Shown here piece after piece: positions 1 to 64,000 of a stretch of 64,000 nt of DNA; the first letter of the stretch is position 1; every line of letters starts with the position of its first letter. Both the position numbers and the translations under genes were made by a program. The notes beneath the pieces are model-generated. The model saw only the letters and a list, made by a program, of their open reading frames with translations. It did no database searches and was not told the origin of the DNA. Location of the stretch: contig JAUYKS010000022.1 in NCBI GenBank assembly GCA_030699935.1, forward strand, positions 18,970 through 82,969, given 5' to 3'. This stretch comes from a bacterium (lineage in GTDB: Bacteria > Patescibacteriota > SICC01).

Positions 1-874
1 CGCCGGAGTCGACGGTATTCTCACCGTAATACTGCGCCAGTTGCTGCTTCACGAAGAAGACGAAGTGCGGCGCGTCGAAGACCTGCTCCTCCTGGGTGTA
101 GGCTAGCTTCTGGGCGTAGGCCTCCTTCGCCTGCGGAGCGCTGATGTAGCCGAGGTCCTGCATCCGGTCCAGCACGTACTTCTGGCGCTGTTTGGCCAGG
201 TCCGCCCGGCCGCCAAGTGGCGAATAGACCGACGGGGCGCTCGGCAGCCCTGCCAGCATCGCGGACTCGCCGAGAGTCAGTTCCTTCACGTCCTTGCCGA
301 AGAACGTCCGGGCCGCGTCGCCGATCCCGTAGCTCTGCTGACCGTAGTAGACCTCGTTGAGGTACCGCTCGAGGATCTCGTCCTTGCTGAACCGATTCTC
401 GAGGATGATCGCGTAGGTCATCTCGCGGAGCTTGCGGCTGGCGGTGCGTTCCGGCGAGAGATACGTGTTCTTGATCAGCTGCTGGGTGATCGTCGATCCG
501 CCCTGCGGTTCCTTGGAGACGTAGGTCTTGTAGAGGGCGCGGCCGAGCGAGTTCGGGTCGATGCCGCGGTGCTCGTAGAAGTCGGCGTCCTCGGAGGCCA
601 GCGTCGCCAGGACCACGCTGCGCGGGACTTCGGAGAGTTTCAGAGGCACCGGCTGGTGGGCGCCGGCGGTCTCGTACAGCTTCTGGCCATGCCGATCGTA
701 GAAGACGGTCTGGGTCGGATGGAAGTTCTCCTTGGTCGGGAGCTTGAACAGCGGCCCGACTGCGTCCGCCAGGCCGGCGAAGGTCAGGATCGGCACCAGG
801 ACGCACATCCCGACGAACGCCAGGATCAGCCAAGCCCGGCCGGTCTTCTTATGGTACGAGACGACTTTGCGCAT
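1..874 (-). CDS. Class A penicillin-binding protein, N-terminal transglycosylase (GT51) domain. The gene is partial: it starts at 874 and runs off the left edge of the window.
   Basis: Reverse-strand translation starts MRKVVSYHKKTGRAWLILAFVGMCVLV (an N-terminal TM anchor). It continues with GT51 motifs: EDADFYEHRGID, GGSTITQQLIKN and RKLREMTYAIILE. No stop codon is reached before position 1. The listed ORF 21..833(-) is a wrong-frame artefact of this gene. Confidence 0.85.
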   Translation of the reverse strand, partial: MRKVVSYHKKTGRAWLILAFVGMCVLVPILTFAGLADAVGPLFKLPTKENFHPTQTVFYDRHGQKLYETAGAHQPVPLKLSEVPRSVVLATLASEDADFYEHRGIDPNSLGRALYKTYVSKEPQGGSTITQQLIKNTYLSPERTASRKLREMTYAIILENRFSKDEILERYLNEVYYGQQSYGIGDAARTFFGKDVKELTLGESAMLAGLPSAPSVYSPLGGRADLAKQRQKYVLDRMQDLGYISAPQAKEAYAQKLAYTQEEQVFDAPHFVFFVKQQLAQYYGENTVDSG

Positions 875-926
875 ACCCGATTATCATACCCGGAACCATC
901 GGGAGATTACTTGTCTTATTGCCTGT

Positions 927-3257
927 TCACGCCGCGGCTTCCACCGGCTCGCCGGTCCAGCCGCACTCGGTGCAAGTCGGGATATGGTCCCGGCCCTTGA
1001 TCACGACCAGCTTGCCGCATTCCTTGCACGGTTCCTTGAGCGGCTTCTGGCCGACCAGGAATTTGCAGTCCGGGTACTTGGTGCAGCCGTAGAACGTCCG
1101 ACCTTGCTTGGACTTTCGTTCGGCCAGCTCGCCCTTGCCGCACTCCGGGCACTGCACACCGGTCGACTTCACGAACGGCTTGGTGCCCTTGCAGTCCGGG
1201 TACTTGGTGCAGCCGAAGAAGACGCCGAACCGGCCGCGCTTGACGGTCATCGGCGATCCGCACTTGTCGCACTTCTCGCCCTTGGCCTGCTCCTCGGCTT
1301 CCTTCGTCTCGGCCTGCTCCTCCTCGAGGGGCGCCGTGAACTTGCACTCCGGATACCGGCTGCAGGCGTAGAATTGCCCGCCGAACCGCGAGAGTTTCTT
1401 CATCAGATGCCCGCCATGCGCCTCGCCGCACTCCGGGCACGGCTTGTCCGTCTTCTCGTGGGCGACGTCGTCTTTCTTGAGCTCCTTGTCCTTCTTGTCG
1501 ACGAGTGCCTTGAACGGGCCCCACCACTGCTTGAGTAGCGGCTCGCGGGCCTCCTTGCCCTCGGCGACCTCGTCGAGCTCGTTCTCCAGTTCGGATGTGA
1601 ACTGGTAGTCAACGTACTTGGAGAAGTGGTTGGTGAGCAGGTCGCTGACGATCATGCCGACCGCTTCCGGGAAGAATCGGCGCTGGTCGACCCGCGCGTA
1701 CTTCCGGTCCTGCAGCGTCGAGATGATGCTGGCGTAGGTGGACGGTCGCCCGATGCCGTATTCCTCGAGCGTCTTCACCAGCGTCGCCTCGGTGAAGCGC
1801 GGCGGCGGTTGGGTCTCGTGCCGTTCGCTGCCGGCCTTGAGCAGTTCCAGCGGATCGCCTTCGGCCAGCGCCGGAAGCAGGTTGTCACCGGATGGGTCGG
1901 CGGAGGCGCCGTTCGCGCCGCTGCCGTTGCCATTGCTGTCGTCGGTCCCTTCTAGGTACAGCTTGATGAATCCCGGGAACTTCACCTGCGATCCGGTCGC
2001 CTTGAGAATCGCCTCGCCGTCTCGGCCCGCCTTGATCCGGGCGGCGGTCTGCAGGAAGATCGCTTCCTCCATTTGCGAGGCCATCGCCCGCTTGTAGATC
2101 AGGCTGTAGAGCTTGAGCTGGTCGGTCGTCAGTTTCGCCTTCAGTCCGTCCGGGGTCCGCGTGAAGCTGGTCGGCCGGATCGCCTCGTGCGCTTCCTGAG
2201 CGCCCTTCGACTTCACCTTGTAACGGCGCGGCTCCGGCGGCAGGTACTCCTCGCCGTAACTGTCCTCGATCACTTTCCGCGCCTCCGCCAGCGCGCTATT
2301 CGCCATGTTCACCGAGTCGGTTCGCATGTAGGTGATCAGACCGGTGCGGTCACCGCCGCCCGTGTCGATGCCTTCGTAGAGCTGCTGGGCGGTGCGCATC
2401 GTGCGCCGGGCCGCGAAGCCGAGCTTGCGCGAGGCCTCCTGCTGGAGCGTCGAGGTCGTGAACGGCGGCGCCGGGCGGCGCTTCCGTTCCTTCTCCTCGA
2501 CCGACTCGACGACGACCGGATGTTGAGGCAGCTGCTCGGCCAGCTCCTTCGCCCGCTCGTCGGTCAGGTCGAACTGCTTGAGTTTTTCGCCGCGGTCCTC
2601 GGCCAGCTGCGCCCCGAACGTCGCCAGCTTCTCGTCCGATTCCTTCGGCTGCTTGAGCTCGACGTCCAGCGTCCAGTACGGCTTCGGCTTGAACGCATCG
2701 ATCTCCCGCTCGCGCTCGACGATCAGCCGCAGCGCCACGGACTGCACGCGCCCCGCGGAAAGTCCGTAGCGGATCTTCCGCCAGAGCAGCGGCGACAGCG
2801 TGAACCCATACAGATAGTCGAGACTCTGGCGCGCTTCCTGCGCGGACACGAGTTGACGGTCGATCTGGCGCGGCTCCTTGATCGCGTCTTGGATCGCGCC
2901 CTTGGTGATCTCGTCGAAGGTGATCCGCCCGACCTCCTTGGCCTTGAGATCCTTGCCAATCAGTTCGGTAAGGTGCCAGGCGATCGACTCCCCTTCGCGG
3001 TCAAGGTCGGTGGCGAGCAGGAGCGCGTCGGAATCCTTGAGCGCCTTCTTGATCGCGGCGACGTGCTTCTTGCTGTCCGGAATCGGCTCGTATTTCGGCT
3101 CGAAGTCGTTATCGACGTCGACGCTGCCGTCCTTGCGCGGGAGTTGGCGGACGTGCCCGTAACTGGCCAGGACTTTATAGCCCGGACCGAGATAGCGCTC
3201 GATGGTGCGAGCTTTGGCCGGCGACTCGACGATGACTAGTGTTTTCGTATTCGGCAT
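927..3257 (-). CDS. topA: DNA topoisomerase I with a C-terminal zinc-ribbon array
   Basis: 776 aa. The N-terminus has a TOPRIM domain (VIVESPAKARTIERYLG). The active-site region reads LITYMRTDS. The C-terminus carries multiple Cys4 zinc ribbons (CPECG...CSRYPEC, CDKCGSPM..., CPECGKG...). Confidence 0.95.
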   Translation of the reverse strand: MPNTKTLVIVESPAKARTIERYLGPGYKVLASYGHVRQLPRKDGSVDVDNDFEPKYEPIPDSKKHVAAIKKALKDSDALLLATDLDREGESIAWHLTELIGKDLKAKEVGRITFDEITKGAIQDAIKEPRQIDRQLVSAQEARQSLDYLYGFTLSPLLWRKIRYGLSAGRVQSVALRLIVEREREIDAFKPKPYWTLDVELKQPKESDEKLATFGAQLAEDRGEKLKQFDLTDERAKELAEQLPQHPVVVESVEEKERKRRPAPPFTTSTLQQEASRKLGFAARRTMRTAQQLYEGIDTGGGDRTGLITYMRTDSVNMANSALAEARKVIEDSYGEEYLPPEPRRYKVKSKGAQEAHEAIRPTSFTRTPDGLKAKLTTDQLKLYSLIYKRAMASQMEEAIFLQTAARIKAGRDGEAILKATGSQVKFPGFIKLYLEGTDDSNGNGSGANGASADPSGDNLLPALAEGDPLELLKAGSERHETQPPPRFTEATLVKTLEEYGIGRPSTYASIISTLQDRKYARVDQRRFFPEAVGMIVSDLLTNHFSKYVDYQFTSELENELDEVAEGKEAREPLLKQWWGPFKALVDKKDKELKKDDVAHEKTDKPCPECGEAHGGHLMKKLSRFGGQFYACSRYPECKFTAPLEEEQAETKEAEEQAKGEKCDKCGSPMTVKRGRFGVFFGCTKYPDCKGTKPFVKSTGVQCPECGKGELAERKSKQGRTFYGCTKYPDCKFLVGQKPLKEPCKECGKLVVIKGRDHIPTCTECGWTGEPVEAAA

Positions 3258-3346
3258 ACGTTGCCTAGGTATACGCTACCGGACGCTGGTTTGTCCAGTA
3301 GGGCGCCAGGCTACCAACATACCAGCAAGCTAGTATACTATTCAAG

Positions 3347-4048
3347 CTATACGACAGACCTGCGAATGCTAGACGAGACGGGTTCGCTATATTGCTCTGC
3401 GAATCGAGCGGCTAGTTTTGCACGAGCTTCGTCACCTGCCGCGGCAAAATCCAGTTCCTCTGGATACAGCACGGTCACGGAAACGACGGATACATCCCCA
3501 AGCGATAGCTCTAAGCGATCGGGTACTGTTTTTGATTTGACTCCAACCAGCGCACCAGATTGGCCCTCGGCGTACTTATAACCAACCGGGGTCCGCACTC
3601 CCCGCTGATCCATGGAGATAAGTGTGAGTTCGTCAAGAAGTTGCCGGAAATCACCGCGATGAGCAGCCTGTTCAGCAACGATACTGAGAGAATCAAATAC
3701 CCAGCTTCGAAAAGGGTTCTCGAAGTCTTCGTCCGTTTCAATATAAAACTCAAGACCAAATCCACTTCCTTCTGTCTTCAATGGGTGTGTGGTCGAAAAA
3801 GGATCGCTCAACCCATCCGTTGCTATGACAGTATTGCCATTAGGTAGCTTTATTTTTCGATATGCTTGTCTCAGATTTGGCCATTCGGGACCTCCTGCGA
3901 GAGTCGGGTTGAGGGCCGGAGCAAAATAATCCGGATCGACATCCCCGACGCCCTGCCAAAATTCAGTACGCAAACGGAAAGATTCCTGGAGTATTTTCTC
4001 CTCGTCGGACGGGACGGGGTCATTTCGATCATTCGGACTATCAATCAT
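3347..4048 (-). CDS. Hypothetical protein in a lower-GC segment, transcribed divergently from lexA
   Basis: 233-aa ORF. The roughly 50% GC island (3260-4250) contrasts with the roughly 65% GC of flanking genes. No family is recognisable with confidence (possibly a SUFU/immunity-like fold). It shares its promoter region with the lexA palindrome. Confidence 0.5.
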   Translation of the reverse strand: MIDSPNDRNDPVPSDEEKILQESFRLRTEFWQGVGDVDPDYFAPALNPTLAGGPEWPNLRQAYRKIKLPNGNTVIATDGLSDPFSTTHPLKTEGSGFGLEFYIETDEDFENPFRSWVFDSLSIVAEQAAHRGDFRQLLDELTLISMDQRGVRTPVGYKYAEGQSGALVGVKSKTVPDRLELSLGDVSVVSVTVLYPEELDFAAAGDEARAKLAARFAEQYSEPVSSSIRRSVV

Positions 4049-4102
4049 AGTGAGACATCATATTCAATAAAATTGCCTTAGTCAAGGACTTTTTTGTTCT
4101 GT

Positions 4103-4130
4103 TGACAACGTGTATACATATGTATACTAT
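4103..4130 (+). promoter_or_regulatory. lexA promoter with a candidate LexA operator: -35 TTGACA at 4103-4108, a perfect 16-bp palindrome GTATACATATGTATAC at 4112-4127, and a -10-like TACTAT at 4125-4130.
   Basis: The palindrome was verified by reverse complement and overlaps the spacer and -10, the classic geometry for LexA autoregulation. Its ACATATGT core is identical to the centre of the Gram-positive Cheo box CGAACATATGTTCG. Confidence 0.55.
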
Positions 4131-4251
4131 CTAACTGCGCTCCCTCCTCCGAGCACCTTGGCAGTCAAAAAAGACACAAACGGCTCCCCTGCCGGCCAGG
4201 GTGCTCGGCGCGCTCCCTCCTCATCATTAGAACTACAACTACATACTCATC

Positions 4252-4884
4252 ATGAGCAACGAAGCACTTTCCCCGCGGCAGAAACAGACGTTCGACATCA
4301 TCCAGAAGCACATCAAGGACCAGGGCCTGCCGCCGACGATCCGCGAGATCATGGCGGCGCTGAAGGTGAACTACCCGCGCGGCGTGCAGCGTCACCTTGA
4401 GGCACTTGAGAAGAAAGGCTACATCACCCGCGACTCCCGCAGTCGCGGCATCACGATCGCGGATAAGTTCCGCCAGGTAGCCGCGGACGTTTCCGACGCC
4501 ATCGCGCGCATTCCGATCCTCGGCCGGATCCCGGCTGGCGGGCCGATGCTGGCCGAAGAGAACATCGAGGAGTGGGTGACTCTCCCGACCGACCTTACCA
4601 AGGGCAAGCGGGACGTATTCATCCTGCGAGCCCAGGGCGACTCGATGATCGGCGCCGGCATCTTCGACGGCGACCTGCTGATCTGCCAGCCGACGGACCA
4701 CGCCGAGAACGGCGACATCGTGGCCGCGTTGATCGGCGACGACGCTACGGTAAAGCGGCTGGTCAAACGGCGCGACGCGACCTACCTGCAGCCGGAGAAC
4801 CCCAAGTACGAGAACATCTACCCGGACCAGGATTGGAAAGTGCAAGGCAAGGTAATGGCGGTCGTCCGCCAACAGGTCCGCTGA
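4252..4884 (+). CDS. lexA: LexA repressor (S24 peptidase)
   Basis: 210 aa. The N-terminus is a winged HTH (PTIREIMAALKV...HLEALEKKGYI). The C-terminus is the S24 domain with the autocleavage region and catalytic Ser-Lys (AQGDSMIGAGI...TVKRL). Confidence 0.95.
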   Translation: MSNEALSPRQKQTFDIIQKHIKDQGLPPTIREIMAALKVNYPRGVQRHLEALEKKGYITRDSRSRGITIADKFRQVAADVSDAIARIPILGRIPAGGPMLAEENIEEWVTLPTDLTKGKRDVFILRAQGDSMIGAGIFDGDLLICQPTDHAENGDIVAALIGDDATVKRLVKRRDATYLQPENPKYENIYPDQDWKVQGKVMAVVRQQVR

Positions 4885-4885
4885 G

Positions 4886-5083
4886 ATGATGCGATCGCAC
4901 ACTCCCCTGCCCGTCCCGATCGACGAACGTGCCGCCCTCGTCGCCAGGCGAAGCCGAAGCCTCGGCGTAGGCGAGCAACGTCCGGCGTATCGCGGCCCGG
5001 CGCGCGAACTCGACACCACCTTGTGGGCGGGCGTGCTGTTCTGGCTGGGCTTCGCGATGCTTGCGGTCGTCGCCGGCTTCTAG
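4886..5083 (+). CDS. Small 65-aa protein with a C-terminal transmembrane helix, translationally coupled to lexA
   Basis: Its ATGATG start lies 1 nt after the lexA TGA stop. GC3 is about 80%, consistent with coding. The C-terminus LWAGVLFWLGFAMLAVVAGF is a predicted TM helix. It ends exactly where the convergent dprA ends. Confidence 0.4.
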   Translation: MMRSHTPLPVPIDERAALVARRSRSLGVGEQRPAYRGPARELDTTLWAGVLFWLGFAMLAVVAGF

Positions 5084-5920
5084 TCAAACGAGCACGTAGT
5101 GCCGGTCACCGACGTCCCGCACCACGCCGGTCAGTTCCAATTTGACGAGTTCCGCTTCCACCTCGGCGGCGGGTTTGCCCGATTTTGAGACGAGCTCATC
5201 GAAATGCACGGCCGTATCGGAAAGCAGACCGATCATGCCCGGCCTCCCTGTTGCCGGACCTTCGGTGCCGTAGCGGTTCAGAAACCCGTCAATGAACCAG
5301 TCGATGGAAACGAGCGGATGGGCAAGCTGGTCGATCAGCCAGTTCGTACCCAGGCTCTGCTCCGAGTCAATCGGTCCGGGAACCGCCCAGACGTCGCGGC
5401 TCTGATCACCAGCGTGACGAGCGGTAATCAATGTGCCCGACGGACGGCTAGCCTCGACGACCACGACCACATCCGCCAGGCCGGAAATCATACGGTTCCG
5501 GGCTTCGTAGTGGTACTTCCGGACCGGAGTCCCCTCAGGGTACTCCGATAGCAGGGCGCCCCGGGACGCGATCCGCAGCGCCAACCGCCGGTTCGTTTGC
5601 GGCGAAAGGTCGTCATCGCCCAGTCCGTCCGGCAGGATCGCGACGCTACGGCCGCCCGCTTCGAGTGCAGCCGTATGTGCGATCGTGTCCACCCCGAAGG
5701 CCAGCCCGGAAACCACCGTCACCCCCGCAGCGCCGAGCCGGCCGGCGATCTGCGTGGCGATCCGGCGACCGTAAGCGGTCGGGCGGCGGCTGCCGACGAT
5801 CGCGACGGCAGCCGCGGTATCCGGCGGCAGGCTGCCCCTTATCCAAAGCTGATCGGGTGGACTCGGAATGTTCCGCAGCCGCTCCGGGATCGGCCGCAGC
5901 ACTCTAACGCTAGCTTGCAT
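5084..5920 (-). CDS. dprA: DNA processing protein DprA/Smf
   Basis: 278 aa. The Rossmann-like DprA core is present (IVGSRRPTAYGRRIA...VVSGLAFGVDTIAH...VVVVEASRPSGTLITA). The C-terminus has a winged-helix-like tail. Confidence 0.9.
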   Translation of the reverse strand: MQASVRVLRPIPERLRNIPSPPDQLWIRGSLPPDTAAAVAIVGSRRPTAYGRRIATQIAGRLGAAGVTVVSGLAFGVDTIAHTAALEAGGRSVAILPDGLGDDDLSPQTNRRLALRIASRGALLSEYPEGTPVRKYHYEARNRMISGLADVVVVVEASRPSGTLITARHAGDQSRDVWAVPGPIDSEQSLGTNWLIDQLAHPLVSIDWFIDGFLNRYGTEGPATGRPGMIGLLSDTAVHFDELVSKSGKPAAEVEAELVKLELTGVVRDVGDRHYVLV

Positions 5921-5952
5921 ACGTTCCAGTATACCAAGCTAGCTTGCTTAAT

Positions 5953-8900
5953 TCACGCGCTGGCGTTGGCGTCCGACGTTTTCGCAGCTTCCTGAGCATC
6001 CGTCGGGGCGGGTGCCTTGAGCTCTTCAACTAACTGCTCGACCGCACCAAGCATCTCGCCGACTTCGAGCGCCCGGCTGAGCCGGTTCACGGACACCTGC
6101 CATCCCAGCTCCTTGGCCTTGGCCACCTGCCAGTCCCGCGGCTGGTGCGCCAGTTCGGCGGCCACTACCTTGGCGCTCCGGTTGGTCCCCGGCAGCGACG
6201 TGTAGCGCAGCGCGATGATCCCCGCCTGCGCGCCGGACAGCCGGATCGCCTGCAGGCGGAACAGGTTATCGACTTCCTCGGGCCAGTTGCCGCCCAATTT
6301 CTGCTTCAGTCGTTCCGCCAGCTCGTCTAGTTCCGCCTGGCTGGCCGCGTTACTGACCGACTGGTAGACCTGGAGTCGCTCGGTCTCGTCCGCCATAACG
6401 TCGGGCGGGACCGAAGCCACCAGCGGCAGGTCGACCTCCGTCTCCAGGAAGCGTTCGCCGCTCTCCAGCTCCTCGACCGCGCGCGACAGCACCTTCGAAT
6501 ACAAAGTCAGGCCGATCGCCCGGACGTTGCCGGACTGTTCCTTGCCGATCACGTTCCCCGCCCCACGGAGCTCGAGGTCGGCCAAGGCGATCTGGAACCC
6601 CGCGCCGAGTTCCTTGGCCTCCTTGAGGCTGCGCAGCCGTTCCCGCGCGATCGCGGACAGCGAACCCGGCTTGTAGAAGAAGAAGGCGCGGCCCTGCCGG
6701 CTGCCCCGCCCGATCCGGCCGCGCAACTGGTAGCTTTGCGCCAGGCCGAGCGTCGAGACGTCGTCCACGATCATCGTGTTGGCGTTCGGCAGGTCCAGGC
6801 CGTTCTCGACGATCGTCGTACTGACCAGGATGTCGATCTCCCCCGCCGCGAACCGGGCCATCACGTCGGCCAGGCCCTCCTCGGTCATCTGGCCGTGGCC
6901 GAAGTCGATCTTCACGCCGGGGTGCCGGGCCTCCAGCTCCTTGCACGCCGCCTTGATCGTCGCGACGCGGTTATGCAGGAAGTACACCTGCCCGCCGCGG
7001 GACAGTTCCTCCTTGACCACTTTGTCGATCAATTGGGGGTTGTACTCGCCGATGGTGGTCTCCACGGCGCGGCGGCCGGATGGCGGGGTTTGGATCGTCG
7101 AGATCTCGCGGAGGCCGGACAGCGCCAGATTGAGCGTCCGCGGAATCGGCGTCGCCGACAGGCTCAGCACGTCGACCTGCGAGCGCAGTTTCTTGAGCTG
7201 CTCTTTGTGCCGCACCCCGAACCGCTGCTCCTCATCGATAACCAAAAGACCCAAGTCCTTGAACTGGACGTCGGGGCTGAGCAGGCGGTGCGTCCCGATC
7301 ACGATATCCACCTTCCCGTCGCTGAGGCCTTTGAGCGTCTGGCTCTGTTCGCGCTGACTCTTGAACCGCGACAGTCCGCCGAGCTTGAATCCGAACTCCT
7401 TGAGCCGCTTGCCGAAGGTCGCCAGGTGCTGCTCGGCCAGGATGGTCGTCGGCGCCAGGACGGCCACTTGCTTGCCGGAGGCGGCCGCCTTGGCCGCGGC
7501 CCGGACGGCCACCTCGGTCTTGCCGAAGCCGACGTCGCCGGAGACCAGCCGGTCCATCGGACGGTTGTCCTCCATGTCCGCGTAGACGTGGCTGATCGCC
7601 CGCTCCTGGTCTTCCGTCTCGTCGTAGTTGAATCCGGCCTGCAGGCGCTGTTCGACGTCCGGCTGCCCCGGGAAGGAGATTCCGGTGACGATCTCGCGGC
7701 GGGCGGAGACGGTCAGCAGCTCGCGGGCCAGCTTCTCGGCCGATTCCTTGACCTTGTCGCGGACGTGCTCCCAGCTTGCCGAGGACAGCCGCGTCAACGT
7801 CACTTCCTTCGGACCGACATAGAGGTCGACCTTGTCGGCTTCCGCTACCGGCACGTAGAGTTTGTCGCCCTTGGCGTACTCCAGGAATAGGTACTCGCGT
7901 TCTACCTCGCCGACCTTCCGCCGGACCAAACCGCGGAACTTACCGATGCCGTGGTCGCGATGGGTGATCAGCTGGCCCGGTTCGAGGCGCAGTCGGAGCT
8001 TGTCGGAATGGCGCTTCTTCGGTTTGGCGACCTGGTGGATGATCTCGGCCGGCGTGAAGACGATCCACTTCATCTCCGGAATCGCGATGCCTTCGGTGAT
8101 CGGTAGCCGTACGTCCTCGACGCCTTCCGGCAGCCCGGTCGGCGGGCTTTCCCAGCGGGCCAGGCCGACATGCCAGCCGTCATTCTGGTACCGCTTGATC
8201 GTGTCGTGCAGTTCGCCTCGGTTGTGCGACACGTCGGCGCGCCGCCACGGCAGCTGCACCACGGATTCCTCACGCTTGAACGAGAACGAGACCTGGGACA
8301 GACCCCGGAGGTCCTCCGCGGCGTCGAGCAGATACTCTTCGCCGGCGATGTAGGCGCCGGCCAGCTTGACGTAGTCCCGGAGCCGGGCCGCCCCTTTCGG
8401 ATCGGTGACGGACGCCGGGAACAGCCGGAGGCTCGGCAGGTCGATGGCGTGCGAAGACTCCTGGCGCTTGATCGACTCGATCGAATCGCCGAACCATTCC
8501 ATTTGGTGCGGGTACCGGTCGCCGACCCCCCATACCTTTACCGTGCCGCCGACGCGATGGAAGGTGCCGGTCCGGTCCAGGTCGGGATCGGGATCGTAGC
8601 CGGCGGTGACCAGGGCTTTGGCCATCTCATCCGGGCTGACATCCTGACCCTTGCTGTACGTCTTGGTCAGGGTGTCGTAACGGCGGACACCGACCAGCGG
8701 TACCGAGAGCAGGTCCGGCGGTACCAAGTGCAAGCCCGACTTGTTGCCGAGGATCTGCGCGACGCCGACGGCCACCTCCAGAGAATCGCCGGATACCTCG
8801 CGGGGCCACGGCACCGCGATCCCCGGCGCGAACAAGTGCTCGGAAGTGATCACCACGAACGGGCGGCCGGCCTTCCGGGCCAGCGCCAAGAGCAGGAACT

Positions 8901-9015
8901 CCCGGACGCCGCGGCTGGTATCCGAGATCCGGAGCTGACCCGCGTCCAGCCGTCGGGCGTACTCTTCGATCTCCGGCAGCTCGAGCGCCTTAGAGAAAAA
9001 ACTGCCGTTAGACAT
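5953..9015 (-). CDS. mfd: Transcription-repair coupling factor
   Basis: 1020 aa. It carries an RNAP-interaction/CarD-like region followed by a superfamily-2 helicase, with motifs GDVGFGKTEVA, DEEQRFGV and QLRGRIGRGS. Confidence 0.95.
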   Translation of the reverse strand: MSNGSFFSKALELPEIEEYARRLDAGQLRISDTSRGVREFLLLALARKAGRPFVVITSEHLFAPGIAVPWPREVSGDSLEVAVGVAQILGNKSGLHLVPPDLLSVPLVGVRRYDTLTKTYSKGQDVSPDEMAKALVTAGYDPDPDLDRTGTFHRVGGTVKVWGVGDRYPHQMEWFGDSIESIKRQESSHAIDLPSLRLFPASVTDPKGAARLRDYVKLAGAYIAGEEYLLDAAEDLRGLSQVSFSFKREESVVQLPWRRADVSHNRGELHDTIKRYQNDGWHVGLARWESPPTGLPEGVEDVRLPITEGIAIPEMKWIVFTPAEIIHQVAKPKKRHSDKLRLRLEPGQLITHRDHGIGKFRGLVRRKVGEVEREYLFLEYAKGDKLYVPVAEADKVDLYVGPKEVTLTRLSSASWEHVRDKVKESAEKLARELLTVSARREIVTGISFPGQPDVEQRLQAGFNYDETEDQERAISHVYADMEDNRPMDRLVSGDVGFGKTEVAVRAAAKAAASGKQVAVLAPTTILAEQHLATFGKRLKEFGFKLGGLSRFKSQREQSQTLKGLSDGKVDIVIGTHRLLSPDVQFKDLGLLVIDEEQRFGVRHKEQLKKLRSQVDVLSLSATPIPRTLNLALSGLREISTIQTPPSGRRAVETTIGEYNPQLIDKVVKEELSRGGQVYFLHNRVATIKAACKELEARHPGVKIDFGHGQMTEEGLADVMARFAAGEIDILVSTTIVENGLDLPNANTMIVDDVSTLGLAQSYQLRGRIGRGSRQGRAFFFYKPGSLSAIARERLRSLKEAKELGAGFQIALADLELRGAGNVIGKEQSGNVRAIGLTLYSKVLSRAVEELESGERFLETEVDLPLVASVPPDVMADETERLQVYQSVSNAASQAELDELAERLKQKLGGNWPEEVDNLFRLQAIRLSGAQAGIIALRYTSLPGTNRSAKVVAAELAHQPRDWQVAKAKELGWQVSVNRLSRALEVGEMLGAVEQLVEELKAPAPTDAQEAAKTSDANASA

Positions 9016-9544
9016 CGAGCCACTCCTTGGCTTTGTCGGACGCCTCGGTCACGATCCGGGCCAGTTCCTTGGTTTCGTCCTTGTCGAACGGCGCCAGTAC
9101 GAAATCGGTGGGGTCCATGCCTTCCGGCGGCCGGCCGATGCCGAGACGCAGGCGGGCGAAGTCGCCGCTTCCGAGTACGTCCATGACGCTGGCGATCCCC
9201 TGGTGTCCGGCGGAGCCGCCGCCAGGCTTGAGCTGCACCGTCCCGAACGGCAGGTCCAGCTCGTCGGCGATGACGAGCAGACGGTCGGTCGGGATCTTGT
9301 AGTAATCCATCACGCGGCGCACTTCCGGCCCCGACGCGTTCATGAAAGTGGTCGGCTTGATCAGGAGGACGTCGCCGCTCCTCCACTGGTCGGATGGCTC
9401 GTTGTCACCGGCTTTCCGCGCCGGCTCCGCGTCGAGCGAGCGAACCAGGGCATCCAAGACCAGCCAACCGAAGTTGTGCCGGGTGCCCTCGTATTTCTTT
9501 CCGGGATTCCCCAACCCCGCGACCAGCGTCCGCGGCGCGCTCAT
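9008..9544 (-). CDS. pth: Peptidyl-tRNA hydrolase
   Basis: 178 aa. LVAGLGNPGKKYEGTRHNFGWLVLD is the canonical Pth N-terminus. It overlaps the mfd start. Confidence 0.95.
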   Translation of the reverse strand: MSAPRTLVAGLGNPGKKYEGTRHNFGWLVLDALVRSLDAEPARKAGDNEPSDQWRSGDVLLIKPTTFMNASGPEVRRVMDYYKIPTDRLLVIADELDLPFGTVQLKPGGGSAGHQGIASVMDVLGSGDFARLRLGIGRPPEGMDPTDFVLAPFDKDETKELARIVTEASDKAKEWLDV

Positions 9545-10896
9545 GCGGCCTCCTTCTTCGGCTTGCCTTCGCTCTTCCGGAATTCCAGCTTGGGGGCGAC
9601 GCCGTACAGTTCGAACTCGTCACGGAGGACGCCGGCCAGATGGCGCCGTTGGTCCTCGCCCCACAGCGTCGGCTGGTTCACGAACACGACGAAGGTCGGC
9701 GGCAGCGTGCTTACCTGGGTGAGGTAATACAGGCGCGCTTTGCGCCGACCGCCCGCGTATTCGCCCAGCCGGGTCCGGACCAGGGTGTTCAGCTGGGCCG
9801 TCCCGACCCTGGTTTCCGCGGCTTCGTAGACGTCCTCGACCGCCCGCAAGATCCGGTCGGCTTTCTCACCGGTCAGCGCCGAAACGAATACGACCGGCGG
9901 TGACGGCAGGAACGGCAGGCGCTTCCGCAACTTCGCGAAGAACCTCTCTTGGACGTCGGGTCCCTTGTCGACCAGGTCCCATTTGTTCACCGCCAATACC
10001 AAGCCGGTCCCGGAGTCCAGGATGTGCGCCGCGATGTGGGCGTCCTGGAGCGTCGGTCCCTCCTCGGCGTCGATCAGCAGGACCGCTACCGCCGAATCGG
10101 CGATCGCCCGCAGCGTCCGCAGCAGGCTCCAGTACGGGATCCCCGAACTGCGTTTGCCGCGCTTGGCCATGCCGGCCGTGTCGATCAACCGCCAGGTCCG
10201 CTGCGGCGTCTTGAGCAAACGCTCCGTGGTATCACGGGTCGTATGCGGTACCTCGCTGGTCAGGGCGGTCCGGCCGTCGCTCAGCCGGTTGACCAGCGTG
10301 GACTTGCCGGCGTTCGGCCGCCCGACGATCGTGAAGGCGGGCGGGCGCCCTTCGCCCGACGCCTTGACCTTGCCGATCTGCGAAGTGATTTCGTCCATCA
10401 GGTCGCCGGTCCCCTTTCCGTGCAATGCCGAGATCGCGATCGACTCGAAGCCGAGGCGGTGGAACTCGTCGGCCGGCTCCGCTCCACCCGGCCCCGTGCC
10501 GTCGTCAACCTTGTTCACCACGAGCAATACCGGACGGGAACGTTTCCGCACCAACGCCGCGGCTTCCCGATCCTCGCCGGTCAGGCCGTCCCGGGCGGAC
10601 ACGACCAGCAGTACCAGGTCGCTTTCCTCGATCGCGTTGACCACCTGCTCTTTGACCGCCTTGCCGAGGTGTCCGTCCTCGCTATCCTTGCCGCCGTCGC
10701 CCGCGGTCAGCCCTCCCGTATCGATCACGGTGAACGCCTGGCCCTGCCACTCCGCTTCGCCGTAGATGCGATCACGGGTAGTGCCGGGCAGGTCGGCAGT
10801 GATCGCCCGGCGTTGGCCGACCAATCGGTTATACAGCGTCGACTTACCGACGTTCGGTCGGCCGACGATAGCTACGATGGGTTGTGATTTAGACAT
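9541..10896 (-). CDS. der: Ribosome-associated GTPase Der/EngA
   Basis: 451 aa with two G-domains (GRPNVGKSTL twice, DTGG/DTAG) and a C-terminal KH-like domain. Confidence 0.95.
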   Translation of the reverse strand: MSKSQPIVAIVGRPNVGKSTLYNRLVGQRRAITADLPGTTRDRIYGEAEWQGQAFTVIDTGGLTAGDGGKDSEDGHLGKAVKEQVVNAIEESDLVLLVVSARDGLTGEDREAAALVRKRSRPVLLVVNKVDDGTGPGGAEPADEFHRLGFESIAISALHGKGTGDLMDEITSQIGKVKASGEGRPPAFTIVGRPNAGKSTLVNRLSDGRTALTSEVPHTTRDTTERLLKTPQRTWRLIDTAGMAKRGKRSSGIPYWSLLRTLRAIADSAVAVLLIDAEEGPTLQDAHIAAHILDSGTGLVLAVNKWDLVDKGPDVQERFFAKLRKRLPFLPSPPVVFVSALTGEKADRILRAVEDVYEAAETRVGTAQLNTLVRTRLGEYAGGRRKARLYYLTQVSTLPPTFVVFVNQPTLWGEDQRRHLAGVLRDEFELYGVAPKLEFRKSEGKPKKEAA

Positions 10897-11038
10897 CGAA
10901 ATACGGACAGGACAGACACATGCCGAGCGAAGCCATGAGCGGCCCGCGAGTATGCACGGTCTGACGCGTCGGGCGGCCTTCCATGCCGTCTGACAGCGTC
11001 ATTTTACGGCCGGATAGTCCCGTAGGCAAGCCGGTTTT

Positions 11039-11968
11039 CTACCAGCGAAAGGACCGCAGGGACCAGTCCAGCATCGCCTTGTTCTCCTGGAACCGGTCCG
11101 GAGAATTCAGCACCACCGCGACCAGGCGGCGCTTGCCGTCATCCAACACGCTGACCAGGGACGGCCCGGCGGCATCGGAAGTTCCCGTTTTCAGGCCGGC
11201 GATCGGCAGGTAGGAGTCCAACAAGAGGTCCGTCGTGAACAAGCGGTACTCGGTCCGTTCCGGGTCCGGATTCTCGGGAGTCGGCTTACGCTTATTGAGG
11301 GCCTTCACCGTGCGCTCCGGATCCTTCGCCAGATTGCGGATCTCGCGTTTCTCCAGGGCGGCGCGGGTCAGGACCACCAGGTCACGGGCCGAACTGACGT
11401 TCTCGCCCTTCCCGTAGCCACTCGCGTTATCGAAGTGGGTATCGCCCATGCCGAGCTCTTCCGCCCGGCGGTTCATCAAGTCCACGAATTTCTTCTCGGA
11501 CCCCGATACCGCGATTGCCAGCGTCTCCGCCGCGTCGTTGCCGGAGACGATCAGCGTCCCGGCTAACAGGTCGACCGCATACACCCGGTCGTCTTCCTCG
11601 AGTCCCATCAGGGATTCCTCAGGGCCGTTGTTTAACTTCGGTACGACGATCTCCCGGTCGGACGGCAGTTCTTCGACCGCCAGCAGTGCCGTCATCAGCT
11701 TGGTGATACTGGCGATCGGACGCTTCGTGGAAGCGTCCTTCTCGAACAGTTCGGCCCCGCTGGCCAGGTCGGTGACCAAGGCGCTCTTGGCCCCGACGAC
11801 CGGCGCCACGGCGGACGACCGCTTCTCAGGGAAAGGATAGACGGGAGGCGCTTCGATGCCCGCGTGTACCGCGTCGACACTCGGGGCGCTCTCGGGAACT
11901 ACTCCCGGCACCACGCTGCCGGCCAGGACCAGGATCGCCAGGACCGCCTGGGTCAGCCAGTCCATCAC
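11039..11968 (-). CDS. D-alanyl-D-alanine carboxypeptidase (S11 family)
   Basis: 309 aa. It has an N-terminal signal/anchor and the S11 motifs SITKLMT (SxxK), SGND (SxN) and KTGT (KTG). Confidence 0.85.
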   Translation of the reverse strand: MMDWLTQAVLAILVLAGSVVPGVVPESAPSVDAVHAGIEAPPVYPFPEKRSSAVAPVVGAKSALVTDLASGAELFEKDASTKRPIASITKLMTALLAVEELPSDREIVVPKLNNGPEESLMGLEEDDRVYAVDLLAGTLIVSGNDAAETLAIAVSGSEKKFVDLMNRRAEELGMGDTHFDNASGYGKGENVSSARDLVVLTRAALEKREIRNLAKDPERTVKALNKRKPTPENPDPERTEYRLFTTDLLLDSYLPIAGLKTGTSDAAGPSLVSVLDDGKRRLVAVVLNSPDRFQENKAMLDWSLRSFRW

Positions 11969-12573
11969 TCCTCCGTCTTGGTCGCGGTCGTCTGGGTCGC
12001 AGCGGCCGGACGGGTCGCGGCGGCCAGACGTTCCTCGAGCTCTTCGGGCACGGCGGGCAGCTCGTCCTTGCCGCCGACCCCGAGGTGCTTGAGCAATTCG
12101 ATCGTGGTGTCGTAGAGGATCGGACGGCCGGGTTCCTGTTTGCGTCCGACTTCCCCGATCAGGCCGCGGATCGCCAGGGTCCGCAGCGGCGCGGTCGATT
12201 GGACGCCGCGGATGGATTCCACTTCGGGACGCGTCACCGGTCCGCGATAGGCGATGATCGCCAGCGTCTCGAGCGCGCCCTTGGACAACCGGCCGCGGAG
12301 CTCCTGCTTGAGGAATCGCCCGACGACTGCTTCCGTCTCGGGAGCCGTTACCAACTGGGCCTCCTGCTCGCCGATCACCAGGCGGATACCGCGGTCGACG
12401 TAAGACGCTTGAATCTCCGCCAGGAGTTTTTTGACTTCCGGTCGCGGCAACTCCACCAGTGACCCGAGATCACTGAGCCGGACCGGTTCGCCGGCGGCGA
12501 AGAGAATGCTCTCGAGTGCTAATCGAGGGTCCACGTCGGGCCGGTTCGATTCGGACTCGTTCACGCCGGACAT
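11965..12573 (-). CDS. scpB: Segregation and condensation protein B
   Basis: The winged-helix ScpB core reads LESILFAAGEPVRLSDL...LAIIAYRGPVTRPEVESIRGV. The likely true start is MSGVNESE (ATG at 12573), which overlaps the scpA 3' end by 13 nt. The longer listed ORF (to 12738) overlaps scpA and is probably an over-extension. Confidence 0.85.
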   Translation of the reverse strand: MSGVNESESNRPDVDPRLALESILFAAGEPVRLSDLGSLVELPRPEVKKLLAEIQASYVDRGIRLVIGEQEAQLVTAPETEAVVGRFLKQELRGRLSKGALETLAIIAYRGPVTRPEVESIRGVQSTAPLRTLAIRGLIGEVGRKQEPGRPILYDTTIELLKHLGVGGKDELPAVPEELEERLAAATRPAAATQTTATKTEE

Positions 12574-13241
12574 AAGGTCAACTCCTTTTCCTGTTTGACG
12601 GTCAACGCGCTCTGCTTGATCAGCTCTAGGATCGCCAGGAAAGTCACGATCATCCGGACGCGGCTGCGTACGTCGGTGAACAGCGACGCGAAGCCGACCG
12701 GTCCTTCCGTCAGCTGGCGGCGGACTTCGCCGATACACTCATCGATGGTGATCTTGTCCTCGAGCGTCTCTTCCGGCAGTTGCTGCGGCTTCGGCAGTTC
12801 CGCCAAGGTGGCTTGGAAGGCGTCGGTCAACGCAGCCAAGGTGACACCGTCGGCGACCATCTCCTGCGGCGGCTCGATCGGGAACGAGGGACCCCCGACG
12901 CTGGTTCCCCGCTCGTCCATATGCTCGCGGAGCCCCGCCGCCAGCTCCTTGTAGAGCTTATACTCGGCCAATCGGGCGGCCAGGTCGTCCGGCTCTTCTT
13001 CCGCTTCCGCCTCGCCCGGCAACAGTGCCCGCGACTTCAGCACTACTAGCCGGGCCGCAATCACGAGGTAATCGGAAATCTCCGTCAGGTTCTCCCGGGT
13101 CAGCTCCCGTACCCGCGCCAGGTATTGGTCGGTCACTTCCGCCAGCGAGATCGTGGTGATCTCAAGTTCGTGCTCCTCGATCAGCTGGAGCAGAAGGTCC
13201 AGCGGCCCTTCGAATTCCTGTTGTTTGATAGTGAAGCTCAT
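12561..13241 (-). CDS. scpA: Segregation and condensation protein A
   Basis: 226 aa. The N-terminus FEGPLDLLLQLIEEHELEITTISLAEVTDQYL is typical ScpA. Confidence 0.9.
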   Translation of the reverse strand: MSFTIKQQEFEGPLDLLLQLIEEHELEITTISLAEVTDQYLARVRELTRENLTEISDYLVIAARLVVLKSRALLPGEAEAEEEPDDLAARLAEYKLYKELAAGLREHMDERGTSVGGPSFPIEPPQEMVADGVTLAALTDAFQATLAELPKPQQLPEETLEDKITIDECIGEVRRQLTEGPVGFASLFTDVRSRVRMIVTFLAILELIKQSALTVKQEKELTLCPA

Positions 13242-13251
13242 GGTGTGATTC

Positions 13252-14586
13252 CTATGGCGTGATCCGGCTGACGGAACGATGCAGGAAAGTAACCTCCCTG
13301 ATGTTGGCGACGTCGAACAGCTTCATCAGGATGCGGCCGGCACCCATGCCCATGCCGCCGTGCGGCGGACAGCCGTACCGGAAGAAGTTCAGGTAGAAGT
13401 CGAGGTGCTTCAGGTCGACCCCGGATTCCTTGGCCTGCTTTTCCAGGACGTCCACCCGGTGTTCACGTTGCGCCCCGGTGACGATCTCGACCCCGTTCCA
13501 GAGCAGGTCGTATCCCTTGGTCAGTTTCGGGTCGTCATCGTGACGCATGTGATAGAACGCGCGGCGCTCGACCGGATAGTCGATCACGAAGACGAACTCG
13601 TGTCCCGTCTCCTGCTTGATGATTTCCGACAGCTTGCGTTCCTCCTCCGGAGTAAGGTCGCCGGGGTGGTCGCTCTTCACCTTGGCGGCGGCCAGTTTTT
13701 GCTTCGCCTCGGCCATCGTGACCTTCGGGAACGGCAGCTTCGGCACCGCCAGCTTGCGTCCGAATTCCCGTTCGATCTCTTTGTCGTACTTCTTGACGAC
13801 GCCCTCGAGCATCGCTACGACCATCCGCTCGTTCTCCGCCATCACGTCGTGATGCGATTCGATGAACGAAAGCTCCGCGTCGAACCCGGTGAACTCGGTG
13901 GCGTGCCGGCTGGTGAATGACGGTTCGGCGCGAAAGACCGGCCCGACTTCAAATACGCGCTCGAATCCGGCGGCCATCGCCATCTGCTTGTAGAACTGCG
14001 GCGATTGCGCCAGGAAGGCCTCGCCATCGAAGTACTCTATCTTGAAGACTTCCGACCCGGACTCGCTGGCCGTGCTGATGATCTTCGGCGAATGGATCTC
14101 GAGGTAGCCGTTCGTGGTCCAGTATTCGCGCAGCGATTCCTCTAGCTCGGTCGCGGCCTTGAAGACCAGCTGATTGTGCGGTTTGCGCAGGTCCAGCCAG
14201 CGCCAGTCCAGGCGCTTCTCCTGGCTGGTCTCCCCCGCTTTCTCGTGTACCGGGATCGCCAGTTCGGGATGCGATGCGGAAAGCACCTCATACGATTGCA
14301 CCTCGATCTCGACCCCGTCCGGCGCCTGTTTGGCCTCCTTCACCAAGCCGGTCACCGAGACGACGGACTCGGGCGTAAGTTCGTTCAGCTTTTCTACCAA
14401 CGCCTTGTCGAAGGCGACGGCCTGCATCGTCCCCGAGATATCGCGCAAGACCAGGAAGACGATCTTGCCCTGGTGGCGGATTACCGCCGCCCAGGCGTCC
14501 AACTGGACGGTCTTGCCGACCTGCCCTTTGGCATCGGCGACCATCGTCCGTGGCAACGGTTTTTGTGTTTTCTCAGCCGAATTCAT
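13252..14586 (-). CDS. aspS: Aspartyl-tRNA synthetase, archaeal/eukaryotic type (class IIb), likely non-discriminating
   Basis: 444 aa with an N-terminal OB fold. Motif 2 is FRAEPSFTSRHATEFTGFDAE. Motif 3 is GCPPHGGMGMGAGRILM...HRSVSRITP. Both match AspRS type 2 rather than AsnRS. Confidence 0.8.
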   Translation of the reverse strand: MNSAEKTQKPLPRTMVADAKGQVGKTVQLDAWAAVIRHQGKIVFLVLRDISGTMQAVAFDKALVEKLNELTPESVVSVTGLVKEAKQAPDGVEIEVQSYEVLSASHPELAIPVHEKAGETSQEKRLDWRWLDLRKPHNQLVFKAATELEESLREYWTTNGYLEIHSPKIISTASESGSEVFKIEYFDGEAFLAQSPQFYKQMAMAAGFERVFEVGPVFRAEPSFTSRHATEFTGFDAELSFIESHHDVMAENERMVVAMLEGVVKKYDKEIEREFGRKLAVPKLPFPKVTMAEAKQKLAAAKVKSDHPGDLTPEEERKLSEIIKQETGHEFVFVIDYPVERRAFYHMRHDDDPKLTKGYDLLWNGVEIVTGAQREHRVDVLEKQAKESGVDLKHLDFYLNFFRYGCPPHGGMGMGAGRILMKLFDVANIREVTFLHRSVSRITP

Positions 14587-14601
14587 TGCTTATATGATAC
14601 C

Positions 14602-15972
14602 TCAGGCGACTAGGCTCTGGGCAGCTTCCAGGCGTGAGACTGCCTCCGCCTGGCCGAGCACCTCGAACACGTCCCAGAGCGGCGGCGTGCGGTCGGCGTC
14701 GGTGACTGCGATCCGCAGCGGCGGGAACAGCTGCTTCGGCTCCAGGTCGAGTTCGTTCCGCAGGTCGGTCAGGAGTTTCTCGATCCGTTCCGCGTTCCAT
14801 TCGTTTTCCGGCAGTTTGATGAGGTCGCGCAGGGTTCGCTCCAGCCAGACGCCGACGGTCTCCGGATTCTCCTTACCGACCAGGCGCTTCGAAGTGACCT
14901 TCGGGGCCTTGTAGAAGTAGCCTTTCCGGATGTCGGCCAACTCGGCCAAGGTCCGGATACGCTCGGTCGCCAGGGCCAGAACCTTCTCGTCGTAGGCCCG
15001 GTCGCCATCCATTTTTTTCGCGGCCTTCTTCCAAAATCCTCCGGCGATCGCCCGGTCCAGCAGCTCGCCGACGTCCAGCGCCTTGATGTGCTCGCCGTTC
15101 AACCAGGCCAGCTTCTCCGGGTCGAACACACCCGGCGACCGCTGGATCCGGTCCAGACCGAACGCCTCAGCCAGTTCATCCAGCGAGCCGAAGAACTCGC
15201 GATCGTCACCTGGGTTCCAACCGATCAGCGCGACGAAGTTCGTGAGCGCCTCGGGAAGGTAGCCCGCCTCCCGATATTCCAGCACATCCTGCGCGCCGTG
15301 CCGCTTCGACAACTTCGTCTTATCCGACCCGAGGATAGGCGGCATGTGGTAGAACCGCGGCATCGCGTCCGCCTTGCCGAGCGCCTGGTACAGCGCGTAG
15401 TACTTGTGCAGGCTCGAGGTGAACTCGTCGCCGCGGATGACGTCCGTCACGCCAGTCTCCAGGTCATCGATTATGTGCGCGAAGTTGTATGTTGGATAAC
15501 CGTCCGACTTGATCAATACGAAATCCTCGAACGCCGATGCGACGGTTTGCGGGTCGACAGTGATCGTTGACCGGCCACTGAACGGCTCGACCGTCACCGG
15601 CTGCTTCGGTTCCGGCCATTTGAAGCGGATCACCTTCCCGGCCTCCTCGTCCGATTCCCGGGCGAAGCCCTTTTCGACGAGATAATCCGCGTACTCCTTG
15701 TAGGTATCCAGCCGCTCCGACTGATGCAGGACCTCGCCGCTCCATTCGAGCCCGAGCCACTGCAGCGACTCCTTGATCTGCGCCTCCGCATCTTCGACCA
15801 GCCGTTTACGGTCCGTATCTTCTATCCGCAGATGGAACTCACCGCCGCTTTTCTGCGCGCAAAGCCAGGCGAACAGCGCCGTGCGGACTCCGCCGACGTG
15901 AAGGTACCCCGTCGGCGACGGCGCGAAACGGGTGATGACTTTTTCCGTCATGCACCCAGTATACGGACTCAA
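14602..15972 (-). CDS. gltX: Glutamyl-tRNA synthetase
   Basis: The HIGH motif reads FAPSPTGYLHVGGVRTALF and the KMSKS motif reads KLSKRHG. The true start may be the internal MTEKVI (ATG about 15951). Confidence 0.92.
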   Translation of the reverse strand: MSPYTGCMTEKVITRFAPSPTGYLHVGGVRTALFAWLCAQKSGGEFHLRIEDTDRKRLVEDAEAQIKESLQWLGLEWSGEVLHQSERLDTYKEYADYLVEKGFARESDEEAGKVIRFKWPEPKQPVTVEPFSGRSTITVDPQTVASAFEDFVLIKSDGYPTYNFAHIIDDLETGVTDVIRGDEFTSSLHKYYALYQALGKADAMPRFYHMPPILGSDKTKLSKRHGAQDVLEYREAGYLPEALTNFVALIGWNPGDDREFFGSLDELAEAFGLDRIQRSPGVFDPEKLAWLNGEHIKALDVGELLDRAIAGGFWKKAAKKMDGDRAYDEKVLALATERIRTLAELADIRKGYFYKAPKVTSKRLVGKENPETVGVWLERTLRDLIKLPENEWNAERIEKLLTDLRNELDLEPKQLFPPLRIAVTDADRTPPLWDVFEVLGQAEAVSRLEAAQSLVA

Positions 15973-16499
15973 GCGGCCGGGGTGTCGTCTTCCCGGACTG
16001 CTTCGAGCGCCTTGGCGAACAGGCCGGGCGCGTCTATCGGACCATGCCGACGGCTGTCATAGATCTCGATACCCCTTTTTTGCCTGTTGAACCTGACCGG
16101 CTCGCCAGTGACCGGATGGACAGGCATGTGCTTTTCCAATTCCTCTGTGATCCGTTCGGCGAGTTCGGGAGTATCAACGTCCGGCAGGAGTAATGCGAAC
16201 TCATCTGCCCCACCACCAAGCCGGTACGCTTCGTTGCCCGGCCGCATGCCTTCGATCATTCCGGCTCCGGCTTCCTTGAGAACTTGATTGCCTCGCTCCT
16301 GACCGAATTTCTGGTTGATGGATTTAAAACCCTCCAGGTCCAGTACGACGATAGCGAACTGTTTCCCCTTGGCCTCACCCACTTTGTCCGGAGAAAGCTC
16401 GTCCGTCTCAAGTAGGTATGCTCGTTCACATTCACGGGCAAGCTTGCTGATTTCTCCGCGCTTGCCGCCGGACCCCAACAACGCCACTTCGTTCTTCAA
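15969..16499 (-). CDS. Stand-alone GGDEF-domain protein (diguanylate-cyclase-like) with a variant active-site motif
   Basis: 176 aa and the GGDEF domain only. VLDLEGFKSINQKFGQERGNQVL corresponds to the conserved D-x-FK-x-IND-x-GH region. The motif reads RLGGGADEF, which has an inserted residue relative to canonical GG[DE]EF. There is no sensor domain. Confidence 0.7.
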   Translation of the reverse strand: MKNEVALLGSGGKRGEISKLARECERAYLLETDELSPDKVGEAKGKQFAIVVLDLEGFKSINQKFGQERGNQVLKEAGAGMIEGMRPGNEAYRLGGGADEFALLLPDVDTPELAERITEELEKHMPVHPVTGEPVRFNRQKRGIEIYDSRRHGPIDAPGLFAKALEAVREDDTPAA

Positions 16500-16726
16500 A
16501 CCGGTTCTCCCATCGACCGCGGAACGGCGTATCAGTTCTTCGAAGGTCGCGGCACCGCGTTCCGGTGCGATCTAGCCGGACTGTACTTTTTCCATAAACG
16601 CCAGGGCGTATTCAGGGTTCTCTTGGCAATAGTCGGCCTCCTCTTCGACGGAGCCGAACTGGGATGCCTCCAGGCCCTGTTCAGTGGGTTCGCTAGCCAT
16701 AATTAGTGGCTAAGTATAGCCTAAAA

Positions 16727-17590
16727 TCAGCGTTTTGTCGAGCCCTGTTTAGCCCGGACCACCGCCCACACGAATGCCGGCAACGCCGACATGATCCGGC
16801 GCCAGCGCGACGGCTGCGTGAAAAGGCGCCAGAGCCACTCGAGACCGTGCCCGCGCACCGCCCGTGGCGGCGGTTTGGCGACTTCCCCGCCGCCGGTTAG
16901 TGAACGCCCCCCACCGAGATAGTCGAGAGTGCCGCCGACGCCGACCGCGATCAGTGGCTTCGGCAACTTCGGCAGATTGCGGCGAATCCATTCCTCCTGG
17001 ACCGGCGCGCCGTAGGCCACCAGTAGGATCTGAGACTTGGACTGCTTGATGCGGCGCCTGACCGCCGCTTCCTGATCCGCCGTCGGGTCGGCCCCGTCCG
17101 CGGTCACTTTCAGTTCGGGAAACCTCTGCCGCAGCTCCGCCGCAGCCGCTTCCGCCACGCCGCGGGCCCCGCCGAGCAGGTACAGTCCGTGGCCGAACTC
17201 CTCGCACATCCCGGCAAGATCGACCGTCAACTCCGATCCCGGCACGGTATCCGGGAGCGTCTTTTTGACCGTGCGCGGCATCAGGAACGCTCCGAATCCG
17301 GTGCGCAACGCGCGCAGATAAAGCCGTGGTGTTTTCAACGGTCCGCGCAGCGGCCGGCTCAGAAAACTGGCGCCCCAGACCACGCCGATCGCATCCGCCA
17401 GTCGCCAGTCCGCCTGATTGATCAGGCGGCGGTGTTCCGGATGCCGGCGCGAGCGCATGATCATTTCCGTCGTCACCGTCACGATTTGCTGACGTTTACC
17501 CGCTTCGATCGCCTGCCGCAGCGCGACCAAAAGCTCTGGCGCGGTCACCGCATCGACTTCCACGCCGAGAACCGAAACCGAATCCTTCAT
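16727..17590 (-). CDS. WecB/TagA/CpsF-family glycosyltransferase (N-acetylmannosaminyltransferase-like)
   Basis: 287 aa. It begins VSVLGVEVDAVTAPELL...QQIVTVTTEM and continues ...LLVAYGAPVQEEW...VGVGGTLDYL, which is typical of the TagA/WecG family. Confidence 0.85.
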   Translation of the reverse strand: MKDSVSVLGVEVDAVTAPELLVALRQAIEAGKRQQIVTVTTEMIMRSRRHPEHRRLINQADWRLADAIGVVWGASFLSRPLRGPLKTPRLYLRALRTGFGAFLMPRTVKKTLPDTVPGSELTVDLAGMCEEFGHGLYLLGGARGVAEAAAAELRQRFPELKVTADGADPTADQEAAVRRRIKQSKSQILLVAYGAPVQEEWIRRNLPKLPKPLIAVGVGGTLDYLGGGRSLTGGGEVAKPPPRAVRGHGLEWLWRLFTQPSRWRRIMSALPAFVWAVVRAKQGSTKR

Positions 17591-17600
17591 GCGATCACCT

Positions 17601-18701
17601 TCATGCTGACAATATCTCCAGGACCGCCCGGGCCGTCTTCGCCCAACCGAACTGTTTGACCCGCTCCCGTCCGGCCGCGGTCAGCCGGTCCGTCAACTTC
17701 CGGTCGGCCAAGATCCGCTCCATGCCGTGGTGGATGGCCGTAACGCTTTCCGGATCGACCAGCAGCGCCGCCCCGCCGGCCACCTCCTTGGTGGCGGCGC
17801 GGTTCGCGGTCACGACCGGAGTTTCCGCCGCGAAGGCTTCAAGAACCGGAATCCCGAACCCTTCGTGCAGCGACGGAAAGACCAGCGCCCGGGCGCCCCG
17901 CAGCAGCGCCGACCGCTCGGCGTCGTCGACGTATCCGGTGTGGACCACGTATTCCGGCGACGGGCGCTTGCCGATCATCCGGCGGATGTCCTCGTAGCCG
18001 GCGCCGGGATTGCCGACCAGTACCAGCTGGCCGCCGAAAAGTCCTGAGTCCCGCAATCGGTAAAACGCTTCGACCACCCGGCTGACGTTCTTCCGCGTCT
18101 CGAGCCGGCCGGTGTAAATCAGGTACGGGTCGTCGATCCGGTACTTCCGCATCACGGCCATCACGCTTTTGGGCGTCAGGCCGGAGAACGGCTTCGGGTC
18201 GAACCCGTTCGGGATGACCTGCATCTTGTTGGCCGGGATGCCGTAGTCCCGGCCGACTTCGAGCGCGACCGCGCGGCTCGGCGTTATCACCGTGCTGGCC
18301 CAGCGGATCGAGAGCTTCGTCCCCAGCAGCAGGCTGAGGTAATGATAGGACGTGTAGTTTTGGCGGAATCGCTTGAACCCGACGTCGTGCACGGTGACGA
18401 CAGTCCGTTTCGGATGGACCGGCGGTACCGTGTGCGACGGCACGAACAAGGCGTCGACCGGATGCTTGCGCAGCTCCCGGCTCAGCGCCCAGTATGTCCA
18501 GAACCGCTTGCCCGGCACGACGACCGACTCGAAGTTCCCCGGCAGTTTCTGCAAGTCCTCGACCAACGGCTCACGGGTATAGAGCCGGTACTCGTTCTTC
18601 CGGTCGATCCGGGCCAGCTCGCGGATGATGTTGTACCCGTATGTCTCGACGCCGGTCCGTTCCGTGATATTGGCGCGCGAGGCGTCTATTCCGATGACCA
18701 T
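17601..18701 (-). CDS. GT4 (group 1) glycosyltransferase
   Basis: 366 aa. The C-terminal E-x7-E region reads ALVFPSLHEGFGIPVLEAFAAETPVV. Confidence 0.9.
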   Translation of the reverse strand: MVIGIDASRANITERTGVETYGYNIIRELARIDRKNEYRLYTREPLVEDLQKLPGNFESVVVPGKRFWTYWALSRELRKHPVDALFVPSHTVPPVHPKRTVVTVHDVGFKRFRQNYTSYHYLSLLLGTKLSIRWASTVITPSRAVALEVGRDYGIPANKMQVIPNGFDPKPFSGLTPKSVMAVMRKYRIDDPYLIYTGRLETRKNVSRVVEAFYRLRDSGLFGGQLVLVGNPGAGYEDIRRMIGKRPSPEYVVHTGYVDDAERSALLRGARALVFPSLHEGFGIPVLEAFAAETPVVTANRAATKEVAGGAALLVDPESVTAIHHGMERILADRKLTDRLTAAGRERVKQFGWAKTARAVLEILSA

Positions 18702-18745
18702 ACTGATAGCCTAGCTGCCTTATGCATTCGGCGCACGGCGGCCGT

Positions 18746-19756
18746 TCAACGGACCGCGACGGCGCGCTTGTACGAATCGAGGTTCTCGACGGCGACGCCG
18801 GTGCCGCGCACCACGCAGAACAGCGGGTCCTCGGCGACATGACAAGGCACGCTTGTCGCGTGCGTGATCACCCGATCGATATTCCGCAGCAGCGATCCGC
18901 CCCCGGCCATCACCATGCCGCGGTCGATCACGTCCGCCGACAGCTCGGGCGGCGTCTGGCGGAGCACGCCCTTGACCGAGTTGATCACTTCGGCCAGCTG
19001 GCTTTGGATCGCCTGGACGACCTCGTTGGTCTTGAGGTTGATCGTCTTCGGCATCTCGGCGACCATGTCGCGGCCGCGCACTTCCATGCTCATCTCCTCG
19101 CCTTCCGGCAGCGCCATGGCGGAGCCTATCTGGATCTTGATCTGCTCGGCCGTGACGTCGCCGATCGCCAGATTGTGCCGGCGTCGGATGAAGGCGGCGA
19201 TCGCTTGGTCGAACTTGTCGCCGCCGACCCGGGCGGATTCCACCGCCACGATCCCGCCGAGCGAGATCACCGCGACTTCGGAGGTGCCGCCGCCGATGTC
19301 GATGACCATGTTTCCCGACGGCGAACCGATCGGGATGTCGGCACCGATCGCGGCCGCCAACGGTTCACGAATGATGTAGGCGTTCTTGGCTCCGGACGCC
19401 GTGGCTGCGTCAATCACCGCGCGTCGCTCGGTCGAGGTGACGCCGGCGGGTACGCAGACCATCACGTCCGGCCGGAAGAAGCGTACGCTGCCGACCGCCT
19501 TGTTGATGAAGTAGCGTAACATCGCTTCGGTGACGCGGTAATCGGCGATCACGCCGTCCGCCAGCGGGCGATGTGCAACGATTTGTTCAGGGGTTCGGCC
19601 GACCATGTCCTTGGCCTCCTGGCCGACCGCCATCACGCGGTTGTCCTCGGTCGAAACCGCCACTACCGACGGTTCGTTGATAACCACGCCCTTATCCTCC
19701 ACATACACGAGGATGTTCGAAGTGCCGAGGTCGATGCCGATGCGTTTACTGAACAA
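18746..19756 (-). CDS. mreB: Rod shape-determining protein MreB
   Basis: 336 aa. The actin fold is present, with IGIDLGTSNILVYV, DIGGGTSEVAV and LAGGGSLLRNIDR. Confidence 0.95.
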   Translation of the reverse strand: MFSKRIGIDLGTSNILVYVEDKGVVINEPSVVAVSTEDNRVMAVGQEAKDMVGRTPEQIVAHRPLADGVIADYRVTEAMLRYFINKAVGSVRFFRPDVMVCVPAGVTSTERRAVIDAATASGAKNAYIIREPLAAAIGADIPIGSPSGNMVIDIGGGTSEVAVISLGGIVAVESARVGGDKFDQAIAAFIRRRHNLAIGDVTAEQIKIQIGSAMALPEGEEMSMEVRGRDMVAEMPKTINLKTNEVVQAIQSQLAEVINSVKGVLRQTPPELSADVIDRGMVMAGGGSLLRNIDRVITHATSVPCHVAEDPLFCVVRGTGVAVENLDSYKRAVAVR

Positions 19757-19865
19757 GATATTTAACTATAAAACCGATGATTTTGCGCAGAATCCCGAAA
19801 GGGAGCGCACCGCTCATGCTACCATGCCGGCTTCGGGTGAGGCTACCGCCCGGGCCGTAGTCGCC

Positions 19866-21116
19866 TTAGCCTACGCGCCGGATCTTGGCACCCAGGGACC
19901 GCAGCCTGCTTTCGATATCCGAATAACCGCGGTCGATCCACTCGGCGTGATCGACTTCCGTCTCGCCTTCGGCGATCATCGCCGCCACGACCATCGTCAT
20001 CCCCGCTCGTAGGTCGGGACTGCCGATCTTCGTACCTCGAAGTTTCGTCGGTCCCGTCACCCGGATGCGGTGCGGGTCTTCTACCTTGATGTTCGCCCCG
20101 AGCGCCTGGAGACCTTTCACGTACCCGAAACGCTCCTCATACATCCAGTCGTGGATCAGGCTGGTTCCCTGCGCCTGGGTGCAGAGTGTCGCGAGTGGCG
20201 CCTGCAGGTCCGACGGAAAAGCCGGCCAGAGGTTCGTCTTTATCTCCACCGCCTTGAGCGCGTGCGGGGGTTTGACCGTGGCCGAATCCCCTTTCGTCAT
20301 GAAGTTGATCCCGGCTTCCCGCAGTTTGATCGGAATCACCGCGAAGTTGTCGGAATCGATCCCTTCGATCGTGAGTTCGCCGCCGGTCACCGCGGCCGCG
20401 ATCATCCAGGTCCCCGCCTCTATCTCGTCGCAGCGGATCGTGTGTTCGGCGCCGCCAAGCTGCTCCACGCCTTCGATGCGGAGGCGGTTCGTCCCCGCGC
20501 CGTCGATCTTCGCGCCCAGCTTGATCAGAAACTCCATAAGGTCGGTGACGTGGAGTTCCGAGGCGGCGTTCCGGATCTCCGTCCGTCCGGACGCGAGTAC
20601 CGCTGCCATCGCCGTGCTTTCCGTACCGGTCACCGAGGCTTCCTCCTGGAAAATTTCCGCGGCGGCGAGTTTCCCGGACAGTTCGTAGTGGCCGTCGTAG
20701 CGCTTCAGCTTCGCGCCGAGCGCTTGGAGGCCGCCGAGGTGGACGTCGATCGGGCGTTTCCCAATGATGTCGCCGCCCGGATGGACCATCCGGACCGTGC
20801 CGAAGCGGGCCAGGACCGGACCGAGCATGGTGATCGATGCCCGCAGCCGGACCGCGAGATCGTCCTCGATTGTCGCCGGCCGGAGCTCGGACGGGTCGAG
20901 CCGGACCGTCCCCGAATCGCCTTCAATCTTCATGCCGAAGCCCCGTAGGATCTCCAGCATCACGGCCACGTCGCTGATCTTCGGCACGTTGTGAAGCGTC
21001 ACCGGTTCGGTGGCCAGGAGGCAGGCCGGCAGAACCGCCAGGACCGCGTTCTTGCTACCTCCGACACGGACCGTTCCGGAAAGCCGCGTCGGTCCGGTGA
21101 TGACGAACTTGCTCAT
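19866..21116 (-). CDS. murA: UDP-N-acetylglucosamine 1-carboxyvinyltransferase
   Basis: 416 aa. The sequence includes GGSKNAVLAVLPACLLA and the EPT fold. Catalytic Cys is replaced by Asp, as seen in some lineages (the EDDLAVRLRASIT region). Confidence 0.93.
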   Translation of the reverse strand: MSKFVITGPTRLSGTVRVGGSKNAVLAVLPACLLATEPVTLHNVPKISDVAVMLEILRGFGMKIEGDSGTVRLDPSELRPATIEDDLAVRLRASITMLGPVLARFGTVRMVHPGGDIIGKRPIDVHLGGLQALGAKLKRYDGHYELSGKLAAAEIFQEEASVTGTESTAMAAVLASGRTEIRNAASELHVTDLMEFLIKLGAKIDGAGTNRLRIEGVEQLGGAEHTIRCDEIEAGTWMIAAAVTGGELTIEGIDSDNFAVIPIKLREAGINFMTKGDSATVKPPHALKAVEIKTNLWPAFPSDLQAPLATLCTQAQGTSLIHDWMYEERFGYVKGLQALGANIKVEDPHRIRVTGPTKLRGTKIGSPDLRAGMTMVVAAMIAEGETEVDHAEWIDRGYSDIESRLRSLGAKIRRVG

Positions 21117-21580
21117 GATCCCGGCGTTTGCGAACGTCCGCCGCGGCCGCGCCGCCGCGTGCCGGCCAGTTCGACCGCCCGCAAACGGGCGAGGTGTTTC
21201 TGGAGTTCCGCTTGCGCCTCGGCCAGTTCCTCGCGCTCGAGCTTGCCGGCCATCGCTTGTTCGGCGCGTTTGCGGGCCTGCTCGGCTCGTTGCCGGTCGA
21301 TGTCGTCCGCCCGTTCGGCCGTATCGGCCAGTACGGAGATCGAATCGCCGGAGACCTTCAGGAATCCGCCGGAGACCGCCAGATGCTGTTCGTCTGCGCC
21401 GTCCTTGCCCGTGCGGATCGTCAGCACGCCCGGCCGGATCACGGAGACCAACGGCACGTGGTCAGGTAGCACGGTGATCTCGCCGTCGGTGGTCGGGATG
21501 GTCACCGACCGCACGGGACCGTCCGCGACCGTGCCGGTCGCCGTCACAACGCTGAGTTCGGTGGTCTTGGCGTCTGCCAT
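21113..21580 (-). CDS. atpC: F1 ATP synthase epsilon subunit
   Basis: 155 aa. The N-terminal beta-sandwich reads LSVVTATGTVADGPVRSVTIPTTDGEITVLPDHVPL. The C-terminus is a helical hairpin. It is translationally coupled to atpD through an ATGA overlap. Confidence 0.9.
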   Translation of the reverse strand: MADAKTTELSVVTATGTVADGPVRSVTIPTTDGEITVLPDHVPLVSVIRPGVLTIRTGKDGADEQHLAVSGGFLKVSGDSISVLADTAERADDIDRQRAEQARKRAEQAMAGKLEREELAEAQAELQKHLARLRAVELAGTRRRGRGGRSQTPGS

Positions 21581-21590
21581 GTCATATATG

Positions 21591-23048
<1,458 letters not shown>

Positions 23049-23087
23049 CTACCGCACCCGATTGTTCCATGCAGTATCCTGTAAGCC

Positions 23088-24371
23088 ATGTCCCCCAAAC
23101 CCCGTAACCGCGATCGTCTCTGGGTCTACCTGCTTTCGATCGGGCTCTTCGTGGGTATCGCGCTGCTCGCCCTGCTCGTAACCCGAGGCTATGCCGTCGA
23201 TTGGGATTCCTTCGCCATCCAGAAGCGCGGCGTGATCGTTCTGAAATCGGATCCCGACGCAGCGGTGATCACCCTCGACGGCAAGCGGCTCGACAAACGC
23301 ACCAACGCGCGGCTGTCGCTGGCCGCTAACACGTACCAAGTCACGGTCCAGGCCCCGGGTCGGATTCCTTGGCAACGGGAAATCGGGCTGGACCCCGGCG
23401 AGGCGGTGATCGAAGAGATCGTCCTCTTCCCCGAATCGCCGCCGCGGACCGCCGTGACCAAGCGTCCCGTCGAGCGGTTCGCCATCTCGCCGGACGGCCA
23501 TCGGGCCGCCGCGGTGGTGCGGGAAAGCAAAGCGCCCCGGCGGCAGTTGCAAATGCTCGACATCGGCGGTAGTGGCAGTGGCAGCGAGCGCTTCGGGATC
23601 CGGCTGAACGCGGTGCCAAGCCGGATCGCCGTCAACGACGAAGGGTTCGTGCTGGCCGAGAACGCGGGCCGGATCGCCGTCTATGCGCCGTCCGGAAAAC
23701 GGGTCGCACGGATCTCCGGCGGCGCCGGCGGCCTGGTCGGCGACAAGCTCGTCTTCCAGCGGAAAAGCCGTGTCATCGAGACGGACCGCTCCGGCGGAAA
23801 CGCCCGGACGCTGGCCTCTTCCCCGCGCCGCTGGACCTCGACCGACCGGCGTACCTACGTACTGGATCGTTCCGGCAAGGTAATCGGTATCGCTCCCGGA
23901 GCAAAGGGCGTGCCGGTCGGCGGAACCGATGCGATTGCCGCGATCACTGCGATCGGACCCGACGTCGTCCAGACGGCCGGGCGTGACGGTTCGTTCGGGA
24001 TTATCCGGGGAGATACGTTCAAATCGATAGCGGCGGAAGGCGGAAGCGGCGTGCGGGCGACCTTGTCGCCGGACGGCGCTTTCGTCGCGTACCGTACCAG
24101 TCGCGAACTGCGCCTGTTCGAGTGGCGGACCGGTGCGGACCGGTTGATTACCAGTCTGACCACACCGCCGGATCGGATCGTCGCCCTGCCCGGCGGGCGC
24201 TATGTGCTTTACCGCCGCGGCGTGGAACTGCACGCCATGGCCCGGGACGGCAGCAATGATCGGACGGTCACGAGCCGGATCGGCAGCGAACCGGCCATGT
24301 TCGCGCTGGACCGCATCTTCGCCAAGGACAGCCGGACCGGACGGTTGGTACGAATCGATCTCGCGAAGTAA
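23088..24371 (+). CDS. Membrane-anchored PEGA-domain / beta-propeller (TolB-like) protein
   Basis: 427 aa. It has an N-terminal TM segment (LWVYLLSIGLFVGIALLALLV). A PEGA-like segment follows (VIVLKSDPDAAVITLDGKRL...YQVTVQAPG). Then come repeated SPDG...A / DRSG motifs typical of WD40/TolB-like propellers. The antisense ORF 23049..24233 is rejected. Confidence 0.7.
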   Translation: MSPKPRNRDRLWVYLLSIGLFVGIALLALLVTRGYAVDWDSFAIQKRGVIVLKSDPDAAVITLDGKRLDKRTNARLSLAANTYQVTVQAPGRIPWQREIGLDPGEAVIEEIVLFPESPPRTAVTKRPVERFAISPDGHRAAAVVRESKAPRRQLQMLDIGGSGSGSERFGIRLNAVPSRIAVNDEGFVLAENAGRIAVYAPSGKRVARISGGAGGLVGDKLVFQRKSRVIETDRSGGNARTLASSPRRWTSTDRRTYVLDRSGKVIGIAPGAKGVPVGGTDAIAAITAIGPDVVQTAGRDGSFGIIRGDTFKSIAAEGGSGVRATLSPDGAFVAYRTSRELRLFEWRTGADRLITSLTTPPDRIVALPGGRYVLYRRGVELHAMARDGSNDRTVTSRIGSEPAMFALDRIFAKDSRTGRLVRIDLAK

Positions 24372-24393
24372 CCGGCTCTACCGGATCCGCGGA

Positions 24394-25203
24394 TTACCGG
24401 ACGCCGGGAATCTTGTCGGGTTCGGCCGCCTGGCCGCTCGTCGGACGGGCGGTGCTCGGATCCGGCCCGGTCTGGAGGGCCTGGACGATCTTCCGGCGGT
24501 AGCTGGTACCGACCGGTACGCAAGTCGACAACGTCAGAGTCGCGACCGGCGTCGGCTTGAGCACCCCGGTCTGGCTGGGAGAGACTTCGAAGATCGCGTG
24601 TACGCGATAGGAGTACTTCCGGCCCTGCGCATAGATGACGATCTCGTCGTTCCGGCGCAGCTGCGGCACCAGCGCAAAGACGTTCCGGAAGTCGGTCTTG
24701 ACCCACCAATAGTACGAGCTGTGTCCGGTCAGGAAGACGTTCCCCCGCTCTCCCGGCTCGGCGGTGCCGGGATACTTGATCACGCCCCTGAGCAACGCGT
24801 CGTTGATGACCGCCTCGGCCGTGGAGCGCGGCCGCACGATCGGTGCCGCTACCCGGATGCGCGGAATATAGAGATAGTCGTCGCAGATCGCACGCGGCCG
24901 TCCTTCGCGGTCGTACGGGATATTGCCCCGGCACGGGACGCTGCCGCCGGCTCCTCCGCCGGCACCGCCGAGCTCGCCGGCCGACCTTACCGTCTCCGGC
25001 AACGTCGCGGTGGAAGCCGTCTGCGGGTTGCTCAGAAGGAAGCTCAGCCGTGTCCATAACGCCGGGAAATTGAATACCAGATACACCGCCACGGCGATCA
25101 GCAGCAGTGGCACCACCCCCATCAGGATCCGCCGAAACAAGCCGCGCGACGGTTCTTCCGCGTACGGCGATGAGGCTTGATAGGTGGTCGGCTGCGAATC
25201 CAT
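24394..25203 (-). CDS. Sortase (transpeptidase)
   Basis: The true start is MDSQPTTYQ (ATG at 25203). The N-terminal TM anchor reads GVVPLLLIAVAVYLVF. The catalytic His is in LTGHSSYYWW and the catalytic Cys in TLSTC, followed by Arg. The listed ORF 24394..25770 over-extends across tRNA-Leu. Confidence 0.85.
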   Translation of the reverse strand: MDSQPTTYQASSPYAEEPSRGLFRRILMGVVPLLLIAVAVYLVFNFPALWTRLSFLLSNPQTASTATLPETVRSAGELGGAGGGAGGSVPCRGNIPYDREGRPRAICDDYLYIPRIRVAAPIVRPRSTAEAVINDALLRGVIKYPGTAEPGERGNVFLTGHSSYYWWVKTDFRNVFALVPQLRRNDEIVIYAQGRKYSYRVHAIFEVSPSQTGVLKPTPVATLTLSTCVPVGTSYRRKIVQALQTGPDPSTARPTSGQAAEPDKIPGVR

Positions 25204-25250
25204 AAGGACGTATGGGCGATTGCTAGGCTTACAGTACCAGGTTAACGCGG

Positions 25251-25334
25251 TGCCGGGGGTGGGATTCGAACCCACAAGCCCTTGCGGGCAACGGATTTTG
25301 AGTCCGTCGCGTATGCCAGTTCCGCCACCCCGGC
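25251..25334 (-). tRNA. tRNA-Leu (anticodon CAA), class II with a long variable arm
   Basis: Manual fold, reading the minus strand 5' to 3'. Acceptor stem is GCCGGGG/CCCCGGC. The D-stem is 3 bp. The anticodon loop is CTCAAAA. The variable arm is TGCCCGCAAGGGCTTG. The T-arm is GTGGG-TTCGAAT-CCCAC. The discriminator is A. Confidence 0.85.
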
Positions 25335-25408
25335 GCACGACCATTATCCCACAGACGACGCACCCGCCTACAGCAGCGCGCGGCGGCCGGCGCTGGTAAA
25401 CTGGTCGC

Positions 25409-26629
25409 GTGACCCTGACAATCGTCTTCGCGTCCGCCTTCCTGATCACGCTGGTCCTGCTGGTCCGTTCGCTGTTCCGGCAAGCCGGTGTCCAGGACGC
25501 AATCAAGCAGACCACCGAGCAGGCGGCCAGCCAGTTGCACCTTTGGGAGGAATTCGGCGAGCACCTCGAGGAAGGCGTGGCGTTGGTCTCTCCCGACGGG
25601 ACGATCCAATACTTGAACCGGGCGTTCGCGGAACTGGCCGGCTGGCAAGGACGCTCGGCGCAGAGCCAGCAATTGGAAGCCGTGCTGGACCTCCGGGACG
25701 GCGATAAACGGGTGACAGCGAACGAAAAGAAGCGGAAAACCACTGTCCGGTCGCGTGACGGCGGCGGCACGCCGGCTTATGTGACGAAGCGTAAACTGCA
25801 CCAGCCGGACGGGTTCGAGGTGGTCATCCTGATCGATGCCACAGCCGAGGAGGCGGAGAAGGCCCTGCGGCGGCGGCTGGGGAACCTTTCCTCTTTCGAA
25901 CTGCGGGCGCCAATCACCGCGATCAAAGGGTACGCCGACCTGCTGCTTTCCGGCGACGCCGGCAAGATCGGCAAGGACGCCTCGTCCAAGGTCCGGACCA
26001 TCTTGGAAAGCTCCGACAAGCTGCTGCGGATAATCGAGAACATGGCCCAGGTGGAAGTGCTGTCGGAAAAGAAATCCACCGTCGCCAAGGAGCGGGTCAA
26101 GATAGCCGTCATGGCCCGGGCCTGCGCCGCTCCGTTGCAAAAAGTGAGCGCCGAATCCGGCCGGAAGTTCGCCCTGGATCCGGCACTCCCCGACGTCGAG
26201 ATCGAAGTGGCCCGGACCGACATCGAGCGGCTGCTCGGCATGGTCGTGAACACGGCCGCCCGGACGGCCAAACCGAAAAGCACGGTCAATATGCGGGTCG
26301 ACGGGGACGGCAGCGAGGTCAACTTCCGGATCGAAAACGAGGGGCCGCCGCTGGCTCGTGACCAGCAGCGCAACATCTTCGATTACGTCGGCGCCCAGGG
26401 ATTCGAGGAAGGCATCGGGTACTACGTCGCCCAACAGATCATCTCCGCGCACCAAGCCCGCTTCTCGATGAGCCAGACCAGCTCGGGCAACGCCTTCGTA
26501 CTCAGCCTGCCCCGGGCCGGCAAGCGCGAGGATACGGGCAAGCCGGCGGCCGCCGCCTCCTCGTCCACCGCCAAGCGCGCGGACGAGCCGAAAAAGCGCG
26601 CCGGCAAGAGAGCCGACATCACGAAGTAA
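25409..26629 (+). CDS. Sensor histidine kinase (PAS + HisKA + HATPase)
   Basis: 406 aa with an N-terminal TM segment. The PAS-like region reads EGVALVSPDGTIQYLNRAFAELAGW. The H-box reads FELRAPITAIKGYADLL. An ATPase lid with N and G boxes follows. Confidence 0.85.
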   Translation: MTLTIVFASAFLITLVLLVRSLFRQAGVQDAIKQTTEQAASQLHLWEEFGEHLEEGVALVSPDGTIQYLNRAFAELAGWQGRSAQSQQLEAVLDLRDGDKRVTANEKKRKTTVRSRDGGGTPAYVTKRKLHQPDGFEVVILIDATAEEAEKALRRRLGNLSSFELRAPITAIKGYADLLLSGDAGKIGKDASSKVRTILESSDKLLRIIENMAQVEVLSEKKSTVAKERVKIAVMARACAAPLQKVSAESGRKFALDPALPDVEIEVARTDIERLLGMVVNTAARTAKPKSTVNMRVDGDGSEVNFRIENEGPPLARDQQRNIFDYVGAQGFEEGIGYYVAQQIISAHQARFSMSQTSSGNAFVLSLPRAGKREDTGKPAAAASSSTAKRADEPKKRAGKRADITK

Positions 26630-26642
26630 CCCGCGGAGCAGC

Positions 26643-28094
26643 TCACTCGCTCAGGACGGCGGTCGGGGTCTTCGGTACCGCGCTTTTCGTAGTGACCCGG
26701 ATTTGCTTGAGCGGCAGACGGAACCCGAACGTGCTTCCCTTGCCTAGCTCGCTTCGCACGATCACCGATCCCTGGTGCTCGTCGATGACCCGCTTGGCGA
26801 CGTACAGTCCCAATCCGGTACCGGACGACAGGACGTCCCGCGCGTTGTCGGCTCGGAAGAACTTGGTGAACATCTTCTTCTGGTCGGCATCGGCGATACC
26901 GATGCCGCGGTCTACGACCTCGAGCATGGCATCCCTATCCTCTTCGCGGACGCTGACCCGGATAGTGCCTCGCTTGCTGTACTTGATCGCGTTGTCGACG
27001 AAGTTCACGACAGCTTGCCTGACCCGCAGCGCGTCGATGTTCAATATGCCGAGCGGCCGCTCCGGCATCTGAAGTTCGATTCGAAGTCCCTTCTTCCGGG
27101 CCAACGACTCGAACTCGCCGACCACGTCCCGCGCGATGTCCTCGAGCCGCGCCACCCCCTTGGTCAGCTCGAACCGTTCCGCGTTGATTCGCGAGACCGA
27201 AAGCATGTCGTTCAGGATGTTGATGACTTCGTTGGTACTTTCCGCGATCTGCTCGACGATCGGCTGCTGCCGCTTCGGCAAGATGCCGAAGTCCTTGTCG
27301 AGCAACATCGCCAGGTAGCCCCGCACCGCGGTAAGCGGACCGCGCAGCTGGTGGGACGCGATCGAGACGAACTCATCTTTGCTGCGATCGGCTTTTCGAA
27401 GGTTCTGATTGGCTTCGCTGAGACGCCGGTTGGTCAAGTCGAGTTCGTCCAGCAGTCCGGCGTTGACCATCGCGACGGCCAGGCCGTCCGTGAGCGCCTG
27501 GAGCGTGTCGCGCTCCGTGTCCGAAAGTTCGTCGTACGGTTTCCGAAGGTAGTACGTCACCACGCCATGGACCTGTTCGTTGGCGATCACGGGATATGCC
27601 ACCAGTCCGGCGATGCCGAGCCGCTTCTGCAGGCGCTTCGCTTCGGCGGCGGCAATCGAGTCCTCGAATTCCTCCAGCGCCCCGCCGGACAGCACCTGTC
27701 GCTGGTTCAACGCTTGGACGATCCGGGGCATTCCCCGGTCCGTCTTCAGGCTCTCCGGCGAAGTGTCCGCCAGGTGGCCCAGGCCCTTGCCGCCGCGGCG
27801 CAGCGCTTCCGAAACCGCCAGCACCGCCAACGACCCGTCCGGCTTGGCTTGGCGGACCGTCCCACCGAGGACCATCTTCTGGTCGGGAATCACGTCGGCG
27901 ATTTCCTGGGCGATGTACCCGAGGGAGAGGTTGGCCAACAGCATCCGGTTAAGCTGCCGGCTGCGGGAAAGGTCGCGATACCTCGCCTCGCAGCGGACGG
28001 ACGCCCGGCGCCTCACCAGGCGGATGCGCATCGACTGGGCCGCCAGCATCACCAGCGACACGGCCAGCAGCGAACTGAGCACGATAACTAACAT
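26643..28094 (-). CDS. Sensor histidine kinase (TM + GAF-like + HisKA + HATPase)
   Basis: 483 aa. The H-box reads FVSIASHQLRGPLTAVRGYLAML. The N-box region reads NFVDNAIKYS. The G-boxes read DRGIGI and GTGLGLYVAK. Confidence 0.85.
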   Translation of the reverse strand: MLVIVLSSLLAVSLVMLAAQSMRIRLVRRRASVRCEARYRDLSRSRQLNRMLLANLSLGYIAQEIADVIPDQKMVLGGTVRQAKPDGSLAVLAVSEALRRGGKGLGHLADTSPESLKTDRGMPRIVQALNQRQVLSGGALEEFEDSIAAAEAKRLQKRLGIAGLVAYPVIANEQVHGVVTYYLRKPYDELSDTERDTLQALTDGLAVAMVNAGLLDELDLTNRRLSEANQNLRKADRSKDEFVSIASHQLRGPLTAVRGYLAMLLDKDFGILPKRQQPIVEQIAESTNEVINILNDMLSVSRINAERFELTKGVARLEDIARDVVGEFESLARKKGLRIELQMPERPLGILNIDALRVRQAVVNFVDNAIKYSKRGTIRVSVREEDRDAMLEVVDRGIGIADADQKKMFTKFFRADNARDVLSSGTGLGLYVAKRVIDEHQGSVIVRSELGKGSTFGFRLPLKQIRVTTKSAVPKTPTAVLSE

Positions 28095-28165
28095 GAAAAT
28101 TGGTTAACCATAGCACTTTTTGCCCGGTTTGTCAACCCGCAGGAAGGCATGGGACAATGTGCCTG

Positions 28166-28549
28166 ATGGCAAAAACAAAGATTATCCTGATCGAAGACGA
28201 CGCCGTACTCGCGGACATGTACGTCCAGAAGTTCACGCGTGACGGTTACGACATCTCGCACGCGCTGGACGGCGACGAAGGCATCCGGCTGGTTCGCCAG
28301 AAGCGCCCGGACCTCGTGCTGCTGGATATCATGATGCCGAAGAAAAGCGGGATCGAGGTGCTCGAGGAACTTCGCCACAGCGAGGAGACCAAGGACCTCA
28401 CCGTGGTACTGCTTTCGAACGTCGGGGATCAAGAATACATCGACAAAGGCATGGCGCTCGGCGCGGCCGGGTATCTCCTGAAATCGAACTACACCCCTAG
28501 CGAGGTCGTCGAGAAAGTCGCCGAGATCCTCGTCGGCAAGAAGGCGTGA
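28166..28549 (+). CDS. Single-domain response regulator (CheY-like receiver)
   Basis: The likely start is MAKTKIILIEDD. The phospho-acceptor Asp is in LVLLDIMMP. The conserved Thr/Ser is in the LLS/LLK region, near the conserved Lys. The listed ORF starts 22 codons earlier, at 28100. Confidence 0.85.
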   Translation: MAKTKIILIEDDAVLADMYVQKFTRDGYDISHALDGDEGIRLVRQKRPDLVLLDIMMPKKSGIEVLEELRHSEETKDLTVVLLSNVGDQEYIDKGMALGAAGYLLKSNYTPSEVVEKVAEILVGKKA

Positions 28550-28552
28550 CGT

Positions 28553-29657
28553 TTACGACCGCGGTTCCGGGCCATCGCGCTTGAGCCGGAGCTCCGCTTC
28601 CACGAAGTCGTCGAGGTCGCCGTCCAGGACGGTGTCCGGATCCTTGCGCTCCACATTGGTGCGGAGGTCCTTCACCTGCTTGTACGGATGCAGAACGTAG
28701 GAACGGATCTGGTGACCCCAGGCCGCGGTGTCCCCTTTCTCCAGCTTGCGCAGGTCCGCTTTGTGCTGGGCTTCCGCCAAGGCGAGCAGCTTCCCGTAGA
28801 GGATCTTCGTGGCGGCAGCCTTGTTCTGGGCCTGGGAGCGCTCGTTCTGGGCCTGGGCGACTAATCCGGTCGGCCGGTGCGTGACGCGAACCGCCGAATC
28901 GGTCTTGTTCACGTGCTGGCCGCCCGCCCCGGACGCACGATAAGTGTCGATGCGCAGTTCCTTCTCGTCGAGCTCCACGTCCTTGTCCGGCAGGTCCGGC
29001 AGGACTTCGACCCGGGCGAACGAAGTCTGGCGCAAGCTCTTTGCATTAAACGGCGATTGCCGCACCAGCCGATGCACCCCGGACTCGCCGCGCAGATATC
29101 CGTAGACGTACGGACCCTCGACCCGGATCGTCACGCTCTTGATGCCGGCTTCCTCCCCGCTCGAACGTTCCTCGATCTCCGTCGGCCAACCGCGCCGTTC
29201 CGCGAACCGCAGGAACATCCGCTCCAGCATCTCCGCCCAGTCCTGGGCGTCGGTGCCGCCGGCGCCGGCTTGGATCGTCAGGTGGGCGCTGCGGGCGTCA
29301 TGCTCGCCGGAAAGCAGCGCTTTCGATTCGTGCTCGGTGAACGTCCGCTCCAGCCGGTCCAGGTTCTCCGACAGCTCCCGGGTGGTAGCATCGTCCTGCG
29401 CCGACAATTCGAGCAATTCCCGCAGGTCGCCGAGATCATGCTCGAACCGCTGCCAGAAGCCGACCTGCTCCTCGAGGCTGCTCAGGCGCTGCAATACCGC
29501 ACGCGCTTCCTCCCGATCTTTCCAGATGTCTTCCCGCTCGGACTGTTTCTTCAGGTCCGCCAGTTCGGTTTCCTTGCCGGCGAGGTCAAAGAAACTCCTT
29601 CACCTGGGCAAAACGCTTCGCCAGGTTGTCGATCCGTTCTTGTAGTTCACGTTCCAT
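28553..29657 (-). CDS. prfB: Peptide chain release factor 2 with a programmed +1 frameshift. Frame 0 runs 29657..29588 and the +1 frame runs 29586..28553.
   Basis: The upstream frame encodes MERELQERIDNLAKRFAQVKEFL and then hits TGA within CTT TGA C. That is the classic RF2 autoregulatory slip site, and it is preceded by an internal SD-like AGGAGT. The +1 frame continues DLAGKETELADLKK...QRLSSLEEQV into the listed 313-aa ORF. That ORF contains the GGQ motif (SGAGGQHVN) and an SPF-containing domain. Confidence 0.9.
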
Positions 29658-29716
29658 GTCGCCATTATACGAGCCGAAGACGCCACGGCGCGAGGACCGC
29701 GCTGACCTAACGCCAA

Positions 29717-29742
29717 ATGAAAAAGGCCCCCTTTCGGGGACC
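29717..29742 (-). terminator. Intrinsic terminator downstream of the LPXTG-protein gene
   Basis: The minus strand reads GGTCCCCGAAAGGGGGCC followed by TTTTTCATTT. Confidence 0.6.
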
Positions 29743-29769
29743 TTTCTCGTTACCGGCAAGCGGGTGGCC

Positions 29770-31488
29770 TTAGCCCTTTACCGATCGGTTACGGATCGTC
29801 TTCTTGAGAGCGTTCCGTTCCCGGCGATACAGGTAGGTGCTACCTGCGATCGCGCTCAGCGCCAGCATCGCGGCGCTCGGGGCACCGGTGACCGGCAGTG
29901 CGCCCTTCACTTGGGCCTGCGGCGGCACCGGCTTCGGCACGACCTTCTTCTGGAACCGCTGGTTGCCGAACTTCAGCACGGCGGTGCCGTCGTCAGTCAC
30001 GTCCGCCTGTTGGACGGTCTGGGTGGTCGGGTTGAATCCGCTCGGAACCTGCTCCTCGGCACGATAGGTGCCGGGATCGAGGTCGCTGAGCAGGATCTCG
30101 CCGTTGTTGTCGGTGGCGTGTTCCGAAGCGGCTCCCGGCCCGGTCGGGCCGTCGCCGTCAACGGATGCCGTGGCGGACGGCTCCGGGGTCGGAGTGTCGT
30201 CGCCGAGGTCCGTTCCCAGGATACCTACGAAGAACGTCACGCCGCCGAGGCGCGGTTCGCCCGCGTCTTCCTGGCCGTTACCGTTCACGTCCTCGAACTT
30301 CACGATCAGGAGGTTACCCTGCTTCGGTCCGGGGGTGGGCGGAGGTGTGGGAGTGGGGGTCGGAGTGGGAGTTGGCGTGGGGGTCGGAGGCGGGGTCGCC
30401 TGGCAGACCAGGTCGGTCCGCACTGAGTCGAAGAATTCCGAACCCTCGGTCTGGTCGGACTTCACCAAGGCGAAGTTCTTGAACCAGTGCGGGCAGGTGG
30501 TCAGCCCGGAACTGATCTGGGCGTTGAAGTAGACCTGCACCCAGGCACCTGCTCCGAAGCTCGGATAGGACAGACCGCCGTTAACGAAGTTGTCCGTCCC
30601 CGGCTGCAGGGTCGGGTTGGCGGATGTCCGCACTTGGACGGATCCCGGGATCAGCGTCACGTTCGCCGGAAGCGCGTCCCGCAGGATCACGTTCGTGGCA
30701 TTCGCCTGGCTGATGTTCTTCAGCTCGACGAAGTACTGCAGTTTCTTGCCTGCCTCGGCCTGGTTGGCGTCGACGAAGTTCGTCTGGCCCGTCATGCGGA
30801 CCTTCTTCTCGAGTTGCAGCTGGGGTCCGGGTACCTCGCCGGTGACGTCCACCAGATAGGTGACCTTGAACGCTTCGCAGAAGCTCGGCTTCAGCGAGTC
30901 CGTGCCGTACGGATCGACCGTAACGACGAACTGGTTGGCCTGCTCTTGGACGGTGTAGCGGCTGGCCGCAAGTTCGGTCGGAGCCTTCCAGTCCAGCGTG
31001 GGCTCGTTACATTTGTCGTTGGCCAGGTTGTTCCGGTACAGCTGGAAGAAACGCGGCCGGTTCAGCGTCAGCGAGGAACCGTCCTTGGAGTTGATCGTGG
31101 ACGTGTCCATGGTCCGGAAGATCGGATTGGACTGGGCGTTCGTAGCGCTGACCTCGGCCTTGTTCTGCAGGCTGGTCGACGGTCCCTTCGGGATCGTCAG
31201 GCGCAGCTTGAAGTTCTGGGCGTTCGGCCCGGTGTACGCGTCCTCGGTGTTGTGGACGATCGTGGAAACCTGGGCTACGTTGCCGTGTCCGGCAGCGACT
31301 TGGTTCATGTAGGCGGTCGGTGAATCCGGTCCGCCGACCAGTCGGAGTTGTTGGTCAACGTCGAGGTTGACCGGTTCGGCCGCAACGGCCTGGAATATGG
31401 TTGCGCCGGCCATCAGGAATGCCAGGGCGACTGAAAAGGTCGCCACCAGCTTCCGGCGGCGGAAGCGCAATCCGAAGATATTCTTCAT
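29770..31488 (-). CDS. LPXTG-anchored surface protein (sortase substrate)
   Basis: 572 aa. The signal peptide reads MKNIFGLRFRRRKLVATFSVALAFLMAGATIFQAVAAEP. The linker reads PPPTPTPTPTPTPTPTPPPTPGP. The C-terminal sorting signal is LPVTG followed by a hydrophobic stretch and an RRER tail. Confidence 0.8.
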   Translation of the reverse strand: MKNIFGLRFRRRKLVATFSVALAFLMAGATIFQAVAAEPVNLDVDQQLRLVGGPDSPTAYMNQVAAGHGNVAQVSTIVHNTEDAYTGPNAQNFKLRLTIPKGPSTSLQNKAEVSATNAQSNPIFRTMDTSTINSKDGSSLTLNRPRFFQLYRNNLANDKCNEPTLDWKAPTELAASRYTVQEQANQFVVTVDPYGTDSLKPSFCEAFKVTYLVDVTGEVPGPQLQLEKKVRMTGQTNFVDANQAEAGKKLQYFVELKNISQANATNVILRDALPANVTLIPGSVQVRTSANPTLQPGTDNFVNGGLSYPSFGAGAWVQVYFNAQISSGLTTCPHWFKNFALVKSDQTEGSEFFDSVRTDLVCQATPPPTPTPTPTPTPTPTPPPTPGPKQGNLLIVKFEDVNGNGQEDAGEPRLGGVTFFVGILGTDLGDDTPTPEPSATASVDGDGPTGPGAASEHATDNNGEILLSDLDPGTYRAEEQVPSGFNPTTQTVQQADVTDDGTAVLKFGNQRFQKKVVPKPVPPQAQVKGALPVTGAPSAAMLALSAIAGSTYLYRRERNALKKTIRNRSVKG

Positions 31489-31820
31489 ATAGATACCTCC
31501 TTCTTATGGTTTAAAAAGTTGAGTGAGATTAGAGTGTGTAAATCCAACACGTGGAGCCTGGTTGTGAATGTGCGAACCTGACCGATCAACCGTCATCGAA
31601 GTGTGGGGGCAGGAGTGAAAGAAATCGGTCGGTGTTCGGATGAACATGATGAAATCTTCCACTCCCGCGAGCCACCATCGTTAGAAGGTTTGTGGATGTA
31701 ATGAGCGTGAGCGGACCAGCCGGTCCGGCGAATAAAAATTGCCGGACCGGCTGAATCTGCTCTGGAGCGACCCAAGGTACTGCGTATTGCGTTCCTAGCG
31801 GCGAACCGCTAAGTCTTGGG

Positions 31821-32918
31821 TCATCCGGGTGGGGGTGGTGCTCCCTGCTCGGGCGGTGGGGGCGGTGACGTGCTTGGCGGCAACGACGGCTGTGGCGTCG
31901 GCGGTGCCGTCGGTTGCGTTACCGTCCCTCCCGCACTGTCGTTCTGCGGAGGCGAGCTTCCCGGTGGGATTTTGCCTCCCGTCCCTGGTGGAGTGACGAC
32001 CGGCGGATTGGCCGGCACGTGCCGGGGCGGCGGTCCCTGGTAATCCGACTCCGATTTCGGAGGCAGATCCGCTCCATGGCCCGCACTATGCGGGTCATCG
32101 AACGACCAGATCGGCACCTGGGGCTTGCCCGGTACCTCCTTTTCCGTAGGAGGATGCCGGGTGATGCCGGGCGGCGGTACCGTCACCGGCGGAGCCGGGG
32201 GTCCCGACACGGGGACCGGAACCGCTCCCCCGTTGCCACACTGGCAGCGAGTGTTGCCCATTTCCCTAACTTCAGAGACAGGCTCCGTCCGTCCGTTCTC
32301 GAGCTTCCGCTCGACCGGCTTGCTCGTGTAAAGAAACACGATGTCGCCAGCCTCGACTGAACGGTCCGCTGTCGTGGCTACCACGCGTCCCTCCGTGAAA
32401 TACGAGTTCTTCGTATACTCGGACGGGACGAGCAGCTGCACTCGGACGAACCCTTCGCCGCGCCGGACTCGATCGTAATCGACCTCCGGCAGGTTTTCCT
32501 TGGCGTACTGGAGATAGGCCTTGGCCCGCTCCGATCCGCTTTGTATCCAGCGCTTGAGCTTCGCTACCGTGCATACTGGCTCTTCCGAGACAGATGCCGC
32601 ACCGCGATCCGTATTCATCGGCTTCTCGACCGTGAACGAGAACTGGCCCACTTGGTAGCCCTTCTCAATCAGGTAATTCGTTGCCGCCGTGCGCTCTGTC
32701 TGAGTGCCCGACGGTTCGTCTGATCCGGGGACGTCGCCGGGCTGGATAGCCTGGCTTTCCTCTCCGGTCACGCTGGCCTCGATAGCCTCACCTCCGCCGT
32801 TGACGGCGAAGATGGCGGCGATCAGCAGGACCACGACCAGCAGGGCGGACCCTGCGATCACGTACTTGCGCATGTCGCTGTGTGACTTTCCTCCTTTCGG
32901 AGGTTCACCTTTTGGCAT
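31821..32918 (-). CDS. Membrane-anchored proline-rich protein
   Basis: 365 aa. The N-terminal TM reads YVIAGSALLVVVLLIAAIFAV. The central domain is globular. The C-terminal third is Pro-rich low complexity (PPTPQPSLPPSTSPPPPPEQGAPPPPG). Confidence 0.6.
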   Translation of the reverse strand: MPKGEPPKGGKSHSDMRKYVIAGSALLVVVLLIAAIFAVNGGGEAIEASVTGEESQAIQPGDVPGSDEPSGTQTERTAATNYLIEKGYQVGQFSFTVEKPMNTDRGAASVSEEPVCTVAKLKRWIQSGSERAKAYLQYAKENLPEVDYDRVRRGEGFVRVQLLVPSEYTKNSYFTEGRVVATTADRSVEAGDIVFLYTSKPVERKLENGRTEPVSEVREMGNTRCQCGNGGAVPVPVSGPPAPPVTVPPPGITRHPPTEKEVPGKPQVPIWSFDDPHSAGHGADLPPKSESDYQGPPPRHVPANPPVVTPPGTGGKIPPGSSPPQNDSAGGTVTQPTAPPTPQPSLPPSTSPPPPPEQGAPPPPG

Positions 32919-33280
32919 TTACATCACTACTCCTTGGGTCGCTTCCCATACGGGACCATCCCGTGCGGGGGTCCTGCCCACGAACGAATCATGCGCACGA
33001 TCCCCACACCGGATAAACAAAAAACCAACTTAACGGCACCGAAGTGCGTTTTGGTTGGTTTGTATTCGTTTTTCGACCAAGGAGGTATAAACCTTCTTGC
33101 AATGATGGTTGATCAGTCAGGTTGTTAACGTACTGCCCCGATTCGCTCGAAGCCTGCTACCATATACCGAAAAGATAGCTCTGTCAAGCGCTTTTTTCAC
33201 TATCGGCGACCTGCCGCGCTACGGCGGCAGGGATTCATAGTAACAAGCTTTCGAGCATACACAATGACAGATGGAACGGA

Positions 33281-33307
33281 TAAAAAGACAAGCCCGAGAG
33301 GGGCTTG
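33281..33307 (-). terminator. Intrinsic terminator after rplL
   Basis: The minus strand reads CAAGCCCCTCTCGGGCTTG followed by TCTTTTTA. Confidence 0.6.
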
Positions 33308-33334
33308 TCTTTACGTTAGCGCCTGCGCCTGAAT

Positions 33335-33889
33335 CTACTTCAGTTCGACGGTCGCGCCGGCGGCCTCGAGCTTCTTCTTGGCCTCTTCGGCCTCGTCCTT
33401 CGGAACGTCGGCCTTGACGTCCTTCGGGGCGCCTTCGACCAGGTCCTTGGCCTCGCCGAGGCCGAGGTCGGTCACCTCACGGACGGCCTTGATCACGTCG
33501 ATCTTCTTGTCGCCCATCGCGGCCAGGTGGACGGTGTATGAAGACTTCTCGTCTTCCCCGCCGTCACCGCCTTCGCCGCCCGCGGCCGGCGCGGCGCCGG
33601 CTACGGCCACCGGAGCGGCCGAGACGCCGAACTTGTCTTCGATCGCGGAGACCAGGTCGGCCACCTCGAGTACGGTCATCTTTTCGACCTGTTCGACGAT
33701 CTTGGTCACTTCCTTCGAGTACTCCTTGGAGGGCTTGTCGGCCTTTTCCTCGGGCTTGTCGCCCTCGGCCGGCTTCTCGTCCTTCTTCTCCTCGGCCGGA
33801 GCCTCGGGAGCTTCTTTCTTCTCTTCAGCAGCGTCGCCCTGCTGGTTGTTCTGGTCCTTCTGTTCGTCCTTGGCTTGTTCGTCTGCCAT
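33335..33889 (-). CDS. rplL: 50S ribosomal protein L7/L12 with an extended Lys/Glu/Pro-rich N-terminal tail
   Basis: The C-terminal domain reads [57 protein letters not shown] roughly 70-aa low-complexity charged extension is unusual. Confidence 0.93.
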
Positions 33890-33960
33890 GTGAACCTCCT
33901 TGGTTAATTCGTTGGTAATTCCTCACGGGTCCCGGCGAAGCGGGGCGCCTGAGCAAGTAC

Positions 33961-34476
33961 CTACGCCTTCTTCTCCTTTACCGCGGTCAAGGCGTACACC
34001 AGGTTGCGCGACACTCCCGACAGCCCGCTGGCCAGGTTACGCACCGGCGCGCTGATGCTGCCCATCAGCTTGGCGAGCAGTTCGTCGCGGCTCGGCAGGC
34101 TGGCCAGCTTGTCAATCACGCTGACCTCGACCGCTTCCCCGTCCACGAACCCGCCGGTCACCTCCAGCGCCTCGTGGTCTTTGGCGAAGGTGTGCACCGC
34201 CTTGGCGACGGCGACCGGATCCTCGAAGCCGAACGCCACCGCGACCGGACCGGTCGGCCGGTCCAGCTTCAGGCCCGCCTCGTTCGCGGCCTTGGTGAAC
34301 AGCGTGTTCTTCACGACCTCGAACCGCATGCCGGATTCCCGTAGGCTCCCCTGCAGTTCTTGCTGTTCGCGCACGCCCAGCCCCTGGTAGTCGGCGAAGA
34401 CGACCGCCTTCGCGTCCTGCAGTGCCTCGGTGAGCGCCTTGAGTACGACTTCCTTCTGTTCACGTGTCTTGGGCAT
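33961..34476 (-). CDS. rplJ: 50S ribosomal protein L10
   Basis: 171 aa. The sequence includes KEVVLKALTEALQDAKAVVFADYQGLGVREQQEL. Confidence 0.95.
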   Translation of the reverse strand: MPKTREQKEVVLKALTEALQDAKAVVFADYQGLGVREQQELQGSLRESGMRFEVVKNTLFTKAANEAGLKLDRPTGPVAVAFGFEDPVAVAKAVHTFAKDHEALEVTGGFVDGEAVEVSVIDKLASLPSRDELLAKLMGSISAPVRNLASGLSGVSRNLVYALTAVKEKKA

Positions 34477-34620
34477 ATATCGTGGGTCTAAAAAATCCTT
34501 CGGTCGTCACCGAAGGCATACGTCAACACGAAGTGTTTCAGTATCTCCTGCGCAGCGCTTATTGGCGTTGGCCACGGTCTTCGGCGACAAGATTCAGTCT
34601 ACGGAGCGATCGGGGCGCCG

Positions 34621-35127
34621 TCAACGCTCAGCGATCCGTTCGTAATCGACGTATTTGATCTTGTGGCCACCATCCTCGGCCGCTTCCGAGCGGACTTCCC
34701 TGAACGCGTCCTCGAACTCCGGGAAGAACGTGTCTGCGTCATGCGTGCCGGAGACTTGGGTCATGAGGATCCGGTCGGCGGACGGCAATACCAGCCCGTA
34801 AATCTCCGCCCCGCCGATGACGTAGGCTTCCGTGTCACGCTTGGCGGCCTCGGCGAGCGCTTCCTCGAGCGTCCCGACCACCACGGCGCCCTCGGCCCGG
34901 TAACCGTCCTGCCGCGTGATCACGATGCTCGTCCGACCGGGCAGCGGTATCCCGATCGACTCCCAGGTCTTGCGACCCATTACGATCGGGTGCTCTATCG
35001 TCAAAGCTTTGAACCGCTTGAGATCGGCCGGGACATGCCAAGGAATATTCCCTTCCTTGCCGATGCCGCGACCTTCGTCCATGGCCACGATCAGGTTGAC
35101 GGTCAGGTTGTCGGGTTTGGCGATCAA
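34621..35127 (-). CDS. folA: Dihydrofolate reductase
   Basis: 168 aa. The sequence reads LIVAMDEGRGIGKEGNIPWHVPADLKRFKALT...VIGGAEIY. It overlaps thyA through an ATGA junction. Confidence 0.9.
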   Translation of the reverse strand: MIAKPDNLTVNLIVAMDEGRGIGKEGNIPWHVPADLKRFKALTIEHPIVMGRKTWESIGIPLPGRTSIVITRQDGYRAEGAVVVGTLEEALAEAAKRDTEAYVIGGAEIYGLVLPSADRILMTQVSGTHDADTFFPEFEDAFREVRSEAAEDGGHKIKYVDYERIAER

Positions 35128-36137
35128 GACTTCTTCGCGAACTGACGTCGGTCCTTTTCTTGGAAGCCGCCGGCGACGGTCAGCTCGCCTTTAATGATCG
35201 GATGCGGATCGTAGCCTTCCAGCGTGAAGTGTTCGGCCTTGACGTCGTCGAGTTCCTTGAGCTTCGGGTCGATTTCCAGACGCGGGAATGCCCGCGGTTT
35301 CCGCGACAGTTGCTCCTTCACCTGATCGACGTGATTCGAGTAGACGTGCGCATCACCGAAGGTATGGATGAAATCGCCCGGCTCGAGCCCGGCCAGGTGT
35401 GCCATCACTTGCGTGAGCATCGCGTAGCTGGCGATGTTGAACGGCACGCCGAGAAACATGTCGGCGCTGCGTTGGTAGAGCTGGCAGGACAACTTACCGT
35501 CCGCCACGTTGAAGTGGAAGAAGATGTGGCAGAGCGGGAAGCTGAGCGCCTCGCCCGGCAATGCCATCGAGTATAGATGTTCCGGATTCCAGACGGTGAT
35601 CACCGAGTGCTTGCGCTGCGGAAAGTTGCGGATGTTGTCGAGCGCCCAGGCGATCTGGTCGATCGAACCGCCCCCCTTGCCATCGGGTCGTTGGCGCGGC
35701 CAGCGCCGCCACTGCTGACCGTAGATGTGCGGCAGCTCGCCGTACTTCTCGGCAAACTTGGCGTCGTCCGCGATCTTCTGGATGAAATCTTCCTTGTTGA
35801 GTTCCGGGACCTTCCCCGCTTCGGACAACTTCACGTAATCCTTGTACGGATAGTCGTCCCAGATGTGGACTTTGTTGTCGACCAGGTACTTGATGTTCGA
35901 CTGGCCGGTCAGGAACCAGACCAGCTCGTGCAGGACGCCGTTCCAGTAGACCTTCTTGGTGGTCAGCAGCGGAAACCCCTCGCTGAGATCGAACCGGATC
36001 TGCCGCCCGAACACGCTGGTCAGGCCGGTGCCGGTGTTGTGGTCCTTCTTTTCCGAGCCGTTCTGCAGGATATCCTTCAGGAGATCCAGATACTGGTATT
36101 CGGGATGACGCAGGTTTTGGATACTTCCTTTGGCCAT
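35124..36137 (-). CDS. thyA: Thymidylate synthase (ThyA type)
   Basis: 337 aa. The sequence includes RTGTGLTSVFG-like DHNTGTGLTSVFGRQIRFDL, the catalytic Cys in ALPPCHIFFHF, and the DHQ-like motif. Confidence 0.97.
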   Translation of the reverse strand: MAKGSIQNLRHPEYQYLDLLKDILQNGSEKKDHNTGTGLTSVFGRQIRFDLSEGFPLLTTKKVYWNGVLHELVWFLTGQSNIKYLVDNKVHIWDDYPYKDYVKLSEAGKVPELNKEDFIQKIADDAKFAEKYGELPHIYGQQWRRWPRQRPDGKGGGSIDQIAWALDNIRNFPQRKHSVITVWNPEHLYSMALPGEALSFPLCHIFFHFNVADGKLSCQLYQRSADMFLGVPFNIASYAMLTQVMAHLAGLEPGDFIHTFGDAHVYSNHVDQVKEQLSRKPRAFPRLEIDPKLKELDDVKAEHFTLEGYDPHPIIKGELTVAGGFQEKDRRQFAKKS

Positions 36138-36266
36138 GGCTGGTTACCCGAGTGAGCCGACCAATAGATACGCGCCGAAGCCAACCGCCAAAAAGACGAT
36201 GAGCTTGATGATCGTCTGATGCTGTTTCGGTAAGTCATTGAATGACTTCATGAGGTGCCTTTCCTT

Positions 36267-36956
36267 TTATTCGATCGTGAACGTCTTCTCAGTTCGATAA
36301 TACTCCGGCCAATGTTCGTTGTAATACTCGAACATCCGGCCGACGCGCTCCTGGGAGAGCTCCTCCATGCCGAGCTTTTCCAGCTCCGCGACGATCGCTT
36401 TCCGCGCCTGCGTCGCCTGGTCTGAATCGGGCACGAGCTTCTCGATCTCCGCGACGTACCCGTAGCCAGCGTTCCGGTCGATGCAGACGGTGTAACCCTT
36501 GTAGGCGTACTCCACGCGTTCGCGCGACCACTTGGAGAGGAAGCCGTACCCTGCGGAACGGATCGCTTCGTCCAGTGTGTCGATGTCGGGAGCGGTAGTC
36601 TCGTACTCGCCCTCCAGGCGCTCGAGGGCGTGCTGGTCATCACCGTCGCCCTTGGCCGCCTTGATCACGAGCAGGATCCGGCCGTCCGCGTCGCGGGTCC
36701 GGAGTGCGTACGATTGGGTTTGGTCAAGGATCTGCTTGAACGCGGCCAAGTCGCCGTCGCTCAGGAATCCGCTCACGGCATCCGTGACCTTGTCCGGGTC
36801 CGCGTCCGAGTCGAAATAGTGGTTGAGCTGGTTCGACCGCGCCGTCTCCTTGAATTTGGCGTCCGCCCGTCGCAGCTTGGCGACGAAACCCTCGGCCGCG
36901 TCCTTGCTGCCCAGCAGCGTCTTCACCTCGACCTCGAAGAGGTTCGCGGTCGGCAT
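36267..36956 (-). CDS. CYTH-domain protein (triphosphate tunnel metalloenzyme-like)
   Basis: 229 aa. The N-terminus FEVEVKTLLG carries the EXEXK signature. The protein is charged and rich in beta-strands. Confidence 0.65.
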   Translation of the reverse strand: MPTANLFEVEVKTLLGSKDAAEGFVAKLRRADAKFKETARSNQLNHYFDSDADPDKVTDAVSGFLSDGDLAAFKQILDQTQSYALRTRDADGRILLVIKAAKGDGDDQHALERLEGEYETTAPDIDTLDEAIRSAGYGFLSKWSRERVEYAYKGYTVCIDRNAGYGYVAEIEKLVPDSDQATQARKAIVAELEKLGMEELSQERVGRMFEYYNEHWPEYYRTEKTFTIE

Positions 36957-37645
36957 CAGCGCAAGGTCGCTTTCTTGGGTTTGCGGGTCGCGAGTTTCTT
37001 CAGGCCTTTCTTGGCGGCCTTCGGTGCGACGGTCTCCATGTCCCGTCCAATCTGGCTTCCCTTTGGTTCTCGCTGCCGGACGTACTTCGCGCTGGCCTTA
37101 CGGCTGTACTCGACTTCCACGGCGCTCGAGACCTTCTCGAACACCATCTGGCAGAACCGCATCCCAGGATAGAGGAGAATCGGGATCACGCCGATGTTGG
37201 TGATCTCCAGCACGACGTTGCCTTGGAAGCCGGGGTCGAAGTGTCCGGCCGTGGAGTGGATCACGATGCCGAGGCGGCCCAGCGAGGAGCGTCCCTCGAG
37301 CCGGCCGGCGATGTCATCCGGCAGCTCGATGTATTCCTCCGTGACGCCAAGCACGAATTCGCCCGGATGGAGCACGAAACCGCGGGGCCCGTTCGGTGAG
37401 TGCGGCAGGAGCGGTTGCTGCTCCTCCTTCGAGTTGAGGTCCACGACGGTGGTGTGCGTATTCTGGGTCTTCGGGTCCTGAGGGTCGATGAACGGCGTCG
37501 ACGTCGGCTTGAAAACGCGGAACTGGGCACCGAGCTTCAGGTCCAGGCTGGTCGATCCGAGCTGGACGTCGAAATCCGGTTCGGGCTTCACCGTGATCCG
37601 ACCGTCTGCGAGCTGCTTCTTGATGTCTCGGTCGGAGAGGATCAT
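36956..37645 (-). CDS. dcd: dCTP deaminase (dUTPase-superfamily) with a Lys-rich C-terminal tail
   Basis: 229 aa. The N-terminus MILSDRDIKKQLADGRITV is canonical Dcd. The C-terminal 30 aa are basic (KAAKKGLKKLATRKPKKATLR). Confidence 0.9.
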   Translation of the reverse strand: MILSDRDIKKQLADGRITVKPEPDFDVQLGSTSLDLKLGAQFRVFKPTSTPFIDPQDPKTQNTHTTVVDLNSKEEQQPLLPHSPNGPRGFVLHPGEFVLGVTEEYIELPDDIAGRLEGRSSLGRLGIVIHSTAGHFDPGFQGNVVLEITNIGVIPILLYPGMRFCQMVFEKVSSAVEVEYSRKASAKYVRQREPKGSQIGRDMETVAPKAAKKGLKKLATRKPKKATLR

Positions 37646-37658
37646 TGCGCCGCTTCCC

Positions 37659-38513
37659 CTACGCCGCCGCGGTTATCGTGTCGGGATTCACCCGCACCCC
37701 CGGCCCCATCGTCGAGGCCAGGGTGACGCTACGGATGTACGTGCCTTTGGCGTCGGACGGCTTGGCGTCCCGGACGGCTCCGAAATAGGTCGCGACGTTC
37801 TTGGCGAGGTCCTCGGCCTTGAACGAGGTCTTCCCGACGCCGGCGTGGATGGTCGCGTCCTTGGCGACCCGGAACTCGATGCTGCCGGCCTTCACTTTCT
37901 TGATCGCACCCTCGACGTCTTCGGCCACGGTGCCGCTCTTCGGGTTCGGCATCAGGCCCTTCGGCCCGAGTACCTTGCCGAGCTTGCCGACCTCGGCCAT
38001 CTGGTCCGGCGACGCCACGGCAACGTCGAACCCGGTCCAGCCGTCCTTGAGCTTCTTGAGGGTATCTTCGTCCGAGACGAAATCGGCGCCGGCCTTCTTC
38101 GCCGCGGCGGCCTTGGCGGACGCCACGAACGCCATCACCTTGAGCTTCTTGCCGGTGCCGGCCGGTAGCTGCACGGTGCCGCGGACACTCTGCTCCGCTT
38201 CCCGCGCGTCGATGCCGAGCCGGATGTGTATCTCGACCGTGCCGTCGAACTTGGTCGTGCTGGTCTTCTGGACGAGCGCGACCGCCTCGTCGAGACCGTA
38301 TTGCTTGCCGTCCTCGACCTGCTCGGCGGCGGCGCGGTACCGCTTGCCGCGGAACTGCTCACCGGGATGGCGGGCGGGGGCGGCCACGGCCTGGGTGGCC
38401 GCTGTCTTGGCCGGTGCGCTCTTGGCAACCGGATTCTTCGGCGCAGCCTTGGGAGCCGCGGCCTTCGTTGCAGCCGGCTTCGCCGCTGCGGATGTCTTCT
38501 TTGCTTCTGCCAT
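37659..38513 (-). CDS. rplA: 50S ribosomal protein L1 with an Ala/Lys/Pro-rich N-terminal extension
   Basis: The core reads KFDGTVEIHIRLGID...KVLGPKGLMPNPKSGTV. It is preceded by a roughly 50-aa AKP-repeat tail (AAKPAATKAAAPKAAPK). Confidence 0.95.
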   Translation of the reverse strand: MAEAKKTSAAAKPAATKAAAPKAAPKNPVAKSAPAKTAATQAVAAPARHPGEQFRGKRYRAAAEQVEDGKQYGLDEAVALVQKTSTTKFDGTVEIHIRLGIDAREAEQSVRGTVQLPAGTGKKLKVMAFVASAKAAAAKKAGADFVSDEDTLKKLKDGWTGFDVAVASPDQMAEVGKLGKVLGPKGLMPNPKSGTVAEDVEGAIKKVKAGSIEFRVAKDATIHAGVGKTSFKAEDLAKNVATYFGAVRDAKPSDAKGTYIRSVTLASTMGPGVRVNPDTITAAA

Positions 38514-38610
38514 GATGATTTGCGGTGCCAGCGCCCCTGCTGCGGAGCTCCCGCGATTACTTATTCAGTCTACCCGAATCCGGCGCCCGGGTTCTCCTCA
38601 GCTGGGGATG

Positions 38611-39036
38611 CTACTTCTCGACCGTCACGCCCATCGAACGGGCGGTACCGGCGATGATCTTCTTGGCCGCCTCGAGATCGTTCGCCGAGAGGTCTTCCAT
38701 CTTCTCCTTGGCGATTTCCTCGAGCTGCGACTCCTTGATCTTGGCGACCTTGTTCTTGAGCGCGTTATCGCTGCCCTTGCCGAGCCCGATCGCCTTCTTG
38801 ATCAGGATCGCGGCCGGCGGCGTCTTGGTGATGAACGTAAACGTCCGGTCCTCGAAGATGGTCATCTCGACCGGGACGATCGTGTCGCCCATCTGCTTAG
38901 TCTGTTCGTTGAACGCCTTGCAGAAATCCATGATCTGGATGCCGTGCGGCCCCAGGGCGGTACCGACCGGCGGGGCGGGATTCGCCTTCCCGGCCGGGAT
39001 CTGCAACTTAACGACGGTCATTACTTTCTTAGCCAT
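38611..39036 (-). CDS. rplK: 50S ribosomal protein L11
   Basis: 141 aa. The sequence reads [43 protein letters not shown]. Confidence 0.97.
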
Positions 39037-39041
39037 ATCTC

Positions 39042-39308
39042 TTACTTACCTTTCAAAGTCACTTCAAGTTTAGCGATTTCCGAGTCACGCAATACTTTCA
39101 AAGGATTTTCTCCGTCATCAATCCGACGCGAAAGTTCTTCTAATGTCGATTCCGGCATCGAACCAATCAAGGTTTTCAAGGCTTCCCGATCTTCTTCGGG
39201 AAACTCGACGCCATACCGATTCGTCACCTCCTCATAGGCCTCAACGGCGCGTGCGGCCATCAGCTCTACGGCCATTTGTTGACCGGCAGTACGAGTCTCG
39301 GCACTCAT
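39042..39308 (-). CDS. Small acidic hypothetical protein (88 aa), third gene of the nusG-rplK cassette
   Basis: Its ATG overlaps the upstream stop (TAATG). It is lower-GC than its surroundings and begins [44 protein letters not shown]. No known family is recognised. Confidence 0.5.
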
Positions 39309-39607
39309 TAGAAATTCCTCGCTTCCGAGCTATAGTCTACGCCGGGTCCCATGCCTCGGAATTCGTCATCCACGGACGTTCGAGATGCTTCACGGATCCG
39401 ATGCGGCGGATCGACCGGTTCGCCTGCCGCGATGGCACGGGCTCGTTCCAAGCGTTCCCCTTGCGGGCCAGCCAGCGCTTCATCTAGATCCGCCTGATGC
39501 AGGACCGGAACTTCGGTGGCCTCCTGCCCGCGGCGCACCTCGGCCCGGGCCTCTTCCATTGTGACCCGCAGCAGCGTGTCATCCATATGCCGATCCATGT
39601 CGTTCAT
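39308..39607 (-). CDS. Small acidic hypothetical protein (99 aa), second gene of the nusG-rplK cassette
   Basis: It begins MNDMDRHMDDTLLRVTMEEARAEVRRGQE. Its start is preceded by the 19-bp repeat GCAAGTGAGGAAGATATGA, which supplies the RBS (GAGGAAG) and the ATG. Confidence 0.5.
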   Translation of the reverse strand: MNDMDRHMDDTLLRVTMEEARAEVRRGQEATEVPVLHQADLDEALAGPQGERLERARAIAAGEPVDPPHRIREASRTSVDDEFRGMGPGVDYSSEARNF

Positions 39608-39622
39608 ATCTTCCTCACTTGC

Positions 39623-39829
39623 TTAGCCATCAGTGCCTCCTCCTGACTGTTTCATACGTCCTTCTGCAGGATCGTAGCCGTACCGTTCTTGCCAAGACTT
39701 GCGCGACCTCTGAATCAACTGCTGGATTTTGGGATCGGCTGACGCGCGCTCATAGTCACCTCTATCGATAACGCCAACAAATCTAGGCTCAGACGCCTCA
39801 TGACCAATTCGCTTGTCAATCTCGCTCAT
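39623..39829 (-). CDS. Small hypothetical protein (68 aa), first gene of the nusG-rplK cassette
   Basis: It begins MSEIDKRIGHEASEPRFVGVIDRGDYERASADPKIQQLIQRS. Its ATG overlaps the nusG TGA stop (ATGA). The start context is the other copy of the 19-bp repeat. Confidence 0.5.
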   Translation of the reverse strand: MSEIDKRIGHEASEPRFVGVIDRGDYERASADPKIQQLIQRSRKSWQERYGYDPAEGRMKQSGGGTDG

Positions 39830-40368
39830 ATCTTCCTCACTTGCAGGAAGTCGAGCTCGACCGGAGTCTCGCGGCCGAACATGTTCACGAGTACCTTGAT
39901 CTTGCCCTTCGACTTGTCGACCTCGTCCACCTGTCCGTCGAAGTCCTTGAACGGCCCGTCGACGATGTTCACCGCCTCGCCCTTCTCCAAGTCGACCTCG
40001 TAGGTCGGCTCCTCGACGCCCATCCGTTGCTTGATCGTCTTGACCTCATCGTCACTCATCGGAGTCGGCGTGGTGCCGGTGCCGATGAAGCCGGTCACGT
40101 TCGGCGTGTTCCGGACCACGAACCAGGAATCCTCGGTGACGATCATGTCGACCAGGACGTAGCCCGGGAAGATCTTCTTGTCGACCGTCTTGCGTTTGCC
40201 GTGCTTGATCTCGATCTGCTTCTCGGTCGGCACGATCACGTCGAAGATCTTGTCGGCCATGTCCATCGACTCGATCCGCTGGCGGAGGTTTTCCGCCACC
40301 CGGTCTTCGTAACCGGAGTAAGTGTGGATCGCGTACCAGGATCGGTCTGTGGCTGGTTGTCTGGGCAT
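39826..40368 (-). CDS. nusG: Transcription termination/antitermination factor NusG
   Basis: The sequence reads MPRQPATDRSWYAIHTYSGYEDRVAENL (NGN domain) and, at the C-terminus, EAVNIVDGPFKDFDGQVDEVD (KOW domain). The start is chosen at the ATG 2 nt after the secE stop. The longer listed ORF (to 40452) overlaps secE. Confidence 0.9.
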   Translation of the reverse strand: MPRQPATDRSWYAIHTYSGYEDRVAENLRQRIESMDMADKIFDVIVPTEKQIEIKHGKRKTVDKKIFPGYVLVDMIVTEDSWFVVRNTPNVTGFIGTGTTPTPMSDDEVKTIKQRMGVEEPTYEVDLEKGEAVNIVDGPFKDFDGQVDEVDKSKGKIKVLVNMFGRETPVELDFLQVRKI

Positions 40369-40369
40369 G

Positions 40370-40639
40370 TTATTTCGTAGGTTGGGGTACTTGTACGGGT
40401 TGCTCGCCGGGCGGGATCTGGGCCGGCGGGACGTTCTGGGCGCCGCCGCCATCGGTCGCGTCCAGCACGGACTCGAGGCCTTGGTTGAGGCCGTAGTCCA
40501 CCACTCCCATGAACGCTCCGAACAGGATCGTCACGATCACGACGACCGTGGTGAGCCGGACCGTCCGGCGCCGCGTGGGCCAGACGACTTTGCTAAGCTC
40601 TACCCGCGCTTCTTTAAGAAACGAAAAAATCTTTCGCAC
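40370..40639 (-). CDS. secE: Preprotein translocase subunit SecE, with a C-terminal Pro/Gln-rich extension
   Basis: 89 aa. The sequence reads FLKEARVELSKVVWPTRRRTVRLTTVVVIVTILFGAFMGVVD. Confidence 0.85.
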   Translation of the reverse strand: MRKIFSFLKEARVELSKVVWPTRRRTVRLTTVVVIVTILFGAFMGVVDYGLNQGLESVLDATDGGGAQNVPPAQIPPGEQPVQVPQPTK

Positions 40640-40706
40640 GGGCTAATCATACCCCATTGTTCCGCGGCTTCGCCAGGGTTTCGGCCGGGGCTGGTACGAT
40701 GTCGGC

Positions 40707-41405
40707 GTGACGCCGTACGACGAAATCTCATTCGGGAGCCATCCCGACCGGCCGTATACGTTCATCAACATGGTGGCGACGGTCGATGGCAAGGCGGTCG
40801 ATCCCGGCACGCGGCAAGCGCCGTCCGGCGGACCGCACGACCGGCAGGCATTCCTGGCTTTGCGCGCCCATGCCGACGTGCTGATCTACGGCGCGACCAC
40901 CGGCAAGGACGTGCCGCCGGAAGAGTTCTTGGACGCCGACTTCCAAGCCGCGCGGAAGAAGGCGGGCCGGGATCCTCTGATGAAGTTCGTCCTGCTCTCG
41001 CACGGTGGACACCTTTCGACCGCCGACAAGATCTTCGGCAATCCGGACTTCACGCCGATCGTCTACGTACCCGAAGGCGTCGAGCTGGAACTGAAGAACG
41101 CGGACGTCCGGCACGCCGGACGCGGTGGCGGGCTCGACGTCGCCGCCATTGTGCAAGAGCTCAAACGGGACGGAGCCGACATCGCGATCTGCGAAGGTGG
41201 CCCGACCACCAACGAACCGTTCCTGCGGGACGGCCTGATCGACGAGTTCTTCCTGACCGTCTCACCGCGGATCCTCGGCGGCAACGCGGTCCTGACCGCG
41301 GTGGAAGGCGAGGTGCTCCCGCCGGAACGCGGCAAGCTGGAACTGGTTTCCGCGGAGCCCGCGGGTGACGAAGTATTTCTGCGGTACCGCGTGAGCGTTA
41401 AATGA
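40707..41405 (+). CDS. RibD C-terminal domain / DHFR-like reductase family protein
   Basis: 232 aa. The sequence reads YTFINMVATVDGKAVDPGT...ADVLIYGATT...IAICEGGPTTNEPFLRDGLIDEFFLTVSPRILGG. Confidence 0.75.
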   Translation: MTPYDEISFGSHPDRPYTFINMVATVDGKAVDPGTRQAPSGGPHDRQAFLALRAHADVLIYGATTGKDVPPEEFLDADFQAARKKAGRDPLMKFVLLSHGGHLSTADKIFGNPDFTPIVYVPEGVELELKNADVRHAGRGGGLDVAAIVQELKRDGADIAICEGGPTTNEPFLRDGLIDEFFLTVSPRILGGNAVLTAVEGEVLPPERGKLELVSAEPAGDEVFLRYRVSVK

Positions 41406-41416
41406 CGATGAGTTTT

Positions 41417-42178
41417 TTAACTGCGCTCTGGAAGGGATCGATCCGTCAGAGTGTCACTGATTCGCAACAGTAGGGCTTCCTTTTTTTCTCCATCAGGAAG
41501 ACTTTGGGTCCTCCTTAGGGCCTGGCCAAGTAAATCAAGGTTGCCCGTGCGAGCTGCGTCTTCGACAAATAAATCGACTGATGTCTTGCCCTGGATTTGC
41601 GCGGCTTCTCGAGCACTGACAGCAAGCGCTCTATTCACGGGCTCGACTGCATCCGCAAATTGCTGCAGACGAGTGCGTCTACCACGAACATCCATTTGCA
41701 GGATTAAAGACAGCGATTCTTCTAGCGCTTCCTCTGAACCGGAACTAATTCCCGCTTTCCTCAAGGCGACAGAGCGACAGCCGTGAGATTCTATTTGCCA
41801 AGCTGTCTCAAGGGCGAATTCGGGTACGACAGGTGCAGACACTCCCACCAATCGGCATAAACGGGCTTGCTGATTTGATCGATCAGAATGCTCGTTGATG
41901 GTTTCACGGATCCCTTCAAAGAACTCAATCCTACCGCTGGCGGTTGCGACTTCGAGTGCAAGATCAAGTTTCTGAGAAAATGCCTCTTCTTGCGACCCCT
42001 GCCCTAAAGGAAGTTCTTTAATGAGGTCGAACGCCTTGTCGGCGTCAACCTCGGCAAACCCACGAATGAGTTCACGGGCACTATTGGGGCCTGCACCCTC
42101 GAGCTCCTTTCTCCAGGCACCTGGTCCTTCCGTGTCGAGCTCGATAAACTTTCTACCCATAACAAAGAAGAGTAGCAA
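41417..42178 (-). CDS. Hypothetical protein in a lower-GC segment
   Basis: 253 aa, helical and acidic. No family is recognised. The GC drop relative to neighbours suggests horizontal acquisition. Confidence 0.5.
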   Translation of the reverse strand: MLLFFVMGRKFIELDTEGPGAWRKELEGAGPNSARELIRGFAEVDADKAFDLIKELPLGQGSQEEAFSQKLDLALEVATASGRIEFFEGIRETINEHSDRSNQQARLCRLVGVSAPVVPEFALETAWQIESHGCRSVALRKAGISSGSEEALEESLSLILQMDVRGRRTRLQQFADAVEPVNRALAVSAREAAQIQGKTSVDLFVEDAARTGNLDLLGQALRRTQSLPDGEKKEALLLRISDTLTDRSLPERS

Positions 42179-42207
42179 AAAGTAACTTAGTCACGCAACT
42201 TTTCTTT

Positions 42208-43104
42208 CTAGAAGTCCCCGACGAAACTGATCTCCGGCTCCAGCGCGTAGCCGGTCTTTTCCTTCACGACCTTCTGGACATGTTCGATCAGCTTCCGGAC
42301 GTCCTCAGCCGTGGCGTTCTCGACGTTGAGGATGTAGTTGGCGTGGTGGTCCGAGACCTCCGCCCCGCCGATCCGGTGCCCCTTCAGGCCGCATTGGTCG
42401 ATCAGCCGTCCGGCCCCGACCCCCTTGATCTTCCGGAAGATGCTGCCGGCGCTCATCTGAACCGCGTTCGCCGGATGGACGCGCCTCCGCCAGGCCAGGT
42501 TCTCGACGGCGACCTCTTCGACGTCCTCCGGCGTGGACTCCTCGAGCGTGAACGTCACTTCCAACACGATGTGGTCGTTGTCGTGCAGGACGCTGGTGTC
42601 GTACCCGAACCGGAAGTACTCCTTGGTGACGTGACGCCGCTCGCCGTCGGCCAGGATCGTCGCGCCCTCGACGATTTCCGAGATAAAGCGGGTCTGCTCG
42701 TGAGGATATGAGAGGAAGTGCAGGTTCTGCCACATCGCGCCGCCGACGGTGCTCGGGATGCCTTTGTAGTGCTCGAGTCCGGAAAGGCCGCGCTTGGTGG
42801 TGGCGTCGATCAGCTCCGCGATCGTCGCGCCGGACTCCGCTTTGAGCAGACGCTCCTTGAACTCGAAATGCTTCGCCTCGTTCTTGATCACTACGCCGCG
42901 GAACCCGCCGTCGCCGAACAGGATGTTCGCTCCGCTGCCGAGCACGAACCACTCGTAATCCTCGGACTCGGCCCACTCGATCGCCTGCTGCAGCTCGTTC
43001 GCCGACTTCGGCACGACGAAGTAGTCCGCCGAGCCGCCGATCCCGAAGGTCGTGAACCGGGCCAGGTTGACATCGCGTTGGACTTTCGGTGTTTCTTCCA
43101 TCAA
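42208..43104 (-). CDS. murB: UDP-N-acetylenolpyruvoylglucosamine reductase
   Basis: 298 aa. The FAD-binding region reads FTTFGIGGSADYFVVPKSANELQQAIEWAE...FVLGSGANILF. The C-terminal MurB domain is present. Confidence 0.9.
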   Translation of the reverse strand: MMEETPKVQRDVNLARFTTFGIGGSADYFVVPKSANELQQAIEWAESEDYEWFVLGSGANILFGDGGFRGVVIKNEAKHFEFKERLLKAESGATIAELIDATTKRGLSGLEHYKGIPSTVGGAMWQNLHFLSYPHEQTRFISEIVEGATILADGERRHVTKEYFRFGYDTSVLHDNDHIVLEVTFTLEESTPEDVEEVAVENLAWRRRVHPANAVQMSAGSIFRKIKGVGAGRLIDQCGLKGHRIGGAEVSDHHANYILNVENATAEDVRKLIEHVQKVVKEKTGYALEPEISFVGDF

Positions 43105-43119
43105 CTAGATGGTACCGGA

Positions 43120-43815
43120 CTATGCTTGCTCGAGCAGGAACGAGACCAGGAAACCCAGCGTCGTCGCGAAGGCAACCCAGCGGCCGCCGTCCTCATATGC
43201 CTGCGGCAACATGTTGTCCACCACCAACCCGAGCACCGCTCCGGCGGCAAAAGATTGGATCGCGGCCAGCGTGGCCGGGTTCATGTCTCCCAGCGCCGCC
43301 CCCAGCGGTACGAACCATACCAACCCTGCGGCGACCGCCAACCAGGTAAGGAAGATCCGTTTGCTCGACTCCTTTCCCTGCCGCAAGTCCTCGGATCCCA
43401 CCAGGGCTTCCGGGAAGTTCGAGATCATGATCGCCAGCAAAAGCGGCGCGGAGGCGGTGCCGAGCGCCAAGGTCGTGCCGAGGGCGACGTTCTCGGGGAC
43501 GCCGTCGATCGCGGCGCCGGCCAGCAACAAGGTCCCTCCCCTCCGTCCGCGCTGCCGGACTTCCCGGAAGACCAGTTGGTTGAGCAAGATGTACCCTGCC
43601 GCCCCGAGCAACATCCCGATGGACGCGGCGGCGGCTCCGCCGTATTCGAACGCCGTGCCGAACAGGTCGAAGGTCAGGGCGGCGATGAACGTCCCGGCCG
43701 CGAAGGCCAGGATCGCTGCGGTGGTCCGCTTATGCAGACGTACCCTGGTGCCGATCAACGGAGCGATCACCAAAGGCGCGACCGCCGCGACGCCTAGTAA
43801 TATTGCTTTTTCCAT
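43120..43815 (-). CDS. ZIP-family metal transporter
   Basis: 231 aa and polytopic. The sequences ISNFPEALVGSEDL and HN-like motifs match ZupT/GufA-type ZIP transporters. Confidence 0.8.
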   Translation of the reverse strand: MEKAILLGVAAVAPLVIAPLIGTRVRLHKRTTAAILAFAAGTFIAALTFDLFGTAFEYGGAAAASIGMLLGAAGYILLNQLVFREVRQRGRRGGTLLLAGAAIDGVPENVALGTTLALGTASAPLLLAIMISNFPEALVGSEDLRQGKESSKRIFLTWLAVAAGLVWFVPLGAALGDMNPATLAAIQSFAAGAVLGLVVDNMLPQAYEDGGRWVAFATTLGFLVSFLLEQA

Positions 43816-43820
43816 GCCCG

Positions 43821-44588
43821 CTACTCCGCGATCTGTCCGCCGTCCACGACGAGGATCGCGCCGTTGACGAAGTCGGACTCATCTGCAGCCAGGTAGGTCG
43901 CGGCATAGGCGATGTCGTCCGGCTCGCCGAGCCGCGGGTACGGAATCGCCGCCTTGAACTGCGCGGTGGCCTTGGGATCTTTCAGGAACGGGTCGGTCAT
44001 CTTGGTCTTGATCACGCCGGGCGCGATCGCGTTGACGTTGATCCGCTTGGGCGCATACTCTAACGCCGCTTCCTTGGTCAGCGTCACCACGCCGCCCTTG
44101 GCCGCACAGTACGCCGCGATCTGCGGGAAGCCGATGATGCCGGCGATCGAGGTGATGTTGATCACCTTGCCCTGGCTCTTGTCTTTGCCCTTGCCGGCCT
44201 TTTCCATTTCCGGGATCGCGTACTTCATGCCGAGGAACGTCCCCTTGAGGTCGACCGCCAGCACCTGGTCCCACTGCGCTTCGGTCATCTCCTCCAGCGG
44301 ATGCATCTCGACCACGCCGGCGTTGTTGACGAGGATGTCGAGCTGGCCGAATTTCTTGACCGTCTCGGCGACCATCCGCTTGTTGTCGGCGGCGCTGCTG
44401 ACGTCGGCTTGGATCGCCAGTGCCTTGCCGCCATCCTTCTCGATCTCCTTCACGGTCTCCTCGCAGCTCTCGACGTGATGCCCCGCGCAAACCACGGCGG
44501 CGCCTTCCTTCGCGTACATCTTGGCGATCGCTTTGCCGATGCCGCTGCCGGCTCCGGTGACGATCGCTACTTTGTCTTTCAGTCTCAT
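43821..44588 (-). CDS. SDR-family oxidoreductase (FabG-like)
   Basis: 255 aa. The cofactor motif reads [16 protein letters not shown] is present. The YxxxK motif lies in AYCAAKGG. Confidence 0.9.
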
Positions 44589-44618
44589 TTCAACCTCATG
44601 GTGTATTTCCGTTAGATG

Positions 44619-45242
44619 CTACCGTGCAGATTCTGTGATGTTCTTCACGATCTGTTCGAAGTCCCCCGAGACCTTGTCGTACGCCCGCGCGTCCGTCTGA
44701 AAGTCGAGCGTATACGTGTGGTCGGGAGTCGGAACGACGACATGGAGGTTTTCAAAGACAGCGGCACCCGGCTCGCCTTGCTCGGTATAGCGGATCTTCA
44801 CGACGTCGTATCCGCCAACCTTGGCAATCTCCTGTTTTACGAGCTTGAATCCGACGATCTTCTTTCGATAGGCGGCGATGATCGGCTTAGACAACGTCTT
44901 GATGTCGAAGTCCTTGACGAGCTTGCCTTCGAGCACGGTTACCACCACTCGCGCACTGGGATCGTCCCGTTTGGCCCGCAGGACGAAGCTCGGCGCACGG
45001 AGGTCGTTCTGGAACGTCTGTCGTTGCCATCCCTCGGGAAGCGACAGGTCTTCCCGAACCTGCTGCACGTCGGAAGAAATCGTTACTTGTTCGGGCTGCG
45101 CGACCGAATCGCCACCAGTACCGTCGCGGCCAAACAGCATGAATATGCCGGTCGCCAATAGCAACCCGATCGCCACGGCAACCAGATATCGGAATACCGG
45201 ACTCTGGAAAACGGATGTGGAGTGTGAGTTTGGCATGGTCAA
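44619..45242 (-). CDS. Membrane-anchored hypothetical protein
   Basis: 207 aa. The N-terminal TM reads YLVAVAIGLLLATGIFMLF. The ectodomain is a beta-rich region of about 170 aa. Confidence 0.55.
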   Translation of the reverse strand: MTMPNSHSTSVFQSPVFRYLVAVAIGLLLATGIFMLFGRDGTGGDSVAQPEQVTISSDVQQVREDLSLPEGWQRQTFQNDLRAPSFVLRAKRDDPSARVVVTVLEGKLVKDFDIKTLSKPIIAAYRKKIVGFKLVKQEIAKVGGYDVVKIRYTEQGEPGAAVFENLHVVVPTPDHTYTLDFQTDARAYDKVSGDFEQIVKNITESAR

Positions 45243-45841
45243 TCGAACGGCCTCAGCGTAAGCGAAGAAAAGAAAACCGTAAAGTTTTCCTGATAGTCCG
45301 CCAGCCGATCCCGCGGCGCATCACAAAACGCAAAAGTTGTCGCGGTATCCGTCGTTACCACGAGTTCGGATCGGGCGATGACCTGTTGTTGCTCCTGGTA
45401 GCTGATGTCCATCAGCACTCCCTGGTGATCCACTTCGACCTCGACGGTTTCCGAGCCGATCAGTTTGGCGTCGGGATTATTCCGCCTAATGGCCTTCATC
45501 GTGCCTTCTTCCAGATATTCCGTCGCGACTTGGCCGCCGGTGGTCCGTGGCGTCTGTGAAATATAGCATCCGCTAGAGGTATCGCCGGCCGGCCGATATC
45601 CGTATATGAAGCTCGGGTTCTGGCGGGCCAGTTCGCTGCGCCCAATCGGGACGAACCGCTTGTCGATATCGAAGGAGATGCCAAGTGATTCGTCCTGGAC
45701 ATGGTTGACCGAATCGTCGCGCAGTACCAGGTACAGCACGACGGCCACCACCAACAATCCGGCCACTCCGGCGGTGATCAGTAATCTGGTGCGGATGCGG
45801 TTGCGGTTTCGCTGCTGAGCGGCCATGTCCCCATTGTGCAC
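45239..45841 (-). CDS. Membrane-anchored hypothetical protein (same architecture as the upstream neighbour)
   Basis: 200 aa. A basic N-terminus is followed by the TM LLITAGVAGLLVVAVVLYLV and an ectodomain of about 150 aa. It overlaps its neighbour through an ATGA junction. Confidence 0.55.
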   Translation of the reverse strand: MHNGDMAAQQRNRNRIRTRLLITAGVAGLLVVAVVLYLVLRDDSVNHVQDESLGISFDIDKRFVPIGRSELARQNPSFIYGYRPAGDTSSGCYISQTPRTTGGQVATEYLEEGTMKAIRRNNPDAKLIGSETVEVEVDHQGVLMDISYQEQQQVIARSELVVTTDTATTFAFCDAPRDRLADYQENFTVFFSSLTLRPFD

Positions 45842-45918
45842 AAAAAACCAACCAATACTAAAACTAAAGCACCTCCCGCGAGGGAGGCACCTTAGACTAC
45901 TTTCCGGTGGAGTACGGA

Positions 45919-46845
45919 TTAGTTGTTGAGCTGCTGCCAGTCCGTGCCGTCACAACCGAAGAAGTTGTTCGCGACATCGATCCGCAGGTCGCCCTTGTTG
46001 CTCGCGCTGCAGGTACCGCTGGCGTCCGCGCCGTCTACCAGCGTGGAACCGTGGGCCGGAGCCTGCAAGCTTGTCGCTCCCGAGAAGTCGACGTCGCCGA
46101 TCACGGTAAGGTTCTTACCGCTGGCCAGAGTGAGGCCGGTGCTGGCAATCGTACCCACCAGGGCGTCCGTCTCGGCCGCACCGCCGACGTGGAACTGAAT
46201 CTGGTCCTCAGCCGCCAAACGGATGCGTCCCGTGCCGACATTGCTGTCGACAGCCGTGATCCGGATGTGGTTGGAGCCTTGGAATTCCAAGTCCATATCC
46301 TCATTGGAGCCCCAAATCGCGCGGGTCGTTTTGGCACCCGTGCCGCCGGTATCGTCGAAGACGGCATTGTAGAAGACGCCGGCATACGACTCGGATGTCG
46401 AATCCGCCGTGCCGTCGCCGGTGGTGTCAGACGGACCACGCAGTCGGAACGACGTGGCGTTATCCTTGATCGCCCGAATGACGCCGTTTACGTCGAGACC
46501 AGCCATCGTGAAGCTATCGGTGTTGCGAAGCTCCGAGTCAGAAACGGCGTTGGCGCCGATGTCAATCGAGCCGATGGACTGATCAGAGATTTCCGAAGTG
46601 CCAACCGCGTTGGCCCCGATGTCGATCTTTTGGATCGATTGGTCACGGATCTCCGAAGTACCGACCGCCTGTGCGGCGATATCAATCGATTGGATCGACT
46701 GATTAACGATCTTGGCGCTGTTAACCGTGTTGTTATAAAGGTGGGCTGGGTGGTTAGCGTGGCCATAAGCGGAAGGTACGGCCACGACCGCTGCCGCCGC
46801 CAGACCCAAGCCCACGCTTGCTCCTAGTTTTTTAATACTTTTCAT
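45919..46845 (-). CDS. Secreted protein with a 20-aa tandem-repeat array (tail-fibre/adhesin-like)
   Basis: 308 aa. The signal peptide reads MKSIKKLGASVGLGLAAAAVVAVPSAYG. Three tandem repeats of the form IDIGANAVGTSEI-DQSI-- are encoded by a 60-bp DNA tandem repeat at about 46520-46710. The C-terminus reads FFGCDGTDWQQLNN. Confidence 0.65.
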   Translation of the reverse strand: MKSIKKLGASVGLGLAAAAVVAVPSAYGHANHPAHLYNNTVNSAKIVNQSIQSIDIAAQAVGTSEIRDQSIQKIDIGANAVGTSEISDQSIGSIDIGANAVSDSELRNTDSFTMAGLDVNGVIRAIKDNATSFRLRGPSDTTGDGTADSTSESYAGVFYNAVFDDTGGTGAKTTRAIWGSNEDMDLEFQGSNHIRITAVDSNVGTGRIRLAAEDQIQFHVGGAAETDALVGTIASTGLTLASGKNLTVIGDVDFSGATSLQAPAHGSTLVDGADASGTCSASNKGDLRIDVANNFFGCDGTDWQQLNN

Positions 46846-47041
46846 CTATATATCACCCCCTTCCTGTTGAAATTGTCAGATAAATAAAGCAACTAGGGCA
46901 GCCCAACATCACCACGTTAACCGGCCGTTGCGTCATTCCAATGATCCTGCGTCCGCGCGATTCGATCCGAGTGACATTACTTTTTCGAACTGAATCTTAC
47001 CCCACTCGATGGTTAGTAGCTTGATGAGTGAATCATACGTC

Positions 47042-47091
47042 ACATTTGTTTATGTTGTAAACAAATGTATAGCCATACGGTTAGCGTATGG
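47042..47091 (+). promoter_or_regulatory. Two inverted-repeat operator candidates upstream of, and overlapping, the XRE regulator start. The first is ACATTTGTTTA-N5-TAAACAAATGT (47042-47068). The second is CCATACG-N5-CGTATGG (47073-47091).
   Basis: Both inverted repeats were verified by reverse complement. The second includes the ATG of the XRE gene. Both lie in an AT-rich 240-bp divergent intergenic region. Confidence 0.55.
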
Positions 47092-47312
47092 CTATCGATG
47101 AAGAGCGGTTCTTCAATGAATTAAGTCGGCGCATAGCGAAAGCTCGCAAGAGCCAATCGCTTTCCCAGGAGGCCCTTGAAGCCAAGTCTAACGTAGACAG
47201 GGTCGCGATAGCCTACATCGAGCAAGGGCACCGCAAGCCGACCGTCACGACCGTCTATCGGCTGTCAAAGGGGTTAGGCATCAAGCTCGAGAACCTTTTC
47301 AAAGGCTACTGA
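47088..47312 (+). CDS. XRE-family HTH transcriptional regulator
   Basis: 74 aa. The Cro/C1-type HTH reads LSQEALEAKSNVDRVAIAYIEQGHRKPTVTTVYRLSKGLGIKLENLF. Confidence 0.8.
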   Translation: MAIDEERFFNELSRRIAKARKSQSLSQEALEAKSNVDRVAIAYIEQGHRKPTVTTVYRLSKGLGIKLENLFKGY

Positions 47313-47707
47313 AGATTATGTTGCAGGGGCGTCACCACGACCTCGCGTTCGCGCGGTCCGCTGAACTCGAACAGGACGACCCGCTGCCACGTCCCGAGCT
47401 GGAGTTTGCCCCGGGCGACCGGCACCGTCACCGACGGCCCGACCAGCGAAGCGAGGATGTGGTCCGGCATATGCGACGGATCGTGCGGGTGGCGGAAATC
47501 GAGCCGCGGCACCATCTGTGTCAGCGCGTCGAGGTAATCAAGGTCGGTGCCGCCCGGGTCGAGATCGGCGGTACTGAGCCCGACCGTCGTGTGCTTCACG
47601 AACGCGTGCACCGTGCCGGCATGACCTTTGGGAATTTCTGCAGCCAACCGATCGGTAATGTCGATCACTTGCTTCGATTCCTGACTGGAAATCTTGAATA
47701 AACTCAT
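47306..47707 (-). CDS. YjbQ/UPF0047 family protein (secondary thiamin-phosphate synthase-like)
   Basis: The N-terminus MSLFKISSQESKQVIDITD and the motifs HTTVGL and DFRHPHD are typical of the family. The start is chosen at the internal ATG; the listed ORF extends to 47797. Confidence 0.8.
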   Translation of the reverse strand: MSLFKISSQESKQVIDITDRLAAEIPKGHAGTVHAFVKHTTVGLSTADLDPGGTDLDYLDALTQMVPRLDFRHPHDPSHMPDHILASLVGPSVTVPVARGKLQLGTWQRVVLFEFSGPREREVVVTPLQHNLQ

Positions 47708-47824
47708 TGGAGAAGATTGCATCGGTAGTATACGACTTACCCCCGCTTCCTTTTTGGAGATTTGCACGAATCGCCGGCAGCGGCTGGCGAGTACCATGCG
47801 GACACTTAAGCCAAGGGGGCGTAC

Positions 47825-48217
47825 ATGTTCAAAGACTCAAAAGCGTTCAGCAGTTTCTCGGTAAACGACCTGGCCAAAGCCGAGGAATTTTACGGGAAGA
47901 CGCTCGGCCTAAACGTCAGCAAAGACGACAAGATGGGAATTCTCAACCTGAACTTCCCGGGCGGTGGACAGACGGTGATTTATCCCAAGGGCGACCACGC
48001 CCCGGCGACGTTTACGGTGCTCAACTTTCCGGTCGGTGACATCGAAAAAACGATCGATGAGCTCGCCGCCAAGGGCGTGCAGCTCGAGCATTACGACGAG
48101 GGTCCGGCTAAGACTAATCAGAAAGGGATTGCCGGCGGCGACGAGGGGTTCGGCCCGAAAATCGCCTGGTTCAAAGACCCGGCCGGGAATATCCTGGCGG
48201 TAATGACCGAAGGCTGA
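47825..48217 (+). CDS. VOC (glyoxalase/bleomycin-resistance) family protein
   Basis: 130 aa with paired beta-alpha-beta-beta-beta modules. The sequence includes [16 protein letters not shown]. Confidence 0.8.
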
Positions 48218-48235
48218 TTCAAATCGCGGGATGAC

Positions 48236-48874
48236 ATGCGATTCCGGGACCGAATCGACGCCGGAAAGCAGCTCAGCGCAAAGCTCACGCAGAAGCTGAA
48301 AAGTTACGCCGGGCAGCCGGTGGTGGTCTACGCGCTGCCGCGCGGCGGTGTGCCGGTGGCGGCGGAAGTGGCGCGGGCACTCAGCGCGCCGCTCGACTTG
48401 GTGATCCCGCGGAAGGTCGGCCACCCGCTGTCGCCGGAGTATGCGATCGCGGCGGTCACCGAAGCCGGCAAGGCAATCGAAAACGAGTCGGAAGTGGCGA
48501 TGATCGATCCGGTCTGGTACCGAAGGGCGGTTCGGAACGAACGCGCCGAGGCGAAGCGCCGGCGCGAGGCGTATCTCGGGAAACGGAAGCCGGTGTCGCC
48601 GCGAGGCAAGGTGGCGATTCTGGTCGATGACGGGATCGCGACCAGCCTGACGATGCGCGCCGCGGTCGCGGATTTGCAGACCCGCGGTCCGAACGCGATC
48701 GTAATCGCGGTGCCGGTCGCGCCGGCCGATGCGGTCGCCAATCTCGCCGCCGCGGTTCAGGACGTAGTGGTCTGCGAGCAGCCGATCCAATTCCTCGGTT
48801 CAATCGGCGCATACTATGACAAATTCGACCAGACTACGGACAAGGAAGTCGTTCGGTTGCTTACCCCAACTTGA
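48236..48874 (+). CDS. Phosphoribosyltransferase-family protein
   Basis: 212 aa. The PRPP-binding loop reads VAILVDDGIATSLTMRAA. The N-terminus FRDRIDAGKQL...VVYALPRGGVPVA is typical. Confidence 0.8.
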   Translation: MRFRDRIDAGKQLSAKLTQKLKSYAGQPVVVYALPRGGVPVAAEVARALSAPLDLVIPRKVGHPLSPEYAIAAVTEAGKAIENESEVAMIDPVWYRRAVRNERAEAKRRREAYLGKRKPVSPRGKVAILVDDGIATSLTMRAAVADLQTRGPNAIVIAVPVAPADAVANLAAAVQDVVVCEQPIQFLGSIGAYYDKFDQTTDKEVVRLLTPT

Positions 48875-50081
48875 CCGTCTCGCCTTCGAGCAATTCCTTG
48901 GCATCGTTGACGCCGTCCTTCTGTATTACCAGATCGACCTCGACCCCGTCGACTTGCGCCAATTCCGCGATCGCGTTCTGCAAACCGATTTGGCCGCTTT
49001 TGATCCGCTGCTGGGTCTCGCGAAGTTCCTCCTCGAGCTGCCAGCGCGCCCGCTCCAACGGTGACGGCTCCTCGATCAACGACATGAAGTTTTCGAGTGA
49101 TTTCTGCTCTGTCGGATCTTCTTCAAACACCGACCGGAACCCTTTGACCCGCACCCGGATTTCCTGCCTGGCCGCAGTCCGGTGTTGCTTCCGCAAGTAG
49201 CAAGTCGCCAACCGCAAGAGTTCGGTCCTGACTAACTCATCCGCGTTGTCCGGATCCACAACCTTGGCATACTTTTTGACGGGCGTGATCGCCCGGCCGA
49301 CTTCCTTGGCCACGCTGAACGGCAAAAGCTGATCATCCGTGAGTTCCCGAATTTCAACCGGCAGGTCAACGAAATTCAGAGCATCGCGTAACGCATCCAC
49401 GCCGATACAATGTTTGCTCGCGAATTCTTTCCGGGACATTCGCGGCACCGTGCCTTTCGCTTCCTCCTCTTTCTGCCAAAACCAGGCCTCGGCCATTAAT
49501 ATCGCGGTGTTTTGTGGCGCGGGCGCGGCGTGAAGATTCTCTTCGGTCTGGCGCGTAACAATTTCGTCGACCGTCGTGACTCCGTCAAGAATGCGCGCCC
49601 ACTCGTAGTAATTGCTCGGTTTACAACCGATGCTTTCGGCATCGGCCTGGCAAGCCTTAAGACGTGAATGTCCGGCAACCAGCAGCGCGAACATTTCGCC
49701 GGACTCGCCGGACTCGTCCACTGGTACGAACTCATCGATACGGGCCCCGCTTCGCCAGGCCCGGTTCGTGAAGTCGATGTAGTCTTGGATTTGCTCCCGC
49801 GTCAGGATCGTGACCAGCAAGGCGTTGTCCAAGCTGCGTCGGGAGATGGAAGCGTTGAGTTCCCGCTGGACCGGATTGGACCCGTTCCGATGTTGGGCGC
49901 AAATGTTGATTTTGTCGACCGGTAGCTGGACGACATGATAATCGTCCGGGCGGTAGATGAACTCCGGTGCTTCCTCGGCCGAATCGTCGGCACTTTCGTG
50001 TAAACCCTCACCGCCGTTGAAGTCGAAATCATAAAAATCACCGATTCCTTCCCCCTGATCGACTTGTCTGTCCTGTTTCAT
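48861..50081 (-). CDS. ParB/Srx-like nuclease-domain protein in a lower-GC segment
   Basis: 406 aa. After an acidic N-terminus, VVQLPVDKINICAQHRNGSNPVQRELNASISRRSLDNALLVTI fits the ParB N-terminal domain pattern. It lies adjacent to tRNA-Trp. Confidence 0.45.
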   Translation of the reverse strand: MKQDRQVDQGEGIGDFYDFDFNGGEGLHESADDSAEEAPEFIYRPDDYHVVQLPVDKINICAQHRNGSNPVQRELNASISRRSLDNALLVTILTREQIQDYIDFTNRAWRSGARIDEFVPVDESGESGEMFALLVAGHSRLKACQADAESIGCKPSNYYEWARILDGVTTVDEIVTRQTEENLHAAPAPQNTAILMAEAWFWQKEEEAKGTVPRMSRKEFASKHCIGVDALRDALNFVDLPVEIRELTDDQLLPFSVAKEVGRAITPVKKYAKVVDPDNADELVRTELLRLATCYLRKQHRTAARQEIRVRVKGFRSVFEEDPTEQKSLENFMSLIEEPSPLERARWQLEEELRETQQRIKSGQIGLQNAIAELAQVDGVEVDLVIQKDGVNDAKELLEGETVKLG

Positions 50082-50186
50082 CTGGTTGTTGGTATCCGCG
50101 GTTTACCTGTTCTGAATATAACAGGATGCGAACCCACCGGTTTTCCCGATGTGGATACGTGGGTTTTATCTTGTTGTCTGCCTTTG

Positions 50187-50260
50187 CAGGGGCGGAGGGA
50201 TTCGAACCCCCGACACCGGGTTTTGGAGACCCGTGCTCTGCCAGACTGAGCTACGCCCCT
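50187..50260 (-). tRNA. tRNA-Trp (anticodon CCA)
   Basis: Manual fold of AGGGGCG-TA-GCTC-AGTCTGGCA-GAGC-A-CGGGT-CTCCAAA-ACCCG-GTGTC-GGGGG-TTCGAAT-CCCTC-CGCCCCT-G. CCA is not encoded. Confidence 0.9.
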
Positions 50261-50374
50261 AGGAGTGAGGGAAATGCAAAGTTTACTTTAGCATTTCCGA
50301 GCGACGACGGAGCGTATGCAATACGCCCCTGGGTACTCAAATAATACAGGCTGCGCGGCCGGACTGCCGAGCAG

Positions 50375-50536
50375 CTACTTCGTCTCTTTGTGCAGCATGT
50401 GCTTCTTGCAGCGCTTGCAGAACTTCTTGATCTCCAAGCGCTCCTGCGTGTTCCGCCGGTTCTTGGTGGTGTGATAGTTGTGCTCCTTGCACTCCGTGCA
50501 TTCGAGCGTGATCACCGGTCTGATGTCCTTAGCCAT
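50375..50536 (-). CDS. rpmG: 50S ribosomal protein L33
   Basis: Not in the ORF track because it is shorter than 60 aa. The reverse translation reads [53 protein letters not shown], a 53-aa protein with a Cys4 zinc ribbon. Confidence 0.9.
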
Positions 50537-50596
50537 ACCGAATTACGATATCATGAATCCGCGTCATCCCGCGCCCTTAGGACGCCGGACGGCCAA

Positions 50597-50670
50597 GCCG
50601 CCTTAGCTCAGCTGGCCAGAGCAACTGTTTTGTAAACAGTAGGTCCTCGGTTCGAATCCGAGAGGCGGCT
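50597..50670 (+). tRNA. tRNA-Thr (anticodon TGT)
   Basis: Manual fold of GCCGCCT-TA-GCTC-AGCTGGCCA-GAGC-A-ACTGT-TTTGTAA-ACAGT-AGGTC-CTCGG-TTCGAAT-CCGAG-AGGCGGC-T. Confidence 0.9.
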
Positions 50671-50673
50671 CAT

Positions 50674-51201
50674 TCAGCCGTAGAATTGCTCCGGATCAAT
50701 ACCGGCTTCTCTCATCTTTTCGGCAGCTTCTTCAAGCAGGGGATTCAGTCGATCCCATACGTGGTACTCAACTGCCATCAACCCAAGCGGATGTCCCGTA
50801 GCTTCGTCCAGGAGATCGGCGGCTGCGCCGCTTCGATCTACCTTGAGTAAACGAACGTACTCACGGTTCAGTGGCCCTACTTGATCCTTCTCAGCCAGAG
50901 CCTCTTTAATCTGTCCAACGAACTCTTCATTATCATCCAAGAACTTCACCCACACATCGCCAAGATCTTCAGCCTTCCCTAAGTAAACTTCGTAGAATTC
51001 GTTCCTTTCGCCGCCCACTTCTAGATGCCGCAGTTGCGAAAACAACAAATAGAAGTTGTTTCCGAACTGGATGGTACGCTCCCGGGTTTCCACTCGCGGA
51101 TCATCCATTGGAACTTTAGGAGCGTTCGCCGCTAACTCCCGCATTTCCGCGGAGGGTTCCAGCGGCTCGGCTCCGTCATGACCAGATTCAGGCGCATGCA
51201 T
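50674..51201 (-). CDS. Hypothetical protein in a lower-GC segment within the tRNA cluster
   Basis: 175 aa. No recognisable family. GC is lower than the flanking tRNAs and genes. Confidence 0.5.
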   Translation of the reverse strand: MHAPESGHDGAEPLEPSAEMRELAANAPKVPMDDPRVETRERTIQFGNNFYLLFSQLRHLEVGGERNEFYEVYLGKAEDLGDVWVKFLDDNEEFVGQIKEALAEKDQVGPLNREYVRLLKVDRSGAAADLLDEATGHPLGLMAVEYHVWDRLNPLLEEAAEKMREAGIDPEQFYG

Positions 51202-51243
51202 AGCTAGTAACTTTACCGTAATAAAGCCATTTTTTCAAGATTG

Positions 51244-51326
51244 TGCTGGGAGAGGGATTCGAACCCCCGAAGACATAAGTCGCCTGGTTTACAGCCAGGT
51301 GCGTTTGGCCGCTTCGCTATCCCAGC
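51244..51326 (-). tRNA. tRNA-Tyr (anticodon GTA), long variable arm
   Basis: Manual fold of GCTGGGA-TA-GCGAAGCGGCCAAACGC-A-CCTGG-CTGTAAA-CCAGG-CGACTTATGTCTTC-GGGGG-TTCGAAT-CCCTC-TCCCAGC-A. Confidence 0.9.
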
Positions 51327-51346
51327 GTGTTGTTAATACTACCCTG

Positions 51347-51420
51347 AGCCGAGAGGCGGATTCGAACCGCCGGCCTCCCGCTTACCATGCGGACGCTCTA
51401 ACCAACTGAGCTACCTCGGC
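51347..51420 (-). tRNA. tRNA-Thr (anticodon GGT)
   Basis: Manual fold of GCCGAGG-TA-GCTC-AGTTGGTTA-GAGC-G-TCCGC-ATGGTAA-GCGGG-AGGCC-GGCGG-TTCGAAT-CCGCC-TCTCGGC-T. Confidence 0.9.
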
Positions 51421-51992
51421 AATTGCTTCAGAATCCATTGTTGCAGATTACGGTTGAAATAGTACACACTCAGAACTCCGTATAAGCACCTTCTTTTGTA
51501 AGTGCCGGTGGATTGGGATGGCGAAACACGCGGGGGATAGAACTGCTCAGGCTTCATTCCTAGTTCATTAACCCAATATGAAAGCGCTACGTCTGGATCA
51601 AGGTCATTGAAAATCTGGATATTGAAGCATAAGTCGTCCGGGTTAACACCACAGATCCTAGTGAGAAACTTGAGAAATACCCGAATCAAGTAGGGGTCAG
51701 TATTTCCTAAGCGAACTTGGTTTTTGCTAGCCTTGTTTCCTTCACCCCAATACAGCCCGACCCCTAAACCATACAATCGCCACTCTTCCTTGGTCCGTGG
51801 CATCTTGACAGTAAATGGGTCTCCGTTCGGGTTATTTTTAAGATAAATCGCGTCGCTGATGGAACGCCGCTTGATGCCATACTTGTCCATCCAGTAGACG
51901 ACCTTATGTTCCGAGCATCCCAAAGCCAGCGATATATCGCGCATCGACGCCCCTCCTCTGTAGCGCTCCCGAAGGTCCTTTTCGGGAAGCAT
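51411..51992 (-). CDS. HTH + LAGLIDADG-like (homing-endonuclease-like) protein. It lies in a lower-GC segment, and its 3' end overlaps tRNA-Thr(GGT) by 10 nt.
   Basis: 193 aa. The N-terminal HTH reads RGGASMRDISLALGCSEHKVVYWMDKYGI. LYGLGVGLYWGEGNK...VRLGNTDPYLIRVFLKFL fits the LAGLIDADG helix pattern with Glu substituted for Asp. GC is about 50% versus about 65% for neighbours. Confidence 0.4.
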   Translation of the reverse strand: MLPEKDLRERYRGGASMRDISLALGCSEHKVVYWMDKYGIKRRSISDAIYLKNNPNGDPFTVKMPRTKEEWRLYGLGVGLYWGEGNKASKNQVRLGNTDPYLIRVFLKFLTRICGVNPDDLCFNIQIFNDLDPDVALSYWVNELGMKPEQFYPPRVSPSQSTGTYKRRCLYGVLSVYYFNRNLQQWILKQLPR

Positions 51993-52036
51993 ACAAGCAT
52001 TATATCACAAGCAGGCTAGTTTTGCGTGCGAGTGTT

Positions 52037-52339
52037 TTACTCGATCCCAAACCGCGCGCTCAACGCCCGGTACTCCTCGCCGTATCTGCCGGCCAGCGCG
52101 TTACAAAGATCCATCCGGCAACGCACGACTTCCCGCAAGGTTTCGTCCTCCGGTATGGATTCCGGATCAAGGCCCGCTGTTCTCTGATCGATATATTTTT
52201 CAAGAATGCGCCGCTGCATCTCCAGCTCTTCTCGCGATTCCGGCAAATGCCCTTCCTGAGCCATCACGAATTCCGCGGCCCGCTCTAACTTCTGGGGATC
52301 CAAATCCCCAAGCACGGACTCGAAGTATCGCTCCGACAT
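52037..52339 (-). CDS. Hypothetical protein
   Basis: 100 aa, helical. It is coupled to the upstream TPR gene; the stop/start junction is at 52339. Confidence 0.45.
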   Translation of the reverse strand: MSERYFESVLGDLDPQKLERAAEFVMAQEGHLPESREELEMQRRILEKYIDQRTAGLDPESIPEDETLREVVRCRMDLCNALAGRYGEEYRALSARFGIE

Positions 52340-53226
52340 TACTTCTTCAGGACTTTGTTGAGCTGGGTCCGGCCCTTTTTGTCGGACAGCAGCCGTTCGA
52401 CCTCGGTCAGCCGGTTGAGGACGAAGAAGTTCCGCGGGTCGAGCTTCTTGGCGGCCTCGAACGCCTCCTTGGCGTCGTCGAGCTGGCCGAGCTGCTGGTA
52501 GACCTGGCCGATCCGCGTCATGTACTTGATGTTCTTCGGCTGCTGGACGAGGATCTTCAGGCAGGCTTCCTCGCAGCGCTCGTATTCGCGGTCCCGCCAG
52601 GCCTGGTCGGCCTCGGAGGAAAGTTGCTCGAACGTGCCGGACTGGTGCCGGGTGGCGTCGACGTAAGCCGGCTGGCTCGGCCGGGCCGGGACGCTGGTGA
52701 CCCGTTCGCCGGGCGCGCGGACCGCGGCCGGTTGGGCCGACCGGGCCGGCGTTTCGTCCGGCTGGGACGGCGCGGCTTCGGCTCCGATTTCGGCTCCGGT
52801 GTCGGAATCGACGTCGGTATCGGTGCCGGCAGCGTCGCCTTGCGCCGCGTCGCCCGCGAAGATCGGACTGTCGTCTTCTTCGTCCCCTCCGCCGGTGTCC
52901 GCCACCGTCGGCTCGTCGGAAATCGGTTTCTTCTTGAACAGGCCGCCGGCCATCTCGGTCACGCGGCCCACGGTCCGGTCGGCCACCCGGCCGGCGTTGC
53001 GCGCGTGTTCTTTGACGCTTTCGGCCGTACTGCTCGCGGGACTGGTCGCCGCGTCAGCCGCATCGGATTTCGCAGTTCCGGACTGGGCCGGGGTCGGTTC
53101 CGCCGTCTCGGACTTCGGGACGTCGACCTTGTCCACGCCGAACAGCCGCGCCTCGACATCAGGCCAGCGCCGGGCGGCATACACGATGCCGGCGACGAAG
53201 GCGATGAGGATTAGGGCGGTAAGCAT
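52339..53226 (-). CDS. Membrane-anchored TPR-repeat protein
   Basis: 295 aa. The N-terminal TM reads LTALILIAFVAGIVYAA. A low-complexity acidic linker follows. The C-terminal TPR repeats read YERCEEACLKILVQQPKNIKYMTRIGQVYQQLGQLDDAKEAFEAAKKLDP. Confidence 0.65.
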   Translation of the reverse strand: MLTALILIAFVAGIVYAARRWPDVEARLFGVDKVDVPKSETAEPTPAQSGTAKSDAADAATSPASSTAESVKEHARNAGRVADRTVGRVTEMAGGLFKKKPISDEPTVADTGGGDEEDDSPIFAGDAAQGDAAGTDTDVDSDTGAEIGAEAAPSQPDETPARSAQPAAVRAPGERVTSVPARPSQPAYVDATRHQSGTFEQLSSEADQAWRDREYERCEEACLKILVQQPKNIKYMTRIGQVYQQLGQLDDAKEAFEAAKKLDPRNFFVLNRLTEVERLLSDKKGRTQLNKVLKK

Positions 53227-54201
53227 CTAAGTGCCGAGGTTGAGGAATAATTGCTCCAGAAGAAGCTGAGTGTTGGGATTGTAGCGCAGCTTCCTGCGGG
53301 CAGCAAATAAACGTACCAGACTATCTATGCGTTTGGCTAGTGGTACGGCCTCGGCCAGGCGTTCCGCGGTATGCCCCTGTCCCGCTCCGCCTCGGGCTCC
53401 GCCCGGGGTCCCGCCTCGGAGCGAGTCACGATAGAGGCCGATCCAAGTGTCCAAGCGTTCCGGCAGCGCGTCCGGCTCGTCCGCCAAACGTTTGGCCAGC
53501 GCCAGACGCTGCGGCACCGGCTCCCTGACGATATCCAGCAACGCCGATTCGGTTTCCCGGATCGCGGCGTCCGCCGCCGGATCGTCCGCCAGCCGGATCG
53601 CCGTGCCGGGCCGTTGCCCGGCCCGTGCCCCGATCCCCTCGGCATCCTCGACCCCCCGCTGCGCCAGCGCCTTGGTCAGCTCACCGGCCGGGACCGGTCC
53701 CAGCGGCACTCGTTGGCAGCGCGAGACCGTCGTCGGCAGGAGGCTCGCCGGAGATTGCGCCGTCAGGATCAGGATCGCGCGGCGCGGCGGCTCCTCGAGC
53801 AGCTTGAGCAGCGCATTCTGGGCGGGTATGCCGAGCCGGTGGGCGTCCGGGATCAGGCCGACCTGGTGACGCGCGGAATGCGGAGCCAACGTGAGCGCTC
53901 GGGACAAATCCCGGACTTGGGCGATCGTCAGGTTTCCTTCGTCGGGCAGCCGATGGTAGTCCGGATGGTTCCCCGCTTCCCTCAAAAGGCAGGAGGTGCA
54001 GGTTCCGCACGGACCGTCCGGTTTCTCGCAGAGCAGCGCCGCCGCGAACCGTTCGGACAGCGTGTGCTTGCCGATGCCGGACGGACCGGTCAGGAGATAT
54101 GCATGACCGCCGCCGCCTTGCCCGGCCGCTCGTTTGGACAACCGCGCCGCCGCCGCCGCGTTCCCGATGAACCCGTTCCCGATCAATTCCTTAGCTTCCA
54201 T
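53227..54201 (-). CDS. holB: DNA polymerase III delta-prime subunit
   Basis: 324 aa. The AAA+ region has HAYLLTGPSGIGKHTL and a zinc-module CxxC, plus ILILTAQS and SRCQ. Confidence 0.85.
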   Translation of the reverse strand: MEAKELIGNGFIGNAAAAARLSKRAAGQGGGGHAYLLTGPSGIGKHTLSERFAAALLCEKPDGPCGTCTSCLLREAGNHPDYHRLPDEGNLTIAQVRDLSRALTLAPHSARHQVGLIPDAHRLGIPAQNALLKLLEEPPRRAILILTAQSPASLLPTTVSRCQRVPLGPVPAGELTKALAQRGVEDAEGIGARAGQRPGTAIRLADDPAADAAIRETESALLDIVREPVPQRLALAKRLADEPDALPERLDTWIGLYRDSLRGGTPGGARGGAGQGHTAERLAEAVPLAKRIDSLVRLFAARRKLRYNPNTQLLLEQLFLNLGT

Positions 54202-54279
54202 TCCGTTACATTGTAGACCAAGCGGCAGACCAGGCGTTCCCGGCCACGGAGTTTTTACCCTTGGTTATCGATAAAACCA

Positions 54280-54630
54280 TTGATTCCGCGGGCGATCCGT
54301 GCTAAAATCCGGTCGATGATTGAAGTGAAGGACCACCAGCTCGAATGCACCAAATGCGGCAACGCGTTCGTCTTCGCGGCGAAGGAGGCGGCGCGTTTCA
54401 ACGAGAAAGGGCTGACCAACATCCCGAAGAAGTGCCCGGATTGCCGCGCCAAAGAACGCGCCAAGCAGGAACAGAAGCTGCGCGTCGCGGTGAATTGCGC
54501 CGAGTGCGGCGTCGCCTTCGAGATCCCCTTCGAGCCCGCCCGCAACGCCGACGGTACGCTGGCCCGCCCGGTGTACTGTGTCGAGCACTTCGAGCGGCCC
54601 GATTCTCCCGCTACTCCCGCTACTTCTTGA
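54280..54630 (+). CDS. Zinc-ribbon domain protein
   Basis: The Cys pairs are CTKCGN...CPDCR...CAECG...CVEH. The likely start is the internal MIEVKD (ATG at 54316). Confidence 0.55.
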   Translation: MIPRAIRAKIRSMIEVKDHQLECTKCGNAFVFAAKEAARFNEKGLTNIPKKCPDCRAKERAKQEQKLRVAVNCAECGVAFEIPFEPARNADGTLARPVYCVEHFERPDSPATPATS

Positions 54631-55150
54631 ACGCCGTCAGGATCCGCTCCGCGACTTCCTTGGCGGGCACTTTCGTGGTGTCGATGACCAGGTCCTGGGT
54701 GCCGAGATCCGACAAGGATATTGAGTAGAGCGCCTTGTAGCGTTCGCTTTCGAGCCGTTCGCGCGTCTTGATGTCCTCGGTCGTGCCCGGTTCCCGCTCG
54801 CGGATGCGGCGCAGACGTTCGTCTTCGGCGCAGGTCAGCCAGACTTTGAAGCCCGGGGTGCCGGGCGGCAGGATCCAGGCCAGGACCCGGCTTTCGACGA
54901 TGACGTTTCCCTGCCGGGCCCGCTCGACCAGGCCGTCGTCGACCTTCCGCTCCAGTTCCGGATGCCGTTTGAGCGTCTCGTTGTACTGCTCGATCGTCTC
55001 GCCGGACGCGGCCGCATGTTCGCGGAAAATGCCGCCGGCGTAGACATGTTCAAGCCCGAGCTGTTCCGCGACCAGCCGGCTGGCAGTCGTGGATCCGGTT
55101 CCGGAGAGACCGCCGATGATCAGGACCGGTCCCGTCGGACGGTCAGGCAC
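54620..55150 (-). CDS. cmk: Cytidylate kinase (short/archaeal-like form)
   Basis: 176 aa. The P-loop reads IGGLSGTGSTTASRL. The sequence includes NVIVESRVLAWIL. Confidence 0.8.
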   Translation of the reverse strand: MPDRPTGPVLIIGGLSGTGSTTASRLVAEQLGLEHVYAGGIFREHAAASGETIEQYNETLKRHPELERKVDDGLVERARQGNVIVESRVLAWILPPGTPGFKVWLTCAEDERLRRIREREPGTTEDIKTRERLESERYKALYSISLSDLGTQDLVIDTTKVPAKEVAERILTAFKK

Positions 55151-55826
55151 CGCGGGCCTCCCCGGATCGGATCTTTTCGAGGAACCGTCGCAGGTCGTCC
55201 GGCAGCAGCGACTCCACCGTGACGGACTTGCCCGTCCGCGGATGTACGAACTTCAGTTTCGCGGCGTGCAGGAACTGCCGGCCGGGACTGCGCTCCGTGG
55301 ATCCATACGTCGCATCCCCGACGATCGGATTGCCGAGCGCGGACAGGTGGACGCGGATCTGGTGCGTCCGGCCGGTCTTCGGCCGGACCTCGAGCAGGGC
55401 GTATCCCGGCAGCGACTCGATTACTTTGTACCGGGTCACCGACGCCTTGCCGTCCGGCCGGACCGCGAACTTCTTGCGGTCGGCGTGGTGCCGCGCGATC
55501 GGCGCGTCCAACTCGGCCTCGGGTTCCGTCGGATTGCCGCGGACCAATGCCAGGTAGGTCTTCGTCACGGTCCGGTCCTTGAATTGCTTCGACAGCACGG
55601 CGGCGGCTTCCGCGGTCTTCGCGGCCAGCAGGACGCCGGACGTATCCTTGTCTAACCGGTGCACCAGACCGTGGCGTTCCAGCTTGCCGGTCTCGGGAAC
55701 GTTCGCTGCCAACCAGTCCAGCAAGGTGCCGTCGCTGCGGCCGGCGCCGGGGTGTACGGCCAAGCCGGCCGGCTTGTCGACGGCCACGAAATCGGAATCG
55801 TCCAGCAACACGGCCGGTTCAGTCAT
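55143..55826 (-). CDS. RluA-family pseudouridine synthase
   Basis: 227 aa. The catalytic Asp is in HRLDKDTSGVLL. No S4 domain is present. Confidence 0.9.
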   Translation of the reverse strand: MTEPAVLLDDSDFVAVDKPAGLAVHPGAGRSDGTLLDWLAANVPETGKLERHGLVHRLDKDTSGVLLAAKTAEAAAVLSKQFKDRTVTKTYLALVRGNPTEPEAELDAPIARHHADRKKFAVRPDGKASVTRYKVIESLPGYALLEVRPKTGRTHQIRVHLSALGNPIVGDATYGSTERSPGRQFLHAAKLKFVHPRTGKSVTVESLLPDDLRRFLEKIRSGEARGA

Positions 55827-56292
55827 CCTGTCCCCGCCGCCAGAGGATCGTGACCAGGATTCCCGCCCCGGTGATGATCGCCAGGTCGGCCACGTTGAAG
55901 TGGGCCGTCGGGCCGATTGCCACGATATCGAGTACGCCGTCGTACTGGATGCGGTCGAGCGTGTTGGACGCGGCGCCGGCCAGCAGCAGCCAGAACCCGG
56001 CCCGGACCTCGGGACGGAAGCTCCGCGTCAGCCAGTAGCCCAGGCACGCGGAGATCGTGACGCCGGCGATCAACAGGATGCCGTTGTCGATCGGCAGGCC
56101 CAGCACGCCCTCGCGGTTGTAGACGGCGCCGATCCGGAGCGGTCCCGCGGTCAGGATCGTGCCGCCGTTCACGACGAGCCACTTCGTCAGCTGGTCGACC
56201 AGGACGATGCCAAGGGCGACCACGCCGAATCCGCGCGGCGGGTTCAAACGCGGCGGACTGAAGCGGAACGTACTGAAACGCGACAGGTTCAC
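55819..56292 (-). CDS. lspA: Lipoprotein signal peptidase II
   Basis: The sequence reads LTKWLVVN...YNREGVLGLPIDNG...ASNTLDRIQYDGVLDIVA...FNVADLAI. The start is approximated at the GTG (VNLSRF) just after the lgt stop. The listed ORF (to 56415) overlaps lgt. Confidence 0.85.
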   Translation of the reverse strand: MNLSRFSTFRFSPPRLNPPRGFGVVALGIVLVDQLTKWLVVNGGTILTAGPLRIGAVYNREGVLGLPIDNGILLIAGVTISACLGYWLTRSFRPEVRAGFWLLLAGAASNTLDRIQYDGVLDIVAIGPTAHFNVADLAIITGAGILVTILWRRGQDD

Positions 56293-57098
56293 TTCGCCAG
56301 CCCCACCCGGTATCGGCGGACCAGTACGTACAAGCTGATTCCCATCAATATCAGGCCGGTGGCCACGGCGGCCCGGATCCCTCCCACGAAGAGCGCTTCC
56401 TCGGACTGATGCCACGCCTCCAGGGTTACCTGCACGATCCCGAGCAGGAAGACGGTCACCCAGAAGACCAATCCCGGCTTGGCTTTACCGGCGGCGCCGA
56501 GTTTCCAAAGCCGGTAACCGTAGACGGCGATCGCGGCGTAGAGCACGGCGGCGTAGAGTGCCAGCGGATGGACGCGCACGCCCTCCACCAACGACGCCAA
56601 CTGATCCGCGTAACCGATCGACCAAGGCAATGACGTCTGCGTGCCGAGGAAGTCGCCGTTGAGAAGGCTGCCGATCCGGCCGGCCGCCAGTCCGGCCAAC
56701 GCGGCGATCGCGGCGATGTCCAGCCAACGCCAAGTGGAGCCGGTCCGATCGCCCGTGCCCTGGACGCCCCGTTGCCAGCGGATCACCGCCAGCAGTCCGG
56801 CCAATCCCCCGGCGACCCCGCCGGCCAACGCCAGCCGCCCGCCGCCGATCGCGAACCAGTTCCAGAACGAACCGGCGTCTTCCGGCCGGAGCGCCAGGTA
56901 CCACAGCCGCGCCCCGAGCAATCCGCCGAAGGCGGTCGCCAGCAAGTAGTCACTGATCCGCCGGCTCGGCAATCCGGCCTGCTTGGCCAGAAGGTACGCT
57001 ACCGCCGCCGCGACCCCGAATCCGAACACCACGAAGACACCGTAACTGTAGACGGTCAGGGGTCCGAGCTCGAAGAGGATCGGCTGCATGCCCTTCAT
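56289..57098 (-). CDS. lgt: Prolipoprotein diacylglyceryl transferase
   Basis: 269 aa, polytopic. The sequence reads ILFELGPLTVYSYGVFVVFGF...GGLLGARLWY and carries the Lgt signature in the GG...G region. Confidence 0.9.
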   Translation of the reverse strand: MKGMQPILFELGPLTVYSYGVFVVFGFGVAAAVAYLLAKQAGLPSRRISDYLLATAFGGLLGARLWYLALRPEDAGSFWNWFAIGGGRLALAGGVAGGLAGLLAVIRWQRGVQGTGDRTGSTWRWLDIAAIAALAGLAAGRIGSLLNGDFLGTQTSLPWSIGYADQLASLVEGVRVHPLALYAAVLYAAIAVYGYRLWKLGAAGKAKPGLVFWVTVFLLGIVQVTLEAWHQSEEALFVGGIRAAVATGLILMGISLYVLVRRYRVGLAK

Positions 57099-58110
57099 TG
57101 TATGGTCGGCCCGCGTGAAAATGAAAAAGGCGCCGAACTAAGGCCACCCGTAATGAATTAACTTGGTGCTTGCCGGCGCCGATTTCCTAAAAAAGGTTTG
57201 GGGCTCCCCGAGCGATCCGGGAGCCCCGGCCCGTGCCATCTTGGGATGTGCCGGGCAGCAGGCTTGGCGCCACCGGTCTGAGTCTGACCTAGTCGAGCAT
57301 TTGTTTTGATTTTTTCTCGCAGGGAGACTCAGAACGGTGAAGCTAAGGGTTGCTGCCCGGCACGGGTAGGGACAAACGTGAATGGTCTTGAAACGTTGTG
57401 TTTCGGTTTTGGGAGGGTTGAGGGCGCACCGTGATGCGGCCTCTTTGGTTTTTGTTTGTCCGTTCGTCCGCTGTGGGTGGGTGGGATCGGCACCCGCTCG
57501 AACAGCAGGGCGGCGAGCACCTTCTGGCTAGCGATATGCGGTCATGAAGGTGTTGTTTCTTTTTGATTTTCCTTCGCAGAGGACGCTGCGTCTTAAGGGA
57601 AAGTGCTCGACTCCCCGCCGTTCGGCTGCGGTTCCGGCTTGGAACCGTGCGTGGCATGGGCCTTATTTTGAATGTGCTTGGGGGACTAAAAACCCCGATG
57701 TCGCGGGCCTTTTGCGGCCACCGCTCAATCGGGATTAAGTCAACGTAGCACCGTGAACAAGACTTGTCAACACTTATGCATAATATTTGTTCAATCAGGC
57801 ACGGTAAGGCATGGGCCAGGCACAAATAAACATGATTTAGGCAAAAACAGTTACGAAGAAAGCAGCGGATTTGGGTTTGAAACCCGCTGCTTGTGTGTCG
57901 GTCCATACCTTTGAATCCATACCCTTGGATCATCTTCTGTAAAGCCTCGTCAAATGCCTGACGGCACCTCCCCTGACGAGACCTCGGACGGATGGCGGGG
58001 AGCCGGATGCGGCGCATCCGGAGATAGATGGATCACCTCCTCAGTCGTCGACGCCGATCAGGACGGCAGGCGCAGGCAAATTACATCACCACCTTTCGAC
58101 AACTTGGAGG
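57099..58110. other. About 1.0 kb of non-coding, highly structured sequence upstream of lgt. It is a candidate for one or more structured ncRNAs or leader elements.
   Basis: No credible ORF is present; the listed 57343..58017(-) ORF is Arg/Cys/Ser-rich garbage. Several hairpins are perfect: GGGGCTCCC-N10-GGGAGCCCC at 57200-57227; a 13-bp long-range pairing of GTGCCGGGCAGCA at 57248-57260 with TGCTGCCCGGCAC at 57351-57363; CGGTTCCGGCTTGGAACCG; and GGGGGACTAAAAACCCC. A tandem-duplicated T-rich motif TTTTGATTTTyCyTCGCAGrGGA sits at about 57303 and 57561. Confidence 0.5.
57868..57896 (-). terminator. Intrinsic terminator-like hairpin
   Basis: The minus strand reads GCAGCGG-GTTTCAAACCCAAAT-CCGCTGC followed by TTTCTTCGTAACTGTTTTTGCC. 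Confidence 0.5.
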
Positions 58111-58533
58111 TTAGCGGACCATCGCCACGCGCGGCGCGAGACGAGGCGGGCGCAAGGCGCTTCGCCGGGACCGCTTCCGCGTGCGCGCGGGTCTTTCCGA
58201 GAGGGCCGTAACGGGCTCGTCGGTCGGAACTACATAGGGCGGATGGAGTAACGTCTTCTCCCTCAGTCCCTCTTGTTGCAACTCCTCGCACATCTGGCAT
58301 TCGCCGCGCAGGTGCCGGTGGTGATCCTCATCCATGATCTCGTACGAGGGCATGGAGGGCGGATCGCCATGGTTGATCAGCTTGTGCTGCTCGATCGGCA
58401 TCCGCACTTTCCGGCACGGACGGTTCCGGAAGGCCCTGGTGATCTCCTGATCCATTCCGGATCGCGGAAACTTATACCAAGGCTCCGGAAATACCTCGTG
58501 ATGAACGTTGGTACCATCTCTGTCGCGAGCCAA
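58111..58533 (-). CDS. Hypothetical His/Cys-containing protein
   Basis: 140 aa. GC3 is about 75%, which supports coding. The sequence includes NHGDPP...DEDHHRHLRGECQMCEE. It may be metal-binding or HNH-like, but the family is not resolved. Confidence 0.4.
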   Translation of the reverse strand: MARDRDGTNVHHEVFPEPWYKFPRSGMDQEITRAFRNRPCRKVRMPIEQHKLINHGDPPSMPSYEIMDEDHHRHLRGECQMCEELQQEGLREKTLLHPPYVVPTDEPVTALSERPARTRKRSRRSALRPPRLAPRVAMVR

Positions 58534-58585
58534 CAGATACGTCCCTTCGTCGTCGGTTTGCAGGTATGGATTGTGTTTTTGAGGT

Positions 58586-58609
58586 ACGAAAAAACCGCCC
58601 TAGAGCGGT
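58586..58609 (-). terminator. Intrinsic terminator after rmuC
   Basis: The minus strand reads ACCGCTCTAGGGCGGT followed by TTTTTTCGT. Confidence 0.6.
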
Positions 58610-58696
58610 CGCGAAAGAAGCCCTTGTCCTTCGCTTTTGTTTTGACGGCCTGAATGAACCATCGCTCTTAATTGTACGGCCTGCGCGAGGCACCCG

Positions 58697-59779
58697 CTAG
58701 GACTTCTTGGATGGGGATGGGGATTGGGATGAGGATGGGGACGGCGTCTCGGTCACCGGCTCCTCCGGCAGCTCTGTGAACTGCTCCAGCTTCTCCGCGA
58801 CCTTCGCTTGCGTGCCGGTCAGGGCGCCCGCCTTCTCGATCTTCCCTTTCATGTGGTCGTAATCTTTCTCCACCGACGGCACCGTCTTCTGCGCGTTGCC
58901 GAGGTGCTTGAACAGCAGCTCCAAACTCCCTCCAAGCTTTCCGGAATCCTGCTGGATCGCGCGAAGCTCGTTGAGCACTTCTTTCGCCCGCACCTCGATC
59001 TGCTCTCCTTCGAAGCTCTTCAGGACCAGCTGAAGGAACAGGTAGAAGTTGTTCGGCGAGACCAGGATCACGTGCTTGTCCGCCGCGAAGTCGAACAGGT
59101 TGGTGTCGTTGTAAATCTCCTGGAAGACCGCCTCGCCCGGCACGTACATGAAGGCGTAGTCGACCGTGTCCTCGCCCGGCAGGATGTACTTCTTGGCGAT
59201 GTCGGTGACGTGCTTCTTCACCTGCTGATGGAAGTCGCGGAGCAGCGCGGTCCGCTCGGTTTCGCCCTTCACCTTCTGCGCCGCCAGCCACTTCTCCAGC
59301 GGGAACTTCGAATCGATCGGGATCATGCCGCTCGAGGTCAGCACGACCGCGTCCACCTTCTCACCGCTCTTGAACGTATGTTGCAGCTTGAACTTGGCCT
59401 TCGGCAGGCATTCGGAAAGGATGTCCTTCATCAGCGACTCACCGATGTTGCCGCGGAGCTTCGGTGAACGGAAGACCTCGCGCATCTCTTCGATCGATTG
59501 GCCCATCTTCTGGATCCGCCCGACTTCCTTGTTGAGCTCGGCGATCACCCCGGCCGCCTTGTCGAGGCGCTGCCCGATCTCCTTGCTGGTCTCCTGCGAG
59601 CTCCGGCTGGCATGACGTTGGTCTTCCTTGAAGTCCTTTAGCCACTGCATCAGGGCCGAGTCGTCGTCGCCGGCCTGCTCGGCCAGCTCCCGCGCCTTCC
59701 GCTGCTTGAGCAGCTCGTAGTAGACGGCGGCGATCATCACGATCAGCACGACGGCGGCGATTACCAAGATAGTAGTCAT
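58697..59779 (-). CDS. rmuC: DNA recombination protein RmuC
   Basis: 360 aa. It has an N-terminal TM and coiled coil. The C-terminal RmuC nuclease-like domain reads VDYAFMYVPGEAVFQEI...VILVSPNNFYLFLQLV. Confidence 0.85.
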   Translation of the reverse strand: MTTILVIAAVVLIVMIAAVYYELLKQRKARELAEQAGDDDSALMQWLKDFKEDQRHASRSSQETSKEIGQRLDKAAGVIAELNKEVGRIQKMGQSIEEMREVFRSPKLRGNIGESLMKDILSECLPKAKFKLQHTFKSGEKVDAVVLTSSGMIPIDSKFPLEKWLAAQKVKGETERTALLRDFHQQVKKHVTDIAKKYILPGEDTVDYAFMYVPGEAVFQEIYNDTNLFDFAADKHVILVSPNNFYLFLQLVLKSFEGEQIEVRAKEVLNELRAIQQDSGKLGGSLELLFKHLGNAQKTVPSVEKDYDHMKGKIEKAGALTGTQAKVAEKLEQFTELPEEPVTETPSPSSSQSPSPSKKS

Positions 59780-59788
59780 ATATCCACT

Positions 59789-60550
59789 CTACAGCACGTC
59801 GTCCGGCGAGCCGATGATCCGCGGTTCGGAGAGGTCGTACACGACGTCCTTACGCTCCAGCACCACCCGCCAGCCGGCCTCCTTTGCCTTGGTCAGCAGC
59901 CGCTGGTTCGGATTGAACGCGATCGGGTTCTCGATCATCTCAAGGAAACCGATATCGCCTTCCGTGTCGCCGATCCCGACGGACCCGTCCAACGTCACCT
60001 CGGCGTGCTCGGCCAGGAAATACTTCACGACTTTTTCCTTGCCGTCCATCGGATGCAACCCCGCCGGCTTGCCGGTGAACTTCCCGCCTTTGACCTCCTG
60101 TTCCCAGCCGAAGACGTAATCGAACTTCAGGAACCGGTTGTACTTCTTGAGCGCGCCTTGCAGCATGCCGGAGACCGCCATCAGGACGTAGCCTTTCTGC
60201 TGGAGCCGCTCCAATAGCTCGTGCGTGAACCGGTACTGCCGGTTCTTCAATTCGCCGATCACCGCTTCCGCGAAGTGGTTGAATTCCCGCTCGTTGATAC
60301 CGGTAAAGTGCCGTTCGATCACCCGGACTAATTGCTCGTTATATTCCTCGAAGCTCCCCTGACGGTCCTTCCACGCGTTCTTGGCGGCCACCAGGTCGGC
60401 GTAGGCGGATTCCGGAATCATCTTCACCGCGATCATCCGGTCGACGATCTCGATCATCACCGCGGAGCGGAACAGGGTGCCGTCGATGTCGAAGACGGCC
60501 AGCGGCTTGGTGTCGTGCGTGTGTTCCTTCACCGCCAAACCCTTGCGCAT
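59789..60550 (-). CDS. HAD-superfamily hydrolase (subfamily IB-like)
   Basis: 253 aa. Motif I reads AVFDIDGTLF, followed by a cap domain. Motif IV reads GIGDTEGD. Confidence 0.85.
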   Translation of the reverse strand: MRKGLAVKEHTHDTKPLAVFDIDGTLFRSAVMIEIVDRMIAVKMIPESAYADLVAAKNAWKDRQGSFEEYNEQLVRVIERHFTGINEREFNHFAEAVIGELKNRQYRFTHELLERLQQKGYVLMAVSGMLQGALKKYNRFLKFDYVFGWEQEVKGGKFTGKPAGLHPMDGKEKVVKYFLAEHAEVTLDGSVGIGDTEGDIGFLEMIENPIAFNPNQRLLTKAKEAGWRVVLERKDVVYDLSEPRIIGSPDDVL

Positions 60551-60781
60551 CTACTTGCTGCGTAGCGTGTTAATCAGCCAGACAACCTCGACGACTATCG
60601 CTATGGCTCCAGCAATGAGGTAATTCACCGGAGTAAAGATCACGGATTCGCTTCCCCACGCCATCGCAACGTCTGTCGACCAAGCCAGTCCAAGCGATAA
60701 CGCAGCCGTCAAAGGCAATGCCAGCAAGATTAGAATTGCTTTGGTGGTCTTGCTAATGCCATTGGATGATTGCTGGGTCAC
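60551..60781 (-). CDS. Small two-TM membrane protein
   Basis: 76 aa. The two TM segments are AILILLALPLTAALSLGLAW and LIAGAIAIVVEVVWLI. Confidence 0.45.
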   Translation of the reverse strand: MTQQSSNGISKTTKAILILLALPLTAALSLGLAWSTDVAMAWGSESVIFTPVNYLIAGAIAIVVEVVWLINTLRSK

Positions 60782-60819
60782 GGCTCCAGTGTACCGCGAT
60801 GCGACGTACCAGGACCGAC

Positions 60820-63753
60820 CTACTGCGTACGATGTTTAGGCATATCGCCCGGGCAATCCGCGAACGGGCTGCACTGGTGCGGCGCGGGGTTCGGCGCGAA
60901 GTTGCCGGCCCGGATCGCTTCCGCCGTCTCGACGATCTTCTCGCGCATGTTCTTGAGTTGCCGGTCGGTCGGCGACGCGGCCGCGGACACCCCCGTCTCC
61001 ACGAAGTTAAGGACGATCCGCTCCGGCCGTTGTCCGGTCTCCTCTTCGTACGCCAGCGCGTAGATCTGGAGCTGTTTCGACTGGTCGCTCTCCTTGATCT
61101 TCTTCTCCGCCTGCGCCGCGGTGCCGACCGACTCGGTGGTCTTGTAATCGACGATGGTCGGCTTGCCGTGGTAGGTGTCGATCCGGTCGAGCCGCCCTAT
61201 CACCAGGCAGCCGTCCAGCGACATCTTGAACTGATGCTCGACCTTGGTCGGCGCCGGGCGCTTGGCCTCCTCGGCCAGGAACCGCTTGATCGTCGCCGGG
61301 CCGCGCTGGCGGGCGGCGGCGATCTGGCCGGCGCGTTCCTCGGGCAGCGTCCTGACTCCCCGTTCGAACCAGTCCAGCGCTTCCTTCAGCTTCGGTTCGC
61401 GGCCTTCCAGCTTGTCGCGGTTGATCCGTTCGATCACGCGGTGCATCAGGTTGCCGTATTCGGTGACGAACCGCCGCTCCTCCGGGAACCGGGCGACGTG
61501 CTTCCAGTAGTAGCGGAGCGGGCAGGTCCAGTAGTCGCTGAGTCGCGAGTACGACAATCGGATGATCTCGTCGGGCGGCCGGGCCGCGGCGGCGGCTTGC
61601 ATCGGCATCGACTGCTTGAGGATCCGCCAAGCGTCCTTGGCCGCGTTTTCGTCGACCGGCAGCGTGGTGGCGACGTCCGGCCCCAGCGCTTCCGCCACGA
61701 ACTGGCTCGGCCGCCAGATCTTCTTCGACTGGTAGTCGCTGGAGGCGGACAGGTAGCAGAACCGTTTGGCCCGGGTCAGCGCCACGTAACAGAGCCGCCG
61801 TTCCTCGCGGAGATGGGCGGCGGTGTCGGCCGGGTTCCCCACCACCGGATCGATCGAGAGCTGGTTGCCGCGGCGTGACTGCGGGAATTTGTTCTGGACC
61901 AGGCCGGCCACCGCGACCACGTCGAACTCTAGTCCCTTGGCACCGTGGGCGGTGAGGATCCGGACGGCGTCGTGCTCGGTGTCGAATTCCGCCGCCACCG
62001 GCTCGTCGGAGAGCGCCACGATATCGCGGTAATGCTTCGCCCAACCGCTGACGCTGGGGTCCTCGGCGGTGGCGGCGTATTGTCGGAGCCGCGCGAAGAG
62101 GCGGCCCAGGTTCTCGACGGGCTGCTCCTCGCCGGACTGCCGGAGCCGGTCGGCGTAGCCGGCTTCCGCCAGCCATTCGTAGAGCAGTTCGTCGACCGGT
62201 TTCTGCCGGGCACGTTTGGCATATTCGCGGATGTCGTCCTGAAGACGCTTGATGCGCTCGTCGCTGTCGGCGCGCTTTGTAATGCCGGGCAGTTCCTTCG
62301 ACGGATCCGACTTGCTCCAACTCAGCACTTCCCAGAGCGGCTTATGGTAGCGCTTCATCTTGCTGGCCGCGTCGAACAACGAATCCATCGGCACGGCGTA
62401 GTGTTCGCTGGCCGCCAAGTGCTTGAGCGATGGCGAATCGTGCGGATCGGCCACGGTCAGCAGGAAGCTCACGCAAAGCTTCACCTCGGGCTGATCGTAG
62501 AGCCGGCCGCTGCCTTCGGCCAGAAACGGAATGCCGGCGGCGGACAGCGCCCGGGTGAAGTGGTCCCCGAGCTTCCGCTGCCGGACCAAGATCGCCATGT
62601 CCTGCCACGGGATGCCGTGTTCCTTGTGATGGTGCTTGAGCTTTGCGGCGATGCCGTCGGCCTCATCTGAGACCGTCGCGAACGTCAGGAATTGCGGCGG
62701 CGATTCCTCCTTCACCACTTCCGCGACCAGACGCTTATCGAACTTGTCCTTGGCCTCCAGCCGGTCGGGGTTCTTCTCGATCAGCCGGTGCGCGGCGTCG
62801 AGGATCGGCTGCGAGCTGCGGTAGTTCTTGGTGAGCACGACTCGCGCCGGCTTCTGGTACGTCTCCTCGAACTTCTGGATGTTCTCGATCGACGCGCCTT
62901 GGAAGGCGTAGATGCTCTGGTCGTCGTCGCCGACCACGGTCAGGTTGCCGGACTTGCCGGCGGCCTCGCGGACCAGCGCCGCCTGGGCCGCGTTGGTGTC
63001 CTGGTATTCGTCGACCAGTACCCATTTGAAAGTCTTCCGGAGGCGGGCCGCGATGTCCGGCTTCTCGCGGAGCAGCCGCAGCGGCTTCTGGATCTGGTCG
63101 CCGTAATCTATGTAGTAGTGCTGGTCCTTGAGCCGCTCGTACGCCGCGTACGCGCCGGCGACTTCCTCGTGGCGCTTCAGCTGGCGCTGCGCCTCGGCCT
63201 TCTCGTCCGGGTCGGTCAGCGCCTTCACGCGCGCGGCCTCGGCCTTGGTCCACTTCTGATAATCCTCCGGCCGCAGGTCGAACGCCTTGGCTTTGTTGAT
63301 CGCGTCGCGGATCTCGGAGAGGAACCGGGCCGGCCGGCCCTTCGGCTTGAGCACGTCCAACGGCAACTCGTCGAGATGGTCCTCGAGGAAGATCACCTGC
63401 TCGGCGTCGGCCAGGAGTTGGTAGGTCGGCGGCAGCCCGACCTCGAACGAGTATTCGCGCAGCAGCTCGTCGCCGAACGCGTGGAAGGTCTGGATGTGTT
63501 CGGGCAGCGCCGAAAGCCCGAGTCCGATCAGCCGATCGAGCATCTCGCCGGCCGCCTTCTCGGTGAACGTGATCGCCAGGATCTCGGACGCCGGCACCTT
63601 TTGCTCCTCGATCAGGTGCGCGATCCGCCGCGTGATCACGCTGGTCTTGCCCGTCCCCGCCCCGGCGACGATCAGCAGCGGCCCGTCGCCGTGGGTCACG
63701 GCCGCGGTCTGCTCGCCGTTCAGGTCGGCGGTGAATTTCGACTTCGGAGCCAC
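60820..63753 (-). CDS. UvrD/PcrA-family ATP-dependent DNA helicase fused to a C-terminal PD-(D/E)xK (RecB/Cas4-like) nuclease with a Cys cluster
   Basis: 977 aa. The Walker A reads AGAGTGKTSVITRR. Other motifs are VDEYQDTN and a VLTKNYRSSQ-like region. The C-terminal nuclease domain reads YSRLSDYWTCPLRYYW...IVDYKT and ends with C...CSPFADCPG. Confidence 0.9.
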   Translation of the reverse strand: MAPKSKFTADLNGEQTAAVTHGDGPLLIVAGAGTGKTSVITRRIAHLIEEQKVPASEILAITFTEKAAGEMLDRLIGLGLSALPEHIQTFHAFGDELLREYSFEVGLPPTYQLLADAEQVIFLEDHLDELPLDVLKPKGRPARFLSEIRDAINKAKAFDLRPEDYQKWTKAEAARVKALTDPDEKAEAQRQLKRHEEVAGAYAAYERLKDQHYYIDYGDQIQKPLRLLREKPDIAARLRKTFKWVLVDEYQDTNAAQAALVREAAGKSGNLTVVGDDDQSIYAFQGASIENIQKFEETYQKPARVVLTKNYRSSQPILDAAHRLIEKNPDRLEAKDKFDKRLVAEVVKEESPPQFLTFATVSDEADGIAAKLKHHHKEHGIPWQDMAILVRQRKLGDHFTRALSAAGIPFLAEGSGRLYDQPEVKLCVSFLLTVADPHDSPSLKHLAASEHYAVPMDSLFDAASKMKRYHKPLWEVLSWSKSDPSKELPGITKRADSDERIKRLQDDIREYAKRARQKPVDELLYEWLAEAGYADRLRQSGEEQPVENLGRLFARLRQYAATAEDPSVSGWAKHYRDIVALSDEPVAAEFDTEHDAVRILTAHGAKGLEFDVVAVAGLVQNKFPQSRRGNQLSIDPVVGNPADTAAHLREERRLCYVALTRAKRFCYLSASSDYQSKKIWRPSQFVAEALGPDVATTLPVDENAAKDAWRILKQSMPMQAAAAARPPDEIIRLSYSRLSDYWTCPLRYYWKHVARFPEERRFVTEYGNLMHRVIERINRDKLEGREPKLKEALDWFERGVRTLPEERAGQIAAARQRGPATIKRFLAEEAKRPAPTKVEHQFKMSLDGCLVIGRLDRIDTYHGKPTIVDYKTTESVGTAAQAEKKIKESDQSKQLQIYALAYEEETGQRPERIVLNFVETGVSAAASPTDRQLKNMREKIVETAEAIRAGNFAPNPAPHQCSPFADCPGDMPKHRTQ

Positions 63754-63813
63754 GGATCCATTGTACCGTGCTGCAGTAGGTTGAACCCCTGTGGGCTTAT
63801 GCTCTATTCATTT

Positions 63814-64000
63814 TCAGCGCGATGGCTTTTTTTGATTAAGAGGCAACCCAGCTTCGGTCAGTGCGTTATTATATGTACCGAAAAGTTTTTGCAGCGCGGT
63901 TACCGGAGGACCTTCTCCTCTGCGATACGCTGCTGTTACTTCCTCAATGGTAGGTGTTTTGCCGATGACGCCCCGGAACCTACGAAGATACTCTAGAACT
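63814..64000 (-). CDS. C-terminal fragment of a homing-endonuclease-associated (HNH-repeat-like) protein in a lower-GC segment. The gene continues beyond the right edge of the window.
   Basis: The reverse translation reads ...GKTPTIEEVTAAYRRGEGPPVTALQKLFGTYNNALTEAGLPLNQKKPSR*. This matches the recurring ...fGsWnnAl.eAGL repeat found C-terminal to HNH/homing endonucleases. Confidence 0.4.
   Translation of the reverse strand, partial: VLEYLRRFRGVIGKTPTIEEVTAAYRRGEGPPVTALQKLFGTYNNALTEAGLPLNQKKPSR

Follow-up and report, generated by a model that had tools for sequence, protein, structure and literature searches.

To our knowledge, only a handful of non-coding RNAs in bacteria exceed 500 nt and have complex conserved folds: the ribosomal RNAs, RNase P at a smaller size, group II introns, OLE, GOLLD, ROOL, and a few others. 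Study of each of these large structured RNAs has yielded new biochemistry or architecture. The ornate, large, extremophilic (OLE) RNA, Rfam family RF01071, is ~600 nt in size and has the Firmicutes as its host range. Its partner OapA is a membrane protein (PMC12286853). Phages and prophages encode most ROOL and GOLLD RNAs, near tRNA islands, and their folds and assemblies depend on kissing loops and A-minor contacts (PMC12286853). We examined a locus upstream of lgt in a 64-kb stretch of DNA, called the window throughout. From its transcription signals and comparative conservation, we consider it reasonably likely that window positions 57120–57770 on the minus strand encode, as a gene of their own, a large and highly structured non-coding RNA of ~615 nt. 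The element is best read as broadly like OLE, ROOL, or GOLLD, that is, as a stand-alone, trans-acting large structured RNA.

The original prediction had covered a 1-kb region (57099–58110). The segment 57120–57770, read in the same direction as lgt, proved to be the conserved unit, and 57771–58110 is unconserved beyond the closest strain. The conserved part is long and free of genes, and its GC content is below that of the DNA around it. Homologous loci were gathered via a protein database and exact-sequence look-ups, and the element was recovered only from Saccharimonadia/Patescibacteria metagenome assemblies (12 loci, ~9–10 distinct lineages of one clade). Lgt peptide patterns searched against a genome collection returned no relative, a metagenome scan with an invariant 20-mer returned 12 loci that were all chance matches in unrelated high-GC DNA, and viral contigs (IMG/VR), phage, and plasmid collections gave no match to the element. 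BLASTN identified a ~680-nt block with 69–85% identity across relatives, and nhmmer recovered the distant loci, where Lgt is 39–45% identical, at E = 1e-32 to 1e-73. The samples in which these genomes occur include those behind SRR13727534, SRR26726065, and ERZ27297438. One copy (L003) is 98% identical to that of the window. For the same genome pairs, RNA identity is 76–88% versus 62–75% for lgt DNA.

The neighborhood consists of RmuC, variable small ORFs, lgt, lspA, and rluD. All 12 loci have the element immediately before lgt and pointing the same way, even where Lgt is 39–45% identical. The flank on its far side is not kept: unrelated ORFs take its place, or nothing does. Each locus carries a single copy, and the syntenic position never changes. 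No partner protein gene is consistently adjacent, and the variable neighboring ORFs are unrelated to each other. A distant locus (L037, Lgt 31% identity) has ileS-lspA-lgt with neither a gap nor the element.

The strand had been left unassigned by the original prediction; the placement of promoter and terminator points to a minus-strand RNA. The pattern TTGACA-N14-TGnTAnnnT is present at every locus with variable spacer sequence and upstream flank, and it occurs twice in the 64-kb window versus 0.15 times expected. Its distance to the conserved 5' sequence is fixed in 12/12 loci, as predicted from sequence. A simple sigma-70 scan overlooked the −10 box because the hexamer fits TATAAT at only 3/6 positions. 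At the 3' end, a GC-rich hairpin followed by UUUUU in all 12 loci makes up a predicted intrinsic terminator of the element's own; it has CACC/GGUG as an inner stem, and its internal loops, GGCAAG and CCUUAG, hardly vary. Since promoter and hairpin with U-tract are found at all 12 loci, an RNA of ~615 nt (~57736 to 57122) is predicted. Sequence conservation sets in at the predicted start site and ends at the U-tract. At the level of sequence, the element has a promoter of its own, as expected of a stand-alone ncRNA gene, and its RNA would be made strongly and independently, with release at the terminator. The distance from terminator to lgt ATG is 16–51 nt, except in L008, which has ~230 nt inserted. 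A [T/G]ACAAT box is conserved 7–8 nt before the conserved lgt ATG and there is no Shine-Dalgarno sequence, which suggests that lgt has its own promoter and is expressed as an independent leaderless mRNA. In L006, the terminator U-tract abuts this putative lgt −10 box and there is no obvious −35 box.

The element matches no known RNA family in Rfam 15. The 4,227 covariance models of that release include RNase P, tmRNA, SRP, 6S, OLE, ROOL, GOLLD, HEARO, raiA, T-box, riboswitches, group I/II introns, and rRNA. At gathering thresholds, the whole window matched five tRNAs only, all outside the element. With E-values up to 10, positions 56900–58700 gave one spurious snoRNA match, again outside the element, and six homologous loci gave scattered, weak, and inconsistent sub-threshold matches within it. 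ARAGORN found no tRNA or tmRNA in 56000–59000. The original prediction had likewise found no match to RNase P RNA, tmRNA, or SRP RNA. Literature searches found no prior description of the element. Resemblances by eye to T-box, tRNA-like, and SRP-like motifs (GGGUGG, GCACCA, UCCGGA) were dropped because no model match stood behind them.

The region was also thought to hold no plausible protein, and comparison among the loci bears this out. Substitutions per codon position are flat in the element (e.g., 23/29/22) and show a third-position excess in lgt (56/43/99). Indels of 1–2 nt are abundant in the element, and reading frames shift between close relatives; in lgt, almost every indel is a multiple of 3. 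A 224-aa ORF is called as a gene in some assemblies and is uncalled in L003 despite its 98% identical element, and Pfam returned nothing for the long ORFs of the region. A hidden protein or pseudogene was rejected on the flat periodicity, the indels, the inconsistent reading frames, and the lack of a Pfam match; the annotation of the spurious ORF is corrected accordingly.

Features of the element and its surroundings in the window (predicted from sequence, alignment, and folding; stems 1–5 are those of the original prediction)
Feature	Position	Strand	Remarks
−35 box TTGACA	57765–57770	−	Identical in 12/12 loci; fixed 17 nt upstream of the −10 box
Extended −10 box TGcTACGTT (pattern TGnTAnnnT)	57742–57750	−	Pattern kept in 12/12 loci, spacer sequence varies
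Predicted transcript, ~615 nt	57120–57736	−	Predicted start ~57736 ± 4, predicted 3' end 57120–57125
5' domain	57691–57736	−	AAUCCCGAU paired with AUCGGGGUU, enclosing hairpin GCGG(U)GGCC-GCAAAA-GGCCCGC
Small hairpin GGGG-N8-CCCC	57680–57696	−	Competes with the 5' domain fold
P2, 5' strand (GGCCCAUGCCA)	57652–57662	−	Paired with 57228–57238
P3, variable hairpin GGUUCC-AAGCC-GGAACC	57629–57647	−	In window, L003, and L006; missing in L008 and the L012 group
Arm A, ~130-nt hairpin with A-rich tip (GAAGGAAAAUCAAAAAGAAACAACACCUUC)	57497–57626	−	Covariance-model alignment
P5 hairpin GGGUG-CCGAUCC-CACCC	57479–57495	−	Stem paired in 12/12 sequences
Central A/C-rich domain	57368–57472	−	Helix GGACGAAC/GUUUGUCC enclosing two small hairpins and conserved CAAACAAAAACCAAAGA
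Arm B, 116-nt hairpin with conserved tip AAUCAAAACAAA	57248–57363	−	Covariance-model alignment
P2, 3' strand (UGGCACGGGCC)	57228–57238	−	Abuts P8; conserved CCAAGA just upstream
P8 hairpin GGGGCUCCC-GGAUCGCUCG-GGGAGCCCC	57199–57227	−	Stem kept by double changes
3' terminator domain GGAAAUC-GGCGCCGGC...GCC..CGGCGCC-UUUUUCAUU	57120–57185	−	12/12 loci with U-tract
Stem 1	57199–57227		Present in sequence
Stem 2	57248–57260 with 57351–57363		Present in sequence
Stem 3	57629–57647		Present in sequence
Stem 4	57680–57696		Present in sequence
Stem 5	57860–57892, with U-run on minus strand		Outside conserved element

The five stems listed by the original prediction were all located at, or within a few bases of, the places it had given. 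Four lie inside the conserved element, and the fifth seems to be a terminator, specific to this lineage, for the small ORF upstream. The RNA as modeled would begin with a 5' hairpin domain, followed by a junction closed by P2, the P8 hairpin with loop CCGGAUC, and then the structured terminator. Within the P2 junction, the model places a variable hairpin, two 115–130-nt arms with A-rich tips, an invariant 5-bp hairpin (loop CCGAUCC), and the A/C-rich central domain. MFE folding predicts the 5' domain for the window copy as well as for its relatives; its inner stem covaries (GGCC/GGCC to GGUC/GACC in L006), and UAAUCCCGA within it is nearly invariant. P2, the long-range helix that closes the multi-arm junction, is kept in all 12 sequences with distal variants UGCC/GGCA, UACC/GGUA, UAUCU/AGGUA, UACU/AGUA, and CUUUC/GAAAG. 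The pattern of presence and absence of P3 among relatives marks its position as an expansion site, and in L034 and L036 the arm B site holds a ~100-nt hairpin of unrelated sequence.

The P5 loop is the same in 11 of 12 sequences (CUGAUCC in L033), and the surrounding 50-nt block (57476–57525) is invariant in five of the first nine sequences and differs by one base in the other four. The P8 stem has double changes at 6/10 positions across the 12 sequences, for example GCUCC/GGAGC to ACUUCC/GGAAGU, and G-C to A-U in both L011 and L016. CGGAUC in its loop is invariant; the preceding base is C in 11 sequences, and only L034 has U there. GGAUC of the P8 loop is complementary to GAUCC of the P5 loop, and the GAUC core is palindromic. 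These invariant loops could form an intra- or intermolecular kissing contact, which we put forward, from loop sequence, as hypothesis only. Conserved A-rich single-stranded stretches (AAACAAAAAC, AAUCAAAACAAA, and GAAAAUCAAAAAGAAAC) accompany the hairpins, and the A-rich arm tips could make A-minor contacts or bind protein. Pairing of the P8 loop with the lgt start (CCGAUCC, codons 3–5) was considered and dropped because the lgt nucleotides are unconserved there in the L012/L014 group.

For 57120–57736, MFE z-scores against dinucleotide shuffles are −8.4 on the minus strand and −10.0 on the plus strand. Single sequences favor the G/U-rich plus strand in fold energy. In MAFFT alignments the distant sequences were misregistered across P2, P8, and the central domain; covariance-model alignments and per-sequence folds were used in their place. 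Compensatory changes affect 33/103 pairs over the three modeled domains versus ~12 in shuffles, counted in few sequences and in alignments fitted to the model structure. In arm A with P5 (12 sequences, 41 pairs, covariance-model alignment), 95.9% of cells are paired and 15/41 pairs changed on both sides versus 4.6 ± 1.7 in shuffles (0/500). Arm B (10 sequences, 38 pairs) has 97.4% of cells paired and 9/38 pairs changed on both sides versus 3.3 ± 1.0 (0/500), and the central domain (12 sequences, 24 pairs including the P5 stem) has 98.1% and 9/24 versus 4.0 ± 1.1 (0/500). Slid controls gave 0–3 double-sided changes in the three domains. The suggestion of a novel structured non-coding RNA is thus backed by conservation in 12 loci, compensatory substitutions, promoter and terminator signals, and zero Rfam matches.

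The main rival to a stand-alone RNA is a cis-acting leader of lgt-lspA, in which the element would be a giant 5' UTR of the lgt-lspA-rluD operon that shares its promoter and senses a ligand, protein, or physical signal, leading to termination or read-through into lgt. We regard this as unlikely. An invariable site and orientation before lgt, kept while the other side changes, is equally expected for a leader; the terminator is close to the lgt ATG in most loci, and in L006 the terminator and the putative lgt −10 box are too close together for a −35 box to fit. However, because the synteny of the entire neighborhood is conserved, adjacency to lgt is weak evidence of coupling, and L008 tolerates its insertion between terminator and lgt. 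A 600-nt RNA with a closed multi-arm junction far exceeds known riboswitches and leaders, no aptamer or leader family was matched, no conserved antiterminator pairing to the terminator arms was seen by eye in the alignments, and the TACAAT-like box before a start codon that has no Shine-Dalgarno sequence suggests separate transcription of lgt. The element probably does not serve as a leader that senses a metabolite. A pair of tandem riboswitch aptamers or of tandem small RNAs, with one copy of a repeated motif at the core of each, seems very improbable. Both arms in the window genome have A-rich tips with CUGCGA-GAAAA-UCAAAA in common, and the arm A model weakly matches arm B at eight loci (~25 bits, E ~1e-3), but this is below its own reverse-strand matches (28–38 bits), and the arm B covariance model has no match on arm A. 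The 19-nt motif that the original prediction described as tandem-duplicated does not stand out from chance, as 16/19 bases match between copies and 5.5% of dinucleotide shuffles equal this; the similarity is highest in the window genome and weaker in relatives. The conserved trait is the placement of the motif copies, one in the A-rich tip of each long hairpin arm. Internal duplication of the two arms was not supported, with the motif non-significant, the cross-matches under the reverse-strand background, and the arm B model negative. Among the three options first raised (tandem riboswitch aptamers, tandem sRNAs, or one large structured RNA), the last is favored because there is one promoter, one terminator, a long-range helix (P2) around both arms that ties the domains together, no Rfam aptamer match, and an arm A/arm B cross-match below background.

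Assigning the functional RNA to the plus strand, where it would run against the neighboring genes, is highly doubtful in our judgment, even though that strand folds at least as well by z-score and several arm-B positions are kept as G-U only there. In helices predicted on both strands, G-U and A-C cells are balanced (6 vs 7) and give no strand signal, and the 78 vs 8 in model-fitted alignments is biased by how the structure was derived; pair types were rejected as a guide to strand, being indecisive after removal of structure-prediction bias. The plus strand lacks a conserved promoter or U-tract terminator, while the minus strand has both in 12/12 loci; its consensus fold energy is −180 to −182 (alignment-dependent) versus −189 kcal/mol for the minus strand; and the unpaired regions are A-rich on the minus strand. 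Such A-rich unpaired regions are typical of structured RNAs. We find it scarcely credible that the locus is a DNA-level feature or a relic, such as an origin of replication, a region bound by proteins, a decayed gene, or what is left of a mobile element. Such a locus might well be free of genes over a long distance and have GC below its surroundings, but the element is more conserved than neighboring coding DNA, its helices are kept by compensatory changes, it is single copy at each locus, it has no phage, plasmid, or viral match, and no reading frame is consistent. A replication origin was rejected on finding no DnaA box (≤1 mismatch) within 6 kb and genes on both sides on the minus strand, with no switch in orientation around the element. 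A mobile-element guide RNA (omega/bridge/HEARO-type) was likewise rejected, given one syntenic copy per locus and no adjacent transposase, recombinase, or nuclease.

On the preferred reading of a stand-alone gene, the element RNA would act in trans as a folded RNA and would most likely be the core of a ribonucleoprotein or a self-assembling RNA, like OLE, ROOL, or GOLLD. More tentatively, it may be the founding member of an ornate large RNA class specific to Saccharimonadia (CPR): an abundant RNA of 615–700 nt whose invariant GAUC-centered loops and A-rich tips would assemble into a compact tertiary or multimeric architecture, or into a dedicated ribonucleoprotein. It would be essential for these episymbionts with reduced genomes and might be tied to envelope or lipoprotein biogenesis, given its fixed place before lgt-lspA. 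Patescibacteria genomes are ~1 Mb and contain very little non-coding DNA. That such compact genomes retain a 0.6-kb RNA gene, and conserve it better than the neighboring genes of essential pathways, implies an important function. The element is also a well-bounded target, with a sequence, a predicted strand and ends, and a secondary-structure model with covariation support.

Among known systems, riboswitches and attenuating leaders share with the element a position upstream of a gene in the same orientation and an intrinsic terminator near the start codon. Unlike them, the element is several times larger, matches no known aptamer, and precedes a gene that seemingly has its own −10 box and a leaderless start. 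CrcZ/CrcY-type sponge sRNAs and 6S RNA resemble it in being abundant-looking stand-alone transcripts (a prediction for the element) with several conserved A-rich single-stranded stretches, but the element is much longer and far more structured, its A-rich motifs are not regular repeats, and it has no Rfam match to CrcZ or 6S. ROOL and GOLLD are likewise >500 nt and ornate. Contacts like theirs could be served by the invariant complementary or palindromic loops (GAUCC, GGAUC) and A-rich tips of the element, and oligomerization of its RNA is pure conjecture. The element differs from both in lacking a match to their Rfam models, in its fixed chromosomal site, and in its absence from phage and viral collections. 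Compared with OLE, the element has no match to the Rfam model, occurs in a different host phylum, and has its own promoter and terminator with no conserved adjacent partner gene. The two are nonetheless similar in size, both interleave invariant nucleotides with covarying helices, and both are chromosomal, single-copy, and confined to one bacterial lineage; the element adjoins genes for membrane enzymes (lgt, lspA), and the OLE partner OapA is itself a membrane protein.

The window belongs to a Patescibacteria (CPR) organism with high GC content, and its closest Lgt homologues in the protein database belong to "Patescibacteria group bacterium" assemblies. Relatives were gathered through Lgt homologues in this database, and their contigs were then retrieved. 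Gene order is kept in every relative: an AddA/UvrD-like helicase, HAD (in most), RmuC, a variable segment, a gap, lgt, lspA, rluD, and cmk/gmk. The gap measures 750–1500 nt in the relatives and has no ORFs. The original prediction had marked 57099–58110 as one hairpin-dense region with one or more candidate novel structured RNAs. The finding is real: the RNA is conserved and noncoding, carries compensatory changes, and has no Rfam 15 match. The region itself divides, with ~680 nt (57119–57793) retaining 69–85% identity across all relatives (BLASTN), whereas 57771–58110 is common only to a near-identical strain. The RNA element occurs once per locus; in the window, it lies between lgt and a small ORF.

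Within our sampling, the element is confined to one Saccharimonadia clade and is best described as a new large structured RNA family. A 23-mer from its most conserved block was found in six species representatives of the genome collection, all in the same group, and the genomes carrying it are Candidatus Saccharimonadia, Saccharibacteria, or Patescibacteria. In the three most divergent loci, whose Lgt identity is just 39–45%, a profile HMM still detects the element (E = 1e-32 to 1e-73). An Lgt locus at 31% identity has another gene order and neither gap nor element. Scanning the metagenome collection gave chance matches only, and the element was not found in viral contigs, phage records, or plasmid records. 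Identity to the window copy is 76–88% for the RNA versus 62–75% for lgt (nucleotide, same genome pairs), and a 50-nt block (57476–57525) is invariant in five of nine closer sequences and differs by one base in four. By these sequence comparisons, the RNA element is under strong constraint. On a further contig, L005, Lgt shares just 70% identity with the window Lgt; of the RNA, 85 nt survive (L005 1–84; arm B 3' strand to P8), and these share 98.8% identity with the window copy.

Features of the RNA element and its neighborhood (window coordinate = 57737 - RNA position)
Feature	Window	RNA (nt)	Strand	Description
lgt	56289–57098		minus	Pfam LGT
Terminator domain	57185–57120	552–617	minus	structured hairpin and U-tract
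P8		510–538		hairpin abutting P2, loop CCGGAUC
Arm B		374–489		long hairpin, A-rich tip
Central domain		265–369		A/C-rich, two small hairpins
P5		242–258		invariant hairpin, loop CCGAUCC
Arm A		111–240		long hairpin, A-rich tip
P3		90–108		variable hairpin
P2		75–85 with 499–509		long-range helix, closes junction
5' domain		1–46		stem around inner hairpin
Predicted transcription start	near 57736		minus	
Extended -10 box	57750–57742		minus	
-35 box	57770–57765		minus	
Small ORF 5' of RNA	58111–58533		minus	
rmuC	58697–59779		minus	beyond small ORF

The sequence contains all five stems of the original prediction, each at its predicted position or close to it. Folds of 57120–57736 were much better than dinucleotide shuffles on both strands (z = -8.4 and -10.0). 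All detectable copies were aligned with covariance models built for three domains. Because these alignments are model-fitted and the sequences few and related, the resulting pair counts are supportive but short of formal proof: arm A with P5 (41 pairs) had 95.9% of cells paired and 15 pairs changed on both sides versus 4.6 ± 1.7 (SD) in shuffles, arm B (38 pairs) 97.4% and 9 versus 3.3 ± 1.0, and P5 with the central domain (24 pairs) 98.1% and 9 versus 4.0 ± 1.1. In each domain, none of 500 shuffles reached the observed double-sided count, and sliding partners by 1–3 columns left 0–3 such pairs. Independently of alignment, mini-constructs of the P2 strands and P8 folded into the same two helices in all 12 sequences despite differing sequence. 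The distal half of P2 occurs as UGCC/GGCA, UACC/GGUA, UAUCU/AGGUA, UACU/AGUA, and CUUUC/GAAAG, both sides of the P8 stem have changed at 6 of 10 positions, and an unrelated ~100-nt hairpin takes the position of arm B in two loci (L034 and L036). Compensatory change across the compared copies shows that the helices are maintained.

Most relatives have an additional hairpin between P8 and the terminator, plus extras at other expansion sites. These sites are fixed (central domain, 5' linker, and P8–terminator interval) and their hairpins lineage-specific, as in relatives L012 (4522–4674), L034 (5473–5696), and L006 and L011 (5' domains); of all versions, that in the window is the most compact. 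The proposed tandem-duplicated motif is not significant by itself. Its 16-of-19 match was reached by 5.5% of shuffles and fades in relatives. One copy sits in the tip of arm A and the other in that of arm B. The arm-A model scores only ~25 bits on arm B, less than its own reverse-strand matches, and the arm-B model does not match arm A. The arms may descend from an ancient duplication, which these comparisons do not demonstrate.

Substitution patterns indicate that the RNA element is noncoding, in agreement with the prediction that no plausible protein is present. Between the window and relative L006, substitutions by codon position are 23/29/22 in the element versus 56/43/99 in lgt, and indels are mostly 1–2 nt versus nearly all multiples of three (same genome pairs). 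Open frames shift phase even among near-identical strains, and Pfam has no family for any of the long ORFs. A 224-aa ORF (57343–58017, minus), annotated in two public assemblies (L001 4082–4756; L002 2839–3513), is a spurious gene call. It is Arg/Cys-rich, belongs to no family, covers about two-thirds of the RNA (57343–57736), and is uncalled in L003 despite a 98% identical element. Another ORF overlapping the RNA, of 116 aa and called in one assembly (L008 4208–4558), is probably a false call too.

The element is framed by promoter-like and terminator-like signals in all 12 sequences. Read in the lgt direction, TTGACA, a spacer that varies in sequence (17 nt to the -10 box), and TGnTAnnnT are followed directly by the conserved 5' sequence ACUUAAUCCCGA; at the other end is a GC-rich hairpin followed by UUUUU. 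The conserved stretch runs from the predicted start site to this U-tract. A simple promoter scan missed the promoter because its -10 hexamer is weak. The pattern matches twice in the 64-kb window versus 0.15 times expected. The sole other perfect TTGACA-N14-TGnTAnnnT (28107–28135, minus) lies 13 nt 5' of a GAF-domain histidine kinase gene (26643–28094), leaving almost no leader. No comparable promoter or terminator signals were found on the plus strand. Helices common to the predictions for both strands have 6 G-U versus 7 A-C cells; pair types leave the strand undecided, and strand-specific predictions are biased toward their own strand. Consensus fold energy is -189 kcal/mol for minus versus -180 to -182 for plus, and single-sequence folds favor the G/U-rich plus strand. 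The minus strand was assigned because of the promoter, terminator, and A-rich unpaired segments.

The slot between rmuC and the RNA is a local gene-turnover hotspot beside a very stable RNA–lgt junction. Its small ORFs differ by genome and are mutually unrelated, and it is empty in L012, so no partner protein is consistently adjacent. Cargo in five relatives (L006, L008, L014, L033, and L036) includes a methyltransferase, orphan ORFs of 136–229 aa, and an HTH protein. The window's small ORF has a 30% identical homolog adjoining the RNA in L036 (3995–4405, E = 1e-14), and its full 140-aa form is probably genuine; gene callers gave a 96-aa version. The protein is rich in His and Cys (NxHH..FPE...AFRNxPC...H.H) and belongs to no Pfam family. 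A lineage-specific hairpin (57860–57892) with a minus-strand U-run, conserved no further than the closest strain, is best read as the likely terminator of this ORF. It adjoins a 14-nt tandem repeat (TCCATACCTTTGAA / TCCATACCCTTGGA, 57902–57929) that only the closest strain keeps. Just 3' of the rmuC stop (~58575–58648), a 28–67-nt patch of DNA is conserved in distant L014, L033, and L036 and contains a terminator-like hairpin (58593–58610, minus).

We consider it very likely that the minus strand carries a conserved gene for a structured RNA. That such a gene also acts in trans is a combined claim we hold as moderately likely. The chief alternative is a leader acting in cis on lgt-lspA. It fits the invariable adjacency to lgt; the size of the element, the lack of any aptamer match, the ~230-nt insertion tolerated in L008, and the failure to see a conserved antiterminator in alignments inspected by eye speak against it. 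So does a (T/G)ACAAT box conserved 7–8 nt 5' of the likewise conserved lgt start codon, where no Shine-Dalgarno sequence is present, as it suggests that lgt is transcribed from a promoter of its own into a leaderless mRNA. This box is present in all relatives (57087–57102, minus), and lgt translation probably begins at the conserved second ATG (57089, MQPILF) rather than at 57098. The insertion, shared by L008, L009, and L010, separates the RNA terminator from lgt (L008 4765–5000).

As a trans-acting gene, the RNA would be transcribed independently from its own promoter and would work as a folded molecule or as the core of a ribonucleoprotein. The P5 and P8 loops are invariant and complementary (GAUCC / GGAUCC-type, around palindromic GAUC), and we hypothesize that they could kiss, intra- or intermolecularly. 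The A-rich tips could bind protein or form A-minor contacts, which occur in other ornate RNAs (PMC12286853).

Neither the window copy nor six homologs match any family in Rfam 15. At gathering thresholds, the whole window yielded only five tRNAs, all elsewhere, and a permissive scan of 56900–58700 gave nothing credible. ARAGORN found no tRNA or tmRNA, and literature searches returned no such RNA described in Saccharibacteria or Patescibacteria. The defining features of OLE, ROOL, and GOLLD that could be compared here (model match and phage context) are absent from the RNA element, and these three families are its nearest analogues in size and character.
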